64,000 bases of DNA from Sarea resinae (lineage: Eukaryota), in contig JAPEUD010000030.1 in the NCBI GenBank assembly GCA_026026165.1, forward strand, positions 124,001 to 188,000, read 5' to 3'. The notes beneath the pieces were generated by a model. It saw only the letters and a list, made by a program, of their open reading frames with translations, was not told the DNA's origin and did not search any database. The translations under genes were made by a program, and so were the position numbers. Position 1 is the first letter of the stretch. Each line of letters starts with the position of its first letter. Positions 1-64,000 of this stretch are shown piece after piece.

Positions 1-3000
1 CACCTCCGTCAAGCAGCTCCACCGGGGTTGGTCGTCTTCGATCGAAGTCCCCAAGGCTCGACTTTCAGGCAGCCGAAGGTACTCGGGGAGCGGTTATCGT
101 GTTCCAGGTAGCCTGTATCGGAGGAGGCTACCTGGTGATGGGTAGACTTGCTCGACGCCCACCGCGGCCGATACCTCGAGAAAGGTACTCGGGGCGACTT
201 GGGTTCTCATCTGCGGTAAGGTTGGGACTTGGGGCGTGGTGAAGCGAGCAAGCGAGCGAGCGAGCGAGAGCGGTGTCCGGGGGCAGCAGTGCTACATGAT
301 ACAAAGAACGATATTGCCCGTGATAAGAACCTCCCGCGGCGAACCTGGAAGATATCTGATCGGCGTGGAGGAAGAGGACGAACGTGATGATCATAGAGAG
401 AAAGATGAGAGGAGAGAGGCTCGGATACCCTACAGAGACCACGAACCACGAACCACGATCCCTCCTTTCTCCAGCTGCTTGCTATCACTGACTCCCGTCC
501 TTTTCCTCGGCGGTTACAGATGCCAGAATGCCTCGACGGAATGGATGGATTCGACTCATGCAGCCCATGCAGTGGAGCTGGAGTGCAGCAGTGGCAGCAG
601 CTGCAGCGGTCACCCTCCACGCCCTTCGCCCTCCTCGCCCTAGCACGGGAGCCAATGATGGTGTTGCCGCCTGCTTCTCTTCGAAGACGCACAGACACTT
701 TTGGCCGGGAGAGACGAAGAGGAAGGGCCGGGCGCTCTTCCGTCGTCGTCGGTACCTATTTCATCGTGGAAACCAGATATGGAGTTCAGTACCTACTCAT
801 AGTACTTACCTTTGATTACCCCTTTGGTCTAGCTTCGATATATCCATCGCCAATGGCTGGCCGTTAAAGCCTCATGCTGCTTTTCATCTGCTGTCTCACC
901 CGTCGCTGCGCACCTCGGGATCTAACGCCTTGAAGTCCACGCTCGAACACTCGCCCCAGAGCGGCGTCCAGATACCCAGATGTGGCAGTCTGACGGACGG
1001 TTCCCCTCCACTGCCTCTCAGCACCAGATCAGTGTGATTTGTCTGAAGTAGCACAGTGCATCGACCATTGGATCGGCTCCCATCTTATCAGGCAATCTTT
1101 GGTCGGTAAGGTATCATCAAGGGACCATTGATAGCCTCGTGATGCAGCATGAGGGTGTCCTCGGGGCCATCACAGCCAAGGTACCAGCTGCAGGCTCCAG
1201 GATCGTGACACGGCTACGATGTTTATGAAGAGAGATCGTCGCCCCGCTGTTTGCAAACCAATCATTGGATGTAATTCGAGTGAGGCTCTACATAGTACTC
1301 TACGAATCCCGCCCGTGTGCTCTACGGTTTACTTCAGCTGTACTCTTGTTCTTTGTCCTTCTACCGGAGAAGCCTCATGGTGTCTACTTCCGTGGTCACG
1401 ATAATGGAGGCCTCCCTTTATAGCTCTCCACGTTGAAATCGAGGTCGCTCTACCAGTACCCTCGTATTCGAGAACTCGCTGCGGACTCGTGATTCATGGA
1501 TGGGACGCGACGACGATCGGCATGTTGATCCTGCGGCAATACGAGTACTGCGCAGTACATAGTACTATGAGTAGAATACGGTCAATTCCAACCCGCTATG
1601 ATCTCAGATAACGCAATTAATTATCGATAATTGATGATCATCCCCTGATTATGTTCCGCGATGCGATTGGATACACTGCACGACCCGAGTAGATCCGATC
1701 AACAGAGCATTGCATTGCGCAAGACGTCAAGTCACTATCATCAAAGCTCTACTATGAGTATATCATGGCGTCGCGCAATCATGCCAATCAGGAAGACATT
1801 CGGAACGCTTGCCATCATACGATGTTCAGCCTACCTGATGACAATAAGACCGTAATCTCTTCCTTCGTGAGATAGGTGGTGAGTTGCACGTGGCTGGCTA
1901 CCTTGCCGCCCTGTCGGACAGGAAGCCTCAAGCCTGTCAAGACCATAACTCATGAGCTGCTTTAGTTGCCGGATGGTCGCGGATGGTAGCATGACATGTT
2001 TGCTGGATAGCATATCTTGACGACCGTCGAGTTCTGGAGTCGTGCCGTGGGGAGGGATCGAAAAATGGCGGGCCCGCATCTTCCTCCCTGGGGAGTTTGG
2101 AGCACGACAAGATCCGACTCAGACCACGGATCGCTCCTCCAGCTTTCTCCACTACTAGACCTAACCGTACCTTGCCTTGACGTACGCCATCCATGAATCC
2201 AATGTCAAAATACGACGAAGGTTGTCTGTTTCAACAGGTCACATGCGTGCAGTGTTTCGTAGACTTCTTAGAACCATCTTCGAAGGTGTTGAAACACATA
2301 TCAAGTAGGGAAGTCTGGTAGATACGTTGCCTCCCCTTTCAGCCTTAGAATAGCCATCAGCCATGCGTCGCTACTTCGTTGCGCGAAGCATCAAGGCCGG
2401 GCTCAACGAAGCGCTGCGCTGCATAAGGTGACACGGTGACAAGTCTAGGCTCAATCCTGAAGGGGTTCTCCACTGGTCATGCTGTCCTGGATGCTTGTTC
2501 ACACCGCTCGGTGTAGGCAGTAATCCCGAGTATACTGCCGGGCGGGCACCTCTTCCTCATAAATGGGAATGTGCGCCTGTCAGGAATCGACAGTCATGAG
2601 CTTTTCGCAATAGTGTGGCAGTTCCCATGCCCCTTTCTATGTTGACTGATCCCGAAAAGTGTTTGATCTGATCCGACCGTCCTCAATTCTACAGAATGGA
2701 CCAAGTTGTGGAATTGTCAGGGCATGCCTTGATTCCTCCGTCTCTGATTGGCTGGGGCGATGGCTATCGACTCGAGCGAGGACATGGCGGGCGAGAGTCA
2801 TCGCGAACCCCTCCAAGTCATCCATCAGGACTCGACATCAAGGACTCAACATCGACTTGGCTTGCTTGCACTGATTAACATTCTGTCTGCCTTTCTGTGA
2901 ATCCTCATCTCGAAAAGAATTACCAGACGGCTATACGGCTTTACCTGCATCCCCCATTCGACAGATACGCGTTCCCGAGCAACGACCGAGAGTAGCAGCA

Positions 3001-3340
3001 GCCTCAGGCTTGTACGAAGTACTTTGTACCTTCTACGCCACACATACTTTCGTCATCGTGGTTGCCAACGATAACGCCCGGGCAGGATCATCGTTGCGAA
3101 ACATCAGTATCAGGATATTGCGCTCTCAATCGCACAGCTTCACGCATTTTAGAGTCTGAATCTATCCGTCGTCAGTCTAAATCTACGTCGAGCCACGCCG
3201 AAGTCGTTCGTGCGTTTCTTCCTCTTCGGAGTCATCCTCGCTTCCTAGGCACCTTTAAAAACGCCGTGATCCATCGCGATTACAGCGAGGTGCACTTCTG
3301 AAGCGTCTGGAGGACTATCGAAGCCGAGCCCGTATATCAC

Positions 3341-6300
3341 ATGAGTAGCTTTCTTTGGAAATACTACTTTGACAATGATGTGGAAGGTTTTCGACGACTA
3401 CTGGCCCATTCCAGCTCGAATTCTCGATCGAATGCACAGAAAGGAAATACTGGCTGGACGGGAGGGGATGGAGGGGCTTCTCAAGGCAGTCCCGTGGCGG
3501 TGATATCAACTTCACCAACCTTGACCCCGAAGGCGCGCAAAACCACCGGATGGAGCCCTTCGCCCATGGCAGCGAGCGCGAAGAGCCCGAATCCACTCCC
3601 CAGTCTGACATTGACCCGTGCCGATGTCAATTCGAAAGATAGCTACGGTCGGACGCTACTCCATCATATCGCCTCGTCGACATCCGACACAGCCTTTGAA
3701 TTTGCCTCGGCTCTGTTACAGCATCCGCTGGTGGACCTATACGGTCAAGATCTGGAGAATGGCTGGACTTCCTTACATCGAGCGCTCTACTTTGGAAATA
3801 TCGCGATTGCCCGTGCGATTATGAATAAGGACACACAAGATTCATTGGGTCACGGCAACCCCAACATCGCTTATAGAGCGGGAGGACTTGTCAGGATAAA
3901 AGATAGAGAGGGAAACAGCCCCTTTGACCTGTTCGATGCGTCTATCACAAGCAGGGCCTTCAGTCGCCGCGTCATACAGCCCAATCGCTTAGACGGTGAC
4001 AACAACGATGTTCCTGATGAAGCAATATTAGACCATGGCTTCTACGAAGATGAGGGCACGCATAAGAGGGTTCTCATACCACGTGTTGACATCCACGGAG
4101 ACGACGTCTTCACTTTTGGTAGCAACAAGAATCTCACGCTTGGATTCGGGGATGAAGATGATCGGCAATACCCAGAAAGAATCACATTGAAGCGCCCTGA
4201 CCATCTTTTGCAGAGGTTCTATAGGGAACATGAAAGCAAATTTTCCGTCGAGTCACTCTCTGACTCTCTCTCAACGGAAGATTCTGTCGGCGATATCCAA
4301 TCATTGCCGAGGTTGATTCTCAGCAAGGATCTGATCATTCTGGATATAGCGATGTCAAAATTGCATACAGCAGTGTTGACCACAGATCCTGAGTCGAATC
4401 TGTATGTCTGTGGGTTCGGGCCTGGCGGCAGATTGGGTACCGGAGACGAAACTACGCGTTTTACTTTCGTGTGCATCGAAGGTGGAGCTCTGAGTGGAAG
4501 AAAGGTGATCCACGTGGGACTCGGCCAGAATCATACACTGGCAGTCACTGATGATGGATCGATATTTTCATGGGGAACGAATACATACGGTCAATTAGGC
4601 TACGCTTTACCAAAACCCAACCGGAAGGATGACGAACCGATCCAAACCTCACCGCGTCAGATTTTTGGACCCCTGAAAAGAGAGGTCATTATTGGTACTG
4701 CAGCCTCACGTATTCACTCTGTTGTTCATACGGCCTCTTCCCTCTTCACGTTTGGAAAAAACGAAGGACAACTGGGGCTTGTGGACTCGGATGCGCGCTC
4801 GTTGGAAGTGCAGATAACACCTCGTCGGGTGGCTGCATCTCTGTTCTCCTCGCCGATTCACATGGTTTCGGCTATCGACCGTGCCACAACCTGCCTGTTG
4901 GAAAGCCATGAGGTGTGGGTGTTTGCAAATTATGGCTATGCCAAAATCAACTTTCCGCTCGAGAGCTTCTCCAATTACTTCCTAAGCACAACCGCCTTTA
5001 CAACTCGCTTCGATGCACCGAACAATATCTCGAAGATCACTTCTGGCGGAGAGACCATCTGTGCGATGTCCGAAATGGGAGACGTCTTCACAATTGCTGT
5101 TAGCCAGAAAGCAGAGCCTGGGCCTACAGCAGCATCTACCACAAATCCCACGAAGATACGTAATGCCCTTTCGCAACCTGTCAGAGTATGGTCTCTGAAG
5201 AAGGGTCACATGGCTGCTCGTGATGTTGCTGTTGGCCAAGACGGGTCTATCATTCTCTGTACGGAATCTGGATCTGTGTGGAGACGAATCAAGCGCGCTA
5301 AGCTCAAGGACACGGGCTCGTCAACCCTGAGCTATCAAAAGGCCAAGGACTACAAATTTTCGAGAGCGCCTGGCTTGACGCGTGTGACTGCCGTCAGGAG
5401 CAATGTATTCGGCGCATACGCTGCCGTCCGGAAGGAATGTGACATTACGAGGACCGAGATCGTCATCAACGATCAATCACTCTGGAAGGATGTCTCACCT
5501 TTGTTGGCCTTTCGAGACCTTGCGCATAGCGATGAGTCTTCTTCTGAAGAAGAAGCAACGAAGAAAAAACGTGCTTCATTGAATATATCAGATCCATTGA
5601 AGGAACGGGTGTTGACCTCGATCGATGTTGAGGCGGACATTTCTGCCGTCCTTCCTAGATCACCTTCATCTGACTCGAGGTCTTATGATTTGGAAGTTTG
5701 CACTTCAATCTCCGACGTTCGTATACCAGCGCACCAGTTTATGTTTGCAGCGAGAAGCGTTGTCTTGAGAGATGCTTTTCGAGGAGTCCGGGCCTCTGGC
5801 ACATTGAGGATCGCTGATCTCCTAAATCTGTCCCGGGCAAAAAATGGAAAGATCGTTGCTCAGTTCTCTGGATCGGACTTCTTGACCATTCTGAACTTGG
5901 TACTGTACGTTTACGAAGATGATCTCGTCGAATTTTGGCACTTCACTCGATTCGCCCCTCAATCTGCTTTCAGATACAGGCAAATTCGTGTCGAGTTGAT
6001 GAAGATATCGTCACTACTGGAGCTTCGAAAGCTTGAATCCGCTGCAAGGTTGATGGTTGAGCCCGCCAAGGCTCTGACTCTCGACATGGAGTCCGCCGTC
6101 AACGATCCGACCTTTTTTGATGATGGAGATGTCGTCGTGGAACTTTCTGGAGCAGACGTCCGAGCTCATAGTGCTCTGCTATGCCAGCGGTGTCCTTTCT
6201 TCGAGGGGATCTTCCGGGGGCGTGCATCTGGTCTATGGCTTTCTTCTAGGCGTGAACTTAGTAGCAAGCCTACTGAGGCCGTCAAGATAGACTTGAAACA

Positions 6301-8577
6301 TGTCGCCCCTGAGATATTCGAGATTGTCCTTCGCCATATCTATGCAGACACAGGCGAAGAGCTTTTCGACGAGATTGTGACTTCCGATCTGGATGAATTT
6401 CTGGACTTGATCCTGGATGTCATGTCGGTAGCAAATGAGCTTATGATAGACCGGCTGTCCGAGATCTGCCAGAAGGTGCTGGGGAAATTTGGTATTTCCC
6501 CCTTGGCATAGTGATGAAATCAAATATACTGACGTCCGCAGTCAACGCCCGCAACATCTGTCAATTACTCAGCGCTGTTGCTCCCTGCTCTGTCACGGAA
6601 TTCAAGGACATATGCTTAGAATTCATTTGCTTGAACCTGGAGCCCATGCTCGAGTATCAGTGAGTCCAGAAAATCCTTGAGTGCCTCAAGCCTATCTAAT
6701 CACCCTCTAGTTTGCTGGACGAGCTTGATGAAGATCTGCTCTATGAGCTTGATGAAGTGGTTCGTGAAAATCAACGGCAAAGTCTACCATTCGCTAGGCG
6801 CGGTAGAGCAGAGGAGCTGTTGCACCAAAAATACCCCGACCTTGAGAAACTCATTGACGAAGAAAGGCGAACGAAAGTCGACTCCATGGTTTTTCAGGCC
6901 CGTCTCAATGAAGATGACAGTCGTCTTTCGAATTCTTTTCGATCACGGATTGGTAGCTTCGAAGCCTCGCCTGTCCCTGCCCGAAGGAAGATTCGTCAAA
7001 AGTCATTCAAGGGTACCAGGTCCGATCCCATCAGCCCAATACTCAAAGCGAGATCTTCTTTTGCAGACTTGATGTTCGACATGGACGACGAAGAGCTGAA
7101 TGCAGATGATACAAAATCCGCTCGCCGACAAACGCAGAGTCCAGCTGCACTCACAGCCAAGGCCGTCGCGAGCGGGCGTGAGAGCCCTTTGTCTAGTCTA
7201 CCAAAGGCCGAAATGTGGTACAACTCAAAGGGCAAGGCAATAGACTCCTTTACAGAGACGGCATCTTTGGGCCATTCAAATGAGCTGTCAGGTATATTTC
7301 CTGCAGCCGGATCTGCTAGTCAGATGTCACCTTCGGCACCTACAACGGATAGTATGGGAAAACCTTGGGGATCCACTCCTCTGTCATCGTCGAAGCTTGA
7401 TATGAAAGAGATCATGGAGCAAGCTTCCTCGAGCCGAAGATCGAATATCTCATTAGGGCTTCATCCTCAATCAAAGTCGGACCCAAGGCCGCCAAATTCT
7501 ACGGCTGGGAAGCTATCTCAAAAAGAGCGCAAAAAGCAGCAACAGCAGCAACAGCAGCAACTCGCATCTATGCCAGAATCTACTACAAGTGATGCCAAAT
7601 CAGCATCGCCTTGGCAAGTAGCTTCGGCGGGTCCAAAGGTTTCGCTCAAATCTGTGCTCGAGAGTAGAGAAGCAGAACGCGCTTCACCACCGACGACACT
7701 GCAAACGCCTCGGCGTAGTCCTTCAAATGCACCTCTGAACCTCCGTCAGACCATTGCAAACAACGGGCCCGCCACCCGAAAAGCATCATCGAGCGCATCG
7801 GTCCCACAAGTCCCCAAATCGCCGCCGCGTCCATCCTCAAAACCAGAACCGTCATCCCGCACGCTTCCTTCGCCCTCGCAAGCTTCACCATCCCTCAAAC
7901 CGAACCAGCTACAAGCTTCCCCCAATCCGTCCTCTTCTTTACCAATCCAATCGATCCGCCACCAACCCCGCGCCCCTGAGCCGACGCTGCAGCTCTCCAT
8001 GGCCGACATTCTCTCCCAGCAACAGGCCGAAAAAGACGTGATCCGCGACGCGGTGGCGAAACGCAGCTTGCAGGAGATCCAGCAGGAGCAGGAATTCCAA
8101 GAGTGGTGGGATCAGGAGAGTCGGCGCCTCCAAGAGGAGGAAGAGAGGAGTGCAGGAAGAAGCAAGGGCAAGAGCAAGGGGGCTGGCAAGGATGGCAAGG
8201 ATGGCAAGGATGGGAAGGATGGGAAGGATAAGAAAGACAAGAAGGATGGCAAGGACGGAAAGAAGTTGCCGTCAGGTTCTGAGACGAGAGGTGGTAGAGG
8301 TGGACGGGGTAGGGGGCGGGGCAGTGGTAGGGGTGGCAGAGGCCGTGGTGATGTGGATCGTGCCGGTGCCGGTGTCGGTAGTGGTGTTGTGAGAGGGGCG
8401 AGAGAGCAGCGAGGCGGTGGTCATAGTCAGCGGGGTGGTGGTGGTGGTCATGGTCATGGCCAAAGAGGAAGATCTGCCACTGGCGGTGCCGTTGGCGTCG
8501 GAGTCGGAGTCGGAGTCGGGCTCGGGGTCAGTGCTGCTGCTTCCAGCAGTACCGCAGCGGCCAGTGGTGCCCCATAA
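3341..8577 (+). CDS. btb1: Ankyrin + RCC1-repeat + tandem BTB/POZ protein (S. pombe Btb1 / IBTK-like Cul3 adaptor), ~1711 aa, 3 exons (3341-6491, 6542-6659, 6711-8577)
   Basis: Ankyrin motifs (DSYGRTLLH, ENGWTSLHRALYFGN), RCC1 repeats (FTFGSNKNLTLG, GFGPGGRLGTGD, SWGTNTYGQLG), BTB motifs (IPAHQFMFAARS, AHSALLCQRCPFF, LRHIYAD). Introns GTATTT..CTGAC..CAG and GTGAGT..CTAAT..TAG restore the frame. C-terminal 'SLQEIQQEQEFQEWWDQES' is followed by an RGG tail. Confidence 0.92.
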
Positions 8578-9625
8578 TCTCAGAGGCCGCGCCATGTAAG
8601 ATTTTTATATATCTATCTACGTATCTCTTCATCTATTCGTTTATCCGTCTATCCGTCTATCCATCTATCCACCGAACGACGAGAATGAATATCTAGTATC
8701 ACTATCACTATCACTATCACTATTACTACATGTATTCACTACTTTTCGCACACGCGCCACCCTTACTATTTTAATCGTACCTAAGGTACCTACCTTACCT
8801 ATCGATAGATTTTGTAAAAGGGGTGCTTGTTAGATAGAGAGATATATATATATCTCTCTCACTACTATTGTACTATTGTATCACTGTACGTAGGACCGAC
8901 ATATTAATAGCATCTCCTATCCCAGAAGAGAAGAAAGAAAAGAGTACCCGAAAGACCTGAGTGACATACCTACCCGGCCTGATTTGGTTGACCTAAGCTA
9001 ACCTAAGCTACCCTACTGTAAGCTGAGCTAATACCCTAACTTAACCCTGACCTGACCTCACCGGCCTGACTACCTACCTTCTTGACCGAGGTAGGCATCC
9101 TGGTACTTATCGGCCCCCCTTAATCCTCACGAAAAAAGAAACCCCCCCTCCCGAGACCGACCAGCCGGGTCAGAGAAAACAAAAATAAAAAGATGAGAGA
9201 TAAAAATACAGATATCACGCCCTCACCACACGCCTTGCTATGACATAGACGTGTCTCTCCACTTATCGGTCTGCACGTCTGCATGTCTGCATGTCACGTC
9301 GGTTCAGACCAACCATCCATCCATTCAGCCAGCCATGATCCCGTAGCCATAAACACAACCATAACCATGTCCATGTCCAGAGCCACAGCAATGAACATAC
9401 TCATGGCACCGTATCACATCGCATCGCATCGCATCGAAAATTCCCGTTTTCACTTTTTGGAAACCCGCCTTGACCAAAGAAACAGAAAAAACGCCCGTGG
9501 AGACTTTGCTCATGGCGTGTGCCGTTCGTAAACCAAAGATGAAAAGAAGAAAACCACGCCAGCAGAGGCAAACGTATAAGGGCTGTTGGGCCGTGAGAGA
9601 GACCAGCTGCCCAAGGCCACACAGG

Positions 9626-12351
9626 CTACCGCGCATCCTCTCCCGGTCCTCCCTGCACCAGTACAGCAAGGTAGCCATACCGCGTCAGCGCAGTAGGATC
9701 GAACGATTTTTCCTTGCTCGAGCTGCCATTTCCAGAGGCGGCGGTGGTGCTATTAGGTGGACCGGGCCCGCCCGCGGCTGACGACGACGTGTTGGTCGTT
9801 GCAGTGCCACTGGCAGACTGTCGTGGCGACGTCTGCTGCTGCTGTGTCTGAGACTGCGATTGAGAAGATGCCCCGCCGCCGCCGCCGCCACTCTCGCCGA
9901 CGGCCAGATCGGCCAGATGTTGCAAACCGCCTCGGCTAGCGCCACTGCTACTAGAATTGGACAAAGCGGCCGCCGACGAAGATGACGATGGCCCACCACC
10001 ACCCTGCTGCTGAACCTGCGTTTTCTTCCTAACGATCAAATCCCGGATAGCAGAGTCCCAGCCCCAAGCGACAAGAGCGTCCTCCGCACCTACACCGGCA
10101 GCAGAAGGAGAAGCATACCCTCTCTGCATGTCCAACGCATCCACTAGATCCTTGATCCCATTCCACGCTCCCTCCTTCGTCTCGGGGATATCCGCCAGCT
10201 CCGCGAGAGTCAACGCCGTGAGAGCTGCAAAATGATGATTGAGCGGTGTAACGGGCGTATTTGGAGAATCGAGAATGGCGGCCATGCGCAGCGCCGGTGC
10301 CAAAAGATCGTGCGGTTCCGAGGTGAGGGTATGCCGTACTGTGAGGAGGCGCACGTGCCAGTAGGAGAGATGGACGAGCGGGAGCGAAGGCAGAAGAGCG
10401 TCGACGGATTCGCGGAAGCGTTCGATTTCGCCGTGCAGGAGCTTGCCGATTAGCGGAGCCGAGGGTGAGGAAGGAGACATGATGTCGTCCGCTGCAACGA
10501 AGATCGAGGCGAGGTGGCCCACTATGCATGAGAGGCCTGAAGGACAGCATGAGCAAGCTGCTAGACCACAGAAGGACTATCGGTTCATGATGGACTCACG
10601 AGCAAGGTGGAAGGTAGAGTCGCCCAACAATACTTGGTCTACTGGGAGTAACTCTACGCTGGAATCGGGGATGAGCAGCGGGCTTGATGTGCTTGAAGCG
10701 TGCCATCTGTCGAGAATAACCAACACCAACCAATCCCGTCGTGCCAGCTTCTCGTCCGAGTCTGGATCGCCATCTGAAAATCTCTCGCGGTAACGGACCG
10801 CGTGCAGTTTGAGAGCATACGCCAGCCCCACGGCCGCACCGAGCCACACAGCCCGTGGCGGACCAAGTTGGCCCTTCATCGTCGCAGGTCCATGATTGTC
10901 CGCTTCGAGGGCCATGAGGATCATGGTTTGGAGGAAGATGAGGTTTGTAGACATGGTTCGGGTGGCAGCGCTCTCAAATTGGGATGCCGCAATGAGATCG
11001 GAAGCTTTCCGTGTATTCTGAAAGTCCCGAGCGGGAGGCAGATTCGATGAGGGGAATGATCGTACAGCGGAGTAGAGAGCTTCAAGGAACGCTTCTCGCA
11101 AGGTGACAGGGCAATTTGCAAGACGCGAACGTAGTCGAGCTTTTGAATTGGCCAGTAGAGGAAATGTTGGGTGTATTATGCGATAATATCTAGACACGTT
11201 AGCTTGAGTCAGGTCTTCCCAGCCAGTGCGATCATACTCTTCCACCGTTTTATCGTCCCACTCGAGAAGAGCATCACTTCCATCCTGTTCATTCGGTCGT
11301 AGATCGCTCGACTCGTACGGCAGGCTGAGACTTTCACGTCTCCCCGGATCGGAGGCCCCATGTCTCCAGAAAGACTGGGCACTATTCGGTGAGAGCTGAG
11401 GCCGATAGCCAGACGAGATGTGGTTGATGTCAGGTACGGCCGATGTAGACTGCGGCGTTTGCGGATGGACGCCGGAAGCCGGCGGAGGAAGCTGTCTGGC
11501 CGGGTCTTGCGCCGGCCAACCCGGACCCCCAATGGAGGGTAGTTTCTCACTCGGCCGTTGAGGGAGCGTTTGTGCGTATGCTGGAGGGTGCAATGCATCA
11601 GAATCTGAATGTGTTCTCTTTCTGGGATGTCTTGCCCAGCCACCGGTTGAGAGGGGAGGAGAATATCCATCTGAGACTCTAGAAGACGTGCCTTCATCGT
11701 TCACCATCCCGTATTGCATGTCCGGATGTTGGCTTGGCTGGATGGAATTTTCGAGCGTGTTGAGACGGTCGGCCAGCTCTTTGATGTACCTGCCAGATTG
11801 TTACCATTTGAAATCACGATGATTCGCCATTGCGCCTACCCTTTGCTCGGCCCTCTTTTCATAGGCACTCGGCTGAACTGGCAGCGGGTGCCTACTCTCT
11901 TGCAGCTTGAGCATTGTTCCAGCCCAGACTCCGACGTCGCGTCGCAACGGATCTTCGCATGATTAGCACGTCCGTCTACTCACGCCCACGGTCTATGACA
12001 AACCTTCTTCCTTCTGCATTCGTCGCATGCTCTGGACACTTTGGATCTCTTCCTCGGTGCGGTCGGGTCGCCAAAATTGGGGTCTTGGTTCGCATCCATT
12101 CCACCTTGAGCGGCCAATTGCGCAGGCGACGGAGAATGCACCGAGCCATTGCCTTGTTGGGTTGGAGACATCATCTCCTGCCCTTCATTCGTCGATCCCG
12201 TCATCGTTGGGGCGGCATTGCGAGAGATTTGCGCCGAAAGCTGCAGATTGTCCGGCGACGGCAGCCTCTGTTGATTTGAGAAGAATGGAGGAACGCCTTC
12301 GCCGATCTGGCCGGTGCTGGGAGAAGGGTAGGTTTGGGGTGGTGCTTGCAT
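9626..12351 (-). CDS. Zn(II)2Cys6 fungal transcription factor, Rgt1-like ('glucose-responsive TF' type), ~837 aa, 5 exons (12351-12004, 11952-11840, 11789-11238, 11189-10600, 10536-9626)
   Basis: Spliced binuclear cluster RKRSKVSRACDECRRKK|IRCDATSESGLEQCSSCKRVGTRCQFSRVPMKRGPSKG|YIKELADRL; fungal-specific TF domain (YYRIIHPTFPLL, LVILDRWHASS); four canonical introns. Confidence 0.9.
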
Positions 12352-12824
12352 GATGGATTGATTTTGGGGATCTGATCAGACACAGGCGGGACCGATGGGT
12401 ACAAGAGAGCTACCGTGTCGCCACACCACTCGGGGCGAGAAGGTGTGCGTGATGATGTGTCGTGTCGCAAGATGGAGCATGGGAGAGGAGGACTTGGTCG
12501 CGATCGGTTTGCGTTTGTGGTACCGTCAGCTCTCCCAGGATCAAGATCTATCGCCAGCGCAGGCCGCCAAAGGTGCTGGTGAGATGTGAATTGCTCGGTC
12601 AATGCAGCTGCGAGTATTGTGGCAGGGCGCAGACGCGTGCCGTTGTTGATCGCTGATGACCGTGATGGTCGATAGGCAGGTAAATAATGCAACTTCTGGG
12701 ATGTGTTTCTGTTATGGGGACATCGGCATCGGCACCGGAAGAATGAAGTGCCAGCGTTTGAAGAGAGACCGAGGCCAGACGAGACGAGTCGAGACGAGAC
12801 GAGACGGGACGGGAGGGGAGGGGA

Positions 12825-12826
<2 letters not shown>

Positions 12827-12894
<68 letters not shown>
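12827..12894. repeat. Poly-G homopolymer (68 nt)
   Basis: Directly visible; preceded by (GAGAC)n and GGGAG stutters. Confidence 0.95.
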
Positions 12895-15800
12895 CGCAGC
12901 AAGGTAGAAGGTAGAAGGTATCGAGCAAGGCAAGGTGGACGGTAAGGTGAGGCAAGGTACGGGACTGAAGTAAGGAAGTGTGAGGGAAGGCAAGGTATCT
13001 GGGTCCGGAGTACTGAGTACCGCCGCAGAAGTAGTCGTCGTCGTGACGCTGGCAGCCTGGGGCCCAAGGTAGGTCGTCCGTAGTCCGTAGTCCGTAGTCC
13101 GTCTGTGCTGTGGTCGGTAACTATCGTAATAGGCTCGATTGTGGATGGTGGTGCTCCTGCTCGGGCTGGGCTCGTGAATATGGCAGCTCGATGGCTTCTT
13201 CGCCGGCCAAGGCGGCTTGGACACGGACAACTCTCAATGGGGGAGGTTGGATGCTTTCTCGTGTGATGGAGAATAAGAAAAGAGTCAAGAGGGGATGGGG
13301 AGGCAGGAAAGGTGAAGGAGAGAGAAAAAGAGAGAGTGAGAGAGGGATGGAAGAATGATAGATGAATAGCTGGTAGGCAGGGCCTCGACCTCGACCCAGT
13401 TACCCCAGACTCTACTAGTAGGCAGAGATGAACGATGAGCGACGAGAGATGGGATAAGATCATCTACCGTTGACACCGCACATACGCACATAAGGCACGC
13501 ACCTACGCAATTACACGCAGCTCGAGAGTGAAGAGAGGGTCCTGTCGTTGATCACGTTGATTACCTTATTTGCTCTGATCCATTCGGGCTCTATCTTGTC
13601 TGTCTCGATCCAGCCATGTATATTCTCTCCACGATCAACACGCAGACGATGCCGGTCTGACCGACCACGATGCATGCCTTCATGCCTTAGTCAGTGCACA
13701 TTGTGTCACTGTGGTCAAGGTTCTTACCGTCCTTACCGTCCTTACCGTCGAGTACAGTACGAGTAATGAGAGGAGTAGGCGTGAGAGTCAGAGTGAGCCA
13801 GAGTGAGTGTGTGCGCGCACGCGCAAAGGCTGCGCGCGACTGGAGGTCACTCAGCCAAGTCAAGAAGTCGCTCCGGACGGAGCTCTGCACCCGCCATCGG
13901 TCGTCTAACGTCGCTGTGGGGAGATTTTCCTCCGGGGAAATGAGCACAACAGCAATGGGATGCACCAGCCACTAGCACGCGCCCACAGCGGAGAGGCATT
14001 CTCCGTCCCCAGGCAGCAAGTACGCCGCCTGAGTTCTCGCCTCGTTAGTCGACTCTCACTCGTCGCCAAGGACGATCCTTTCTCTTTCGATTGAGGAATG
14101 ATGGAGAAAGTCCGAAAGGATCCCCAGCCCAAGGGGGGTGTCGCGGTGCGGGGGCGGAGACTACCCAGGTAGGGTTCTGAGTCGTTACGGCTACCTCGTC
14201 CGAGTCCCTGGCCCCCCTCGCTGCATCCCGAATGTTCTTGCGAATGGGCCGAGGACGTCTGACTTGTCCAACGGAATTTCCTAGGCCGAGGCTGTGGAAA
14301 AACCATGGGCAACTGCACCCGCAGGACCTGCACCGCCGGCTTACAATCACAAGGAGCAGATGCAGATGCAATTCGGGCACTTGGGCAAGTCCTGACGACG
14401 CACGACTTCTCCGACTGCTCTCGAGATCGATCACAGCGCCATGAGCCGGCAGGAGGCTACCAGCAGCACCACGATGCTGTTTCTTCGTGGCGGTTCCAAA
14501 ACGGAATGCCTACGTCCGCTGTCACGTATTGCAATTGAGCATCGAGGTACCTTACAGTCATTGCAGATTGAAAAGTATTTATGGCCTGGGGTACAAGCGC
14601 ACAAGTACCTCGCTGCACCGCCATACCATGCCGGATATTAGGCCGAGCGAGGCTCAAGGAATGGCCAAGCTGGAGGCCTATGCATTTCGATGTCATACAG
14701 CTCATAATGGTCGAGCATCGAATGGACCAACTCAATCTATGGGGCCCCGCATCCGGCTTACCACAGCCGAGAAGACGAAGAAGCAGCAGTAGGGGACGAA
14801 GAGTGTGAAAAGAGATGCATCCATGGAAAGAGTGCCGACGAAAGAGCATGCCGATGGATAATCCGCGACAGGGTGTGGGAGTAGCAATTGCGGGGAAGCC
14901 AGTTTCTGGCCATGGATGCAGGGTCGTGTCGCAGTCGAGTGGAGCTGTGTCGATGGATGTGTGATGTGGCTCCGAGGCAGCCATGCTCTACGGCAGGGCA
15001 TCGGCACCGATAACGTCGAAGAGGAGTTACGGGACGCGAGAAGGACGAGTCTGGATTCTCTTAGGTAAGACAGCAAGCCCCTGACTGATGCACTTCGTAC
15101 AGGATGTATCATGTACCAGGTGTCCCGGATGCTGGCTTGATGTGGCGGTAGATGCCGCCACCAAGTGAAAGATTTGATTTCCACCCCGTTCCACTTCTGC
15201 ATTCAGAGATCGGCCCTTTGGCTGCACATCTCGCACATCTGCGCATCCGCTTCCAGACTTCTTCGAGAAGGTGTCACTAGCCCATCCGCGGTCGGCTTTG
15301 GGCGATCACGAGCACCTGAGTGGCTGATGATTTATGCTTTGCCGCCCATCGGCAGACCGTCAGCTTCTGATCATTACTAGTAGCTTGACGTCGTTAGTCG
15401 CCGGTGTTCATCGTTCACAGTTCGCATCGGCGTTCACTTTCATCCGACGCGCACACGCACTGGGCCATACCGCCCGACAAGACTCGGCACACCTCAGGAC
15501 TACCTGCTGCTTGCGGCATAGGCCTGTTTCGACTGACTAGAGGATCTTCCGCAGAGAAGCCCATGGCGCCGAGGTGACGACGACGGGAATACGTTAATGC
15601 TGACGTTGGCGTTTGACTGCCTCATCCCGGCAGACATGATACGAGTATTCCGAGTAGGGTATGATACAAGAGGGACCGGGTGGCAACAGGGATGAATCCA
15701 AAAATAAAATTCAATAATCAAATTGGAATACGACTTGCCTTGCTTTCTGAAAGTCTGAAAGAATCGTCCCATGGATGCCTCCTGGCCGATGTTAATCTGA

Positions 15801-16977
15801 AGCGTGTCGGTCCTGGACGGTCCTTTCGCTTCAGCATCAGGACGGAGCAGGGAATGGCATGGTCTGGCATGGTCTCCCACGGTCGCCAGGGCTATGTCGA
15901 TTTGGTACAAGTACCTGATCTTCGCGTGACATCCAGCGACAACGCGCGAGTAGTCAAAGGCATGCCATGTAGACTCTACCGCTACCGTCCACCGCCTTAT
16001 ACTCTAGGATACCTTTTAGATTTTCTCCCAGCTTTTCCAGTCTCATCTCTCCACTTCGAGACAGCCAGACGGCCAGACAACAGAGAGCGCGACTCCCAAG
16101 TCTGTTCGCTAGCAGTAGTATTCTCATGATTAAGGTAATTGTTCTTCATATCATCCCACTGCTATCGCGACTACTATCATGATCGCCGAGAGAGCATTCG
16201 TAGTCCGTACTTGCTCCAGCGGAAGAGAGAGAGCGCGGGCCGTGACATTCTTTTCTTTTTCTCCTCTCCTCTTCTCCTCCTCTCCTCCTTCTGTCCACAT
16301 CTTCTCTTTCTCTTCCCCCTTCCTGACCTCATCTTGCGCCGCCAAGCGGTCACGTTACGGTCCGTGCCAATCGCCATAGGGCTACAAGTGTCCCGTACGA
16401 ATCCCTTCGACAGCTCAAGTACTTTCTCGTCGGGCTGCTAGCAAGCCTTACCTAAGGATCTGGTTGGCACTGAAGTAGGCTGCCCGGTACGGCCAAGAGG
16501 TACCGACCGTGCTGTGGTTACGCTCTCTTTTAGCTGTTTTAGCACTGTCACCGACAATCAGCCATCCATCTCCGGCCAACTGCTACCACCACTACTTCCG
16601 TACATACGCTGAACTATTTCGACAACTTACATTGCTGATCACGGCCTTTCCGTGTCCCGCTCCCTCTTTCCCTCTCTTCTCTTCTCTCCTCTCCCTCTCT
16701 CACACTGCCCGCCTCGAGTGTCGAGTCTCGAGCACATCGCTCCTACGATTATTCTTATCCTCACCATCAACATCATCTTTCAGATCGCCTTCTCTTTCTT
16801 CGCCGCTTCAGTCGGTCGTCGTCGTCGACTTGCTCGCAGTCTGGGACTTGGCTGCTCGGTCGGCGCTTCCGTGGCCTGCCGTGACTGCAAGCCTTCTTCG
16901 CTTCTTCTTCGCTTCCACCTCCTTATACCCTGTCCCATCTCAGACCATCCTTATAACGCTACCAAGTGTTCGATCGG

Positions 16978-17016
16978 CCACCACCACCACCACCACCACC
17001 ACAACAACAACAACCA
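16978..17016 (+). repeat. (CAC)n(AAC)n trinucleotide tract just upstream of the copper-fist ATG
   Basis: ccaccaccaccaccaccaccaccacaacaacaacaaccac visible directly. Confidence 0.9.
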
Positions 17017-17035
17017 CTTCGCACGTCGAAAGAGG

Positions 17036-18590
17036 ATGCTCATCGACGGTGAAAAATATGCTTGCGAGGCCTGCGTTCGCGGTCATCGTGTGAGCAACTG
17101 CCAACATTCCGGTGAGTCCCCGCCAGCCGATGCATCTGGCCAAGCTCGATTCGCCATCCCGTACCGGCGCTAATGATCGACAAAGATCGACCTCTGACCC
17201 ATATCAACAAAAAGGGTCGTCCAGTATCCCAATGCACGCACTGTCGAGGCCTTCGCAAGTCTCGAGCCGCTCATGTCAAGTGTGATTGTGGTGAGAAGAC
17301 TCGTGCCAAGGGACCATGCACCCATCTCGACAAGACCGACACCAAATGTAAGCCTCGCTCTAGGTCTCGCAGGGCCATGACTGACGTTGCGTAGCGGAAA
17401 CGCCGGCGTGCAGTTGCAATCATGGAGCCAAGTGCACCTGCTCGGTGAAAAAGGAACAGCTGGATCCCGTCTTCGAATTTGACGGACTCGACTCGGCTTC
17501 GTCTTCGAGTGCCGAGCTGCGAAAACCCCGTCTTCCATCGGTGCAGTCGGAAACGTCGTTGACCGTCTTCGCCAATGGCCATCACAAGCCAGTGCATAAG
17601 CACAATCACATGGCTCACAAATGCGGCGCTCCTTATACCATTCCAAGGTCCCACACGATACACGGCTCTACCGAGCTGAGTCGACATTCATCGGGCTTGT
17701 CTGGGAACTTTGCGGACTTGATGAGCTCCAGGTTTCCAGGCGTTCAAGACTCTCGTCTGATCAAATCCGAATGTGCCTCCCCCGAAATGCGAGGTGTCTC
17801 GCGCATGGAGCAGTTGAACGATCAACTACCTCCCCTCGATCTCGCCTTTCCATCGTACAACAATAGCGCGGCTGCAAGCCAGACGCAACTGGATTCCACC
17901 TCGGTCCCAGATACTCCTTTCGATAACTATCTTGCGACACCCGATATGGAGCAGGCAATGTTCTCGGCTGGTCTCTGCATGCCTGTCGATTGGTCAGCCT
18001 TGGATTTGCCCTTGGACAACGAGTTTTCGGCCGATTACAGCCAAGCTCCTTCTTACGCAAGCTTCGACTATAACAACCTCAGCCAAGCTGGCTTAACCGC
18101 ACCTTCTTCCGGCGAGGTCTCGGAAGCGGGCGATTTTGTTCCGTTGGCGGAATCGAATCCGCTCAACACGCCAAGTCTCATCAACAATCAATTCGCCTCG
18201 GATTCCTCGGAGCTGTGTGAGTCGGATTCGAACCGCCTGAGTGCCGCGTCTTCATATATAGGACTGTCCCAAGTTTCGATGCTAGCGTCTGAGAACTTGG
18301 AGTCTCTGGACATTGATGACTTCCTACGCGACGCGGCAGCGGGCACTTCTTTTGATCCCAACGTCACCCTGCAGCCAGAGTCACGACCCTTTTCCGGAGC
18401 AGGCTACCGGAGCAATGAGGCTCTGAAGATGGCACCGCGCAGCGTCCCAACCGACGACATGGGTCTCGTCTTGACCCACGAGAACACAGACGCTTTCAAT
18501 TCTTCGGCCTCGACCCCTTATTCGCAAGGCGCCAGCGGGCCTTTTGGCGAGCCAGAACGAGACATCCTTGACCCGTCATGGAACAGCTAA
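17036..18590 (+). CDS. Copper-fist DNA-binding transcription factor (Ace1/Cup2/AceA-Haa1 family), ~477 aa, 3 exons (17036-17111, 17186-17347, 17395-18590)
   Basis: MLIDGEKYACEACVRGHRVSNCQHS|DRPLTHINKKGRPVSQCTHCR is the copper-fist signature, followed by Cys-rich CDC and CSCNHGAKCTC; introns GTGAGT..CTAAT..AAG and GTAAGC..CTGAC..TAG. Confidence 0.92.
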
Positions 18591-19892
18591 CCCTTGTGGC
18601 AAGGCCCGGGCCTTTTTCCATCGACACGACTTTCGCATGTGGACGCTGGGACCGTTCCGTCATGAATGCTACGAGAAAAGACACTATATCTTTCACGGCA
18701 GATTTAACGCGTTTATTTGCGTGTATATAAACTTTATTTCCTTTGTCCTCGCGCTATAGACTACTGCTGGTTTTCGCTTTCCTCTTTAGACTTTTCTGCC
18801 ATGGTTTTGGGCTTGGCACGTTTTGATCTTAGTTTGCGCTCGAGTTGGATCTTTTGTTGAGATTACCCAGCACCTTGACGTTGACGTTTAACCTATGCAA
18901 CATGGTTGTTGATGAGCTGCTGAGTTTGGTGGTACATGTCTCGCCATTTCTTGCCAATAGTTATTTTCTTTTTACCCAAAATGCCCCCGTCGCGCGTTGT
19001 TCCTGTCTTGTTTCTATTGGTTTTCTGACGGTCGAAGGACGGGGGGTGCGGGCGATGACTTATAGACTTGGGTTGGAATTTGATCCAGAGGGTGAAACGA
19101 CGCGCAGAAGGAACGAGTGCAGATAATGCCAATGCAAATGCAAACGCAAAAGTGAAATGCAAATCCTCGATTCACAGAACGGCTCTCGCAATGTATGCAA
19201 GCGTGCAAAACAAACAAACAATGACCTCCAGGCTTACCTAGGGTAGGGCTGGGGTAGGACTAAGAAGAGCTGGGTGTGACGATGATCCTGAGCTGGGTAG
19301 CCCCGAGATACTAGGGAGGTAAGTATCTCCGATGCAGAAGTGGCACCGCGCCGCACATTGGATTGATGCCAGGTACCTTGGGGAGGTAGTGCGTACACGA
19401 ACAGCGCGAGTACAGGTGCAGCTGCAGCTGCACCCTTCAGTGACCGACCCGACGTCATACAAAGCATGGTACTTCGTAGTGTCGTCATATCTGGCTACCT
19501 AATCCATCACCACCACGCGCGCCGAACCATGGCAAAGGGCCAAAAGCTGGCACAAGCATCGGGAAAGCAGGAATGCTGTTGTGGTTGCATGTTGCATGGG
19601 AAATGAGAGAAAGCCACACATCACCCCCTACCCCCTACCCCCTACACCTCCATGTCACATAAATACACATGGGGGCCACATTCACTTGCTCCATAGCTTC
19701 TGCCGTGCAGAGAAACAATTTTACCTACATACCTGAGCTGACCACCTCTTTCTTCTACGGAGACTCTTCATAAAACCAATTGCACTCACTCACAATCGAC
19801 TCCCTCTAATTCATTCGCACTCAAGTGACCATCACCACCCACCTTCCAAAACCACCAATACCAAACAAAACAAGATAAAAACACCAGCCAAA

Positions 19893-20341
19893 ATGACCGG
19901 CATCACCGCTTCGATCGAGAACCTGGTCTCGAGCATCATCGGCGTCTTCACATCGCTGCTGCACTCCATCTTCGACATCTTCCGCTCTTTGCTGAACACG
20001 CTGTTGTCATCCGTGCAGGGCGTCGCCGCCATGGCCGGCACCTTTATCGAGAGCGTCCTCGGCCTCTTCAAGAGTCTGCTGGGCTTTTTGATGAGTAAGT
20101 TTGATCTCTGTCTTCTCTGTCACTCCTTCGTTTGTTTGTTTCTTGGGGGGGGGGTGAAGAGTGTGATGATTGGACTGGACTGGACTGGGTGGAGGTTTGA
20201 TATTCTGATGGACTTGGTGCTGATGCTCACGCAGGCAATATCCTCATCATCGGTCTTCTCGTCGCGGCCTTTGTCGGCTATACCGCTTTCGTGCAGCAAA
20301 AGGGCGGCAAGGGCGTCACGGGTGGAAAGAAGAGGGCTTAG
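19893..20341 (+). CDS. Small (~102 aa) hypothetical membrane protein; amphipathic helices plus C-terminal TM segment and basic tail; exons 19893-20094 and 20235-20341
   Basis: Strong start context (caaaATGA), biased codons, intron GTAAGT..CTGAT..CAG. Spliced end reads SNILIIGLLVAAFVGYTAFVQQKGGKGVTGGKKRA*. Confidence 0.8.
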
Positions 20342-20350
20342 GCCGCCGTT

Positions 20351-20383
<33 letters not shown>
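20351..20383. repeat. (GTC)11 microsatellite in 3' UTR
   Basis: Directly visible. Confidence 0.9.
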
Positions 20384-20385
<2 letters not shown>

Positions 20386-21224
20386 TGTCGCCGTTACGTG
20401 TGTCAAAAGCGGATGGCTAGGAAAGGCAGATTGGCAGGATGGCAGAATGGATGGGATAGGATGGGCCAGAAGAGAACAGCGGACGATATGATAAGACGTG
20501 ATGGGTTTCGACAGAGGGGAGTTATGATACGGAAGAATGGAAAACTTAGCCAGATCGACGCGACAGACGACAAGTAGGAGATTAACGGGCGGGGCAGGCA
20601 GGCAGGCGTGCGGTCAGGACGGAAAATAAGACGATCCCTCATCCCATATACCATCTACCCTCTCCCCTCTATTCTCCGGCCTGTTTTTCGTGTCTTGCCA
20701 TGTTTCTAGCCAGCTCTCCTTCCTCCTTTCGTCTTTCCTTCTTTCCCTTACCACCCTGTCTGTCCCTCTTAATCACAATGCGCTCTGTCCCCTTGATCGC
20801 CGTATCTCTATTTCCCCTGATCGCTCTCCTTTCCTCTACTAGCAATGGCTAAAAGAACCCTGAAGTAGGTAGGCTGCAATAGCATACCAGTCAATAAACA
20901 TCCACTCTAAATTACAGTCTTCCTAGTAAACAGGCAAAGCTGGTCTTATATGCGCTATAAAAGAATACTGTAACCTACCTAGCTTATCTAGGTGATTATA
21001 CCTTATTTGGCTACTGTATAGTAGTGCTTCTTATTATAATACCAGTTCTCTATGCTAATATAAGATATCTGAAAAAAGTGCCTATTTCAAAATCATCCGT
21101 CGACGGGATATTTTGATATAGACTAGATTTGAGACGAGATAGGCAGGTCCGCGCAGATGATCCTCCCGGCTGTAACACCAATTCTAACCACCTGCAGGTT
21201 CCTGCGGCACATTTTGGCCTCGGC

Positions 21225-21971
21225 ATGCGGCCACTGCTGTCCCTGAAGTCACAGTGCGAGTTCCTCTTGCTCCAACTGCGTCTCAGTGTCGGACGCCGCA
21301 TTCTCGGTCCCGTGGGCAGACTAGGCGTCCAAGTCAGCCGGAGCAGAATCATCAAAGGCCCCTGCGGCGACGCCGAGCTCATAGCTCTAGAATACGTCCA
21401 AGAACACACCACCGTCCCCGTGCCAAGGCTCTATCAAGTCTTCCGCGTCCCAGACGACTTGTACATCGAGCTCGAATCCGTCGCGGGGGCCGACCTTTCC
21501 AGCCTCTGGGGAAGCGGCCAGCTGTCTCGCGACCAGAAACGTGGCAAGGCATCGTGGAAGAAATCGCCGGATAATTTCCGCGTGTCGTCGATCCCCTTCG
21601 ACGCCCTTCCCCACCATCGCCGCCTTCCACTCGTTCCTCCGCGGACACATCCCGGCCGCCTCCTGCGCCGCGGTGTTCGGACCCGACGTAGCTCGCTGTC
21701 ACGACCCCGCGCGCGCATGCGCCAGCGTCTTCACGCACGTTCCGATATCTGTCCGCGCAATATCATCATCACGCCTACCGGGACGCCCGTCTTGATCGAT
21801 TGGGAGCTCGCGGGCTGGCGGCCCGAGTATTGGGAGTACACCAAGGCGTTTTATCCCTTGATCAGCGCCGAGGATTGGTACGAGTTGTTTGACCTGTGCT
21901 GCTCGAGGCGGTACGGGGAAGAGTTGGTGGCGGAGCGGAAGCTCTGGAGGGTGCTGGATCAGCCGTGGTAG
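21225..21971 (+). pseudogene. Aminoglycoside-phosphotransferase/choline-kinase-like (APH family) gene, frameshifted relic
   Basis: APH-like motifs ELIALEYVQEHTTVPVPRLY, PFPTIAAFHSFL, VFTH/SDICPRNII and LIDWELAGWRPEYWEY are spread over three frames, with shifts near 21545, 21573 and 21739. Confidence 0.75.
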
Positions 21972-22706
21972 TGAGCGGTGGGGTGGGGTAGTCGTGGGCG
22001 CTGTTGGGTGACGGGACAGGCGTTTTAGGATGGGTGGGAGAGAAGAGGCTGATTGATAGGTTGACTACTTACTAAATAGAGGACTACTGATATGAATGCA
22101 GGACCTGGAGCAGACAGCTAGTAGAGAGCTTTCTAGTAGGCTGCCCTTGTATACAGTAGGTAGGTAGGGAAGGATCACCGGCCCGGCTTATTTTGATAAA
22201 GGTCTACTTACTATCAATCGGGATTTTAAGGACAGTGTGTTGTTAACACCAAAGCGTATAATCTGTAGTTCCTCTTTCTCGCTGAAAGAAGGAATTCAAC
22301 CTGATATCTTTAAGAAAGGGTTTGTGGCCTACATACCTGCCTAGCCTCTCTCTCTCTCTCTCTCTCTCTTATTATGTCTTCTGTTTACCGGGATCTTGTT
22401 AGAAATAGGAGAGATGCTAGGGTAAAGAGTGATAGAGACAGATAGATATAGAGTGTAGATATAATGTGATATAATTTAGAGAGATAGAGAGAGATAGAGA
22501 GAGATACTAATGTGCCAGCTTAAAAGAGTGTGTAAATGTAGCAGAGTAATATAAGGATAGTATTTAGTGTTATATAGCAGATCCTAGTTATATAGTCTAC
22601 ACTACTACCTATCTACCCTATCTACCCTATTTATACATCTACACTATCTACTCTATCTACACTATTTATACATCTACAATCTACACAAACAAGACCTATC
22701 CTCTAA

Positions 22707-22760
22707 CTAACCTCCTAACCTCCTAACCTCCTAACCTCCTAGCCTTCCTAACCCTCCTAA
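22707..22760. repeat. (CTAACCTC)4+ degenerate tandem repeat within a TA-rich low-complexity tract
   Basis: Four perfect octamers at 22707-22738, then degenerate copies. Confidence 0.8.
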
Positions 22761-23604
22761 TCTCCTACTCTATCCTACCTTGCTATACCCCTCTCTACCC
22801 TACCCTATCCTAACCTAACCTATCCTACCCTGCCCTCTCTATCTACAACACTCTTATCCACCTATCTACACTTCCTCCTCACACACCCTTCACCTTCCTC
22901 TTCCTCTTCCTCTTCCTCTTCCCCTTCCTTTTCCCCTTCCCGATCTTTTTTTCTTGTTCTTGTTCTTTTTCTTTTCCTTTTCGATTCCTTCTAGCCTTTG
23001 CATGTCTCGTTGATCTGATATCATCCATTCGTTCATGGTTTTTTTATTTACATGACATGTCTTGTCTTGTCTTGTCTTGTTTTGTCCATGTGGATGAAGA
23101 ATTTATTTCTTTTATCTATCTATTTGGTTTTATCGATTTGCTCAGTTTGCTTGCTTGCTGAATCTTTTGTTTGCTCGTTTGTCTCGGATCGGAGAGATTG
23201 GAGAAAAAAGGATCAAGAGATCAGAGATCAGAGATCAGAGATCAGTCCTAGAAGGAAACAAGCAAGTAAGCAAATGAGTGCCAAGCTTGCAAGATCTGTG
23301 ATTTCAAGTAGCTACTTTGTGGAGACGAATGCATGGACGAACGGGTGGATAGATAGACGGATGGCTAGATGGACAGACGGCATAAATGAGAAGCACGAAA
23401 GATGATGAAACAAAACCCATTACCATCGTCAGCATCATCATCATCGTCGTCGTCGTCAATTGTCGTCACAATCACCATCGTCGCTATCTCAGAAGCCTCT
23501 CTTCAAGCAAGCCGTCTCGAGCCTCCCAATTGAAAAGACAAGGAAAAACGCCCGGACCCAAAGCCACACCTTGACTACCACAACCCATACCACAATGGAA
23601 ACCC

Positions 23605-26600
23605 TCAATGCCCCGAACTCCCAAACGCAAATCGTCGGTTCCGCTTCAGTAGCCCATTCAATCGCTTCTCCAGCGCCTCCGTCTCCTTTCGAGCGGCCAA
23701 CATCGCCTTCTCTGCCTCTTCGACACCGAGGAGCGGTACCGTTGGTAGGCTGTGCGCATGCGATGACGTGTTGCTTGCTGATGTCGTCGTCGTTGCTGCT
23801 GTGCTGGAGTGGTTGTGTCGTGAGGAGAGGGACGTGGCTGCATGATGTGGGGGAGGAGGCGCGAAACTGTTTGGTAGGAGAATGTCAGCTGATAGTTCTG
23901 TCATCATATGACGTGTGCGATGACTGCGGTTCATAAGGGAGAAAATAAGGGGCGAAAGGCGGAGAGTAGAGGCAAATGCAAAGATTCGACTTACCATCCC
24001 AAAGGATCTGGCCCCTGTCCCCCCCTGGCAATGTCCTCCGCAACCCGCAATCCAAAATCAGCAACCCCTTGCACAGAAGGCGAGTTCTCCAATCTGCCAC
24101 ACGCAGGCAAAGCAGGAAGAACAAACTGATTGATGTAATCTAGCGCCTCGTCCACACGCATCTTGCTTGCTGGATCGGGCAGAGGTCGGTGCTGAGAGGA
24201 TAGGCCACTATGATGAGCAATCAACGAGACATCGGTAGGTGTCTGCACAACGCGACCGCCAATCAGAGTAAACTCGCTGCCTGCCTTTTTGGGAGTGTAT
24301 TTTGTCGGTCCTCGGGCCGAGGTGGTGCGTTTCTCCAGAGTGAGAAAGTGCGCTTCTTGCTCTGGGGTGAGGCCGCGAAGGATGGCTCCCGAAGGAGAGA
24401 TGAGGACGCGGGACGATGGCTTGGAGGGGGAGCCAAGGCGACGGATGGGATGGCCTGCCGAGAGAGCGGTACGCTCGTCGTCCGTGAGGTTGAGCTTGCG
24501 CTCTAATTCTTGAAAGTCGGCAGCAGAGATGTCGTGGCGGTGGTTTAGACCCAGGATGGATTTGAAGATTTCTAGACTGGACGGATCAAGCTCCCCAGCA
24601 GACTGCAGATCTGAGATGATCGACGCTGGTGTGATTGCTTTGGTAGATACTTCCGGTGTAATGGACGCCTGATTTGACTCTGCTTTGTCGCTGTCCCGCG
24701 ACTTTGATCTCTCCTTTGCAGTCTTGTCAGAACTCTTGTCTACTTTCTCCTTTTCCTTAGGCGTGGGCGATACAGGTCTGCTGACGGCAGGAGTAGATCC
24801 ACCAGTAGCACTGCCACCTTGTTTCTTCGTTTTCTTTTTACGACTGATGATTGGAGCCTGCACAGTCTCTTCCGCACGAGCCAGTTGCAAAGCTTCCTCC
24901 ACCTTCACGCTCTGCTCTGCTAATTTCGCCCTCTCCTGCCTCTGTTTCTTCTGCTGACTCTTTGTCTTGACCCGTACGGGCGCAGAGCCTACTTTGCTGG
25001 GCGGCGGAGAATTGGCGCGTGATAGAGACGTAGAGGTAAAAGAGGCGGTCTCGGATATCAGCTCACTGGCGGGAGTACCTGGCCGATTCATCGATGGCGT
25101 TCCCGGCCGATTCATAGACGCAATGCTCGATTGTCGAGACGGTTGCTTCGCAAGTGCAGCCTGAACCGACGAAGCCACCGCCGAGAATGTAGCTGAAGGT
25201 GGCGGAGTCTCGGTTTTTGGTGTTGGCAATACTCGTAAAGTCCTGGCTTGCGTTTGGCGGACGGCAGGAGACTCTGCTCCACGAGTTGTAGTACTACCCG
25301 GTGTGCTAGGACGAGAGGTTGGAACATTTGCTGCTTTTGTTCCCTTGGTCGGTGTCTCGACCTTTGCAGAGGCAGAGGACGCAGCAGCGGTAGCAGCTTG
25401 CAATTCTTTGGATGCTGCCTGGGTTGCTGCAGATATATCTAGCTTTCCGGGAGCTTGGCGTTTGCTAGCTTCTTCAGTGGCTCTGCCATTTTTGCCCACC
25501 TTATGTTCGCTAGTACTGGGCTTAGGAGCATCTGAAGCATCCTTTGTGCTAGCTGGCTGTTTTTCGGACTTGAGCATACCTCCTACAGCTTTCTCTCCCG
25601 TCAACTTAGCTGGAGCATCGAGAAATGGATCCGACTCGGCAGGTTTTGAGACATGCGCTTTCGCCTCTAGCTTTGACTCTTTCTCTTCACCATGATTTGG
25701 AGGAGTTGAAACTGGCTCGTGAATATCCACATCCTTGACCTCTCGTTTAAGTGGAGTCGATATTCGACCGGGCGTGATCGGAATGATCGGGATGGCAGGC
25801 GTAATGACAGAAGAAGTTGTCGACTTTGCTGGGCTGTGTTTCCGAGGGGATTCCTCTGACAGTATGGATAGCGGCGGGTGCTGTCCCTGAGGAAAAGGCA
25901 AACCTGGTGGAGCGTAGAGCGGAGTCGAACGGCCAGATCCACTAAAGAAGCCTGAAGCACTGAATGGCCGATAGTCGGATGGAGCCTCATTCACGAGAGC
26001 GTCAATCGAAGCCTCGTCCAGAGCAGGGGATGTTTCTTCTTCTGTACGATCGAGCCGTTAGCAATGCTGCTTGATTGTGTAGTTGATGAGACGGAGGCAC
26101 AGCAGAACGCAAAACATCGAAGAGAGACACTAGATACATGAGGGCGCTAAATCATAAATGCCGACGTGGAAAAGCCTGCGGAGGTCGAAATCCGAATTCG
26201 CAGAAGCGAACAAGACTACACTAACGCCAAACATCATCGTCTTCGTCACAGGCCAATGGTAGTCGCTATGGAGGCAATTATATGTAAGAACATGTCTTCT
26301 AATCCGCCGGAGAAGGCGAGTAAGTATGGGGCGGGGCCTTAACGTACATAATGGCCATGACGAAGACGATGGTGAAGTATTGGTGGAAGATCTACCCCAC
26401 AGCATTGTGCAATACCGGTAAGTAGAGCAACCCCCCCATGGCAGAAAACAAACATGATATGACGCTGGAAATGCACCGGATATCCTAACCGCTGGATATA
26501 AGAAAGAAAAGCTTGGCCCAAAGGCAACTCCGTAGGCAACCCAAAGCCCGTGTTTTTGGTGTTTTGCCGATGCTTCGCTGATGATAAAGAATATGTGTGT

Positions 26601-29600
26601 ATGTCCGTCATAGCCCAGAAGATTGAAGAGTGATAAGACAGAATAAGGGAAAGTAAATGAAGAGGGTTCAACCCACAAGGAGATACAAAAAATGAAAGCC
26701 CTCGCAATGGATCCTCAATCACCATCTTCCAAAGCCACCGCCGTGCATCATGTTGGGATTGTACCCACCTTGACCTTGGCCACCGAAAAGTCCCTGCCCG
26801 GCGCCAGAAGCGCCACCTTGATGCATCCGAGCCTGCAAAATACTCGGGTCCGCAAGATCGACTATCCCACCTCCCCCAGAAGAGGAAGTGTTAGCATGTC
26901 TGTGCTTCTTCCCCTTCTTCTTCTGCTTCTGTGGACCGGAATCTTGGTAGGCTCCTAGCTGAGGTCCATAGAGCGAACTCAGTGGACCCTGGGCAGAGAC
27001 TGGGGTGGAGGAGGTCGAAGGGTATTGATGAAGAAAAGTAGGAAACATGTACTCACGCTTTCCAGCGTCAGATAACTGACCGTTGACCGCACCACTTGCT
27101 CCGCCACGACCCCGAAGTAGTTCGCGCATAAGCTCAGCGTTATTGTCTTTCTGGTTCAGATTGTTCGCTCCGAACATACCACCCATCGCGCCGGTAAAGC
27201 CATGCCCTTGACCGAACATGCCGCCTCCGCTCACCGGAGGTGTACCGGCTGACTTCAGCCCGGGAGGTGGGCCTTGCACCCCACTACCGAAGAACTGACT
27301 ACTTAGTTGTTGGTGCCCAAGACCCTGCGTGTTCAGGTTGTGGGAGTTTCCGGAAGGCATCATCGCAGATTGCTGCGCCATGAGCTTGGCGTTGGCTGCA
27401 GGCTTCACGGCCGCAGATGCCGAGGCGCTGTCATTGGCAAACGTATAACGAGATGACTGCCTGGCATGCCCTGGAGCCCCAGCAAGTTGCTGATTCTGAT
27501 TCTGAAAGAGACCAGACTGGAGATGATTCGCTTGATTAAGATTCATGCCGTTTTGCATCCCGGGAGGGAATTGGTCTAGGAAATTGCTTGGCTGTCCATT
27601 ACCGGATTTGAGAAGTAGCAGTTGTTGCTGCTGCAATGGCGTCAGGCCACGGCCGTTGATGGTAAGGTTCGAAAGGTTATTAGAGAGGTTGTATGATTGA
27701 TTGAATCTGGGAGCAGGACTATGTCTCATTTGCTGAGAAGGTGGCCGAATCGCCTGGCGGGGTTGTTCCTGAAGAACTTGGGTAGACTGATCACCCGAAT
27801 CCGATCTGGCTTCTGGTTCACCTCCAAGCTGTAAGCTTCCGCTTGACGCATTCTCCTCGGGATCTGCAGCTGAGATCGCCTGCAACGCAATCTGGGTTTC
27901 TTCTTCCAACTTCCGACGTTCTTCTTCCTCGCGTTCACGCATGGCACGTCTCTTAGCTCCTCCATTGTCCGCGAATAAGGGTGGGTAGCTGTTGATCATT
28001 TCAAGCTCCTCGGGACTGAACATGGAGTAATTAAATGAAAATATGAATGCCGGCGAATTCACAGATTTGATAAGATTGTCTAGCAAGGGAATTGAATTCT
28101 GCTTCGCTGTCGTAGATTTGCCTTTCGTCGCCGTGCTGTGGGGGTCTGGAGAGGCAGGTTCTTCGCTAGACGGCCGCGTTGGCTCCGAGTCAGAAGCCGC
28201 TTTCTCATGGTCGGTCTTTTGGTCCTCGACGGCATTCGATGCCGTCGTCGCATTGGTTGTCTTTGGACTTGGTGTTGCTCCGCTTGCGGCCCGACTCGTT
28301 CTCCTGCTCTGCTGATGTAGACCTTTGCTTGCCCAGCTCGCCGTCGATGGTAGTGCCGAACCGTCTCCGCTATCAGCTGGACTAGCCGCACCGTCCCGGC
28401 TGGCTTGCCGGCCCATAGCTGGTGCGGCAGCTGCGACCGTTTGCGGTGCTTGCTGTGGCGGCGGTTGCGGCTGAGGAGTTGGCTGCGATGGCGCTTGACG
28501 GTGCCCCGCAGCAGCGGCAGAGGATGCGGCATTCTGGGCAGGTCGCTGGGTGGAAACCACGTTCATGGATGAAAGATCCTGTCTTGTAAAGCTGTCGTTT
28601 TCCTCCCCAGGTTCGTGTAGGAACATGCAGTTGCGATTATTACATGGCTCATTGCGAAGGTAAGCGGAGCAGTATTTTGTCGTACCGTACTGTGCCCTAA
28701 AGGAAAAGTGTCAGCAAAGCTCCGTCTAGTGTACCCACATCAAAATACCTGAGCACACGATCGCCATTTTGGGAGCCGTCGACCGCAGCGATGCAGCTGG
28801 CTGCGTCTTCCTTTCTGGCGAACGTGACATAGACGCCCATGGACTGATTAGGGTGGGAGCCATCCTTGGCCTTGCTAACAACAATCTTGACGATTTTGCC
28901 GTATTGACCGAAATACTGCTCCCCTCGCAAAGTCTGCAACAGGTCCTCCTCTCGTATTCGGGGATTGAGTCCGACGACATAGACGAGGTTCTTCTGAACA
29001 ACCCGAAGGCCGGCAAGATGTTTTCGGTTTTGAGACTCGACCTCCCGCTTCTGAGCTTCCTTTTGTCGTGCAGCCGCCTTTTTGCGGGCCTGCTGTTGAA
29101 GGTCTGCCTTGAATCTGAGACAGAGTGTCAGCCAACGCAACCTGAATCTCGCCTCACACCGCCAAGAGAACTTCGGAAGTGGCCGACTCACTCTTCTGGA
29201 CTGACGACCTTCCATTCGATTGTCTTTTCATCGTAAGGCCGTCTGCATGCTGGACAAAGACCGTTCATGTTATTCTTGATGTTGTTGAAGCAGAACTGGC
29301 AGACCTAAGTGGTGGGGCAAAGTTAGCAACGACGTCGGAAGACCTGATCTACGGGGTTGATCTTGTGGCATAGGAGAATATTCCATCGATCAAAGATCGT
29401 TGCCGACGTTTTCACCGTGAACACGAAGGGAAGTGACATACTTGGTAGCCGCAAGGACATGGTCTGAAGTTCCTGTCCGAGAGATCGAACTCCTCGACGC
29501 AGAGAGGACTGATTTGCAAAAGTCAGCGACGTAACGAACGAACAGGTCGAAGGCTAGATCGGCATACCATGCATCGTCGGAGTCGTCAATGAAGCTATCT

Positions 29601-29620
29601 TGCTGAATGCGGCTCGTCAT
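23605..29620 (-). CDS. NOT4: CCR4-NOT E3 ubiquitin ligase Not4/Mot2, long isoform (~1611 aa; exons 29620-29568, 29508-29442, 29304-29192, 29114-28749, 28696-26769, 26041-23995, 23866-23605); short isoform stops at 26719 (~858 aa)
   Basis: C4C4 RING CPLCVEEFDLSDRNFRPCPCGYQ|VCQFC..CPACRRPY; RRM LRVVQKNLVYVVGL..YFGQYGKIVKIVV; CCCH GTTKYCSAYLRNEPCNNRNCMFLHE. The downstream 667-aa ORF starts at GTG rather than ATG and is preceded by a good phase-matched acceptor (GCTAAC..TACAG at 26042). Confidence 0.9.
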
Positions 29621-30569
29621 CTTGGGGTGGGTAGACGCGAGCTCACGACGCGCGAGCGGCGGCGGATGAAGTGGGATGGAAAAGGGAGGATGACGGTGGA
29701 AGAGAAAAAGACGATCAAAGATCAGAGAGAAATCCAACGCCAAGATCGCAGGGGCAAGAGAGGGGAGAGGATCTGAGGTCGGCGGAGGAACAGGTGAAAG
29801 GAAGGTGATTGAATCCGGGGTCAGGTGAAGTGAGGAAGGGAAGTAGAGCAGGTAAGTAGGTAAGTAGTGAAAGGAAGCAAGTGAAGGTTGTTAGATGAGG
29901 CGTCAGTGGTCAGTGGTCCGTGGTGGTCAGAAGCAAAAGTACGTTGAAGTCTCGAAGTCGTGTCGGTACTCGGCTCGCGCGCCGTCCGGCGGTCTGGTTT
30001 GGCCCTGGACCGAAGTGGAAGTACTTGGCTCTACTTGGCTCGCCTGACGACTACGGATCATGTAGGAACGAGAACTCGAATAGGAAGGAGATGCATATGG
30101 CTGGCTGACGAGTACTCCGTACAATTTCTCCAACCTGACCGTCCCGAGGTAATCGAATCTACTATCTAATGCGGCCCTCGTAGAAGACGGGGAGATGACT
30201 CGAAACAGAGACTTGACGATGTTGTTGGACTGCGTACGCAGTTGGAGCATTGGATCCTGCAAGTATCAGTAGCTGGAGCCCAGTGTTTTCATCCAGTAGT
30301 AGAACGGTACCGCAATACGGAGAGCGAAGGCCCGGACTTGGCAGGCTCGTGACCTCGCTAGATTTGCCCCAAGTCGAGAGCCTCATCATACTCCGTATTC
30401 CAGCGGTGATACTTCGTACTCCATACGGTCGGTACCTGCATCGCCGTACCTCCACCACCTCCAGACTTCAGGGCATCATCACCATTCCAATTGCCCCCAA
30501 GTCCCTCCCCGCCGTCGGAACCAGCAATTGGAAGCCAATTGAGCCCACCGGCTGCCATCTCCACTCATC

Positions 30570-31565
30570 ATGGCCTTACGATTGCAGACCAGCCGTTCTC
30601 TGGCCGCCGCTCTCCGAGCCGGGAGCTCCTCATCCTCTGCTCTCCGGGCCAACGCGCTCCGAACTTTCACATCGTCATGTCTGCGGCAGAAGGATGTGGT
30701 CGCGCAGCAGGACAAGCCGAACCTACGACATGCTCATCGGACTCGTATGTCTCCTCCAAAGCCCCCTACAAGCACCTTTTCAAAAAAAAGTCTAACATCG
30801 AGGTACTCCTCAGCAACGGGCGTGCTCAACCGCCCCGTCGAAAACCCCGCCGACAAGTACGCCGAACAATCCAGCGCCCTCCACACCTACGGCCAATATC
30901 TCCTCTCCTGCCTACCGAAATATATCCAGCAATTCTCCATCTGGAAGGACGAACTGACCATCTATATCCCGCCCTCGGGCGTCATCCCCGTGATCACTTT
31001 TCTGAAATACCACACCGCGGCCGAATACACCCAAGTCAGCGACATCACCGCCGTCGACTACCCGACCAAAAGCCAGCGCTTTGAGGTCGTGTACAACCTC
31101 CTCAGCGTCCGCCACAACTCCCGGATCCGCGTCAAGACGTATGCCGATGAGGCGACACCGGTACCGAGCATCACGAGTCTGTACGATGGTGCTCTGTGGT
31201 ACGAGCGCGAGGTGTACGATTTGTTTGGCGTCTACTTCTCGGGTCACCCGGATCTTCGACGTATCATGACGGACTACGGCTTCGACGGCCACCCGCTGCG
31301 CAAGGATTTCCCTCTGACCGGCTACACGGAGCTGCGCTACGACGAGGAGAAGAAGAGAATCGTCATCGAGCCGCTGGAATTGACCCAAGCCTTCCGCAAC
31401 TTTGAGGGCGGAACCGCGGCCTGGGAGCAAGTTGGACCGGGCCAGGACCGAACGCCGGATTCAGTAAGCATTGAAGCTTTACCTCAACCAAGACGTGACT
31501 AATATTCCTGATAGTTCAAACTCCCCACTCCCAAGCCCGAAGAGAAGAAGGAAGAGAAGAAATAA
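30570..31565 (+). CDS. NDUFS3: NADH:ubiquinone oxidoreductase 30-kDa subunit (NDUFS3/NuoC/NUGM), mitochondrial; introns 30745-30813 and 31464-31514
   Basis: Presequence, then RFEVVYNLLSVRHNSRIRVKTY, WYEREVYDLFG and HPDLRRIMTDYGFDGHPLRKDFPLTG; last exon FKLPTPKPEEKKEEKK*. Confidence 0.97.
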
Positions 31566-32160
31566 GCGCTCTTACGAGAGGGGGGGGGAAACAATCTTTT
31601 CTTTTTGAATCCAATCTCTCCGCTGCATATTCCACCGAACAGATAAAGCTCTTGTACATTTTATATAAAGCAGCATCCCCAAGTGTTTGACCCATGAAAG
31701 ACCCTCAGTCCTTTATCTCAACGTGCTTGACCCGGATCTCATTGAGTCCAAAACGGGTGAACCCAAGAGCGGGGCCATATACCAGCAAGACACCCAACTC
31801 CCCAACAGCCATCGAATTTCATCTGTAGGAAGAGAAGCACCAGACCTTTGCATTGCACCAGACGAGAAGACCCTGCTCCCCACTGACCTCCTCCCCGCGA
31901 AAAAAACCGAAGTAGTAAGTAAGCAGTAAGAAGCCTCCGAGAAGCCATACAGATCCCCGCACCCCACGCCAACCCTCCCCAACCCAACTCATTCCAGGAA
32001 AATGAATTCTCTTCTCTTCTCTTCTCTTCTCAATACAGTCCGTCCCCCGTCCCCCCCACAGAAACGCAGAAATATTCCATTCCGGCTCTTCGCCCGGCCC
32101 GGCCTCCACGAGCTGCTGCCGCCATGCTCTCCCTGCGACTATACTCTGTACTCTACTCCC

Positions 32161-32280
32161 TACCTACCTACCTACCTACCTACCTACCTGCCCACCTTTT
32201 TTCATACCCTTCCTTCCTTCCTTCCTTCCTTCCTTCCTTCCTTCCTTCCTTCCTTCCTTCCTTCCTTCCTTCCTTCCTTC
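32161..32280. repeat. (TACC)7 and (CTTC)18 tetranucleotide microsatellites
   Basis: Directly visible at 32161-32188 and 32209-32280. Confidence 0.95.
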
Positions 32281-32929
32281 CTACACAAGCCTCTCTCATC
32301 AAACAACCCCCCCTCTCCCCCTCCTGATACACAACATCAACATCCCCCCTGTCTGTCTACGTATTTTCCACTCGGGACTCGGGCGAAGAAGGAGTAGGGG
32401 TAGAGGGGAGACGGAAACAGATGATCTGCCCCCGAGAATAGCAAAACGCCCTCCTCCTCCTGCCTTGTCGGGAAAGGCCGAGGTTTTGTTTAGGCTCTAC
32501 TTTACTTTTTGTTTGTTTTGGAGTAGGGGAGGTGAGGGGGGAAATAAGGGCACGGTAAGGTGATTAGTGGGATAGGAGTGGGATAGGAGTGGGAAGGGAG
32601 AATGGAGAAGGGGGATATGAGAAGGATGTGAGAAGGATGTGAGAAGGGAGAAGGGGAAAGGGATTGAGAAGGGAGGAGGGGAAGTGAACACTAGCTTGAG
32701 TAGGATAGCAAGATTTGGCATGACTAGGCGTTGTGGGGGAGAGAGAGTAAGGTACGGTGAGGAACGTGAGACACGTTGGGTTCTTGTGCACGACGTCAAA
32801 GACGATCGATTGTAAAAGACGACTTTTTGTTCTATAAGTCTGAACACCGTAGATACACTATACGCCGCGCCCGCTCCTTAGCGTCGCTAATGATTGACCG
32901 ACAACTCTATCTCGCGGGTGATATTCTTC

Positions 32930-34012
32930 TTAATACGTAGCAGGCATGACACCCAGTCTGCCGCCATCGGTGATGACCACGCATCCGTTCGAGTACCCGC
33001 CCGCTCGTGAACAGAGGTAGAGTACGACGCCCGACATGTCCTCGACGGTACCGGCGCGGCCGATGGGGATGATCGACGGCTCAAAGGCGCCTTCTTCGGT
33101 GGGGTCTCGGTCGCCGATCAGCGGGCCGGCCATGTCTGAGGGGTAGACTGTTCCGTTTGGGTTAGTCTTGGAAAGTGATTGGAAGGGGGACGAAAAGGTA
33201 AAAGGAAAAAGGATGGGAGTTTGGTTGTGGAACTAGGGAACGGGAAGTGAAGGAATGGACTCCACGATGGAGAAGGACAACAGGAGAAAGACATACTTCC
33301 GGGAGCGATTATGTTCGTGCGGATGTGATACGGAATCAGCGCCGTCGACAATGACTTCATCAGGTGCGTCAACGCGGCCTTGCTACTCCCGTACGAAAAC
33401 CCGGCCGGCAGTTTCCTGTTGAATCCCGCAATACTGCTCGTCGCGATGACCTGGCTCTTGACTTTACTCCCTGCCCGGTTCTCGGCCTTGTTCCCGGCAT
33501 CCAACAGCTCCAGAAACGCCAACGTCGTGTAGAAGACCCCGGACACATTGACGGCGAACGTCCGGCTGAATTCCTCCGGCGGGTGCGCCCACAGGTAATC
33601 CTTGAATTCCTTTAGACTCGGGTTGGGCTTGAGGCCGTCGTTCGTCGGGCCCGCAATTCCAGAATTGCAGATCAGGACGTTCAGGTAGCCGACTTCGGAT
33701 TTCACTTGCGCAGAAATGCGAGCCAGGTCGTCCTTGGAGGTCACGTCGCCTTGGATGGGGGAGACTATTCCGGAGGGGCTAATTGAGGAGGCGGCGGATT
33801 CGAGGACGGCGAGGCGCCGGCCGACAATGTAGACTTTGCGGGCGCCATTGGCGGCGAGGGCCTTGGTCATCATGAGGCCAATACCTGGGGTGTATTAGAA
33901 TTGGCCGTAAAGCTGAGGCTGATTGAGAAAGGACCATACCACTTCCGCCGCCGGTGACGACGGCCACGACGCCCTTGACGCTGAACAGGTTGCTAGCTTC
34001 GATCGAAGACAT
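32930..34012 (-). CDS. Classical short-chain dehydrogenase/reductase; exons 34012-33940, 33884-33297, 33147-32930
   Basis: VAVVTGGGSG|IG Rossmann motif, NSG, YGSSK catalytic YxxxK, IAPG|IYPS, C-terminal ITDGG. Confidence 0.93.
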
Positions 34013-34714
34013 GCTGGATTGCTATAGTATGATGAGCGTGGATGAGACCCGTGAGAGGCCAGTAAGTGCTTCTTTGCGTCTGGTTGGTGTCAGAGTATCA
34101 ACGGTGAAGAAGCAAAGTCGAAAGGATGGATCACAGATATCAGAGATATCGTGTGATGAGTGATTACGGAGATGATCTCATCAGGGACCGGCCTCCACTA
34201 CGCCATGTCCGCGGGGCACGTCGAGTACAATGTGTGCATAATTACTCTGTATAAGTGGCCACGCATTTGTCAGCCATCGGTCCCGTTCATCGCATTTGGA
34301 AACGGCGGAATCTGCAAGGGCGACGACTCCGGAGCAGAAATGTGGGCATGGGGCTCTTTTCGCGATGTCGTGTCTATTGCGTACATGGCGGATGGCTGCT
34401 TTCGGGCGGTGAAGTGCCTCGACCCCTCGATCCAGCAGGGCTTCGGTAAACATTTAGTACGACGGAGAGAGAGCCGATTTATCCGCATCACGATTGATCC
34501 GGCAATCAATCCGTCAATATAACAGCTATGCACCATAACAAGGAATCTATCGTTTTGGATGTTATACTCTAGTACAAAGAGTCCTTGGTATATCAGATCG
34601 TCTCGTGGTCATGCGAAACCTTCACTCTTCATCCAGAGCAGATAGAGCCTCTATTCCAAAGACAAAGGAATCTACTCCGGAGTATGATCGAGCTCTGCCG
34701 TCTTCGTTTGGAAT

Positions 34715-36250
34715 CTAGTCGAACACAACCTTCTTGCCCTGGAAGCTGATTGCGGCCTTCTGCTCCTTGGCCTTCTTTGCCGCCTCCCACGACGGATGCA
34801 AAGACCCCTGATCATCCTTCTTCGGCGGCGGCTTGGTAGCCCTCCCATCGAAGCCTCCCTCGAAGCCCCCGTTCTGATGACCCCCTCTACCATGTCCCAT
34901 ATCACCATGGCCACCCCGCCCATAGCCCCTTCCTCTTCCGGCTCCCCTTCCTCTACCAGGACCGCCCTCCTCTCGTGCCCCTCTCCGCGGATCCCAGTCT
35001 CGATCCCTCTCGGTGTTTTTGATGTGGTTAGCTCGCTTTCCATATTTCTTCTCCCATAGCGCCCGCCGTGCTTGCTGGCCCATGCGGTTCTTTCGAGGCT
35101 TGATGCCTGCGACGTCATCGTCGTTGTCGTCGTCGTCACCAGATTCGGAGCCGGACCAGTAACCCCCCATCATGAGGGATGGTAGGAAGGTAGTTGAATT
35201 AGGGGCTGACGGCGTGGCTTTTTGCTTTGATGGTTTCGAGGTATTTCGGGGAGGTGGTGACTCGTCTTCAAGGGATGGAGAAATAGATAGGTCCCGAGAA
35301 GGATTAGAAGACTCTTCTGGTGACGGTGAGATCGACATGTCTCGACTGATACGTCTTTTCATGCCTTTCAACATGGTCTGCCGCGACAGCTCATCCTCTC
35401 CGGAATCTTCATCAGACGAAGATGCCAGTCGCGCGTCGTATCTTGAAAGATCGTCTTGGTCCTGGTCTTCGTCCTCATCCGCAGCCGACTGTCTGTGTGC
35501 AGGGCTCTGCTCAGACTCGAAGCCCTCCCATTCGGGGCCTGATTCTCCATTCCCATCAGCCTGCTCTGCCAAATCATCGCCCTCCACTTCATCTAAATTA
35601 GCGGCGCGTTTTGGGGTCTCGGTCTGTGTATTTTTTTCCTGCTCTATTTTGGCACGCTTATTCTTCCCCTTCCCCTTGCCCTCCTGCGGAATGCCAAGAG
35701 CCTCACACACTGTGTCGAAGACTTCCGTCATTGTTGTTTTTACTGGATTGGAGGCATAGAGACGAGCGAGGACATTATTTCGCGCCGTGCTTGGAGGCTC
35801 CTGTAGTGCTTCTACTCGCGGTTGGACGAACGTAGGAAGACCGGGGGCTGTCGAAACGGGCTTCGACTTCAGTAGTGTTTTGTAGAGATGCAATTCAGCT
35901 GTGACGGGTAGGTCGAGCGCCTACAACCACATCGATCATTAGTCCTGAGATCGAGGCGCATCGCTCAAAGTACAGAGCGACGTCAGATCAGCACGAACCT
36001 TTAATGCCCCCACCTCGGCATCGAGGCGTGCGCTCTCGGCGGCATCATTCTTCTCCTTTGCAACTTTCTGCCGTCTTCCTAGCTTCTGCCGCTCGAATCC
36101 CTTTGCCGTCTTCAGCGCTCGATTGAGTAGCTTCCTGCCGTGGACGATCTTCGCTTCGGCGAGCTGTCTCTGCAATTCGACGGCGTGGTCAGGATTGGCG
36201 CCCCCATTGTGCCCGACACGATCTGACTGGAGCCGTTTGCGCTTAGGCAT
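34715..36250 (-). CDS. BUD22: Bud22/SRFBP1 ribosome-biogenesis protein; intron 35921-35998
   Basis: ALKTAKGFERQKLGRR; RKNRMGQQARRALWEKKYG; C-terminal LHPSWEAAKKAKE..FQGKKVVFD. Confidence 0.93.
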
Positions 36251-36631
36251 GGCAACAGAATCACTTTCGTCTTGGGATAGCTCTCAGGCGGTGATGATGG
36301 TGATCATGCACGGACATTCAATATTTTTGACTACAGTACTGGAATAGGTAAGGTACGATGATCGTAGAATACATTTGACTTGATGGCTCGGCTGTTACCG
36401 AAGATGACGGCGTTCTATAAACGACAAATGATATCTTTCGAGATGATCGCATGCGAAACCATTCTATGTAGTGCATAAATTACCTTTGAACCGTGGTTCT
36501 CATACAGGTTACGAATCATATCACTTTCAATCACTACTAATAGAGAGAATCACAGGTTCAATTCTTTGTATTTGACTGTCCTCGATCTATAATTTTAGAG
36601 GAATAATGCACTTAGCAGTTGAGCACGGAGC

Positions 36632-36695
36632 TTAGCACTCAGCAACTTTAGCACTCGGCAATTTGAGCACATAGCAACTTCAGCACGAAGCATTA
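36632..36695. repeat. 16-bp degenerate minisatellite, 4 copies
   Basis: ttagcactcagcaact / ttagcactcggcaatt / tgagcacatagcaact / tcagcacgaagcatta. Confidence 0.75.
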
Positions 36696-36711
36696 TTTCC
36701 CGCAACTCAGA

Positions 36712-37653
36712 CTATCGTCTTTTAAGAGTGTCAGGCAGGCTTGCCGCCTCTTCGATTGATATCTGGTAAAGGCGCAGATATAAGTCTTGATACAGGGGAT
36801 AATCATGAGAAATTTGGTTGCGGCGTTCGAGGTAATCCTTTTCGAAGAGGAGTCGTGCGAAACTCCGCCGAGGTTCGCGGACGACCTTGTTTTGGTCGAC
36901 GCGTTTCTAATAGATATGTTAGGCTTGAACTACGGACAGAAAGATGCATCCCTCAAAGTACCTTGGGCATATTTTTGAACTCTTTCTGATACTTGTTATC
37001 AAGCCCAAATTTTGTCCTGAATTCGTGCGGTGCCATGTTTGCCAGCCATAAAGCTGTTGCATCCGTCTTCGTGTTGGAAACGTCGTGATCGTTTGCTGAA
37101 GAAGACGATGAGCTTCCCTTTTTTGGCGTGTTCTTGGGCTTGCTTTTCATAGCTTGTGCTTTCGTCTCGAGGTCCTTCGCAAATAACTTCAAGGTCTCAT
37201 ACGATAGGTGAATTTTCTCTCCATCTGAAGCTCATAGAGACTGCCTTCCAGTTGATCGTTCTTGGCGTCCTGAGCGACGTTTCTCGCCTCGAACTCGGCT
37301 TTAAGGTCGGCGAACTTGGCGTCGAACCTGACTTTGAGGTCGGCGATACCTTTCAAGATATCGGCATGCTCTTGGTCCTTCCTCTTCTTTTCTATAAGAA
37401 TGAATGTGAGCGAACGTCTGCTTTGCTTACGATACTACTTACCCTGCACAAATGCTGTGGCGTCAACTCTGGTGTTGATATGGAGAAGCCCTGTCCTCTG
37501 CCTATATTCGAGGATGGACCTATCTTCTGTGATCGACGGCGGTTCTAGTCGGATTCCGCTCTCACTCCCTTCGAAATCGTCCGGCAATTTACGCTTCAGT
37601 GACGAGCTCGGTGATGCTGCTGGGGCGTCTCGGTGATAATTCGCCGGCGACAT
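36712..37653 (-). pseudogene. Orphan 3-exon gene (coiled-coil middle) with a single frameshift near 37200; pseudogene or sequencing error
   Basis: ATG at 37653 (MSPANY..); intron GTAAGT..CTCAC..TAG; exon KKRKDQEHADILKGIADLK..; frame jump at TATCG/TATGAG; intron GTACTT..CTAAC..TAG; last exon ..SFARLLFEKDY..SIEEAASLPDTLKRR*. Confidence 0.55.
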
Positions 37654-38689
37654 CTCTGACGAAGGTGTCCCTTTCTTTGGAGCAGTGCTGTCAATGGTCC
37701 GCCAGTCCCGTGGTTCAAATGACTCAAATGGTCTGGTATAATAGTGTGGTCCAATGTTTCTAGACGGACAATTGGAACCATCGACAGCCCTGCTTTGGAG
37801 GAGATACGTCGACAATGAACTCAGCCATGGCGACCATACCGATATTTGAACAACACAACAGACGTGAACAGGCAGCAGGAAACAGATGGTGCGGTGCGGA
37901 ATATCACAGCTAAGGGGGACAAGTCGGCGGCTGATTGATATCCAACGTTGTCCACGAAGAAATAGTGACGAGGGGACTAGGTCAAGTACGGTCGTATATT
38001 TCGAGAAGCACACTCGACCCCCTTAATTGTGCAGTACTACCGATTTTCGAATGAGTCTTCCACTTGAGTCACTTCACCAACTACCTTGCTATTCAGTCCT
38101 ATATGGAAGGCACCTATGCAAGAGCGTCCAAGTCTCGATTCGACGTACAGATTACTACGGCAGTACTGATCTCCGAGTACTTCCCTCCCTGTATCTCTCA
38201 TGCTGCAACCTCCCAGCGGGTCATGTGATCTCCATTAGTCAGCTCTACTGCATACTGCAGGACTCCATAGTGCTCGGCTGTTGCCGACGATGACGACGGG
38301 GGGATGGAGCTCCCGCGGATGGGATACGAGTAATGGACGGTAGAGCTTCTCCGGAGAGAGCTGCTCGGACCAACTTTCCTTTCTCTGGTCTGGAGCTTCA
38401 ACGCTCGTCCATGGATCTGGTGGAGCATCTCAGCGCTATGCATACCCCGGTTGTCTGGGGTATAAGCTGGCTCGGTTTCTCCGCATTCTCTCTGCTCTCT
38501 CCATCCTCTCTATCCTCTCCATAACATCCTCCCTACGACGGAATATTGTCCAGGCCCGCTCCAGACCTTCACTGCTCTGGAGCCTCAGAGACTGATTGAT
38601 CCGTGTTCTGCTCTACCAGACCCCAAAGGCCCCATCCTCCTCTTCGCGTCTCTGCTCTACGCAGCAATCTCGTTCGGATCGAATTCCTG

Positions 38690-39939
38690 ATGGCTTCGAT
38701 ACGCTCCATCGCCGGGGTGGTGCTGCCCGTGCTGCCCGTGGTGGCCGTCTACGGTTTTCTCAGTCTGGCAAATCAGGACGGCTTCGCGGACACGATTGCG
38801 CAACTCTATGAACCAGGCCAGTCTCTTCCTGGCACCGACCTCCCGGTCAAACAGTCTTACACGGGCGTCAAGCAGTTGGACCACGTTCTGATAGCCCTGG
38901 TCGGCTTCTTCTGGACCGTCGTCGATGGAAATGCGCCCGAAACATCGCTGTACACCTTTCACTTTGTCGGATCCATGACGGCTCTGTGGCTACTGCTGAT
39001 GGTGGAATCCGAGAGGGTCGGTAACCGATGGAGAGCAGTGTCGTTGTATGTCTCCAGATGCCCGATTCGGTGTTCTTGTCGCTCAATACTAACGCCTTTA
39101 TCCATTTAAGCCTTGCGATCTGGGGTCTTACGGTCAACACCGTCTCGTTCGGCGTGACAATGCCAACATACGCTCTCGTACACCTGCTCACGTCGCCCAC
39201 AACAATGAGCTCCGGCCCACGCGCTGCGACGCCGCCATCTTCGGTCTTATTCGTGGCCCCCTCGAAACTCGCCGTCATGCCTTGGTCGATAGGTGTCGGA
39301 CTGTTCGTGCCGACTGTCCTGGCATGCTTACCAGTGTCTGAGTCCATTCCTTCCTCACTCAAGCAGAATCTGGTAGCTTTTTGGCAGCCGTTCCCCGTCT
39401 GGGTGGCCATCAGCCAATTTGTCCTCTCCAGCATCTCATCGTCGCTTTTCACAACAAGCAACAAGGCCGGTCCCTTATCACATCTTCGTCGTCTATACAG
39501 CGTAGCTGCCTACATTGGCCAGGCGACCCACGTCTCATCCATTTTCCTCAGCCTCATCGCCTACATCTTCCCCACCCTCTTCGCTCCGGGAGTTGCTGCG
39601 CGTCTCCATCCAGCCACCGTCTTCCTGCCCCTGCCATTCTGGTCCAGCACCATCGCCAAGGGTAGCCCCGGCGAAGGAAGCCTGCACATGATGCACTGGG
39701 ACCAGGCCCTCGGCATCGCCGGTATGGTCCTCTGGGCTCTCGTCCTCTACCGCAACGCCTTTGCCTACTCGCCCAAGAAATGGGAAGGATGGTTCTCCGT
39801 ATTGCACGATTCCACGATCAGCTTCGTCCTGGAAGGCCCCGCTGCCTCGATCATCCGACTCGTCGCCGCTCGAGATGAGTTGCTATTGGGAGAGCTCACG
39901 AGCGAGGGCCCCAACAAGGGCGCCGGCGCAAAGCGCTGA
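38690..39939 (+). CDS. Multi-pass membrane protein resembling the CtvD/AurD/PaxA(AtmA) group of fungal secondary-metabolism hydrolases/cyclases; intron 39046-39110
   Basis: YTGVKQLDHVLIALVGFFW..DG, LLMVESERVGN, WQPFPVW and MHWD motifs as recalled for this group; ~8 hydrophobic segments; canonical intron. Confidence 0.7.
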
Positions 39940-40120
39940 GCTGACGGGCTTCACGTCTGATCTGGGTGAGGGAGGCATTCTCGCGGTTGACGCCCATGGG
40001 AGAGGATATACCACGGGGTCAGAGTCGGAGATTCCAATTGTATACTAGGTAGAATCAATAGTCACTGCTAGGCTAGATGTATATCAATGTACAAAGATGA
40101 TCAATCTAGTTTTAAGTACT

Positions 40121-40148
40121 ACACACACACACACACACACACACACAC
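40121..40148. repeat. (AC)14 microsatellite
   Basis: Directly visible. Confidence 0.95.
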
Positions 40149-40504
40149 TGACGATAACAACTCAATGACACCATTCTATGTATGCGGATGTGAGAAAGGA
40201 GGTCTTCTGGGTTGGTCTATTGGTCTCCCTTTTGGTCTGGTCGGGCGCGGGGGGGTCTTGGCTCGAAGGTCTTCCCTTTTTATTGGGAAGAGGGGAGGGG
40301 TTCATCTGGCGTCCTAGCTGCTTCGTCGAATCGCCGATGACGGTGCTCTGCCGTGTATCTATCTATCTATCTATCCATCCCGTGGTCTGAGGATCTATCT
40401 ATTCGTAAACACTCCAGTCCCCTCCTCGATCTCCCCTCCCATCTCCCCTTTTCCCTCTTCCCCCTTCCTCCCTCTAGCCAGAAAACAAAAGAAAAGAAAA
40501 AAAT

Positions 40505-41636
40505 TCAGTCCCAATATCCCGGAAACAGCCACGCCAGCTTCTCGAGGGCCTCGGCTCCCCTGCCCGCAGCTGCCGTCATGCCGCCGGCAAACCTCATACT
40601 GCCCTCCAGATGCCTCGCCTGCACGAGATCGGCGTGGGCCTCCTTGCTCAACTCGTCCAGCACGCGCGCGACGACGCGCCGGGCGTTGTTGGCGTTGGCT
40701 TTCATGTGGCCCATGACGACCTCCACGGTGACGTCTTCGTTGCCTTCGCCGCCGTCGCCGCTGCCTGGGACGACGTCTCGCCGCCAGCAGTCGTAGTCGG
40801 TCGCCATGCAGATCATCGAATACGCCATCTCGGCCTCGCGCGCCAGCTTGGCTTCGGGCAGGGCCGACATGTTGATCACGGTGCCGCCCCACGAGCGGTA
40901 CAGGCGCGACTCGGCCCGCGTCGAGAACTGCGGGCCTTCCATGCAGATCAGCGTGCCGTCGCCGTGCAGCCTCGGCCCTTGTTCCGCCAGCGTCGTCTCT
41001 GCGATTGCCTCCTGCGGCGTTTTGCCGTCGTCCTCGTGGTGGTGCACGAGCGCTTCGCCGGCCACCCGCTTCACGACGCCCCGCAGCGCCTCGTCGAACG
41101 GGTCCGCGAATCCGACATGCCCCACCATGCCCTTCTCGAAGAAGGTCCACGGCCGCACGCCCTTGGTGCGATCGATGACCTGGTCCGGCACGACGAAGTC
41201 GCGCGGCCGGACGTCCTCCTGCAGGCTGCCGACGGCCGAGAAGGCGATGACGGTGCGCACGCCCAGCGAGCGCAGCGCGGCGATGTTGGCGCGGCTCGGC
41301 ACCTCATGCGGCGCCAGCTCGTGGTGCAGCCCGTGCCGGCTGAGGAAGGCGATCGGGATGTCGGCGTGGCCGGCGTTGGGCGACGGGTGGTGCAGGATCG
41401 AGATGGGCGACGAGGGCGCGCCCCATGGTGTCGACGGCGTCAGTGTTGCTACGTGTGTGAAGTGCGGGAGGGACTGGATGCCCGTGCCGCCTATGACGGC
41501 GATGCGAACGGGATCTATGAGGGACTTTTGTCAGCGTTCGTGATCACAATGAGCTGGCCTGTTTTTCTTCGTTTTCGGGGGTGAGCAGCTGCGGCCGGGC
41601 GAATCTACCTTTGTATGTGTCCGCCACGCCTGCCAT
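40505..41636 (-). CDS. MEU1: S-methyl-5'-thioadenosine phosphorylase (MTAP); intron 41515-41608; possible upstream in-frame start at 41738
   Basis: IAVIGGTG, TPWGAPS, FLSRHG..H, ANIAAL, SAVGSL, DQVIDRT, CMEGPQFSTRAES, INMS..PEAKLARE, ATDYDCW. Confidence 0.97.
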
Positions 41637-42088
41637 TTTGCGGTAGCCAATGGAAACGGATCTGGCGTGCTGGAAGCAGGAGTGGGAAGATGGCAAGGTC
41701 GGGCGGGAGAAGCGACGCAGAGGGACGAGGTTGAGCATGCAATGGGGCGAGAAGATGAAGAATATATTGAAGTTGGTGGGGTTGGCAGTGGTTGGTGTTG
41801 GTGGGGCAGACGATCGGTGAGAATTCGTGATGTGGGCCGTGCGCCAGGGTCTATCGATGGTACGTACAAAGTATCATGAATCTTCAACAGTCTACTCTAT
41901 CAATCGGTCTTTTCGCTGACTTATCAAACATATATAGCCTTCATGTCCCGAGTAGAATATTCTGAAGGGCCTTTTTAGACGGAGGTTGACGGCCTGTACA
42001 ACCAGCCAGCAACGCATGCTTCGTGACGGAACCCCAAAACGCCTTAGAGATGCCGTTGAACTTCGCATGAAATATTTGAACCACATCC

Positions 42089-44524
42089 TTACAGGCCCCT
42101 GAAAACGTTTCCACTTGCGCTTCTCCTCCCGTCATCCCTCCTCCCTTTCCTCCCACCGGTACTTTCGCTAGGCTTCTCAGCCCTCTCCCCACCCTTGCTC
42201 CGTCGCTCAGGGGCAAATGTGACTTGTTTCTCGCCCACAACACCGGCACCATTCCGTTGGCCTGAAGCACCGCTTCTAGACCGGCCATTGTTCGTGTGCG
42301 TGGCAGCGCGGGAACCAAAAGATCGATCGCGAGATTGTTGAAAGCGTTGTTGGTTGTGGGAGGCAGAGGACGAGACGCGCATTTGTGGGCCTTGCTGCGG
42401 TTGAGCTTGTTGGCGCCGATGACCTGACTTCTTGTACGAGGATGAAGAAATGCGGCCCTTGTCCTTTGCCTTCTGCTTTCGCTCTTCCTCCTCTTCCGAG
42501 CCTGACTCGTCGGACGAGCTCGATCGATGACGCTCGTCTAGCTCTTCTTCTTCGACAGCGGTCAGGCCACGGCCTTCTCGTGGTGCAACGGCAGTCGAGG
42601 CGTCGACCTTGGTGCTGGGGTTCAGCGACTGGAACTCTCGAGATGTTTCATCGACAGCAAAGTCCTCGTCCTGGAAGAGCCTGGAGAAGCGAGAGTCCCC
42701 TAGAAGACCCTTGCCATCGACCTCGGCCTCTTCTTCTCCGGCCTCCTCCTGAAGGGCAGCATCGGCTGGCACCTCGACATCGCCATCCTCGTCGCCACCC
42801 TTTTCGATAACCCGACGAGCCTTGCGCCGCTCGTTCTTCTCCTGGCGCTCTAGCATCTTCTCGGCGAGTTTGCGGTTCACCTTCACTGATGCCTTCTTGG
42901 TGCCTCGGATGCGAGATTCGCGCTCACGGTTGATCTTCTCTTGGATTGACTTGGCCCGTTGCTCCTCGAAGGATTCGGGTTGAGAGATTAGTCGCGCCTC
43001 TTCGTAGAGGCGTTGAGCGACGAAGTAACTAGGATATTGATGTCAGTTCATAATCCCCTTAATCTCGAAAAGAAGAAGACCAACCCATGCATATACGGAC
43101 GAAGGAGATTGGTTGTCCCAACAAGATGATCAAGATTTAGTTCGCGCAACTGCGGGACGGTCAAGAACTTGTAATTATCATAGACCTCGCCGACACCCTG
43201 TTTTCCAAATGCGTTGGGGTCATTGGGATCTTCTGCCATTTCTTCGACAATATTATCGAGGAATGAACACCATTTCGGTGCTGGGCCCAGCTGCGGGATG
43301 AAAAATGAGTGCTGTTGTCGGCCTTCGTTTGCTGTCAAGAGCATTCCACTGTCTTTGCACCAGGCAACCGAGTTGATGTCCACAGCTGGTTCGACGGATG
43401 TCCATGGGTTACCGTTTCGTGTATCCCAGATCTTGATAATTCGTTTGTCGGCGGAGAGGATCTTTGGTTCGGATGTCTGGAGACGTGATGATGTAGATGG
43501 GGTGAGAAATGTGAGGGTTTGTATGGGGAAGCCATATCCCTGGTCCTTTTTTAGAAGTGGTACAGGGGACCGGAGATCGTAGAGATGTACGAGGCCTGCA
43601 GAGGACCCTGTGGCGAAGGTCAAGCCAGATTGGTGAAATTCCAACGCCGAGATCGAAGGGTGACCGTCGAAGCTATTTGAAGTATTCGGAGGCCCCAAGA
43701 TCCCCGCTCTCGCTCGCGACCTTGGATCCCAGAATTCTACCGTTCCTACAGACGTTCCAAAGGCAAGTAGATTATGACTATCTTCAGCGATGGCCGCCGC
43801 ATTGACGCTGCCCGTGTTGATGCCACCTTGCAGAGCACCTCCTCCCGATGAAGTGAAATCATCCCCTCCCACATCGACTTCATAAGCCTTCATGAACCGT
43901 CCAACCTCTAGATTTATCCTAAAGACCTCTCCCATGCCATCCGCGTTGACGCCGGTAGAAGGCACCAGTGCTTCAGCGGATCGTTTGTCGTACTTTAGAT
44001 CTCGACCGTATCGTGGTATTCTTATCGTGTAATGGCATCCTTGAGGGACATGGAACTCCAAAGATCGATCTGATTGTAGATGAAGGGATTTCGAGTAGTC
44101 GGACGAGAGCAGAAGGAAGGTTTGGTTGAGGGAGGTCGTATGGCGGGCGAAGGAGAGAGAGAGATGGGGAAGGTAATGCGTGTGTATCTGCGGTTTGTAT
44201 GTGCCTGTCATGAAGATCAGCCAAGACGGTCGACGTGGGGTCTGTCGCAGAATGCACCGCATCGCAGACACTTGCGACAGGCTAGAAATGGGAAAACACA
44301 AACATACCAGTGCTCATGACCCACTCGCCGTCATCGCTGACTCGTACACACATACTCGCCTCTTCAAACTCAAAGTCCTGCAAAAGTTCGACCCTGTTGG
44401 CGAACTCGGGATCCGTCTTCAGGCTTCTCTTCCGCTTCCTGACCAGCCATTCTGGTAGAGGCCGAGCGGTCGAGGAGCCCGAGATGGTATAGACCGGCAC
44501 CCCGGAATGGTTTGTGAGCTTCAT
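42089..44524 (-). CDS. ENP2: Ribosome biogenesis protein Enp2/NOL10 (WD40 + NUC153); introns 44205-44307 and 43029-43084
   Basis: VELLQDFEFEEASMCVRVS..TG|TYKPQIH; IPQLGPAPKWCSFLDNIVEE; YDNYKFL; LLRPYMHG|YF; DSRFSRLFQDEDFAVDE. Confidence 0.96.
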
Positions 44525-45353
44525 CTCTCCGAATGGTTCCGAGACGTCTTTGGCGCGCTTCGGGAGCTTTTTCGCTCAAGAGCGACGTGAGATGGGGATC
44601 AGAGATCAGAGCGGGAATGCTGAGACGAATCTTGATGCTTGGATGCTTCAATAATTTCTTGGTCTCGCTAAGGGAGATGGAAGAACTACGTTATCTTATC
44701 TGATGGACGGAGATGATATCAGTCTGATCTAATCTAATCTGGCGAGCTCAGGGCTCCCTTCGCATCGCCGGCCGACGCGCTTTTGTCCCATGAGGCGTGA
44801 GATGGGTTGCGGAGAGCGAAGCGTGGGGGTCCGTCCATGTGGGAGTTCGACATTTGGATAGCAGCCATCTCACATCTCATCGCACTGTGCACATTCTCTA
44901 CAAATTCGGGCTTCTTCTTCACAGCAGTGAATCAGCATTGGAAATCTCAGCATTGTGGCTTTGAATTTGAAGCAGATCTATCCTGCATGCTTTCCCATCG
45001 AGATCCGCATCGCACTTGTCCTATCTAAGACCGCCTCCATAGGCCTTCTATCGAGCGCCAATTGCAGCTTATATTCCTCTAATAGGGCGTGGATCTTCCA
45101 ATGAGCTTCAGCGCAGTACTTTCGCTCTACACGACAGCTTTCTACGACTCCCGAATTTGCTTCCGCTAGAGACCAGGATGTACTTGTTCCACGAAACCAA
45201 TCCCTCTTCCTGGCGCAATCGAACGACATATCCATAGTCTGTCGACACTTGGTTTCTTGGCTCTGTTCTGTATATCCGTTCCTCGGCGTTTTGACGATTG
45301 GATGCGGGGCCACTGGGTAGCTCTTGAGGATATTGGCGTTCTGATAGTTGGAG

Positions 45354-48300
45354 ATGGATGACCCGAGCCAGTATCTCACAAACGTCCACAAGTTGGTGAG
45401 TAGCTCATTCTATGACGAGTCAGGCTGGAGCTGAAACTGCACTAGGACAAATACCCAACTATTCCTTTTGCTGTCTACCGTTCAGTTGAGGATACTATCG
45501 ATGGCGTCGAAAATGAGGGTGTACATTCGGCTTTTCAAGGGGACGATCAAGGCCTCGCTCCTTCGCATGGCCAGCCTATAAAGGATCTCAAGAGAGCAGA
45601 GAGATGGCTACGGAATCGATCGTTTTTGGTGGCACATCATCGTGGAAACCGGGAGCTATGGCTGTTTCAAAAAGGAGGGAATATCGCCAAGCCTCAGACG
45701 GACCAGGATACCGACCAAGATGTCGGTCCCGAGGAGCTGACCCCCCCAGATGGCATTGCATTAAGGAGTATGACTGCCATAGCACTGTTACAGCCTCTTA
45801 TGAATTATCTCTAACAACGATATTGACAGGAATATTACAAGGCGTTTTTCACTCGTCTTCACTCGATAAGAAAGGTCAATCATCGACTCGCGCTCCCGCC
45901 ACAGCACCTCTGCATACAGGATCCGAGCAAGCGTCGCGAGGAACTCAGGGCCTTCACTCCTCTGGGATTCAGGCAAGCACAGCTACAAATGCACCATCAA
46001 TGCCCGCACCTTCATCTACCCATGGTCACGTTGAACCTCAGCGACGGCGTCAACTCGACTCCTCTGATATCTATTCCCTCTTTATTACTGCAGTCATCTC
46101 CATGATCTCTTTCCAACTATCACGAGATCATGGCTACATACCACTAAGTTCTCGAATACTTCTTGCACCCTCTTCAATCCCATCGGTATCAAGCCATGGA
46201 CGATCAGAGAGGGCATCCCTGATCATCACAAGCCTTGACGCGCGATTAACAACCCTTGGGACGCTCATATTGTCCTTGACACCACGTCCAGATTTGGACC
46301 TTGACCTGGTATCCCGGAACCCCCTACCACTTCGCAATGCCAAATATTCAGTCCTCCTCCTGGCGCCTGGTGGTCGCCTTGCTTACTTTCTTGGGAGCGA
46401 CGGAGAAGACGAAACTGAACAAGCACTCGGAGAAGATATATCCTCGGAGCAAGGTCGCCGAGAGGCCAGAAGCCGTCTTGCACATAAAGAGCAAGAGCGC
46501 AGTGCAAAGTGCTCTGCCCAAAGATGGTTGGAGCAGCGGGGCATCGTTCTGGCAAACCTTGACGACGACGCAAATTGGATCAAAGTGGAAGTCCCAGCCG
46601 AAGGGGAAGGGACCGGAAGCAATCAAAATGAAGACGTATTGCCTCTAGTCATTTGGTGGCCAGCAGCGCTATCTTTCTACAAAAGTAAGGATGTTGAAAT
46701 TTTGCTCTCCGCAGAAGAAAATTCTCAGCATGCTGCTAAGCCCGACCTTGAAACCTTCCAAATTCCTGAGCAAGACCCACTCTCTTTTGTAGAAGAGTGG
46801 TTCCAAAAAAAAGGCGAAAGACACGACCTCACAGAGTCTAGATGCATAGCTCGAGAAGCCGAGAAGAAAAGGAGTGTCGGCGAAGCCACCGTCGGACGAG
46901 ATCAAACTGCAACCATAGACGCTATACCTCGAGCCAACAATTATGGAGACCTTCAGGCGGCTAGTAGAGTCTATCCTACACCACCAGATGGCCTTCACGT
47001 TCCAGGGGTCCAAGGGATCAACTTCCAGGATGGCAACGCCTCGATCGTGGCCGGTAACGCGGAGTCCCATCCACCAAAAAGTGACACTGACGTAGATATG
47101 GCCGGCCTCGATGACTCAAAGACAAGCGAAAAAATCAATGCTGAGGGTCAAGACATAAAAATGCCCGACCTTGGGATGAGTGCAGGCAATATTGATACTA
47201 GCGGCGACGACGACCTTTTTGGAGATATGGACTTTGATCGTTTCACGGAGAATGGAGTCACGGAGGCGGACTTCAGCTTCTTCGACGAACCAGACTTTGG
47301 GGACATGGATGACTCGACGGCCGTTCAAGCTAATACAGACGTCAAAGATCAAGATGTACAAGCCAACAATGAGAATTTGGTCCCGACGCACAAGGATAGC
47401 AGTCCTTCGAACCAGGTCAAACAGCCTAGTTCATCTAGCGCAAAGCGGCAAGTCTCCCAGGACCTTGATACAGATTTGCTCCCTGGACCTGCCATGACTA
47501 CACCGGCAACCGAGGAGAGAGCACCGGTCAGAGAAGAAGGGCCAGAGACTGGATTAACTATCAAGGACCAAATATCGTCGGAAGAGGATGAAGAGAACAA
47601 GGCACAAGAGAGCCCACCTCTCAGCCCAGACCGCATTTTTCAAAAACTCTTCCCTCATCTGAGCTCTCCCGGTGCTCAACGACAGATGTTGCCCCCTACA
47701 GGCAATAATTCGCCCGTGTTGGAACGCCATTCTCGGAGAAGGAGCATTTTTGACGCCGTGTCCTTTGATCAGAATTTTGGCCAATTCGACAAGAAATACG
47801 GCTCACAGGGGCGCTTTGGGTTCGAGTCGATCGCTCCAAATACAGGAAAAAAGTCAAATGAGGTGTCTTCCCCTCACCCTACTTCAATACCAAATATCGG
47901 GCTTCCGAAGCCCAAGAAAAAGACTCGATCAATAACCAATATTGAAAGCCCTTCCCACAAAATGACCGCAGCCGAAGCCCTTGAGGCCCTTCCTGAAAAG
48001 GGTGAAGACGACGAAGATGATGATCTGGGTTCAGAGGATGATGACAGCGATGACTTCACGAGCTCAATCTCCGGGCAAGATGATACAAGCATCTCTACAG
48101 AAACTTGTACTCCTACGCTTGCTCCTCATTCAGGCACGAAACGAAAACGGCATTGGGACGGTGGTGATGAGTCAGTGGCCTCTTCGATGCAACGACTTGC
48201 TTTCGACAAGGATAGCGAGGATGAAAACTTGAGGACCTACTTGCCCAGCGAATTCGACTTCCTTGACTCTGACTCTACGTCTTGGCCATGGAAAAGCGAT

Positions 48301-50655
48301 ATCCCTTTCGCTTTGAATGAACAAGACAAGACCATAGAGTTGAACAATAAAGATTTCATGGCCGTTGCTCAGCTTGTTGCCGATCAAGTCGTCTCCTCGA
48401 CCCTTGACCCGTTGGATAGGTTCTCTGGAAGAAGGGAGATGGGGAATATAGCTCCCACCAGAGACTGTTTTCAAGATGCATTTACGCAGGTGATAAATGA
48501 CGAGTTTCCTGAGGCCGAGCAATGCGATTTAGCCAGCTATGCCGCTGTCCAAGACATACCACCGGAGCCTCCTATAATAGGCAGAGCTCCTCTCCGTGCC
48601 ATTGCCAGACGGGCGGTTCCAGGGTCCACGAACACTGACGTATCTACCTCGAACCGAAAATCGAGCATCTTTGAGCTCCCACCTCCGCACGTTCGCGTGA
48701 AGCGAGCTGATATGCCCTTGGAGGTCCTTCCGCCTGCGCTGCCATTTTGGGAGACTCTAGGCTTCGAGCCAGTTAGTGGGCCAAAAGGGGTGTATGCGTA
48801 CTGCGTGTTTCCTTCAACCGAGGGTCTTGTTCACGCCGTGGATGGTTTCTTGGATAGAATCGCCAGTAGCTTTGACGCTTACAAGCTCGGGAGTCACAAA
48901 CGTGGATTGAGATCGAACGGAGATCCGGATGGCTTGGTGCCCTTTGTCGTTCCGGAGGAAGCTTCTTCTGAGACTGTCTTGCAGAGCGTGAGATCAGCTT
49001 GTATTTCGCTGGGTATGTCTCTTCTCTACTTGATCATCTCTTCACTAATAACTAAATAGGTCAAACCCTACCCAACGTCCCTATGGAAAACCGGAACATT
49101 GTCATCTACATCGTCAATCCCTTCCAACATGCGGAGTCCATAGTAGACCTCTGCTCAGCATTTCTCGACCTCTTCCAAGCATACATCCATTCTCCTGAAT
49201 TTCAGCAGTTGAGAAGATTGAACGAAATTGTCTTGCAGGTAGTACCTATAGACTTTATTGCATCCACAACGTCTCTGCCCTTGCCATCGGAGTCTGAATA
49301 TACGAAATTGGCTTTAGAAGTCTATGATCGATGCGCTCCGGCAGAGATAAGCGAAGGGAGCGGCAATAGCAATACCGACGGGCCGCCCCAACAAGGCGCA
49401 TCAATCATCCTCGGCCATGAGCCGCCTAAAACTATCGACCTGAGACTGACGACTGAGCCCTCGTCTTCTGCTTTGCATGACAACGCTTGCATCCACCTCG
49501 CATACGCGCAGAGTGCCGATGGTCGCTGGATCTCGGCCGCGTGGACAGACAGTCTAGGTAGGTATCAGACGCTGGTGTCGTATTGCTTGAAGCGGCGAGG
49601 GTCTGTCGAACGACCACTGAAGGAAGTCATGAAGGAGATCTGGGAGACGACAATGCAGATTGTGCAGACTCGCAGGGCTGGGTGGAGGCTTTTTATCGCC
49701 AAGGTGGGAATCATGGAGAGGGCGGAAATTGAAAGTAGGTTTCGTACGTCCGTCCGTCTTGCTGCATGAGGCTAACCAATGTCTTTGTCGACAAACAGCA
49801 TGGACCGAGCTCGCCGCCACCACAACACCCCAACACAGCCTCAGCTTGACCCTCCTGACCATAGACACCTCGCCTCCTCTCATTCTCTATCCTCGCCCAA
49901 CATCCCTAAGCCCACTCATGACGGCCCAAACACTCAAACCATCCGACCCCACCACCCCCACCGCAAATAGACATAATATCTCCTCGCCCGCCGACGTCAG
50001 CGTCAGCACCCCTGCCGCAACGCCCGTGCCGCAGCCCGCTACGCCTAGCACCACTGCTACGGGCCAAGACGCCAGCGGCGCCGCCGATTCGAATGCCGCC
50101 GAGACGACTCTAGTCGACATCACGGACCTCACGTTCGCGGTCGTGCTGGCGCATAAACCGTCCGCTCTGGGCATTCCTACCGTCTACGCACCGACGCTCG
50201 CTTCGGGCTATTTGCTCCGACATTCGGCTTCTGCCTTTTCCTCGCCCTCTTCCACCTCCACCTATACCACCGCCACCACTACTGCTGCTAACGCCAACGC
50301 TGCCGCCAACCCCATCGACTTATCCCCCTGGACCATCCTAGGCGTCAATATCGTGCTCGCACCCCCGCGAAACGGAACTGGAAGCAGCAGTGTCAGCAGC
50401 GCGACCACAAGCACGCACGACACGCTCCTCCGCGAAGTCCTGCGCATGTACCGCGACCTCGCCGTCCTGGGACGTTTTCGAGCAGCCGGCGGCACTGGCG
50501 GTGGCGGTGGAGGGCTGCATCACCCGTCAAGCTCGTCTCTGGCTGCAACAAGAAGCAGCAGCAGCAGTAGTAGTAGCAACGTCCCCGATGGAATCAGGCC
50601 CTGGCACATTGCCGTTGCTGCGTGCGCTGCCGACACGCTGGGCCGAGTGATGTAG
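45354..50655 (+). CDS. SSN2: Mediator kinase-module subunit Med13 (Ssn2/Srb9), ~1692 aa; exons 45354-45395, 45446-45767, 45830-49012, 49060-49734, 49799-50655
   Basis: YLTNVHKL start, VLLLAPGG, WWPAALSF, VYPTPPD, VTEADFSFFDEP, ALPFWETLGFEPVSGPK, LHLAY-like IHLAYAQSADGRWISAAWTD, LREVLRMYRDLAVL, PWHIA; four canonical introns. Confidence 0.92.
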
Positions 50656-52115
50656 ATTTGGTTCTGGTTTTGGTTTTGTTTTTGTCATGTCATGCCATGT
50701 CATGGGCGATTCTGTCTGGTAGCTAGCTTAGGAGGCGGTCTAGTAGGTAGGCAGCTTCGGAGGTGGTTTATAGGTAGGCATGCCATGTCTGTCTATCTGC
50801 CAGTTTCTGAGTCTCTCTGTCGGTATACTGCGATTTGTTAGCTATAGGCCATAGAGTGTATTCGCCCCCTATATACACACATACGCATATACGTATGATA
50901 TATCTGATAGACGATATAAATATATCTATACAGTCCTAATGAAACCAACCAACTAATCAGCTAATTGCGTCTGGCGTCTTATATCTTGTGTTCTTGCATG
51001 TTGCGTCTTGTCGTATTAGATGTATACCTTTCTTCTTCCTCCCCTATGCCCTCTCCCCTACCCCTATTCCCTCGTCTCTTATCTCTCGTCTCTTCTCTCT
51101 CTCTCTCAGCCCTTCCGATTCTTTTCTCTCCTTTACATGCTCTACTCTTTTTCTAAGAGTTATCTTAGTCCCTTAAATATCGCCCTACCTAACCTACCTA
51201 CCTAAAGTATACTAACGTAATCTACACTACAAACACACATACACACACATGCTCGAGATCCGGCTTTTGTCGTCGTGTTTAATTATTTGCCTTTTCTTTC
51301 TTTCATTTCCCATTTCCTACTTGCTTTCTTCGACTTGCTTGAATTGCTTTTGACCTGCAGGACTTGGCTTGTGTGACGTGCGTGACTTACTTGCTTCAAC
51401 ATGCTAGTTGAAATCTTATACTAGGTATATATGTATACTTATAAACACACACACGCACACACAATATATATACATACACAAACACAAACTTATACACGAA
51501 TATACCTATACATAATTTCCAAGGAGCGCTCCTCTACAGAGCAGACAACAAGGCAAACAGGCACCTTATAACATCATAATCTCATAACCTCATCCCCCCC
51601 CTGTCTGAGCTAGCAGGGCTATATACCAATATATCTAGTAATAGTCTTTTTGGGCTACACGTACGTACTTACCTACCTACCTTATCCACCGGTCCTAACA
51701 TATATACATAGATAGGTAAATCAAATTTTCCAATTATCATCGCCGGCAGCAGAGATTTCATTTCATTTCATTTCATTTTCATTTTGATTTTTGCTCCCCA
51801 GAGATGGATCAAGATATGTAAACATAGATATGAGCAGAGCTTGGAGAGGAGACTCGAGAAAACCAGAAGAGAAAAAAAAGAGCCCCGTGACCGCCCGGGG
51901 CGTAGATATCACAGATATACGCTAACATAGCTAGGTAGACATGCATAGATGGGAATCGGACATCGACCAACCAACCAACCGACTAGACCCAAAAGCCAAG
52001 AATCATCTGGTGGTGGACGTAGAAAACACTAAGCAAAGAATGGATAGATAGATGGATAGATATTTTGTCCCCTCTTCCTTTTTCGCTGCGCCACAACAGC
52101 CTCACTCACGACATC

Positions 52116-54216
52116 TTAATCCCTAAATTCATTCATAAACTCACGATGAAATTTCTCGATCCGGCCGACCCAGTCGGTGCCGGGCGCCAAGAACGTCGTC
52201 CGGAAATGCAGCGTGCCGTCACGCTGGCCGAAGCCGGATCCTGGCACGACGCAGACGCCTGTGGCGTCGAGGAGGTTGAGGGCGTAAAACTCGTCCGGGT
52301 GCTGGTTCTGGCTGTCCGCGCGGTCGATGGCCTTTCGGGGAAGCGTGATACGTGGGAAGAGGTACATTGCGCCCTGGTGGTGGTGTTGTCAGTGTCGGAC
52401 GTTTTTGGCATCTCAAAAGCGTAGGATGGTGTTGCACGCATTCACAGAAAAACGTACCTGAGGAGGCTGGCATTCGACGCCTTCCATCTTCTGAAAGGCC
52501 TCGTAGAGCGCATTCGCGCGTTTCTGTAGACCGTGGAAGATGCCATCGTACTCCTGTCGGTACAGCTCATAACTCGGATCGCCCTCCTTTGGCGGGTCGA
52601 CCATCAAATCCACAAGACACTGTCCCACCACCGGCGGACACAGACTGATGCTCACGAACTTGTAGATCTGATCCACGACCTCGGGATCAAAGCCCGTGAG
52701 CTCGAAATAGCCACCGCGATGCCCGCACTCACCGACCATGCCCTTGGACACACTGTGCAGGGATACCAGCTCAAGGTGGTCGAATTCGCCGGGCGAGGCT
52801 TTTTGGAGCTCACGCAGGCCCTTCTTGAACGAATAGAACTCGCCTTGGAAGACATTGGTTTGATAGACTTCATCGGCGACGACGACAAGTTTCTCGTCGG
52901 CGGCGAGCTGGAGTACGTCTTTGACTTCTTTCTCGGACAGGGTAGCTCCCGTCGGGTTACCGGGATTTATGATGACGATGGCGCGGACGTCGGTGCCCAT
53001 GAGCTTGCCGTTCCGTATGGCGGTTCGAATGTCGGGGATGTCTGTGCCCCAAGCTCTTTCTTCGTTGAGGTAGTACGGGACGCACCGGGCGTGGAGAATC
53101 GAGAGTGTGGCAGTGTAGAGGGGATACTGGGGCATGGGGACGAGGACGCCAGTTTCAGGGGTGGCGCAGATGACAGATAGGAGGGCGTTGACGCCGTACG
53201 AAGCTCCCGCGGTGAGGTATAGAGAGGCAGGGTCGGCGGGGTAGCCATCGCGTTCTGGAATGGCAATAAATATCAGTATACGAGTGGTATCAAAAGAGAG
53301 CCGGGAATTGTATACGCTCGATGAATTTGGCGACGCTTCTTCGAATGCCAATGGCACCCTGACTGTGACTGTATGCGCCCACGCTCTTCACGTCTTTCAG
53401 AAGCCGATGAGCCCGGTCAATGGCATCTTGATGGTAGCCTAAGCTCGTCTTCAGGATCTCTGGGTGGTCCAGCAACGGAGGATGCTCGACCAGGCTGAGC
53501 ACCTGCCGGAAGAAGGTGATGGGTTTCTGATCCAATTGCTGAGGGTTGCCAATGTTGGCGGAGATGACCGTGTCAAACGGCAATTCCCCTTCCTTGGTAT
53601 CGCCCCGAGCAAGCCTCTCCCGGAACTCCTCTGCCCGGACGGCTAGCTCGCCTCGCACCGCATACTGAGCCTGCTTCACGCGCGGGTTGATGTTGTTGAT
53701 GTGCAGACTTCGTCGACGAGGAATGGAAGGCATGATGGATGGATTCAACTTCGACGACGCTTTGGGACTAACAAGTCGGATGCCTGTAATATGATGCTCG
53801 CCCGGTCAGTCGAGGGAGTCCCATGCTTTATGTTGATTTCGCCCGTGGGTATCGTCAAGGGGGAAAGATTTGCAACAAGAATATCCCACGGACAAGGCAG
53901 AGGAACATGCATGCACGTATGCACACCCCAGGTAAGCCTTAGCAGCAGTAGCGGTAGCAGCAGCCTGAGCAGCAGAGTGGGTGAGTTACAAGATGACATG
54001 GAACCGGCAGCAGCAGCCGGCGAAAAGGCGCGAGGCTCGAAACTGCTATTCTACCTCGCAAGTGGATTGCATGGTCGAGCCAGACGTACCTCTCGAATGA
54101 GCTGCGTGGATGGGGCCCGTCTTTCCCCGCAGAAGGTGGCAGGCGATGCGATCAACCCCCCCGGGACAGGGTCTCGTGCCTGCACCCCGCAGGATGAGCG
54201 GAGTGTGGAGTGCCAT
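52116..54216 (-). CDS. ALT1: Alanine aminotransferase (PLP class I/II); core introns 53255-53315 and 52374-52457; putative upstream presequence exon 54216-54090 (intron 53784-54089), alternative start 53733
   Basis: YAVRGEL, ANIGNPQQL, GAYSHSQG, PQYPLYTA, INPGNPTG, ADEVYQ, SVSKGMVGECGHRGGY (PLP lysine), VVPGSGFGQ..HFRTT. Core is certain; the first exon is inferred. Confidence 0.93.
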
Positions 54217-57200
54217 TTACAGAATGAGACGTAGACGGCGGCAGTGCAAGGGCGTGTGTATGGTAGGGCAGCGATGCTCTCTCTCTCGCCCACGCTCCCA
54301 CTAGAGTAAGGAGAATGCTAGAGTAGAGCCAGGCACTTTGGAAAGAGACTACCTATCGAGCAGGCCGGAGATTGCTGGCCAACGACGTGTGGGCGGAGGC
54401 ACGGGGGGGGGGGTGCGAGCGGGATGGACGAAGTAGGTACGGAGTAGAGTAGTCTCGTCAGTCCAGGCCGTCGAACGAGATCCGAGACGTAAGGACGGGG
54501 GGCGCCCAGATGCGACAATCAGACGATCGCGGCCAGAAAAGCAATAAGTCGATGGCCGTAATGGATGTCGGTCACGTACGAGAGAAGAACAATGGAGGTG
54601 ATGGATCTTCGGAGACAGGGAAGCAGCTCGAGCGTAATGATTTTATTAATGCGGCTGCATCACGACGACATGCGTGCAAATGCTCGTAATGCTCGTAATG
54701 CTCACTGTCATCGATGGGCGATCCACTTGTGCTCGAAAAGGGAAGGGCGTGCCCGCGCCAGACGGTGAAGAGGGCGGGGCACCCTCGACGGTACCTTGGC
54801 TCCACCCGCCAAGCAGAAGACAGTACCACCGTCTCGCGTACCCGGTCTCGACCTCTGCTACTAGAACGCACGGCCCAAGAGATGGCAGGTACGCGCGGAA
54901 CAGGTACTGTGGCTCACCTCGGGAGTACTGTGATGGTGGTGGGGAAGTGGTGACTCAACCAAGAGGGTCAGAGGGTCCATCGAGAGCGGGAAAAAGTGAT
55001 GATGCGGATGATGGAATCTGGACAACATAGGACGAAGGGACGCTTGCCGAACCAGGATCTCGAATTCGGATGCCCGTCCATCTACTCTGTACCCGGGCCG
55101 CACGGGTTCACTCGACGCATGAATTGCCGTTTTCACAGCTCTACGGAGCACTGATAGCTGGCGACGAGGAAGGACCGACGGATGGTCTTTTCAGATCCAG
55201 ATCGCCGTACCGACAAAGCTCCACGTTGGTGGCGTCTCTCTCTTTGGCTCTCTATCCCTTTGAGCAGGTGTAGCCAGAATAGTCTACTCTGTACCCTCCC
55301 TATCAAGCTCTTCATATCATATACCCAGCCGAAAGCGGAGACACTTTGATGTTCTGCTTTGGTATCTGGGAGCACTGTCTGGCGTGAGCGAGCTCGCAGA
55401 CGCTGCAAGGTTCTTCTCTTCTCCACGGCGTGGAACTCCGAATTCGAGGTTGCAGGCGAAGCCAGCGCAAAAGAAGTGGGTTCCAATGTCGGAACATCCT
55501 GTCGGAAAAACCAAGCATGAAGACGTGTCCCTTTTGCTTTTTTCCATTCTTCTTTTTCCGGCGTGCAGACTGGAACAGCACCAATCATGGATTGGAATTA
55601 ATAGAATAACCCAGAGTCGATGGTCCTGGGCTCTGTAATAGACGTCGGCACTTGAGGGATATACGGCGTACCCGTCGAGTATACTCGGGTGTTTCTCGGA
55701 CGTCGAAGATACCTAACGAGACCATTAGACCAAACACATGATAGGACTGCCTTACTACGTACTGCCTCAGCTTCAGACAGATCAATATAGCATGACACTC
55801 AGTACCTATGGATTGCCAGTCCATTAGGAGGAAAAGAAAGGAGAATGACATTATCCAAGGTGCTTTCGTTGGCCTTGCAGGACAGATGCGTCCCTACCCG
55901 TTCTTCTTCCAGCCGCAATCCTCTCTCGTAGGCAAGGTAGGGTTCCTCTACGCTAGCATCGTAAACGTCACTGGAGGTGCCTGACAGATCCGATTAAGTG
56001 CGCGAAGCTACCTCGTTCGGTGCAGGGAAAGGAGGCCAGGCTACGGGAGGCCCCGCGGGGGTTCTCAGGCGCATTCCTCCCCAGATTCTCAGACACCTGC
56101 ACCCGTCAACATCCACGGGTTAAAAGATGACCGTGCCCCCTGCGGTCAAAAATGAGGTTGTCGGACTCCTCGACTGAATAGGCCATCTGAAATGATGATG
56201 AGCATCATCGAGCGACATTGGCTTGACAAGTCGCAAATATCTGGAGTGATGCAAGGGGACCGTGCCAATTTCATCAGACCATCTCCTGAAATACAGGGGC
56301 GGTGCTCGATACAGGATTACAACAAGAGAGTACCACGACATACTGCGCATGGCGTCCGCCTTCCGCTCCGCTGCCCGCTGCCCGCCTCATTATTGAGCGA
56401 CGGACAAGTCTCGTGAGAAGGGTAGCATTCGAATGTTGAATTTGCGCCTGAGGTTTCAGCCCTTGGATTTCTCTTCCTGCACGGTCGTTTCATTTGCTGA
56501 GTGGGAGGTCAAGAGCCCCCAAAACGATGTTTCCCCACACTATTACTCGGATCACGTCTGAGCCCGAGTTGTTTTCGCGCCAGCACATGCCACGTCCCGA
56601 CAAATACTCTCACGACATAATTATTCGCTTTCTCGCGGCACAGTCCAGACAGGAATCTTATTGACCGACAGCAAAAGCAGCCATGAGCACGAAACACCCA
56701 GGCCCTTACCTTATAATTTGGGTCATCTCGTGGGTAAGAACATGAGTGCTTTATGTCATGGCTTTCACTCACGTGGGAGAGCTCCGAGCTGGTCTCGAAC
56801 CACGGAGGGAGTCCGCTGCCCAAGTTCGTTTCCTCGATCCTCCACCCTCGAGATCCCAAGATCCCAAGCTCTCAAGCACACTGTGATTTCAGCTTCGTTG
56901 AGGTTGATGTTCTTTGATGCCTACCTCAGGTATGGCCATCGTATAGCCACCATTACTAGGCTTCTATCTCTGAGGCTATAAGCCATGCTGCCCCAACTCA
57001 CAGTGCTGTTAACATTGCAAATAAGATGGCCTATGCTACTACTGTCGTGAAGCTGAGAGTACCTGGGTGTATTCTACTATGCATTGGCTTCCATGATACT
57101 GTCAGACCCGAATCCACCCTGCCTTTGACCTTGTCATAGGCGTGGCATGATTAGTTTCACTAAAGGCGTCATGGACCGTTCTACTTCGCTGATGTTTGTG

Positions 57201-57676
57201 CATCTCTTGATTGATGGAGCTAGAAGTCGTTGGCTCGTTATTTCTATCAACTCTGCGAAATGTGAAAGCTGCGACGATGAAAATGGATTGATGAGTGATC
57301 AGTATCAGGCCAAGGTAGCCGTGTGAATCCATGGCTCAGACTGCCCAGATGTTGCAATCCACGAATAGCCAAATTCCAATGGCTTGGTCTCGTCTCGGTT
57401 CCTGTCCCTCACCTACAGGATGAGGTCTGGACGATGAGACCGTATCCTTGTGCTGCTCAGCATCATAGTCGTTGAGACCTAATGTTGATCGACCTCTTTC
57501 TGCATTGGTTCTTTCTCGCCTTCTCATCTCTCGTCTTCCTTCAATGTGCATCGATTCAACATCTACGCTCTGATCCCTTCTCCATCGTCGTGCACAACCT
57601 CTACATCGTCTTGCTTGAGTTCCAGGATTCTTCTTCATTATTTCTCTCCCAAATCATACTTGTTACCGGCCTGGCC

Positions 57677-60600
57677 ATGGCCGCGAACTTGGCGTATCAG
57701 ACTACTTTGCCACTCGAAAGCCTTGATGAAGACGTCTCAGACAGAGAGGATGAAGCTCACACCCCACAAGCTCAGAATGGCTTCCAAGTCGAGGAGCAAG
57801 ACAGCATCGTCACCCATGTCACTGACACCCAGTTATCAGAGATAGAATTGAGTCCAGAACTTCCCACACCAAAGCCGGAGAAACGGCTTCAATCATCTGC
57901 TCTCAATCGACACCATTTGGTGATACAAAGAAGCGAAGAAGGCCATTTCCAGAGACCCATTTCTGCTGGGATGGAGCCCAGTTTCAGGTTTCCAAAGGCT
58001 GGACCTTATTCAGCTGATCTCGTGGGACGGAAGCCCCTGCTGATCACGCAGAATGTCTCGCAAATCGAGAAGCCAGCTTTAACTAGACCCACCACAGCAA
58101 ATGGATCTGCCCGTCCTGAGGCTTCTAGTGAGTACCATTTTCTGTCTACGCTAGTTGCTTCGCAGATCTGAGATCGTCATTGCAGTTCGGTCAGTCGCAG
58201 AGAGTCGCACCAGATCGCGTCCGGCAGAGCAGGAACAACAAGTGCCAGCTTCAAGTCAAAGGGTTGTCAGCTCTCACATGGTGGATAGCTTGTCAGTAGA
58301 CTCCAATTGGATTATCTGTACTTTCTGACGCCTTTTGGACGTAGGAGCAGCAATAAGAGCTCCAATACTCATGATAATTCGAAAAAGATCCAACGGGAAA
58401 GTTCCTTGAAGAGACAGGCTAGCAATTCACGACAAAGGCAGATTCCCTCCCAAATACCTAGTGTGGCTGTACTCGAAGACCAGCGTAGTGTTTTCGATCC
58501 TCATGATGCTATCAACGGCGCGAACAACAATGACACGCCAGTATGTGAAGCAAGAGCGTTTGTCTCTCACATGGATCCCCCCTCTGTTTCAGTCCGAGGA
58601 CCTCACATTTTCCGTATGGAGAGACATGAATCCTCATCGACTCATTCAGAGGCAGCACAGTCAACATTGCCGAAAGAGGCCCAGCCTCCTCCAATGGGAA
58701 GAAAGTCAAATGCTCATCCTCCTTTCTCCATCTCGTTGGTTGAGGGTCTGAGCCCAGACCCTGGCAAAGGATCTACAGCTAGTCATGAAGATGAAAGCCT
58801 TCCCCGAAGAATGAGCTCAAGTGTGTCTGAAGTTATCGTCATCGAAGATGATGAAGGCAATGAAGGCGATGATAGGGGGGCGAAACACTTGTCCGCCGCT
58901 AAGTTTTCTGCACTAGGTTCCGGAAACTCGCGCCGAGAAGAATGCCCTCAGACTACCTGGCCGGCTGTTGGGAAGGAAGGTCGAGTGCTACCTGTAGGAA
59001 CTCTCAACGGCGTCTCAAAAAACACCAAAAAGCCCCGGACAAGGCACACTACTGGACACACACCAAGGAACGCTTCTTCATTTTCTGTAGAAGATCTCCT
59101 GCGTCAAGTAGCGCAGAAGCACAGCGATGACCACGAGCGTCTTGCAGCGGCTTATAGCGCCCAAAGCGAAGAGCTTGCAAGTCTCCAGCTTACCCACATG
59201 CTCCTCCTTGAGTCGCATGAGGACGTCCAAAAGAAACAACACACCCTTGAAAGGCTTGAAAAAGAGTACGAAGCACTGCGAGCGAAAGAATCTCAAATGC
59301 GAGAAGAGAGAAATGCTCTACAAACAAAGGACATTCAAATGAGCGAAAAATACAAATCGAAATGTGCTGAGTGGAACAAGTTTGTGCAAGGGCTTGCCAA
59401 TGATCAAAAGAAACTCCGCGAAGATATGTGGTACTGGGAATTGAAGGTCCAAGAATTGAGGCAAGAGAAAGAGACTTATGTCAAGGACTCAGAGAAGGTA
59501 CGTCGCATCCTTTGCGGAAATAGTAAATGGTCCGCCTAACATGAACCTTCCAGGAGCGGAAAAGTCTCGAGGAAGCCGTAGGAATTCTGAGGAAAGAATT
59601 AGAAGATAAATCAGGTCTCCTGGCTGAAGAGCGCGACCGCAATGCACAGATGAAGAAGGACATGGAAAACATTGCCTCTATGCGTTGTGAGCTGACGACT
59701 GGAATGGCTGCTTGCGGCAGTCAGATCACGGGAATATTCACCGAGCTGCAAGCCACTTTAGAACACATTCGCAGTGAATCTGTTCAAGGACCAACAGAAA
59801 AGCTGGCCCATTGTGAAGATTTACTTGCGAAGTTGTGCAACGCAGACATAGTAAGGCCTAACGATATCGCCAACCTCAATAGAAAAATACTTGACCTCGT
59901 CCAAGGGTAAGATTTTCGCTCATTTCAATTCTTATGCTTACGGTCATCCAGAGCTTCGAAGCAATTCGAATTATCAACGGATCTTAAAGCTGCGACTTTG
60001 AAATTTGAAGATATCATTGGTGCTAGTATCAAGGCCGAATTTGCGACTTTCGAGGATCGATTGCGGTGTCGAGAAGAGATGCAAGAAGAGATTCTTAGCC
60101 TTGAGAGAGCGAAGGCTGCTTTAGCGGAGCAGGCCACAGCAAGAGAAGCAATTCTGGCCGTGTTGGAAAGCAAAGAATCCCAGCTCGAAAATGGCCTTCG
60201 AATGATGCAAACAGGGTTTGTGGTTTTCCCAAGACTGATAGGCACGCTGCATCCTTGAACATCTCACTGATTGTATCCATATTAGAGTAACCGATGCAAA
60301 TTTTGAGGTTGCCGCACTCCGAGCCAGTCTGAAGGCCCAGCAGGAAGAGATAGCTCGTCTTCAAACTGTAGCGACCGATAATGAGATTCTTCGCGCCCAA
60401 GTGGACAAGTCCAAAGCAGAAGCCTCCAACCTTGAGCAGGAGCTGCAATCGCGATTAGACGACCTCGAATCATTACAGACTGACTTTGAGAAACTTCAGG
60501 TGGGTCAGGACGATGCTAAAGCTTTCTCAGCTAACATCTTCAGGCCCGTAGGGAAGAGGCCGAGGAGAAATTGAAGAAAGCAAACGAACAAGTCCAGAAT

Positions 60601-62403
60601 GCCGGACGAAAGGTGAAGAGATAGTCCAGAGAAGGCTGGTGGAGTTTCGCTGACTTTCAAAGGCGAAGAAAGAGAACGATGAGATGCGTGCAAGGCTTGA
60701 AGACTCTGCAAAGCTTGCTAGAGAGGAACTAGAACTTCAATTTGAGGATAAACTCAAAGTATCAGCTACGTTAAAAAATCGGGTCCAAGAAACCTTATGC
60801 TTGGTGCAACGAAAGTTAGAGAACTCGGAGGCGGCACTCCTGGATAGCGTATGTGACTTGTGTTTCTTAGAGGACGATCTGACATGGTCCAGTGCAAAAA
60901 CATTACCGAACTTGAAGCTGCTAAAGCTGAACTCGAGAGAGAGGTACGTCATACCGAATACTTGAGTGGTCGCTACTGACCTTCCATAGAAGGACGACCG
61001 AGCTAGGGTTCTCGACGCTTTCAAGGACAATATCAGCGAACTTCAAAGTATCTCCGACTCCAATGATGCTGAGTGGCAAGCACAGAAGTTACAAGCTCTA
61101 AAGGATGGTATAGGAGAACGAGAGCGACGGGCAACGGAAGCCGAAAAAGCCCTGGCGGAAACCAACGTCGAGGTTCAAAACTGCGCTGAACAGATCTCAG
61201 TTTACCAAAAGGAGATCGAAAGACTGCAAGGGGACAAGAAGGCGTTGAGCGAAGAGCTTGATGATGTGACGGCACAATTCGAGAAATTAAGCAAGGAGAA
61301 GGAGAAGGCGGACAACGATCTCGCCGCAGTTCAATCACGTCTCGAGCAAAAAAGACTTGGCGAAGACGTCGTGCCTGAAACACAGGACCTTGTAGACTTC
61401 AATTTTTCGAAGTTCGTCGACGATCTACCCCCTTCATCCCCGCTGTCCAGTGTCGATATATCTACTCCCGAGATCTTCAAGGCCGGCGCCGGACTGACTG
61501 ATAATCTGCTCACCGAGCCGAGTTTTCCTCCACGGCAGGATTCTCCTGAATCAGGCTCCTTTCGCTCGACAAAGAATGCTCAGCGAGCCAATTCCGGAGG
61601 TGCTCCACCATCAAATCCCAAGGTGACAGTCAAGACGTCCACACAACTCCATCGATCCCAAACCACGAGCTCCGATTTGCCATCCACAGTCCGAGAGAAG
61701 AGAATCGTCTCCTACGATGGTAGAGCGACGGATAGCGGCCAGCACGCTTCACTCAGATCGAGCAAGCCTCACCAGCATAGCAGTGCTTCCATTCCTACAA
61801 TCTGTACTCCGTACAAGAGAGTCGCACAGGGTAAAGCTTATGATAAATCGCAGCAAAGACCCGATACCCCGAGAACATCTTATGTCAACGAACTTCTGAG
61901 CTCTCACCCTAGGATCCCACGACGGCCTCGACAAGGACAGGCTGAAGGGGTGCCGGAACAGGAAGACAGAGTTGAATCGGTGTCATCTCGTGGCAAAGAC
62001 AGGGCGATTACCGATAGCGACTCGGAAGTTTCAGCCCGAACATACGCTGATACCAGGACTTCTGAACGTCAACTACTCAAGCGCTCAATCGCAGAAGCGT
62101 CGAAAGATTCTTTAGAGCCTCCAAGGAAGCGAGCCAAGAGAGTCCAAGTGCAGTCCCCGCGCTCAGTCGTGGAGAATTCCCAAGACCTCGAAGTGAATCG
62201 GAATGCAAACCCTCAACGAATCCAGCGCCCGATCTTGAGGGGAAATGCCATGCCTGCTGCCCAATCGGCCGCAGCTCCATCTGGCCCGTCGACTCCAGTT
62301 ATTGATCCTCGCTCGAAGAACAGATGTGCCCGGAAGAGTAATCAAGCTCCCCTGTTGTCTTGATTGTCTTGCTGATCCTCTATCTCGTCTAGGGAGAATC
62401 TAA
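57677..62403 (+). CDS. Large hypothetical protein (~1400 aa, 11 exons) with disordered termini and a long central coiled coil
   Basis: Ten consecutive GT-AG introns with branch sites (58128-58185, 58292-58344, 59498-59553, 59907-59951, 60216-60285, 60500-60543, 60613-60662, 60849-60892, 60944-60989, 62338-62392) keep one open frame; E/K/L-rich heptads. An in-frame ATG at 57482 is an alternative start. Confidence 0.8.
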
Positions 62404-63083
62404 AGAAATTAGTTCAAGGAAGCAGCCACATGAGTCGACCTTGCTAAACTGGACTTTGTTCGTCTTGCTGGACGTCGATTGATATGCTGAAGAGAACTGA
62501 ACCAGCTACATGGCCTCTGTAGCTCAAGTGTCCTTTCTTTTCCATCCATCTGCTTGAGCAATCTCCAGCCTTGCTATGTAGTAGTCGAAGCTGCTCGGGC
62601 CTTTGCTCCGTTAGTAATTAGCTAACCCGAAAAACCATTGAAATACAACGTCAGCCACCTGCTTTAAATTTTCAAAATGTCTTTGTTGATTTCGATGCCC
62701 CTGTAACGAACGCCAAAGCTATGATACAGTACATAACCGAGCGCAAAGCGTATGTAAGAATACAATACATATAACTCGGCATGCCCGCTGACGCACGACG
62801 CACCGATGATGTTTATCCCCTCGCAACGCATCTCGCCGCCGAGAAGCCCGTTGCCCCCAACCTCCCATCCCATCCTATGCTACATTTTCCAGCAAGAGCA
62901 ACGAAACCTCGATGGATTGATCTCCAAACTGCGGCATTCGACCACCCGTCTTTGTTGCTCTCGGGCTCCCATCCATCCACTCATCCACTCATCCACACAT
63001 GCAGCTAGCCATCCATCAATTTCCGATCCAGACGGATGTTCTTTTTCTTTCTATTATAGAGATATCGAGATCGAACGGATCGA

Positions 63084-63808
63084 TCACCGGCCACCACCTC
63101 CTCGCTTCTGCTCGAGGAAGAGCACTTTCTTGCGCACTAGAGATTGCGCAGCGTTAGCTAGCTAGTCTTTTTCGCTCAACGGGACGGTTGTTTGTGTGGC
63201 TTGTCTCGTCTCGTAGATTGGGGTTCGCTGTCTCTCTCCCTTCTCGCTCTCCGTTTTCCGTTTTTTTCTCGTGCCAGGTGGGTTCTGCCATTCGCTGTAC
63301 GCAAACAAGGTCTGTCCCTCTCCGTTCTGCAATCCCGTCTATTATTCCCTCTCCTCCCCTCTTCTCCCCTCTGCCACCTCTTCCGCGTCTCCAATCCATC
63401 CCATCCCGCACCACACCACACCAACGAAAACAAACGGAAGCGAAGGGAAAGGAGAGAGGGCATGTCATACCAACAGGATCGTACTTGAGCATGCTCAGCG
63501 GGCGGTGCGTGCGCGGGCGCGACATGGTCTTGTAGTAGCCCGTCAGCGCCATCGAGATCAGGCGCACGGCGATGGTGCGGGATTTGGCTATTTGGTTTCA
63601 ATTGGAGAGAGATTAGTCTTCCGCGCGTTCCCAGGGGAAAGGAACACGGTGGAAACCTGGTGGGAGAAGAGGATGGAGAGAGGCATTGAGTGAGGGGTGG
63701 GAGGAGTTAGGTGGACGGGAGGGGATTGGGCATGGGGATGCGGGCATCGCGGACTGGTGAGTAGGAGGAGGATGGGATGGGATGGGACGGGATACCTTTG
63801 CGCGCCAT
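63084..63808 (-). CDS. MRPL39: Mitochondrial ribosomal protein bL33m (60 aa); exons 63808-63796, 63587-63471, 63136-63084
   Basis: Spliced product [60 protein letters not shown] matches the L33 signature (KYDP.V...VLF.E). Confidence 0.93.
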
Positions 63809-64000
63809 GATCCTTGTGCTCTTCCCAGAAGACGAAGATGCTGTGAGATAGAAGAAGAGGAGGCCGAGGAGAAGACGAGGAGGAGCAGGAACGCAATCGG
63901 TGATGGTAGAAGCCCCGTTCGTTATCTTTCTTCTCGTCAACGACGATGATGATGTTGAAGTCCTACCTTCTCTCTCTCTCTCTCTGGCGCGCCAAGCCTC

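Follow-up and report, generated by a model that had tools for sequence, protein, structure and literature searches.

In filamentous ascomycetes, the 3' region of NOT4 probably forms a conserved multi-state splicing module with a role in setting the fate of the message for the short protein, and a single gene seems to supply these fungi with both short and long Not4. In order, the module would comprise exon 5a, intron a (an exitron, from donor D1 to acceptor A0), a 93-nt cassette encoding DLADPSILQARM, intron b (donor D2 to acceptor A2) and exons 6-7. Retention of intron b would add a 16-residue tail and a stop, so that the unspliced message would give the short form S (858 aa), D1-A2 joining with the cassette skipped would give the long form L1 (1515 aa), D2-A2 joining would give L2 (1611 aa), and removal of the exitron would yield variants of 793 and 1546 aa. 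Five coding forms are possible. Within intron b, a stem would bracket a third donor (D3) and a weak-branch 82-nt intron (D3-A1).

NOT4 of Sarea resinae lies on the minus strand of the window, the 64,000-nt stretch of DNA analysed here. It encodes a C4C4 RING, then an RRM, then a CCCH finger, which places it among the Not4s; exons 1-4 (29620-29568, 29508-29442, 29304-29192 and 29114-28749) carry the RING and RRM, exon 5a (27057-28696) carries a CCCH-like finger, a YPPLF segment, GSLQLGGEPE, a PPPGL motif and ELMRELLRGR, and all of these are common to every form. The RING (PF14570), RRM (PF00076) and finger have counterparts among the solved domains of yeast and human Not4 (E 1e-19 to 3e-16); the CCCH finger of NOT4 is a weak match only (E 0.067). 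The YPPLF segment (residue 437), which we take to resemble the yeast Not1-binding site, gave no PDB match to a site of that type when searched with a profile and with the segment itself. According to the available text of PMC6362812, the PPPG-phi motif found here occurs in all Not4s and the metazoan CAF40-binding motif is absent from fungi; the alternative tails and 768-aa extension distinguish the present gene. The CAF40 gene of the Sarea resinae genome is interrupted by introns. Exon 5 starts at 28696 and remains open as far as a TGA at 26721-26719 (after ..GGGFGRW), giving 858 aa, and joining D1 or D2 to 26041 gives 1515 or 1611 aa, each with one stop, in agreement with the product sizes of the preliminary description; the 1611-aa model is the NCBI model P0001 of this species. 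The introns leading to exon 6, singled out there as unusually long, measure 1015 nt (D1) and 727 nt (D2), far above the remaining NOT4 introns (59, 137, 77, 52 and 128 nt).

We compared the DNA of seven loci including the Sarea resinae window, three of them Leotiomycete-like. Both donors in exon 5 are in phase 1, as first noticed, and their contexts (AAGC/GTGAGT and CAAG/GTGGGT) are letter-identical in the 6/6 related loci fetched: D1 (C/GTGAGT, 27051-27056) is identical in 7/7 loci, and D2 (G/GTGGGT, 26763-26768) is found in 7/7. Judged by these alignments, conservation of both donors exceeds chance. Read through, the D1 region codes K-R-E-(F/Y/S/L), with the third read-through residue from the T-starting codon family in 120/120 short tails, and the D2 region codes G-G-(Y/F), as QGGY or QGGF in 115/120 tails. 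The short-form tail, GGYNPNMMHGGGFGRW and a stop (26719-26768), has 16 residues; its GGY..RW ending, for which an alignment had been suggested, is kept, with 97/120 short-type matches ending in RW.

D1 and D2 have a conserved acceptor between them and are for that reason better read as the ends of an exitron and a cassette. This hidden acceptor (26862-26895) consists of a branch GCTAAC (26895-26890, codons Ala-Asn), a pyrimidine run and the A0 TAG (26864-26862). The branch region reads GCT AAC ACT TCC in 7/7 loci, the TAG holds its place in 6/7 and is moved by 3 nt in L006, and the residue preceding V-D is I/L/V/T in 120/120 tails, each compatible with YAG. The D1-A0 interval (26862-27056; 195 nt, 65 codons), which codes KQKKKGKKHRH (26928-26896) when retained, is a stop-free, in-frame GT-AG interval inside a coding exon and a multiple of 3 (189-195 nt) in 7/7 loci. 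The cassette (A0-D2, 26769-26861), coding DLADPSILQARM..GQGQ over 93 nt, is likewise a multiple of 3 (90-99 nt) in 7/7 loci. The two-size switch with two competing donors proposed earlier stands as to short and long forms from one gene, but is incomplete, lacking A0 between the donors as well as D3 and the stem.

From intron-less proteins of public assemblies we infer that S and L1 are both made in one species group. P0022 (JGI, 1477 aa) carries the D1-A2 junction and crosses four introns of locus L002; it derives from spliced RNA, because its longest contig, of 5163 nt, falls short of the span in the genome (4218-9728). P0293 (805 aa, S) matches the same locus and spans three introns, and in A. 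fumigatus both S (P0317) and L1 (P0326) have Logan as source. The A. fumigatus extension is translated, as the phosphopeptide S919 in Table 2 of PMC7773993, available in part, corresponds to residue 929 of P0316, beyond the junction at 801. Use of D2-A2 and D1-A0 is suggested by conservation and annotation: among the cluster members listed, at most 15 per cluster, no assembly-derived protein carried either junction, D2-A2 is seen in annotation only, and D1-A0 occurs in 11 annotated proteins plus one more from a separate comparison. Three NCBI variants of C. immitis RS have 833 (S), 771 (S minus the exitron) and 1494 aa (L2 minus the exitron). A rough regex census of annotated junctions in 154 long Not4 proteins gave 79 D2-like (at least 7 mis-binned), 29 D1-like (4 inexact), 19 past D2, 24 other and 3 unanchored, and such junctions are not independent, since gene predictors use the same splice signals. 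In the single Sarea resinae RNA run (X1), contigs at depth 3-5 lie only at 26064-26231, 26287-26863 and 27137-27299 and are unspliced through A0, D2 and D3; this one run yielded no splice-junction reads across the module. The exitron-retained form is represented by the contig 26287-26863, which reaches A0, and by S proteins, its spliced counterpart by annotation only. No X1 contig covers exon 6, a lack of cover that proves nothing. Two apparent joints in X1 (57 and 403 nt) were set aside, as their ends are not GT-AG.

The interval from the stop to the downstream acceptor, described earlier as about 680 nt and U-rich, is 677 nt long but only mildly enriched (33% U); it holds no canonical AATAAA, so that the sequence gives no sign of intronic polyadenylation, to which retention of the intron or splicing at D3 are rival explanations. 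It does contain D3 (AT/GTACGT at 26347), a branch-like CTTAC (26288-26284) and the A1-like CATAG (ending 26266), which together (26266-26347) probably make up an 82-nt nested or 3'UTR intron. D3 is present in 7/7 loci, 296-651 nt past the stop and thus beyond the 50 nt expected of a 3'UTR-intron NMD switch, and is followed in 6/7 by CTYAC and YAG, giving 61-84 nt; the branch is non-consensus and was not found in L005. Shuffle values for ATGTAYGTWA were 0.002-0.0075, the motif being drawn from the same loci, and blastn recovered the D3 region at E 4e-7, with no other NOT4 intron or UTR below E 0.2. D3-A1 does not make a stwintron, in which a splice element of the outer intron is split by the inner intron: it lies mid-intron, and joining its flanks creates no common splice signal. 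Splicing from D1 or D2 to A1 was rejected, as it would add 0-34 unconserved residues then a stop, with no conserved product.

A putative conserved stem closes around D3-A1, with its left arm at 26351-26375 (core CATCGTCTTC) and its right arm at 26231-26256 (core GAAGACGATG); in the window the stem has z = -4.18. The duplex is better than all 300 shuffles in 5/7 loci, 1/300 shuffles equals that of L004, and stability lies above shuffles in 6/7. In L006 the stem is weak (55/300 shuffles reach the duplex; 8/14 pairs), and in L006 and L007 a different upstream 45-mer paired better than the left arm. Covariation is thin, amounting to G-U changes and a single clear case in which both sides changed (L003, AU to GC). 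A model of the region trained on 4 loci recovered it in the 3 held-out loci, at rough E-values of 5e-7, 1.4e-6 and, in part only, 3.9e-6 (L005). The pattern occurs once in the genome and had no match below E 1 in Rfam 15.

A simpler account is possible, though we hold it the less probable: S would end by cleavage and polyadenylation in intron b, two donors would compete for exon 6, and A0, D3 and the stem would be by-products. Only S and L1 have assembly support, the 2.7-3.1 kb contigs encoding S (P0293, P0372, P0440 and P0660) fit an end in the intron, and X1 contigs reach down to 26064 with nothing beyond, a weak hint since contigs cannot show ends. Contigs break at splice bubbles too, however, the 5.5-5.8 kb S Logan contigs (P0126, P0362, P0363 and P0451) fit distal read-through, and A0 and D3 are no less conserved than D1 and D2; intronic poly(A) can moreover coexist with the module. 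We regard as doubtful a reading in which D3 serves A2 as a third donor, or acts as a decoy for U1, with exons 6-7 kept in the S mRNA as a 3'UTR of 3 kb and D3 gated by the stem. The same long S contigs would suit it, as would three properties of the interval between stop and A2: D3 is its sole GTRHGT donor in 6/7 loci, its only CTRAC belongs to A2 in 5/7, and D3 outscores D1 and D2 in an ad hoc donor matrix. Against it, CTYAC and YAG come after D3 at an intron-typical spacing in 6/7 loci, and the X1 contigs pass through D3 without splicing and include 26231-26064.

The module reading also draws on codon choice. Among residues invariant across the seven loci, the codon is identical at 1/82 upstream of D1, 3/3 in D1, 6/17 in the exitron body, 5/10 from branch to A0, 3/11 in the cassette and 3/3 in D2, which by this comparison indicates strong synonymous constraint on exitron, A0 and donor codons. 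We think it improbable that protein constraint and codon bias explain these codons, with one form that matters and the rest splicing noise. The basic and DPSIL segments are indeed strongly conserved as protein, Lys AAG is favoured anyway, and fungi often retain introns (PMC12861292, available in part), yet the equally conserved upstream GSLQLGGEPE and GPPPGLK have free third positions, and D3 and the stem are non-coding.

The textbook branch and acceptor reported before the downstream exon are present (branch GCTAAC at 26062-26057, A2 TACAG with its AG at 26043-26042, together 26042-26062) in the same arrangement, opening a phase-1 exon, in all 5/5 loci that reach that far; the L005 locus stops just past a GCTAAC. 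Exon 6 (23995-26041) contains TPxxPPGL, KRxxPGKLDI, SRANSPPPSKVGSAPVR, GRKKKTKK and a small folded domain, and is separated by a 128-nt intron (23994-23867) from exon 7 (23605-23866), which codes a conserved terminal helix and the stop. As claimed, exon 6 opens without an ATG. Conservation of the extension begins at the acceptor, and the extension has no shared start of its own. A short NOT4 plus a separate downstream gene, with the long forms as annotation fusions, is very unlikely: many genomes annotate adjacent pairs (P0288/P0289, P0302/P0305, P0373/P0374), but the N-termini of the downstream proteins are unrelated between species, the first Met of exon 6 is residue 155 of a sequence conserved from the acceptor onward, and P0022 is a spliced D1-A2 fusion. 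The downstream part may have an additional internal promoter. Use of D1 does skip the NLS-like KQKKKGKKHRH, as proposed, but the suggested effect on localisation is weakened: the extension supplies the conserved basic GRKKKTKK, so L1 still has an NLS-like segment. A Pfam search of exons 6 and 7 found no family. The alpha/beta domain predicted at 24300-24520 (pLDDT 83-96, model residues 51-110) is without clear structural match, with none in Foldseek at E <= 0.001 and a best VIA Z of 4.4, a score that does not establish the fold as known or as new; three Atlas matches at 0.81-0.82, to ascomycete clusters, are leads only. Exon 6 has no paralogue in the genome.

In the proposed module, the likeliest role of the D3-A1 intron would be in the fate of the S message, the junction that it leaves some 370 nt beyond the stop serving as a decay mark, while the stem would keep D1, D2 and A2 out of reach of A1 and D3. 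The proportions of Not4 forms sharing a RING/RRM core but differing in their tails would thereby be tunable, which may alter Not4 abundance and localisation. In the available text of PMC7773993, A. fumigatus Not4 truncated at 693, 14 to 24 residues before D1, is more abundant, changed in localisation and near-normal in growth. In Neurospora, 3'UTR introns set off NMD that depends on the EJC (Zhang and Sachs 2015, as cited in the accessible part of PMC7746235). D3-A1 resembles them in lying well beyond the stop of a gene for RNA metabolism, but this candidate intron sits within an alternative coding intron, is enclosed by a stem and is predicted to act through NMD. According to the accessible text of bioRxiv 2021.11.08.467853, a upf1 mutation in F. 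graminearum did not stabilise isoforms that bear NMD features. More speculatively, and on balance unlikely, the stem-gated nested intron and two weak donors could act as a feedback switch selecting five Not4 proteins or a decay-prone message, with the Not4 RRM or CCR4-NOT activity reading the stem region, so that nuclear/cytoplasmic and stable/unstable E3 forms would follow the mRNA-decay or translation-stress state.

The long C-terminus is already published as a single protein: Shwab et al. 2020 (PMC7773993) report the same extension as a C-terminal domain unique to filamentous fungi, treating Not4 as one protein in a main text that, as far as available, has no word beginning with 'splic'; the switch, splice signals and stem we did not find described in the papers covered. 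The C. immitis RS NCBI/Broad variants use D1-A0, D2-A2 and the stop as here, but are database models without analysis, D3 or stem. SKI7/HBS1 likewise yields two conserved mRNA-surveillance proteins from one gene via splicing (PMC7491326, in part); compared with it and with exitrons, NOT4 packs an exitron, a cassette, a stop intron that can be retained and a nested intron into about 1 kb. The structured ncRNA motifs described for fungi (Li and Breaker 2017, PMC5640933) resemble ours in being conserved stems in introns or UTRs, and the available text of that paper mentions neither NOT4 nor CCR4. No report of fungal Not4 splicing was found in the literature searched, most subscription papers being outside its reach.

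To our knowledge, conserved splicing that diversifies the proteome is thought rare in fungi. Here such a module is found in the CCR4-NOT E3 ligase, in proteins named from Eurotio-, Dothideo-, Leotio-, Sordario-, Lecanoro- and Geoglossomycetes, and it accounts for database Not4 entries of about 800, 1460 or 1560 aa, or split as two genes. It pinpoints where mutations could lock the isoforms, and adds a non-coding element outside Rfam. A C-terminal tag at the annotated stop would report long forms only, whereas truncation before D1 tags every transcript and deletes the whole module, which gives a second reading of the abundance rise in truncated A. fumigatus Not4.

The minus-strand gene is NOT4, its product matching the solved Not4 RING and RRM domains, and it is present as a single-copy locus. 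Exon 5 runs from 28696 and stays open until the TGA at 26721-26719, giving a short form (S) of 858 aa, and two donors within it, D1 (27056) and D2 (26768), are both phase 1 and in frame with the acceptor A2 (26042), whose exon starts at 26041. Joining D1 to A2 gives 1515 aa (L1) and joining D2 to A2 gives 1611 aa (L2), the form of NCBI model P0001. The preliminary description of a two-size switch was reproduced from the sequence in its three product sizes, its intron lengths (727/1015 nt), the frames of both donors and the downstream exon lacking its own start, there being no early methionine in exon 6. A candidate phase-1 donor of consensus sequence, GTG/GTATGT at 27179, lies 123 nt ahead of D1 and has the top score in our own ad hoc donor matrix. 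Nearby, a divergent plus-strand neighbour (30543-31502, ~900 nt from the NOT4 start) resembles by eye the complex I 30-kDa subunit; plus-strand ORF pieces at 21117-21971, interrupted by an intron or frameshift, likewise resemble by eye an APH/choline-kinase-type phosphotransferase; 22500-23420 and 31930-32560 are intergenic with dense short tandem repeats.

Both donors, the short tail and the downstream exon proved to be conserved. The D1 site encodes KRE followed by F, Y, S or L in all 120 short-type relatives, the pattern expected if GTGAGT is preserved, the D2 site encodes QGGY or QGGF in 115, and RW ends the protein in 97. All six metagenome loci carry AAGC/GTGAGT and CAAG/GTGGGT in their DNA, and the five reaching far enough all have a branch, acceptor and long phase-1 exon 544-614 nt past the stop. 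Rough binning of 154 long proteins places both kinds of junction in several classes, as annotation only. Although both competing donors are kept, the two-donor picture was incomplete, a hidden acceptor, A0 (26862), lying between them. Cluster look-ups returned forms 61-62 residues shorter, joining D1 to DLADPSIL, in C. immitis RS (771 vs. 833 and 1494 vs. 1556 aa), Blastomyces (1517 aa), A. flavus (1497 aa) and Colletotrichum (1507 aa). The H-A-N-T-S codons read CAY GCT AAC ACT TCC in all seven DNA loci, followed by an in-phase TAG at the same position in six and shifted by 3 nt in one. Because GCT AAC and this TAG are kept between D1 and D2, D1-A0 is a predicted exitron of 189-195 nt coding the basic segment and A0-D2 a predicted cassette of 90-99 nt, which together would allow five coding forms (858, 793, 1611, 1546 and 1515 aa). 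A single codon serves all seven loci at 20 of 44 invariant residues from D1 to D2 vs. 1 of 82 upstream of D1, and synonymous sites thus confirm RNA-level constraint across this interval. The lysine run at 26928-26904 uses AAG at five of six positions in all seven loci; this purine-rich tract may be a splicing enhancer, or else reflect codon bias.

Intron b (D2-A2) holds a further donor, D3 (AT/GTAYGT), in 7/7 loci, 296-651 nt past the stop, followed in six by CTYAC then YAG, a putative nested intron of 61-84 nt (26347-26266, minus strand, 82 nt in the window, ending at acceptor A1). Its flanking arms pair with z -4.18 in the window, and the duplex exceeds all 300 shuffles in five loci, being reached by 1/300 in L004 and 55/300 in L006. 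A covariance model built on four loci finds the region in the three held-out loci (L005 in part only); Rfam holds no family for it. The arms are largely identical in sequence, with one clear two-sided change, so their pairing is likely, short of proof by covariation. L005, a Sordariomycete-like locus with a longer interval (>1100 nt), has at 4148-4235 an extra copy of the left arm (TTCATCATCTTCTTC) immediately ahead of the right arm, making an alternative local hairpin possible. The ATGTA at D3 (26351-26343) and the TACAT of the branch-like site (26288-26280) are complementary, similarly in L002, L004 and L007, and such pairing could sequester both sites.

The extension (exons 6-7) contains conserved TPxxPPGL, KRxxPGKLDI, PRTLRVVxTPKTE and Ser/Thr-rich SRANSPPPSKVGSAPVR blocks, then GRKKKTKK, a small domain predicted to fold, DEAxxYINQFVLP and a helix at the C-terminus; it has no family match and no clear fold match. 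The long forms have one more PPPG-phi motif, a class described in passages of PMC6362812 as bound by GYF domains, and the S919 phosphopeptide reported in a section of PMC7773993 falls within the extension, evidence that it is translated.

The JGI protein P0022 (1477 aa) has the D1-A2 junction and maps to locus L002 over four introns; because no contig behind it is as long as the genomic span, the protein derives from spliced RNA. P0293 and P0200 are spliced S forms at the same locus, as are P0126, P0362, P0363 and P0372 at L003. Logan is given as a source for both S and L1 of A. fumigatus, which, assuming a non-splicing gene caller, would both come from RNA. We infer that S and L1 coexist. Against this, no assembly-derived protein with a D2-A2 or D1-A0 junction occurs among the cluster members listed, and the sole RNA run from this organism or one very near it, at depth 3-5, is unspliced through A0, D2 and D3, reaches 26064 and leaves exon 6 uncovered. 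Another spliced JGI protein, P0299, matches NOT4 up to D1 (against L002 4218-6467), then has a 28-residue tail absent from L002, with D1 joined to some other acceptor or the contig chimeric.

The signals, their phases and their conservation are shown directly by the sequences. With D1 and D2 weak, A0 hidden and a stop in intron b, one pre-mRNA would yield several tails that differ in whether they include the basic segment, the DPSIL cassette or the extension. Once spliced, the D3-A1 intron would most likely mark the S message for decay, and its closure by the stem would shield it from long-range splicing. Neurospora offers a precedent for a decay-marking intron, as cited in a passage of PMC7746235, whilst F. 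graminearum data in part of bioRxiv 2021.11.08.467853 argue against general NMD coupling. D3 might instead join A2 or be a decoy. The S message may arise by plain intronic polyadenylation, part of the preliminary description, or by read-through, since S-encoding contigs are of two sizes (2.7-3.1 and 5.5-5.8 kb). Two separate genes are unlikely: the second half of the extension matches 342 cluster representatives (E <= 0.001) whose N-termini have no common start among the matches listed. The whole argument for autoregulation is Not4's RRM.

In A. fumigatus, the long C-terminus is described as a feature of one protein, whose C-terminal truncation affects Not4 abundance and localisation, in the relevant passages of PMC7773993, and C. 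immitis Not4 variants are already in NCBI. Not4 is absent from the isoform passages of a 2025 CCR4-NOT review, and we found no account of a NOT4 splicing switch in the literature searched. The original observation is real and richer than first described, and the candidate switch apparently brings established types of splicing together in a new way within a core factor of mRNA decay.
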